Positions 1 through 64,000 of a DNA stretch of 64,000 nucleotides are shown here, piece after piece. The notes below the pieces were generated by a model. It was given only the letters and a program-made list of their open reading frames with translations. It searched no databases and was not told where the DNA came from. Source of the stretch: Saccostrea echinata (Eukaryota); NCBI RefSeq assembly GCF_033153115.1, contig NW_026889795.1, positions 7,750,001 through 7,814,000 on the forward strand. The letters run 5' to 3'. The position numbers and the translations under genes were made by a program. The first letter of the stretch is position 1, and every line of letters starts with the position of its first letter.

Positions 1-27560: not shown

Positions 27561-28426
27561 GCTTTGAAGACATGCAAGTGATCATTGGATTAAAGAAAAC
27601 CACAAATATCATGCAATTATTTTAATTCTACTGGCTAAAGCTTTAATCATGTTAATGAAATGATTAAGAGAAACCTATAATTAGATGTTGAACCCCCCCC
27701 CCCCACTATTATAGTCTTTCGGTTTGGTAAATTTTCATTCAGATGCTGGTTAGCCCCCCCCCCCCCCCCCCACAACACACACACACTTCTTGCTGTGTAA
27801 GCCCAAACACTGGTAAATTTTCAGGATTTGAAAAACAAGGTACCAAAGAAGTAAGAGGAAGGTCCAGCCCCCCCCCCCCCCTCAATAGGATTTAGATTTT
27901 AGGGGGGTAAGTATTTTTGGGAGGCGCCCCTTTTAAAAAGAAACATTAGTACGGATCTGAAGAATATTTACTACCTTTAAAGAAGTAGAAGTTTTGACAT
28001 GAACAAAAGGACAATGGCCACCCTGCCAAGCCCCCTTCAGGGCTTGTCTTCTTTTTCACTTCTGGCACGTCTGCTAGCCGTGAAATTTTTTAATCGGGTT
28101 AATATGTCTCTGATATTAAGGAGTTCGTAAAGGTTCTAAAAACAAATGTTAACATTACAGAAAAAAGAGCATTTCAATGACAAATATATAGATGCTTCGA
28201 ACTCAGAAAATTTAATCCAACCATTGATAAGCTTGGATAATCATTACTAATTATAAATTATGTGTAAGTTTAATCGTTGGTTATTTTTATGTAGTATGAC
28301 CGTGATTTTCAAAGTCTGAAATATACAACATTAATTTTGAGTTCACATGTACTCTCTTATATTACACAGCCTTCGTTATTTTTGCAATGCTACCATGCAC
28401 TTGCATGAATACAGGACTACCAATAT

Positions 28427-28594
28427 CAGGGTTGTCCCCAAGAATTAAAATAGCAGGGAACACTGAAGGGGGTCTCGGGTTCCTCCTCTACATGTAACAG
28501 GGATTTGAGTGGGAATGCCAGATTAACCGCGCGGGACATTATGTCTTTAAAGGCGGGGAAATTCCCCGGCTCCCGGGTCTTAGGGACAATCCTG
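28427..28594. mobile_element. 168-bp MITE (hAT/P-like termini) nested in the 12-kb element
   Basis: CAGGGTTGTCCCCAAGA ... TCTTAGGGACAATCCTG; flanks CCAATAT / TCAATAT. Confidence 0.7.
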
Positions 28595-30626
28595 TCAATA
28601 TTATGTAATGACAGGTATCGATTGGTGTGAAGCCGAATTCTTGAATATATGTCTTGGTTTCGATATGCCGCTATTAGCCGGTTATTCTATAAGGTGTGAA
28701 TTCAGCCCTGCGGGTGAATTTTGCAATCGATTTTCAATCAAAGGTGTGAATTGAAAGATCGATAGCATGCAGTATTTTAAATCACTGATTAATTGTACCC
28801 CCTATTACATGATTTCCGTGCATTTGCATGGGATGAAATAGTATTTAACGGTTTCAAGAATAAAATACAAATTAATCTACCGAAATGCCAGTATATATAC
28901 ATGTACGTACCATGTCATATAGTTTGCATATCCCGTACCACAAAAGATTTGTTTTGAATACATTAAATGGATTGGAAACAAATTTATATAACTTCGTAAG
29001 CTCCTCTTAGAACAACATTTATTAAAGGCAGATGCCCCCCCCCCCCCCCCAAAAAAAAAAGATTTAAAAAAAAAGAAATCAATGACTTTATGTATTAATG
29101 AATCAGTTTAGCCATATAGTTTAATTTTTCTAGTTAACAAAAGAAATTAATGTAACTTGTTATGAATTATTTCATCATGATTGTAAATCATTGTCAATTC
29201 TTAACATTTGTAACCCTGACCTTCTTGGAGAGGACTTATATAGGTCATGCCTGATGTCCAATCTGATGTCCAATCCAATTATGTAAACTGACTTTACATA
29301 ATAAAATACTGATTAAATTAATAGTTTAATTTTTCATTCAAAGTTTCTTGAATAAGAATTTTAAACATAGCTAGATTATTTTTTTTAAAATATGTACAAT
29401 TTTGTTTAATGTTTGATGTGTTTAGAAATTTGATATTTCTATCATTTACAAACAATTAAATGATTAAATCCAAAGTCTTTTGGAAGTCCGATTTCTCAAA
29501 GTTACAAATAAAATTAATGATCCGATTGGGAAGGGGTGGCGGATCACAGTCACGCTTTCGTGAACTGTGACAATGGCTGATTATCGGGTGTAAACAGAGG
29601 TGAACATCGATAGCAGATATATACACATTGTAAGTTCATCGATGTGTAGCGGATGTGTTCATATAGGATAGGACTATACATGCTATAGGGGAAGGGGTGC
29701 TTTATGCGATCTAATGCGTTTGCCATGCTGAATTAATTATTTTTTCTTTATTTTCACATTAATTTTCGGACGTCAATTTGCATAGTTTTCAGGTTTCTTC
29801 GAAAGATATAGATGTCTAGAACAAATGTGTTGTAAAAACAATGATTACAAAAGAATTCACTGATTAAGTTTTTGTTTGTGTACTTTGGTTTGCTGAAAGA
29901 ATAAAAATAAGCAAATATAGACCAGAACTATAAAGGGTTCAGGTTTTCTGTTATATATATAGTCACAGTCTACGATAATATGAAAAGGTTAGAAAATATC
30001 CGAACCCCTTCTATATTGTTATGTTTGCTAATTGCTAATTGTTCTACATGTAATTAGGAGCTCTCGAGGATTCAACCCCGTATAATAAAAGATTCTGAAA
30101 GCAAAAATCTATTTAAGAAAGATAATCAAAAAAAAGGGGGGGGGGTTAACTTCTTTGGGCTAAATAGCCATGTATGCGGTACGTGCGTGTAAACGTGAAT
30201 AAATCAAGGTAATTAATTGATAGGAAATGATGTTTGTATAGAAAAAATTGGATGTATCATTTATGTCAAATTAACAACATATCACTTTTATTTTAGGGGA
30301 AAAGAGGGAAAAGGAGGGACGGAAAAATTTCGATCTAACTATAAACGATATAATTGTTTTCTCGAAACTTATTAATTACAAATAAAACTAAGAAGTAAAA
30401 TCAGAGCTACGATAAAACTGTGTTATGAACGTGTTAATTCAGTTCTTTATTCCGTGGGACTTCATTCCGTGTTATAAGCAAAGTCACCCAAAACATCATC
30501 GTAATAGCCCACCCAGCTACTGAATAATCAGATAATTATATAGCCATGCAAGACCGCCCAGGTTTTCCACTTATAAATATAACATTTCAGCATGTAGCTT
30601 TCATTGCGTTTTATATAGCTGATCAG

Positions 30627-30669
<43 letters not shown>

Positions 30670-33468
30670 ACAGAGAACGATTTCGCAAGTATCATATTAT
30701 AAGTAAAAAACGTACTAAATAATTGTCATTATTCTAAATAAAAAAAAAAGGTACCAGAAAAAAATACTTTGGATTCCGATTTAAGATTTCTCTGTGTTGT
30801 TCATGTTTTAGTCAACACTTGGTCCAAGTCAGAAGAGCGCTTTATGAACAGAATAGAAACATCACCTGTCGGCTATCCCTATCGTAGAAGTCTATTGTAA
30901 CAAAGATTAATTCATGCAAGTTTTAAATCAATCTATTTGATTTAGCATGTGTGAATTACTCCACTAACATCACCAGTTGACCTGTCCATTCTGCTGTCAT
31001 TACAGACAAGCAACTTTGTTTACATGTAACTGATGTAAGTTATTGGCATGCTATAAAATTTCCTGGCAAGTTGAATGGGGACCTATATAACTTTATTTAG
31101 GCCTGTATATACCTGAATGGAACATGACAAAAAATATTTGGTTTATTTTTGACACATGTATGTACAATTTGTTGATAATATAGTACATTAGGTTGTGAGC
31201 ATTTTAAATTAAACTGTAAAACACTTTGTTTATTGTACAGTTGCATGATTGACTCTGATCAGTATTTTATGAGGTGAATATTAGGGAAGGGGTGTAATTT
31301 ATATTAGGTTTCTGTCATACCCGAGGCAAGTTTAATAGATGATCAAGATCCAGAAATTGATGGTGGATCCAAAGGGAATGGGATTCAAGATTTTGAAGAT
31401 ATTTATTGATTATTTATTTTAAATGTAACGTCAAATATCAAGACTTTAAATCAATATGAATATTTTTAATGAGTGACTGGGATCCAAAATATTGGTAGGT
31501 GGATCTTGGGATAATTTCTTTTTCTGTAATAATTATGTCTAATTGACTTCAAAGTCATGTGTGAACAAGATCCAAACTTATGAATGGTGGATCCAAGGGG
31601 AGTGGACATTAAAAATTTTAAATATATGTGGTGGATCAAAGGATTTTTATATTTTATTTCAGGGTATATAACTGTTTAGGTTTAGATATAAAACATTTAG
31701 CTTACTAGAATGGATGACCATGATCCAAACTTATGAGTGGTGGATGTAAGGGGAGTGGAGATGAAAATTTGCCAACAGCTAGAAATGATTAAAAAGAGTT
31801 AACTATTTTCTTGACTATTTCATATGAAACTTTTTTAAACACGTTCCCATGAAATTAAGGAATAGATACACAAATAAATGAAAATATATATTTGTAATAA
31901 CTATTAACTATTATAGAAAGACAAAGAAGAAAATGATGCATTTAAAAAGACAGTCTTTAGGAATTATCTTAGAGAAAATAAATATTGATATATGGGTTTT
32001 TTAACCCCTTGATGAAGAAATGTGGGGGAAAAAACCCCACATTACAATATAAGCAACATATGGGTTAAAAAACCCCACACTGAATTGTATGGGTAAATTT
32101 TCCCCATGGGGAAAATTTTAAACCCCATGGGGTTTTTGTGGGGTTTTTTATGGGGTAATTTTAAGTACATGTTTCCCCATGGGATTTTTATCTTTGCCAC
32201 TTAATATCTCAAAAACTAGCTAAAAATGTTGGATTTTTTATTTCATAAATCAATTTAAATATAAAAACCCCACCATTTAAAAAAAATCCTAAGATAATAG
32301 CTTTAAAGGAAAAGGGTGCGCAAGTTCGGAAAAATGTCCATTCCGAAGTTGTCCGTCCCACTGTTAATAACTTTGACTCGGGTTTTACTGTTTATTCAAT
32401 ATCCACGCACTCTTTTGAACAGACTTTCGATATAGGAATGCTTCAGCGTGCCTACGAGTTTTTAGTGTGAAATACCTTTCTTTGGTCAATTCATCTTAAA
32501 TGAAGAAAATTATATAGAAGTTGTGGTCTAATGAATACGAATTGAAACACGCTATTTTCATGACCGCTCTCTTTAGAAAAATCCAATACTGGAAGACGTT
32601 CTATAAAAATATTAGTTTAATTAATCAATGACTCTGTATTTGAGTAATTGATTTATAATATTACGAGGTAAACGATCTTGTTAATTATGGCTTAGTAAAT
32701 AGATGTGCCGACTTTACTAATTTCGATCATTACACATCGTTAATGAAAATTTGAAACACACGGACATCTAAACACCTTGCACGACTTGTTCGCGTTAAGA
32801 AAAATCTATTATCAGACAAATCGTCGGGCTTGCTTTATGTGTGCATTTGCCCATGAAATGGACTTTCAACAATATACATTTTGTCCACCGGAAAGATAAT
32901 ACACAATCAAACAAATAAATTAACGAATAGTTACTGAAACATAACCCGAAGAGTAAAACATGAGATCAGATTATTTATTTCCTAAATAAAATCCTATAGA
33001 AACCAATTGTTGACATAAGTGAAAACTATTGAATTCCTTTGATCTTTGTAGCATAGATTTACTTGGTAAAAACTACTTTGATGCTTTTATTTATTTTGAC
33101 GAATACTATGGGAATCTGAATAAACAGAGTAAACTAAACTTTATGACAGAAGTCTTGAATTCTCTATAGTTCTCTATAGTAACCCATAGGTTTTTCAAAA
33201 TTAACACTTTGATTCATAAATCTAAAAATGCAAACAAAACAAATATAATCTAACACTGGATGAAATTGTGCTATTCAATCAACTCAATTGTTACTGAGAG
33301 GTCTGAAAACTAAACCCAATAGCAGATCATTTTCATTCACCTTTCAGAAAGTGGCTGATCTCATCCTGTGGTAGGTTCAAACTGTAATACTTATAATTAT
33401 TATCTATTATTTTTTTTTTACTCTTCCATCAACTGAAATGAGAACTTTGAGTCTTAACCAATTATTTA

Positions 33469-33600
33469 AGAAATAAAATATCATTTTTAGAGTTTCATTG
33501 GGATATGACATGAAGTCGGTCACGTGATCAAACTCTATAACGACCGAAGGATTTCATGTCATATCCCAATGAAACTAAAAAAAAATGATATTTTATTTCT
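33469..33600. repeat. ~130-bp hairpin palindrome (Crypton-like non-autonomous element?)
   Basis: AGAAATAAAATATCATTTTT..AGTTTCATTGGGATATGACATGAA pairs with TTCATGTCATATCCCAATGAAACT..AAAAATGATATTTTATTTCT. Confidence 0.75.
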
Positions 33601-33919
33601 GATATTTATATTTTACTTTTTATTCGTGTTACAAGGAAAAATAGGCAGTATTTAGATTTTGTTATGGAAACGCTGCATAACCTACAATCGGAACTTTCCA
33701 AATGGCTCGTGCAGTTTGCTTTCCATACACAAGAAAGTCTGATCATGTGACCAACTGCATGTCATTGAAAATTGAATGTCAATTTAATTAGTATTGTCAT
33801 ATAAGGAAAGACATCAGCAAATGTAAAATAATGGTTATACATTAAGTGACAAAAAACATAATACTTTGATTTTCTTTATCAATCAGGAGACCTTTGGTAA
33901 ATGTAAAATAATTCTTTTA

Positions 33920-34266
33920 TTAACTATAGATGGTTTTCCTATGACATATTTTTCCTCGTTGTTATTCCCCTTGGCCGCCATCTTGTTTGTCAAAGTAGTG
34001 AATTTTCCTCTTTGAGCAACCAATTTTAAAAATGCATGCCAAAAATGTATGGTAAAAAATATTAACAATATTGAAATTATGAAGTAAAAGAAGCTTTACC
34101 AAACATATATTCATAAGAAAAACAGTGTTATCTTCACATCAGTGCCCAGTATAACAAATTGAACTTGGTTGAATAATGAAGGGATCTGGGGATGTTGACC
34201 TACAATATGGCGGCCATGGGAAATAACTCTTGCTTAAAACACCTTGATGGAAAACCATCTATAGTA
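33920..34266. repeat. Inverted repeat pair within a degenerate ACTATAG-rich element
   Basis: ACTATAGATGGTTTTCC...GTTATTCCCCTTGGCCGCCAT vs ATGGCGGCCATGGGAAATAAC...GGAAAACCATCTATAGT. Confidence 0.6.
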
Positions 34267-35171
34267 AAAACTTTCATTCTTTGAATTACTATAGAAAAAA
34301 GAACTCTTGACTTTCTATTATGGACTTTTAATAACTTCCCTAACAAAAACTACTATAGTAAACTATTGTTTTCTATAGTATCAAAGTCTTAACTATATTA
34401 AATCATTGTTTTTACTACAGTAATCAAACTAACTAGAGTATTTTTTGTTATTGTGTTAATGAAAAGTTTTATAATTTGTGTTCATGTTCTTTAATTAACA
34501 GGGTGAAGTGATATTCACATGTCTTTTTAAAGTCACTAGTGGAAAACAATTTGAATATGAAACACACATAGATTTGAATTCAAAATTTATACATCTTTCC
34601 AATATTATGCACAATTCATTATCCTGTTTCATGTATACTTATATCACTGTGCTTGTAAACGATTGTTGGTTCTGCATGTATTGTTTCAAGTAAAAGTTGA
34701 TTAGGACTGAGTGAGGCAACCTGACGCAGTTCGTGGCAAGCACATATGTACACAAGACTATTTGGCCTACCATTTCTTACTTATTATCACTGTCACTGTG
34801 GAAATAGCTCTCTAAACTTGATATATTTCTGTCTTTCGACTTGACTACGATGAGAGAGTAAAATATTAATATTTTTTTCAATTAAACAGATAACCACTGA
34901 ATGACTGATATTTATTTATCACCAAAAAATTTCCTTTACCTCTTTAACCCAAATTTCTCTTGATTGATGGTAAGCTGAGGGGTCGTTGATGTAATATTTT
35001 GTTCTAATTGATCGCCTCAAATGTATATACATGTATAAACAACAATGTAAGGGAAATGAAATTGTTGGTACGTATAATCAAATCTATCGAATCACAGCAT
35101 TTGATACGTAACCAACCAAGCATATTTTCCAGTAAACGTTTGAACATTGGTGTTTGCATCCTAACCACATG

Positions 35172-35492
35172 AAAGCTCATTCGGTAGAGCGATCGCCCCG
35201 TGATCGGAAGGTCATGGGTTCGAACCCCGGACACATCTGACCTAAGATAAAACATTGATAGCAAATGTTCCTTCGCCAAGCTTCAGCACTTTGAAGTGAA
35301 GTTTGCAGGTCCTTCGAATAAGACCTAAAAAAAAAAATGAGGCCCCTTGTCAAGGTTTGCAGGAGTTGGCACGATAAAAATCCCTCACTGCTCGATGGCC
35401 CTGAAAGCCGAGTAAAGGTATAAATTTGAAGCCCCTTACCGTATATGGTGGTACCTCTCTATATGAGTGAAAAATTCTGGAATGGGATTTTA
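35172..35492 (+). mobile_element. tRNA-derived SINE
   Basis: A-box-like AGCTCATTCGGTAGAGC, B box GGTTCGAACCC, core TGGCACGATAAAAATCCCTCACTGCTC. Confidence 0.8.
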
Positions 35493-36366
35493 TGATTCAT
35501 TTTTATTTAACCAATTTCGACGTTATAGTCAGTCATTTCTTGACTTTGATTTCTTTTTCTTCTTCTATTCCTTATTGGGACATGGGAGTTTTGCATGAAT
35601 CTTTCAAACCCTACTTTTATAAAAACATGCAATTGGAAAAGTTCCTGAAATATTTTTGACAAAAATTCGTATATATATATATATATTGACAATGAAAAAT
35701 CGCCTCGTTTGTATTAAAAAATTTTTATACAAAACAAACACTTAACATATAATGAAATATGTTATAAATTCACAGTGTTGACAGTGTTTCTGTAATGTTA
35801 ACTATAAGTTCGCCTGTATCAAAAACAGAAATTACATCAACTGACTAATTTTAACTTTCTGACATGGAAAAATAATAATAAAAAAAGAGGAAAACTCAAT
35901 ATATGAGGGATGTTCAAAACTTTCATTCTCCGTAGCGTTTTAGTGAATTTGAATGGTCCCAGATACACATGTATCAGGGCAGCCCTTCAAACAATATATT
36001 TCATCGGAAAAAGTCGGGTCAGCTCGGGTTTCCTGTTGAATAGGTTACAAATTGGTCCTAATAAATACTTCCTAAAATAGGGTTGGCCTTCCGGTTAAGA
36101 AATAAAGAAAGTACTTATCCCTGTACTGGTTGGTTAAGGTTTTAAATTACAATTTCTTCTTGTTTCTTATACAACACAAGTGTTGTTTAAAAATTTAGCT
36201 AAGAGTTTATCTATTATGTATATTTTTTTCTTTTCCTTTAATTATACATAACTTTTTATTGATTGTACATTTTTTTGAGATAGATCTCACTGTTTGCTGC
36301 TTTCATCTTTTTCGTTATAATTGTTTGTTATACTTCAATGAGACTTTATTGGTCAGTATATATTTA

Positions 36367-36542
36367 CAGTTAAACCTGTGTAATCCGGACATGACTGGTT
36401 CTAAAGAAATTTGCAGGATTATGCAACATTCTGGATTAGACAACACTTTAGACAATTTAATATGCTGCAAAAGGAGTTAAAGTTCACACCGTATTTGACA
36501 AGATTTCTGATTACTCAACATCCGGATTACAAAGTTTTACTG
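36367..36542. mobile_element. Tc1/mariner-type MITE, TA TSD
   Basis: TA|CAGTTAAACCTGTGTAATCCGGA ... TCCGGATTACAAAGTTTTACTG|TA. Confidence 0.75.
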
Positions 36543-37591
36543 TAATTATAAAGCAGTTTAGACTCATTGGACAACAAGTACAAAAAAGGTCCAAATATTT
36601 CCAGGCAGGCAGAACTAAGTGAACAGATAAAGAAACCTCAGAGAAAAATTGTATAATTTAAAGCATAAAATTTTCTACAACACAGAAAATCTCTTGATAA
36701 TTTAAACAATTCATATATCACTGGAACATTTAACACCTGATAATCATCAGAAAGGAGCCAAAGCATTTGATTCTATTAAATAAGTAATCATAGATCGAAT
36801 TGATCCTGAGGAAAATAAGAAGTAATTATGGGTTAAATTTAAAGTAACATATGTGACAGACTAATACAATCAGGGATATACATATTTCTTTTAAATGATA
36901 AAGTACCCGAGTGTGACAATTTGCAAATGAAATAATGAACCTTAACGATTGATTTTTTTTAAGTCTCGTCCCCCCCCCCCCAAAAGTAAATTTAAAATAT
37001 TTTTTCCCCAAAAAATATTCAGTATATAAGGAGGTCTATTCTTAGATATAAATTGTTGCAATAACTGTGAAGGCTGATTTTCTTCTTATCGCACATCTGA
37101 TGATTTAGAGATCCGTGTTTGCTCTGCTCCGTATTTGTATTGTTTGAATAGGCTTTTGAGCTCGAATACTGTTCCATTTCTCCATATTTCATTTACAAAT
37201 ATTGGGAACATATGTTTTGATGAAAAGTGTTAAACGTTTCTTTTAGAAAATATATTCGTTCCCGTTTTTAAACTTTGGGTAGCATAATAGAAGGATGGAT
37301 ATACGTGTATGTTCTTTCATTTCATTTATTACAAGACATTGATATATCTTCTAAAGGTCTTTAATCAAAATTACAGAAGTCCATGTTATATATCAATACA
37401 AAACTGAGCAAAACATTGAGAAAATTCTATAAATGTTCTATACTTTCTACTTATTTAAAGATATTACATGTAGAGGCAAGATTTAAAATATATCACTTTA
37501 GTTCTTCCAGATGATTTTTTTCCCTTTGCATCTCTACAGGAAGAAAATTTTCTTCAATACAATATCATTCATCTTAAGTTTTTGTTTGAGT

Positions 37592-40500
37592 TTATTTTGA
37601 ATATTTAACACGCTGTTCACTTCCGATCTCAGTATAACCCCGGCGTCTGGAGGAAGAACCTGTCCAGTTACATTGTTTAATGACCAAAACCAGAGACAAG
37701 AGGAGGAACCCAAAGAGGAAAACCATCATAAACACCACCATAACGACATACGACGTGTAGTTTATGCTAAAGATGTGAGTATCATAGGATTCATCTTCAT
37801 GTTCTTCGTGTCCTTTGGTGGTGATGTCAGATACAGCTGAAATTGAGATTAAAATAACGTAACTCTCATTTTCATTTCCTAGGTCGGAAAAATATCATCA
37901 TTGATTGCGAATTTTCAAGAAATTAGAATCGAATTACCAGGCAGCTGTAAAAAATTGTCATCTTCTCTGTCAGATAGGGATTTTTTCTCTGATTGTGACT
38001 TTGAGGAGGATTTAGAATTGAATTCCGCTTTGAAATTCCAACATTTTGGAAAATGTGGGGGAGGTTTTGGCATCTCATGTGGCTCCCCAACCTGTATAAC
38101 AACGTCCATCCCCAGGCTCATGTGGTCATCGAGATGGCAGTGCATGAACCAAAATCCTACAAATATTCTAAATATGACAGTGCTTAACCAAAATCGTTCA
38201 AAAGGTAATAATTATTTATATGCCAAAAAATCCAATTACATGAATCTATATTTAAGCAATGCAACCAAGTTGGAAAATAACATACCTGGGTTGTTTGTTT
38301 GTAGTCGAACAACAACATAGCCCCTAAAAGGCACCACCACCGTATCTTTGTGGGGCGGATCTACAATGTTTATATCTGGAATGTTACCATACTCCCAGCT
38401 AGAATTCCGCCATCTTGCTTTGCTGTAGTTATTGAAATATTCTATGTCTTGATTTTCCTTCTCAATTAGTCCTGTTGTCTTGTTGATAACTGGGAGCCCG
38501 TACTTTAGGACGTGGAAACGATTTCCATGGAGATGTATAGGGTGAGCGGATCCCCTGGTTACGTTAACTACAAGCACCATTCGAAAATCGCTAAAAATTT
38601 TGAGCAAAAACAATAGACTTCATTTTTTTTAAACAAATCAAATTGGAATATTATTTCTGGTTTTCTTACTCGTAGTTTTAGCTTAGAATATATTCTTATT
38701 TTTAAGAGAAAAGAAAATATTTCAGTTAATTAATGAACGGCACTGGGAATTAAAAGTGAATAGTAATAAGTCTTTTACAAAACAAATCAATTAAGTTTAA
38801 AAAAAAGTATATTAAAAAATAAATCAAGAGGCCCAGGGGCCACAACATTCACCTGAGTAATTATGGCCCTTCTGTCCTTCATCAGCAGATTCTTTCTTAT
38901 ATAATATATTCCGATATAAAACATTGATCAAATATTATGGCCACACTCTACCCAGGAGGTCATGCTTTGAAAAAAAATCAATTTAATCTACCAGAGGACT
39001 CTTCCATATGAATATGACTAATCATGCAAGGTTTTTCTGCTCTTGATAGAAAGATTTTGAAAGATTTGAAGATTTTTCCTTTGCATTCCTATGGAAAACA
39101 TTGATTGCCCATTCTGACTCCACCTTATCCCCGGGGTCATGATTTGAACAAACTGGATCTACACTTCCTGCGGGTGCTTCCAAATATTTATGACTAATCA
39201 AGGCTTTGCTATTCCTAGGAAAAAAGATTTTTAAAGACTTCTACTATATATTCCTTGTGAAACACTGATCCCCCATTTCTGCCCCACCCTACACCAAGGG
39301 GCTATGATTTGAACATACTTTTACACTACCTAAGAATAATTCCATATGAATATGAATGATAATGAATTTGCTGTTCTTGTAGAAGAAGGTTTTTAAAAGA
39401 TATTTTTATACAATCCTATATATAACTCTGATCGCCTGTTGTGGCTCCTACCTACCCTCGGGGCTAATAATTTTGCAAAAAAAATGAATATACACTGGCT
39501 GACGATGTTTCAGAATAAATATGACTAATAAGGACTTTGTTTCTCTTTAGAAGAAGAATTTTAAAGATCTTTCCAATATATTCCTATGCTAAACTTTGAT
39601 CCCCTATCGTGGCCCCGCCCTATTCCTGGGAGTCATGTTTGAACAAATTGTAATCTACAGTATGTAATGTGGTTTTTCAGAATTTTTTTTATAAGCCACT
39701 GAATTCTTAATTACCTCTCTTTAAAAGAAGGCTTGAAACTTCCTGTGAATGCTTTTTTGCAAGTTTGATTGAAATTAGCCTGTGGTTCTGGAGAAGTCGA
39801 AAAAGTGAATAATTTACAGACCACAAATTACACACAGACAGAGGGACGCAGGACACTTACTGATCAGAAAGCTCACTTGAGCCTTCAGCTAAGGTGAGGT
39901 TCAAAGCAAAAAAAATATTCCTTCTAGTAGGCATGGCCATGGAAAACACATTTATTTAGATTAAGAAAAAACGGAATTGATAATTCTTCTACCCTCAGCC
40001 GTCAATACAAGCTGTGCTGTTTTCCACGCATCCAGCTTAACAACGTGAGTACAGCGGCAGTATACGCCACAGTTGTTCATGTGGTCGTTATTACATACAA
40101 TGTTCCTGTCTTCTACAATATCTGGAAATACCTACAATAAACGGTTTACATTACTGAACTGGCAAGAAATTTAATTTGTCAGACTAAAAAATTATGCGTT
40201 TGAAAACTGCATTAGGGAAAGGTTTGTCGCCATTTTGTTTTCCCCTTATTCACCCACGTTGCCTTTGGGCGAAGTAAAATCGGATCCACTTGAAAATGGT
40301 AGATTTGTCTCTTCGTAATGTTTTTTTGGCGAAGCCAATTAAAAACAAAAGATTGAATATAATGAAAGCGTACCTGAAGGGGCATTGGTGGACTTTTGTA
40401 ATGAATTGTGTTCACTGCCGGTCGACGACGCATCGAGTCAGTCCCTAAAAATTCGAATATTTTCAAAATAATGCTTCTGTAAATATGTCAAAAAATATAT

Positions 40501-43500
40501 AATTTGAAAGAAATGTTTAATCTTCATTGTGAGATTTATTTTTAAACCAATACGTAACCTCTGAAATTAAAGTTCAGAAAGATCTCCTGAAAATTGTCAC
40601 GTGAAGTGGGAACGTCTACAGGATTTGTATTACTATGTTGTGATGATGCCCTTAGATCCACCACAGATAGACATTTCGTGTATGGCTCCCTTTTAGCCAT
40701 CGTTATAAGACTACAAATAAATGTTCATATCAATAGAATAATATAACTGTCCTTGAACATTGACTGATACAACGAGAACTCTTAATTATCTCAAATTATT
40801 TCACAATTTGCTTCATTTTTCATGGCGTCTTTTTAGTTCCAATATGGAAAGATAACTAGGAATTTGATAAAACTATATTTAACATAGTATAAATCTTGTC
40901 TATTTGTTCTGACGCTGCATTTGTCATTAAGCAGCGATATGAGGTTTAAAAGTGAGTGTCCTTATACGAAAGCATAACATAATAATAATAAAATAAATAT
41001 GACGTTTTAAACAAATCAAACAGCTTGCTAGAACTAGAATTATATTTGAAAAATTTTGGGGGATTTTGTAGAGGAAAAAAACGGTTATCGTTTGAAAATA
41101 ATTAACTTTCATGTGCATGATGAGATTTATCAAATGGTGGAAACTGTGATCGCACTTTAATAACACGATCATTTGTTGAGCATTGAAATCACCAAAATTA
41201 TGTTCTACACTTGTACACTTTTTGTTGCGTGATGACGTCACAATATACCTCCAGTGACAATTGGTCATAACACAAGGTTCCCGCTCTGAGCATTCCCTCT
41301 CTTCTGTGTCAGGTAAATCATCTTCTGCTTCATTGTAATGAAGCTGTGCAAAGCTTACATTTGGTTTCACTGGATTCTGTCAAATAAAGATACATGCATC
41401 ACCAAATACGATAAATACGATAAAAAAACAAAGCCAGACGTTAAAATTTATAAATATAGTGAGACAATTCGTACATTTTTGCCTCATTCATTTTTTACAT
41501 TGATTTTAAAACATGGAAAAACGTCACGAAAAACAATCTCGCCCGTTCTAGCTAACAAGATCACTGTCCTATAAACTTTCGAACAGAAATTTCTATTTGT
41601 AAACAAAGATCAAGAGTGAGTACTTGGTGGAATTTCTTGAACACCCTCCCCCCCCCCCCGGTTTCATGTCTGCGTTCGTTGAAGGATCATTGCAACTTCG
41701 ATATGTGACGTGCCAAGTAATGTCCTTTAAATCAATGAAATAAATAAAGTTTATAAACATTTACTTACATGATTGTAATCCATTACTTCTGTTGTTTCTA
41801 CGCGTATCCAGTAGTTTCCAGGAGTGTTATTTGCGTATAAAATGACGTCATAGCTTTCTCCGGGGCTAATGAGGAGGAAATCGATGTAAATTGGGGCCAG
41901 GTCACCTCCATCTGTATCGGTCAGTAACAGTTTGTGCTGTAGATATTAAAATGCATGCTGTAAACTTTGATTACAGAAGTATTTTCAATAATAAATACAT
42001 ATTTATTTTTATGCAACCTTTAGGTTTAAAAATGTTCATGCAGGTTTAACTATATCATAACCTAAGATTAAATTATAGGAAGTAAAAAAAATCATACACA
42101 AAGGAAACAGTTTAAATATTTTAAAAGTTCTGTAAAATATGCATACTACAAAGATCATCAATGCATATTCTAAGGTGAAATAAATCTAACTGTTGTTTTT
42201 GCTTTGTTTTTTTTTTTTTTAAGAATTAACCTTATCAATGGAAATTTTGTATTCTCCTGTCATGCCCGAGTTAATGACTCGGAATCTGGTATAGCTGTTA
42301 GAGGCTACATTGAATATCTCCAGTGGTATCGCACGCTGTTGCTCTGAGCTGTCATCTGAAACTGAAAGTATATTATACTCTTATCAAAAGGGTTTTATAA
42401 TAGGATTTCTCCTGTCCGTTTACAACAATAATAAACTACATCGTGTAAGCTAGTCATGATCAAATAGTATTGGCATGGAGGGTAATTCTTGGTACATTAG
42501 TACAAATTGTGTGGTTAACGCAAAATATTCCTATTGGTATTCTATGTATAAATAACCCCCAGTCGGTAGGTGGAGACTATTTTGCAATACCAGTCTTAGA
42601 ATTTTTTTTTTTGTGCTTAGTAGAAATATAAATATAAAGACATTGGTACTCCACAAGTATATTTTTTCGCGTTTTAGGTGTGAATACGCCCACGCGTATA
42701 ACAGTATTACAATATCAACATTACATGGAAATAAATACCATCTAAGGATTGCAATGCAGTGTATCCCTAGTCGAAGGATACTAACGAACAGTATTTCTTT
42801 GCTTATTAGCTTACAGTATCTAGTTTACCCGCTCAAAGGAGTTTTGTAAGGAATCCTAATATATTATCACGAAATTCATTTAATTTTATTATCTCATAAA
42901 TATCTAACATATCACTGGATCGTATTTTGCCTGACACATTTTATATGAATTATTAGACATTCGATTTAATACTGCATTGGACTTCGTAATGCACCATTTA
43001 CCTGATCAATACGCAATTGCAAGGCTCAGGGAAGGTATGCTTACTCCTCCTTGGCACTTGATCCCAAGTCTAGAATTTCACTGCGTCAGTATTTGGTGCT
43101 GTGCTTACAGGTTTGTCTTGTTTGTAAGGCATTTTAAAGATCCATATCTGTTCATTATCTTCATCTTTTTCATTCTATTTTTTTTAGTAACTCGTTTTCC
43201 CAGTCAGAGCATTATAGTTGGGTATTGTGATTTAGTATCACGATGTGTATTTAATTGTTTCTATACCTACAGTATTTCGTTTTCCCGTTCATCAAAGCAT
43301 TATTATAAGGTACTGTCAAGTAATATCACGGTGTGTATTTAATCAGTTGATTCGATACGCAAGAGCATGCTCTACGTATGTACAATATCTAAAACGAGGT
43401 AAATTATTGACAAATAAGTTGATGAAACAAGAATATCAGCTGTCTCGTTTAAAGTCATCATTTCGTAAGTTCTATGGTCGATACAATGACCTTGTCAGCA

Positions 43501-46210
43501 AATACAATTTATCATTGAGTCAAATGCTGACTGACGTTTTTTATACTAATTGTTAGGCCATTATTTACACACTGAATTTCGACGGATTTTTCCGTTATTT
43601 CCCGATCATGACAAGGAGCACACGGCGGGTGTGACCGGTCGGCAGGGGATGCTCACTCCTCCATGGCACCTGATCCCACCTCTGATGTTTGGAGGTCCGT
43701 GTTTGCTCTGCTCCTATTTTGTATTGTATAATGGACTTTTGAGCTTGAATACTGTTCGTTATCTCCATATATTTCACTTACAATATTTCGTTTTCCGGTT
43801 CACCAAGGCATTATTATAAGGCATTGTCAAGTAATTTCTCGGTGTGTATTTAATTGTTTCTATACTTACAATATTTCATTTTCTCATTTACCAGGGCATT
43901 ATTATAAGGCATTGTCAACTTACATCACCGTGTTAATTTTATTGTTTCTATACGTACAATATTTCGTTTTTCCAGTTAACCAGGGCCTTAAGCAGCTCTG
44001 TTTAGGCTGCATAAAGAGGGCGGAGCCTAATTTATACGGGAAAAGTTTACTGTGACATCACACAAATATAGCAATTCCTCGCAATAACAGAAAATGAAAC
44101 AATTTGCGAATCTAAACTGCACAAGAGTAATGAACTACATCAAAACTTACCACTGCATTCATTTTTGTCGCTAGTTAAATCCCACACAGCAAGATATAAA
44201 CAAGTCACTGATCGCAATGCACTTGTCGACATGACGTCATCATGGTAAAGTTTGACGGATCAAGTAATTTTTCACAGTGAAAAATGCATTTTATTATTAA
44301 AGAGAATATTATTTGAAAATCTTAGGTAGACCATTAATACAAATCTGAAACGTTTGTTTAGTGCCATTCTTTAAAAAATATCGAGAGAATGTGTTGAATT
44401 AATTCTACCGTGTTTTTGTCTACAGAGTGTGCATGTTTCATGCTGAGGTGCCTCATTAAATCACATTTTCGCAAGGGCATACACTTAATAGATCTTGACC
44501 ATTTTTTGAATACACATAATGGACATATTCCTTAACTTGAAAGGTGCTGCTACTTCCCTGAAATCGATAGCATAACTTGATAAATACATAAAATACTTGG
44601 TTTCGACATTAGCAAGATAACTTGAAATTTAAACTAATAAAATGCGAATTCTATTTAAAGCAGCAGGACTTTCCATAAACTACAAGTTATGTAGAAAAAA
44701 TCTATTACTTTAATTTTTAATTTTAACTAGGGTATGCCCTTGCGATATTGAAATTTGTTTGTGACCTACATACAGTACACATTACATGCATTTATCACGT
44801 GACTATCAAATAACGTGACCAAACCAAATTCAGTACAGAGCGGTGTATATAATGTTATTTCAAAGAATGTTAAAGTCATAAGATAATATAGTACCATTAC
44901 AAAATTAAAATTCATTTTAAAAAGGTATGTATTTATGCACGTTTATATTCTGTTGATTTCTTCGAAGTACGCCTTAACAGTGCTGCGTATTATAAAGCCC
45001 TACCAAGAAATATCACGGTGTTTATTTCATTGTTTCTATTCTAACAATATTTTGTTTTCCGGTTCACCAGGGCATTTTTATAAGGCATTGTCAAGTAATT
45101 TCTCGGTGTGTATTACATTGTTTCTATACGTACAATATTTCGTTTTCCCGTTCACCAGGGCATTATTATAAGGCATCGTCAGACTGGATAGAGACCCGTC
45201 ATAGGTAAGCTTCGTCTGGAGACACTCATCTGAATCCATATTCTTTACAAACCTTTTATTAAAATTTAAAGTAAGAATATTCTTAATGTTTAATTATGAT
45301 CTAAAATGCAACACTATGGATAATTTTGTGTACCCTTTTATTTTTTATTTGTCAAGAATAGATGTCAATGTGTATATGATACATGTAAATGTACAAGATG
45401 TCATCGTGTAAATGATACATGTAAATGTACAAGATGTCATCGTGTATATGATACATGTAAATGTACAAGATGTCATTGTGTATAAAATACATGTAAATGT
45501 ACAAGATGTCATCGTGTATATGATACATGTAAATGTACAAGATGTCATCGTGTATATGACACATGTAAATGCACAAGATGTCATCGTGTTTATGATACAT
45601 GTAAATGTACAAGATGTCATCGTGTTTATGATACATGTAAATGTACAAGATGTCATCTTGTATATAATACATGTAAATGTACAAGATGTCATCGTGTATA
45701 TGACACATGTAAATGTACAAGATGCCATTGTGTATATAATACATGTAAATGTACAAGATGTCATTGTGTATATGATACATGTAAATGTACAAGATGTCAT
45801 CATGTATATGATACATGTAAATGTACAAGATGTCATCGTGTATATGATACATGTAAATGTACAAGATGTCATCGTGTAAATGATACATGTAAATGTACAA
45901 GATGTCATCGTGTATATGATACATGTAAATGTACAAGATGTCATCGTGTATATGATACATGTAAATGTACAAGATGTCATCGTGTATATGATACATGTAA
46001 ATGTACAAGAATCATTAATAAATCAAGGTTTTCCGGGAAGCATAATGAAAAATTCAATTAGGAAAACTAGACCTTGTTAATCCATGGCTTTATTATTTTT
46101 TTATTATCTCCTTGCAGGTTTCTTCAATTTTACACAACAGAGATCAGAAGAAATACATGTATATTCTTCCTGTGGACAAACAATTAGACAAAACTTTGTT
46201 TTAGAGTATA

Positions 46211-46281
<71 letters not shown>

Positions 46282-46498
46282 ATGTGATTACTTCGAAATC
46301 ATGTGAAACATGTATAAGATAATTATACACACATTCAACCATCAAACTACTTACCCCCCTCTTTCATCGTCTGTCTTTCTCTCTCTCTCTCTGAGTTTTG
46401 GATTACTTCGAAATCATGTCATAATGGTATAATATATACCTTCATTCATCCATTTACCAATCCATCTACTTACCGCTGCTTCTTTCTCTCTCCGCCTC

Positions 46499-46549
<51 letters not shown>

Positions 46550-49500
46550 CTACTTACGGTAACATATACCACTCCTGAAATTTTACTAGCTGGAGGTCAC
46601 TCTCGGGGTATGTCCAGTCTTGTACCATGAATACAAAATCGTCATCAGCTTTGGGAACATCATTTCTCTGTGGAAGATATACACGTAGGGATACCAAGTT
46701 ATTTGATTCTTTGGAGATAAGCTTTGCTTTCTTTATGATTTATATTATGTTGAAGAAATTGAGATCATACTATCTTATCAATTTAAATTATCTGAGGTTT
46801 TTTCATTACGTTATTAAGTTCGATTGGATTAAATGCCTGTTCTTCTCAGTAAATGGATTAAGTTGGATTGGTTAATTTGTTCAGATTGATTAGGTTACAA
46901 AGGTAAACTTGCTCTTGCAGTTGAATTAGGTTACATAGAATTTCCTCAGTACGTTTGAGCTAATGGGTGATTCTGTTCAGTAGGATTGGGCTATGTAGGT
47001 TTTGTGGATTTGTTCAGTTAAATTGGATTAGGTTACATAGGTGTATTTGTTCAGTTAGATTGGGCTGCAGACTTAAGGATCTTTTTTTGTTGTTGTTGTT
47101 TGGTTGGATTGGGCTACATAGGTGAATCTGTTCAGGTGAATTATGCGACATAGGTGAAATTGTTTAATTAGATTTGGCTATATTCATGATATTGGTGAAG
47201 TTGTTCAGTTGGATTTAGCTACATAAGTGCAGCTTGTTCAGTTGCATTAGGTTTCATAGCTTTGATTAAACTACATTAGTGTGTTTCTCCGTTGGATAAT
47301 CAGAAAGATATATAGTACACTGTACTCAGTTGGGTTAGAATATTAGTAACTTAATTAATCACCTCATTTCCTTTCCGAGGAAGGACAATAAAAGCACCTG
47401 CAAGGCCCATCGACCTCATAACACCGTGGTGTGCATGATACCAGTGTGTTCCCTGAGGATTAGCTGTGAACCTTAAATAAATCAAACAATTCATATTCCA
47501 TGTATTGCTCGTTAGTTAGTCATATTCTTCACGATATTAAAAAGAACATTCAAAATATGCATATTCAATTCGAAAGACGTCTCTAAAACACATAAAACAT
47601 AAGTCCTTTGGTATAATGAAAGATAAGTTCTGAAATGTTCAACTTCATTCATTTGGAAGATATTATAAAGGTAAAGATAAAATAGCATCAGTATTTTTCT
47701 TTATGAAGAAGCTGAAGATAACAAACAAAATAATACTAACAACACGAACCTTTGAACATGGTGAACATGTTTATATGGGCCGCAATATATATAAAATTCA
47801 TTTGTTATGTTGCGTACTAACGTACAATCTCCCAAAGGATCATGCAATAAATGTATGGCTGAAATACTTACACATAATTCAATAAAATAGCTTTTTTGTA
47901 ATGTACTTAAACTCTCCAACGGGATCATGCAATGAATGTATGAATGACATCAACACATGTCGGTAAAATAGATTTGTGTATTACGTATTAAAACTCTCCC
48001 AAGAGATAAAGCAATAAATAAATGAATGAAATACTAATAAAAAGTTATATACTAAAACTCTCCCAAGTACTGTTTGTATGACTGAAATACTCACAAATAA
48101 GCTATGTACTAAAACTCTCCCAAGTAATATTTGTATGACTTAAAACTTACAAATAAGTTATGTACTAAATCTCTCCCACGGTATAACATAATGAATGTAT
48201 GACTAAAACACTTACAAAAAAGTTATGTACTAGTCTAAAACCTTCCTAAGCAATGTTTGTATGACTGAAAAACTTACAAATAAGTTATTAACTAACACTC
48301 TCCCAAGCAATGTTTGTATGACTGAAAAACTTACACTTACAAATAAGTTATGTATAACTACTCTCCCATGGGGCCAAGCATTGAGTGTTTGACTGAGATA
48401 CTTACAAATAAGTAAACATCTGCCCCGGAAGTATCGGGCATTGTGTAACCATGGAGACACCATCCATATAAACAGAACCGTTCTGGGACATACCATGCCA
48501 GTGAAAGGTCACAGCCTCGTTTGCAAGGTCATTGTAAACATGAATTTTTACCTGAGAACAAAATCTGACACATTTTCTACTTTCACAGGACATATTCCTT
48601 TCATCTTGTAATCACTTAAATATAAATTTTGTTCGACAAAATTTGTCTTCGTTGTGATTTAAAAAAAGATGAATTCATTTTTAAGTTTATAATTCAAAAG
48701 TGTTTCAAACAGCACAATATCAACGAATTAGAGTTTCCACAACCATCTAAGTTTAGATTTAGAAAATACCATCGTCAAGGAACCAAGAAAGGTACATGTG
48801 TAAATTTTGAAAATTAGAAATTTAAAATTTTTAGAAACTTTTAATTTTTATAATAGAATTTGCATATTCTGCTTTCACTTCAATATTGCTCAGTTCGAAG
48901 TGATATAAGCAATTGCTTGCAATAGTAAATTTTCTACTTTCTTTTTTTTTCCAATTTAGTCACCATCGGATTGAAGTTCTGGAATTACATCATCAAGAAA
49001 TATAGCCTGTTTACTTACTCTTTGATTTTCATAAGCGGAAATCGTTGGTCCCGGAAACTGATTGTTGATGGCGAACATGAATCTGTAGTTGCCGTCAGCA
49101 GTTATTACTTCTTCCATTTCTAGCAATAAAACGATAGACATTAAGGAACATACACAACAAATTATAGTGTAGAGTTCTCTATGTTACAAACGATTATCAT
49201 TAAGTAACATACCACAACGTATTATAGTGTAGAGTACTCTATGTTACAAATGATAATCATAAAGTAACATACCATAACGAATTATAATGTAGAGTACTCT
49301 ATGTTACAAACATACCACAACGGATTATGTACAATACTCTATGTTACAAAACGATGTTGTTTATTAACATCAGTTCTCCATTAGGGTATACATGTATCAA
49401 CTTTTCAAGAGTAATCTCTACACGTATAGCTCCCGCCACATACAATTTTGTAGTATTTATCTAAACATTATAACTGTGACCAAATGACGTTGACCTATCC

Positions 49501-50442
49501 AGAAAACCTTGAACAATATTTATGGCTGTTTATGTTGGACAGAAGCTTTTGATATTTCTATGATACCCTGTGTTTTATAACGAATGAAGAAAACAAGAGG
49601 ATTAACAAAATAAGTACATTATATCATAGCATTGTTTGCAGGGGATGATGTTTAACAAGCATTCTATCATGGGAATTTTTTTCTTCTTTCAAATGGAAGC
49701 CCACTGCTACAACACAAACCATTGCATATTGAACATTACTTTTTACCCTCGCCAAGAGACATATTAGCGTAAAAAGGTAATTTGCTAATTTCCACATATT
49801 AAGGAAAAAATGATGCTTAATGCCTAAGGATTAAGATAAATATAGATTTTCAAAAATCATTAGTTGAAGAACCGAATGATATTCTTGGGTCCAAATTCGG
49901 AATACATATTTATTTTGCATAATACATCCCATATGAGTCAAGCAAAAGTTACATATATGACATAGAGTTACAATACACATTTTAAAATGGCTTTATAGCA
50001 CAAGGTTAAATCATGTATTTTCTGATCCTGGAAGAGGGTTTTTTTTTTTTTTTTGGTTTTTATACTCGTCTCTTTTACATAGTTGGTCTGCAATTTTTAA
50101 AGAAGAAAATACTGTAGTAAATAATTTTGAACCAAACAATTTGTTATAGATGATCTTACCTTCAGAGGTAACCGGTTTTTCTTCACAAAGATGGGCCACC
50201 CCATGTTCAGCGTCTGAGGTTTTTTTCATGAAAGTCCCATTTCTGAGGAAAACTGGGTTCCCTTCGTCGATCGTCCAGTTATAGGCTACCATGGTCATAA
50301 TGTAATTAACACGTAGGATAAAGGTACATTCCTCGGCGGAATCCGGACAACTGGGTGTCACATCATGTTTAAAAGCAGACTCAACTCCAGCGATTATAAT
50401 AAATAGGTGAAACGTATTTAGAAACTTTTTACAGACAAGCAT
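37592..50442 (-). CDS. Membrane-anchored laccase-like multicopper oxidase, 15 coding exons, ~800 aa
   Basis: Exons 50160-50442, 49019-49119, 48406-48551, 47363-47471, 46558-46667, 45134-45252, 42231-42361, 41769-41936, 41249-41376, 40559-40710, 40374-40444, 39993-40131, 38286-38567, 37938-38156 and 37592-37836. Total 2403 nt, all GT-AG and phase-compatible. Signal peptide; HWHG, WYHAH, HPIHLHG and [12 protein letters not shown] Cu motifs; C-terminal [25 protein letters not shown]; AATAAA at 37325-37330. Confidence 0.93.
38823..39902. mobile_element. Helentron/Helitron-N2-type element with ~5 diverged Cg170-like units, in laccase intron 12
   Basis: CAAGAGGCCCAGGGGCCAC...CACCTGAG start, (GTGGCC)CC(A/G)CCCTA units, terminal TGATCAGAAAGCTCACTTGAGCCTTCAGCTAAGGTGAG. 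Confidence 0.8.
42975..43165 (+). mobile_element. Penelope-like 3' end fragment
   Basis: GGTATGCTTACTCCTCCTTGGCACTTGATCCC motif. Confidence 0.6.
43341..43776 (+). mobile_element. 5'-truncated Penelope-like (possibly Naiad-type) retroelement: RT C-terminus + 3' UTR
   Basis: Encodes [66 protein letters not shown], then the conserved GGGGATGCTCACTCCTCCATGGCACCTGATCCCACC UTR. No endonuclease follows the RT. Confidence 0.75.
43991..44987. mobile_element. ~1-kb non-autonomous TIR element, TA TSD
   Basis: TA|AGCAGCTCTGTTTAGGC ... GCCTTAACAGTGCTGCG|TA. Interrupts one 88-bp unit at GGGC(C/A)TTA; a second family member ends at 59717. Confidence 0.8.
45361..46009. repeat. 36-bp minisatellite x ~18 in laccase intron 5
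   Basis: Unit GATGTCATCGTGTATATGATACATGTAAATGTACAA, highly homogeneous. Confidence 0.97.
46214..46278. repeat. (CT)n microsatellite
   Basis: About 32 CT units; another (CT)n tract at ~46499-46546. Confidence 0.95.
46815..47345. repeat. Degenerate ~38-bp tandem repeat filling most of laccase intron 4
   Basis: Recurrent TTGTTCAGTT(G/A)GATT(A/G)GG(T/C)TACATAGG. Confidence 0.75.
47790..48413 (-). repeat. ~56-65-bp tandem array starting at the laccase exon-3 donor
   Basis: Minus ACTTATTT|GTAAGT...CAGTCA...TGGGAGAG...TACATA. Donor copies at ~48405 (true), 48340, 48277, 48215, 48150, 48094 and 47871; copies decay away from the exon. Confidence 0.85.
49120..49355 (-). repeat. ~60-bp tandem array ending at the laccase exon-2 acceptor
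   Basis: Plus unit ACATACCACAACG(T/A)ATTATAGTGTAGAGTACTCTATGTTACAAA(C/T)GAT.ATCAT.AAGTA x ~4. The last partial copy is the true acceptor region. Confidence 0.8.
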
Positions 50443-51639
50443 CTTAGCATTATCCTACAATCGTAGTGTGATGATTGTGCTGAGAAACTGACTCCTTTTA
50501 TCGACAGTATCAAAGCAAATGAGCTTTTGATATAACGAATTAATGTGTTTTGTACATGAATAGAGTGCAAAGATATCAGTGAGTGTAAATTCAATTAAAC
50601 AATAAGGTTCATTCTTAAATATACATTTATATTATAATTAGCCGGATTTTATACTCCCTTTTACTATAATACCTCAATTGTTTTCATTCACGTTCTCAAT
50701 TCATACATACATACATTTAACTTCCCACTTTTGTTAAGTTTTATAACAAATATGGACTCTGCATCATTTGGAGGTCAAATATTTTTTTTCTATAATATGT
50801 AGAATATTCTAAGTGCAAATTGTTCATTTTAGGAACATTAAACTGTCGATTAAATGTATATTTAAAAGTGTGTCACATTCTTTTTATGCTGGTTTATGTT
50901 GCCACAAAAGCTAAGTCTCTCTGTCTAACTTCGACCTCTGTAACCAATTACTACGTGATTTTTTGATCGTTCTCTTCTTTGTTTTGTAATGTTTTCGTCA
51001 ATAATTATTACTTTAGTTGTCAATAATTTTAATTCATAGTAATTTGATACAAAATGTGTAAATAAAATTCATACAATTCATTCAGTGTAGACTGAACTGA
51101 GAAATCAAAGTGAATTTTTATCTTTAGTTTTAAGAAAGTTTAAATATGTATACTGTTTAAAAACATTATTTCTATCAAACTTCAAGTGCCTAGACAACAA
51201 TTAATTCTTAATTTTTATACGCCTATCTTGTTATTCTTTATTCGTTATTCCTAAAATTAAACAGTAGTTTATGTTACATCTTAACATTTCTGCAGAAGTC
51301 TAGAAGCCGTATTTCAAAATTAAATAAGAAAAAAATGTCAGCGAAATGAACAATTGTAACCTAGGATTCTCAATACTTACAATGATAAATTTATTAAGGA
51401 TTTATTAGGTAGAATTATTATTCTTTAAATTATAGCTCTCTTTATTATAGTTTTTTTCTTTATTATAGTTATGGAAAATAAAGCATATTGCACTGTTAAA
51501 TGCTGACTAAGTAAATCAGTTAAAAATTAGATCTTTTCTTGTCATTAAGGAAGTCAAATAACAAATGAAAGTTCAGCAATAGTAAGTTAAGCCTTTCCTG
51601 CTTTTCCGGTGAGCTATGCTGTGCGTCATTTTCTTGTCG

Positions 51640-52250
51640 GCCCCTACTTGCCTGTATTCTATTTACCCTTGTCCTGTATCAAATTTCCCTTTACGTGTTC
51701 ACACTGCCCTTGTTTTACCTGTATTCTATCTATCCTTGTCCTGTATTAAATTTCTCTTTACGTGTTCACACTGCCCTTGTTTTACCTGTATTCTATTTAC
51801 CCTTGTCCTGTATTATGTTTCTCTTTACGTGTTCACACTGCCCCTGCTTTGCCTGTATCATATTTACCGGTATCGTTGTCCTGTATTATGTTTCTCTTTA
51901 CGTGTCCACACTGCCCATATTTGCCTGTATTCTATTTACCCTTGTACTTTATTATGTTTCTCTTTACGTGTCCACACTGCCCATATTTGCCTGTATTCTA
52001 TTTACCCTTGTCCTTTATTATGTTTCTCTTTACGTGTCCACACTGCCCCTATTTGCCTGTATTCTATTTACCCTTGTCCTGTATTATGTTTCTCTTTACG
52101 TGTTCACACTGCCCCTGCTTTGCCTGTATTATATTTACCGGTATCTTTGTCCTGTATTATGTTTCTCTTTACGTGTTCACACTGCCCTTGTTTTACCTGT
52201 ATTCTATTTATCCTTGTCCTGTATTATATCTCTCTTAACCTGTCTACACA
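51640..52250. repeat. ~67-bp minisatellite x ~9 upstream of the laccase start codon
   Basis: Unit CCTGTATTCTATTTACCCTTGTCCTGTATTATGTTTCTCTTTACGTGTTCACACTGCCCTTGTTTTA, with 66- and 73-bp variants. Confidence 0.95.
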
Positions 52251-52712
52251 CCATTTTTATCTTTGTCGAAATGATATTTTGATTTCTCATTAGTATTTGC
52301 ATTAATGTTGAAAAAAGAAACTTTTTTTATGTTATATGCATTGTTTGAAGATGTGTGTTTGATAATATTGAGATATTTATGTCATCCATGTAGGGTAATA
52401 GGAAAATGAATATCATTTGCTATTTTTAGAGAATCCTAGAAGAAAATACAAATAGTAACTGGAAAGTAAATATTCTCGAATTTCTTAACTGGAGTGGTTA
52501 TTGTTAATGGCGTATCATAAAATTCAATCCTTTTTATACAATATGCTTTTCTAAGTTGCACATATTAATTTAATCATTTTAATATGGCGCGAAATACTGC
52601 CAATTCTGGTACGACTTTTAATGTTCCTTCTGCAGAGAAAATGTGCTTAAAAGTTTACTATCGTACATAATGTTGACCTGTTTTCAAACTCTTATTGTCC
52701 GAGAAAATGATC

Positions 52713-64000: not shown

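Follow-up and report, generated by a model that had tools for sequence, protein, structure and literature searches.

Tandem duplications that span an exon-intron boundary have been described in amphioxus under the name 'mirages', for instance in the globin genes BflGb6 and BflGb9 (Ebner et al. 2010, PMC3087553). In that account the genes are spliced normally and the repeats undergo concerted evolution, and mirages are proposed to be able to create new intron positions. Further amphioxus cases are the Adh3 mirage (Canestro et al. 2002, as cited in PMC3087553) and one in PGBD5 (PMC3902484). In the human F7 gene, intron 7 carries a 37-bp VNTR, and splicing selects the donor lying furthest upstream even where others are stronger (Borensztajn et al. 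2006, PMC1557585). Variable internal tandem repeats have also been reported in the paralogs of human segmental duplications (De Grassi and Ciccarelli 2009, PMC2812944).

Here, arrays of this kind were analysed in a laccase subfamily of the oyster Saccostrea echinata, comprising gene B, the A-type paralogs A1, A2 and A3, and paralog C. The amphioxus mirages resemble the oyster arrays in their boundary-spanning tandem units, many but not all of which carry a GT, in their variable copy number and in leaving normal splicing unaffected; a unit identity of 81-100% is listed as a further common feature. The oyster arrays differ in that their host is a bivalve, paralogs bear two arrays, unrelated to each other, at one homologous donor, and two mobile elements interrupt the B array. 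As in the F7 repeat, the first unit lies across the exon-intron boundary, pseudo-donors follow downstream and the most upstream donor is used. By contrast, the F7 copies are reported to be identical and contiguous whilst those of gene B have diverged by 9-17% and are spread over 2 kb, and the F7 scanning rule was established in mammalian cells, not in oysters. In line with the human segmental-duplication paralogs, exon-intron boundary repeats differ between the oyster paralogs (9, 9 and 95 units in A1, A2 and A3). In the human cases as outlined in that report, however, one inherited repeat altered splicing or created introns, whereas no altered splicing was seen in the oyster contigs and the A and B arrays are unrelated. 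A literature search, with most subscription journals outside its reach, found no paper on oyster mirages. Our results indicate that the oyster arrays are splice-donor minisatellites of the mirage type, probably born separately in A and B and sharing exon 6 by chance, and that the B array probably persists as a harmless, decaying repeat.

Gene B and the 88-bp array at its exon 6 donor

The window, the whole 64,000-nucleotide stretch of DNA analysed (G000:C46:7,750,001-7,814,000, from a 923-Mb genome), contains gene B, which NCBI names Saccostrea echinata LOC133202238. In our own splice model the gene is open for 796 aa, and its exon 13 matches the NCBI model P0001 at 100%. Cu-oxidase_3, Cu-oxidase and Cu-oxidase_2 all scored above the Pfam cut-off in P0001 and in the A2 model P0002, identifying both as three-domain multicopper oxidases. 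A hydrophobic run in gene B predicts a C-terminal membrane anchor. The features of the gene and its array, in window positions, are as follows.

37592..50442, minus strand: gene B, an intact 15-exon laccase-like multicopper oxidase (splice model and P0001)
45134..45252, minus strand: exon 6, 119 nt, with the working donor GTACGT starting at 45133
42231..42361, minus strand: exon 7, with its acceptor at 42361 (contig joints and P0001)
45089..45176, minus strand: unit 1, the real exon-intron junction and template of the array, donor GTACGT at 45133
45004..45088, minus strand: unit 2, weak donor GTTAGA at 45045; contig depth is zero in the bin 44994-45115
43991..45003, unstranded: insertion of ~1.0 kb, bounded by imperfect terminal inverted repeats of ~30 bp; related copies lie at 58681-59726 of the window and in L038
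43776..43990, minus strand: units 3, 4 and 5 together
43990-43913, minus strand: unit 3, donor GTACGT at 43957
43912-43825, minus strand: unit 4, donor GTAAGT at 43869
43824-43776, minus strand: unit 5, donor GTAAGT at 43781; the unit continues with its tail at 43339-43314, past an inserted repeat
43340..43776, unstranded: that dispersed repeat of ~430 bp, inserted just past the unit 5 donor
43190..43339, minus strand: the unit 5 tail, unit 6 and decayed unit 7 together
43313-43226, minus strand: unit 6, donor GTAGGT at 43270
near 43225-43190, minus strand: unit 7, decayed, donor lost

The unit is 88 bp long and consists of 43 nt of exon 6 (14 codons plus 1 nt) and 45 nt of intron. Alignment of the array bore out these dimensions, which had been given in a sequence-only reading of the same DNA, and the other statements of that reading about the sequence were all verified. 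We found about 7 units on the minus strand over 45176-43190, ~6 of them copies beyond the working junction. As in mirages, the unit spans the real exon-intron boundary and its copies run head to tail into the intron, with 5 extra GT donors. Going beyond the sequence-only reading, we found that the array is not contiguous: two insertions split it, and the units adjoin at 88-bp spacing in two blocks. The ~1.0-kb insertion appears to be a non-autonomous DNA-transposon-like element, and the ~430-bp repeat gave 49 blastn hits in 1.46 Mb, with many related copies among RNA-like contigs.

The intron half of the 88-bp unit had no other occurrence in the 1.46 Mb examined, and a DNA search of the oyster's own genome with the B unit and exon 6 found copies at this locus alone. 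Since swapped-intron controls at donors gave 5 matches in 5949 trials and the intron half is unique in the sequence examined, the B array is not a product of chance.

A 4-nt match (TGAC) lies directly before both breakpoints. It is likely that 88 bp spanning the exon 6 donor were duplicated in tandem once B had separated from its paralogs, and the first duplication was perhaps aided by this match. Slippage or unequal exchange would then have led, in a few further rounds, to about 7 units. The two mobile elements would have inserted later, and the copies would then have drifted by point changes. The duplication may have been tolerated as unit 1 leaves the exon and donor intact and the spliceosome would take the upstream site.

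Splicing at the array and decay of its copies

Gene B was represented in five runs, all of them Logan contigs and none recorded as RNA, whose RNA status was judged by guess and from exon-to-exon joints. The joint from the working donor to exon 7 (45134-42361) was present in all four runs examined, which derive from at most 3 samples and 2 studies. In each run it lay within one long contig (1325-2123 nt, depth 29-114) spanning exons 6, 7 and 8. No downstream-donor joint was found in the 4 runs among the best-ranked joints listed, beyond which lay 44 weaker ones. The authentic first donor is thus used in gene B in all four of these runs, as in mirages, in contigs in which rare forms are not visible. 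Rare forms are lost from contigs and would also be depleted by NMD, so these joints show the dominant product only. Array stretches without contig cover were not counted as evidence of silence. For A2, the first donor was joined to exon 7 in runs X1 and X2, and in X6, labelled as another organism, an intron of equal length is skipped. Exon cover was lacking in X5, giving a first-donor joint in 3 of 4 runs for the A-type. By analogy with F7, a first-donor rule may apply in the oyster, and the contig joints are consistent with this. As splicing takes the first donor, the B array likely persists as a harmless repeat.

Compared with unit 1, the B copies differ at 18/204 positions in their exon part (8.8%) and at 26/153 in their intron part (17%). 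This 1:2 ratio fits constraint on the real exon alone, with everything else drifting on both branches. All 5 B copies extending as far as the donor retained the GT, although 0/10 changed sites is not significant at ~12% divergence. The B copies thus appear to decay neutrally.

The sequence-only reading had noted that the GTAAGT copies at 43869 and 43781 better the true GTACGT and that using them would add stops, and had suggested that they could act as decoy or NMD-coupled donors. Both observations were confirmed. With a donor weight matrix, units 4 and 5 score 2.2 bits against 0.6 for the working donor. A transcript that reads through the true exon 6 donor gains 19 codons before a stop, and splicing at any of the downstream donors would therefore introduce one; this stop is premature, with eight junctions further downstream, as expected of AS-NMD. 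Decoy or alternative donors could in this way route part of the transcript to NMD and tune laccase output, and NMD would conceal such forms in ordinary RNA. The remaining evidence makes this role highly improbable. First-donor joints alone were observed among those listed, the stronger copies are 1.26-1.35 kb inside the intron, and the exon-side match (ATT) is poor in all copies. In the F7 work, as reported for mammalian cells, stronger downstream copies offered no competition unless perfect (PMC1557585). There was no sign of donor protection in A3, where the GT is broken in 14/95 units. Paralogs C and A1-A3 all carry GTAAGT at this junction. GTAAGT is therefore probably the ancestral state, from which the working donor of B would have drifted to GTACGT, and selection is not needed to explain the stronger copies. 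Taken together, the first-donor joints, the apparent neutral decay and the probable ancestry of GTAAGT speak against the decoy suggestion.

Probable separate amplifications in the A and B lineages

A search with exon 6 identified three further close paralogs (A2, A3 and C) on the same contig. A1, at the left end of the window, is broken, with an in-frame TGA in exon 6 and a stop in exon 8; no exons 14-15 were found nearby. It carries one array at the donor of interest.

166..670, minus strand: 56-bp donor array at A1 exon 6, about 9 units

The A-type unit of 56 bp holds 25 nt of exon and 31 nt of intron, as had been read from the sequence. It is common to A1, A2 and A3 in ~9, ~9 and ~95 copies, so that array length between paralogs ranges from about 9 to 95 units within one assembly. 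Across some 330 aligned residues, A2 and A3 share 92-94% identity with A1. Judged by its shared unit, the 56-bp array of the three genes is one inherited event. In a midpoint-rooted tree B and C form a clade (support 100/98), with an amino-acid identity of 74.5% between B and C and 68% between A and B. Intron 6 of paralog C showed no repeat (shuffle p=0.48).

As the A and B units have 25 nt in common, diagnostic sites were counted in place of building a repeat-unit tree. Four sites separate B from A in the alignment of these 25 nt. The A base occurred in none of the B copies, and the B base occurred in 0, 1, 0 and 0 of the 95 A3 units at the respective sites. The intron halves of the two units showed no similarity (shuffle p=0.66), both breakpoints differ and so do the unit lengths (56 vs 88 bp). 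These comparisons strongly suggest that the A and B arrays arose separately, after duplication, the 56-bp array having been built at the same donor by the A lineage on its own. Separate origins are the simplest account because C has no array and the units are unrelated. The sequence-only reading had reached two post-duplication amplifications from the codons that each array follows, an argument which alone is not decisive because concerted evolution could keep an array matched to its own exon. Its conclusion nevertheless gains support from the home-gene diagnostic bases, the unrelated introns, the differing breakpoints and the lack of an array in C.

A single array predating the A/(B,C) split would have to have been matched to each exon by turnover, re-seeded with new unit lengths and lost in C. 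Concerted evolution, which the amphioxus globin report describes for mirages (PMC3087553), would suffice for each array to follow its exon, and the intron half of the A unit has a 7-mer in common with the upstream exon (p=0.08). Such an array would, however, need a clean loss in C and would have to outlast ~32% amino-acid divergence, though insertions have already split the B array and its copies are decaying. With the unit lengths, both breakpoints and the intron halves also set against it, a single ancestral array is very unlikely. An exon-derived origin for the intron half of the A unit was not significant (p=0.08). A metagenome scan for orthologous loci found none.

Donor arrays at other junctions and their background rate

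Donor arrays in the subfamily were not confined to exon 6. Gene B carries a second one.

48022..48415, minus strand: donor array in gene B with a ~57-62-bp unit of ~8 nt of exon 3 plus the donor, in at least 4 extra copies

Paralog C has a donor array at exon 1, with a 28-bp unit that includes about 15 nt of exon. The A, B and C lineages thus hold 4 arrays at 41 donors, at three different junctions, and with these counts arrays would coincide at one junction by chance with a probability of 0.33. Further arrays near the window carry donor-like words; none was tied to an exon. A search with exon 13 gave 37 matches, about 18 of which look intronless by open-frame length. Exon 6 was examined in 5 genes of the subfamily and in 8 further multi-exon genes, leaving out C25:3.20M (a copy of the C35 gene), C16:5.78M and C28. 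In the eight other multi-exon laccases, we found multi-copy arrays at 0/98 donors and at 0/8 of the homologous introns. This result, together with the arrays at B exon 3 and C exon 1, gives no support to the special tendency of this junction which the sequence-only reading had raised.

As a control, exons were mapped in 12 dynein heavy-chain genes that were not picked for arrays, using external dynein proteins solely as exon guides. We called 619 junction pairs and tested 596 introns, 23 having been dropped because no site was called, the intron was shorter than 60 nt or the donor scored poorly. One of the 10 donor matches (D29 54523) was removed as an acceptor-array copy mis-called as an exon. 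A downstream junction copy was present at 9/595 donors, with at least 2 copies in 5 of them, and an upstream copy at 11/596 acceptors, for which the swapped-intron controls gave 4 matches in 5949 trials. Random unmasked positions in intron interiors had a downstream near-copy in 116/3656 cases (3.2%). Mirages are thus common here, and in the dynein genes splice sites are no richer in such copies than intron interiors. The scans reached over 600 nt in the dynein genes and 2000 nt in the laccases. Donor calls were automatic, from a weight matrix, and some were wrong (e.g. C65_1215 intron 6 and A3 introns 1, 4, 5 and 7); two B coordinates were also off by one. The mis-called places were re-covered by junction alignment and TRF, which revealed no extra array.

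At the dynein rate (0.8-1.5%), a shared junction would be met in 0.3-1% of three-lineage, 14-intron families. Once the two arrays that drew attention are set aside, the subfamily rate is weakly raised (2/39 vs 5/595, p=0.06). Because of the low figure per family, the chance reading leans on this raised rate or on selection among many families, and a many-family scan will meet such shared-junction coincidences. Most likely, A and B both carry an array at exon 6 by chance, in a subfamily that often makes such arrays, and the coincidence is weak evidence of a hotspot.

A real hotspot, at which sequence or history favours duplication and arrays recur whilst still functionless, is unlikely but would account for an array at this donor in 2/3 lineages, for which chance at the dynein rate gives 0.3-1% per family. 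One version links it to a moved intron. In 8/8 other multi-exon laccases the intron follows N-G-x-G (phase 1), whereas in A, B and C it lies 9 nt further downstream, after N-G-K-T-x-Y-F; the 8 laccases with the other position have no array. Mirages are a proposed route to new intron positions in the cited part of Ebner et al. (PMC3087553). The exon 6 donor could then be a young, shifted junction which arose from a boundary duplication and is still prone to re-amplification. This combination of mirage-driven intron sliding and a recurrent hotspot seems improbable. Paralog C has the same shifted intron without a trace of a repeat (p=0.48), other donors of B and C bear arrays too, the direction of the 9-nt shift is unrooted in a midpoint-rooted tree, and the events number only two. 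Were the hotspot or the intron-sliding reading to hold, a way of moving introns that has been proposed but seldom observed would gain direct support.

With the first splice signal alone seen in RNA and repeats of this sort at about 1 in 100 sampled splice sites, the B array is probably a commonplace, decaying repeat of an already known type. It is most likely one more mirage, of little import as such. The 12 dynein genes provide a first rough oyster rate of ~1-2% of donors and of acceptors, which by extrapolation implies thousands of such arrays genome-wide. In view of this high base rate, donor arrays should not be taken as regulatory by default. The A-type paralogs, with 9 vs 95 near-identical donors, provide a natural, non-mammalian setting in which to test the first-donor rule.

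Intron position at the exon 6/7 junction

The laccase-like genes A, B and C carry a homologous intron at the exon 6/7 junction, positioned 9 nt more 3' than in the multi-exon laccases of C65 (six genes), C35 and C16. The introns of these two groups constitute a near-intron pair, in which the shift may have run in either direction.

Further arrays in genes A, B and C and partial copies of gene B

Gene B and its sister paralog C each carry a further donor mirage, a tandem minisatellite whose unit spans the exon-intron boundary and copies the splice signal into the intron. Gene B also contains ordinary intronic minisatellites, and broken partial copies of it lie elsewhere in the assembly (G000).

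Window 48022-48415 (-): second donor mirage of gene B, at exon 3; unit ~57-62 bp, ~8 nt exonic
G000:C46:~2878400-2878946 (-), L037: decayed donor mirage at paralog C exon 1; 28-bp unit
Window 49129-49311: ordinary minisatellite, gene B; 60-bp array ending ~10 nt upstream of the exon 2 acceptor
Window 45360-46010: ordinary minisatellite, gene B intron 5; 36-bp x18 array
G000:C3:2.49-2.505M, L046-L048: broken partial gene B copy with exons 7-15 present
~82-85 kb left of the window, L015 region: broken partial gene B copies (exon 12; exons 14-15)
G000:C46:7535594-7540732, L040-L041: A3 intron 6 donor array; 5.1 kb, 95 donor-bearing units

The extra donors in the exon 3 mirage are GTAAGT and GTGAGT. 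The A3 array fills nearly all of its intron and shows higher-order periods of 214, 270 and 326 bp. Exon 1 of A3 is apparently duplicated in tandem (L041, G000:C46:7545559 and 7544976). Exons 1-5 of A2 were not found in 7.52-7.59 Mb of C46.

Dynein genes and other laccase-like loci

Clear mirages, both donor and acceptor, were observed in several dynein heavy-chain genes (loci L096-L155). They are concentrated in genes on C29, C42, C9 and C33, with units of ~34-99 bp. The genome also holds ~18 laccase-like loci that appear to lack introns and whose open frames span 446-754 aa (on C8, C1, C11, C15, C54 and other contigs of G000), several of which form a cluster on C8.
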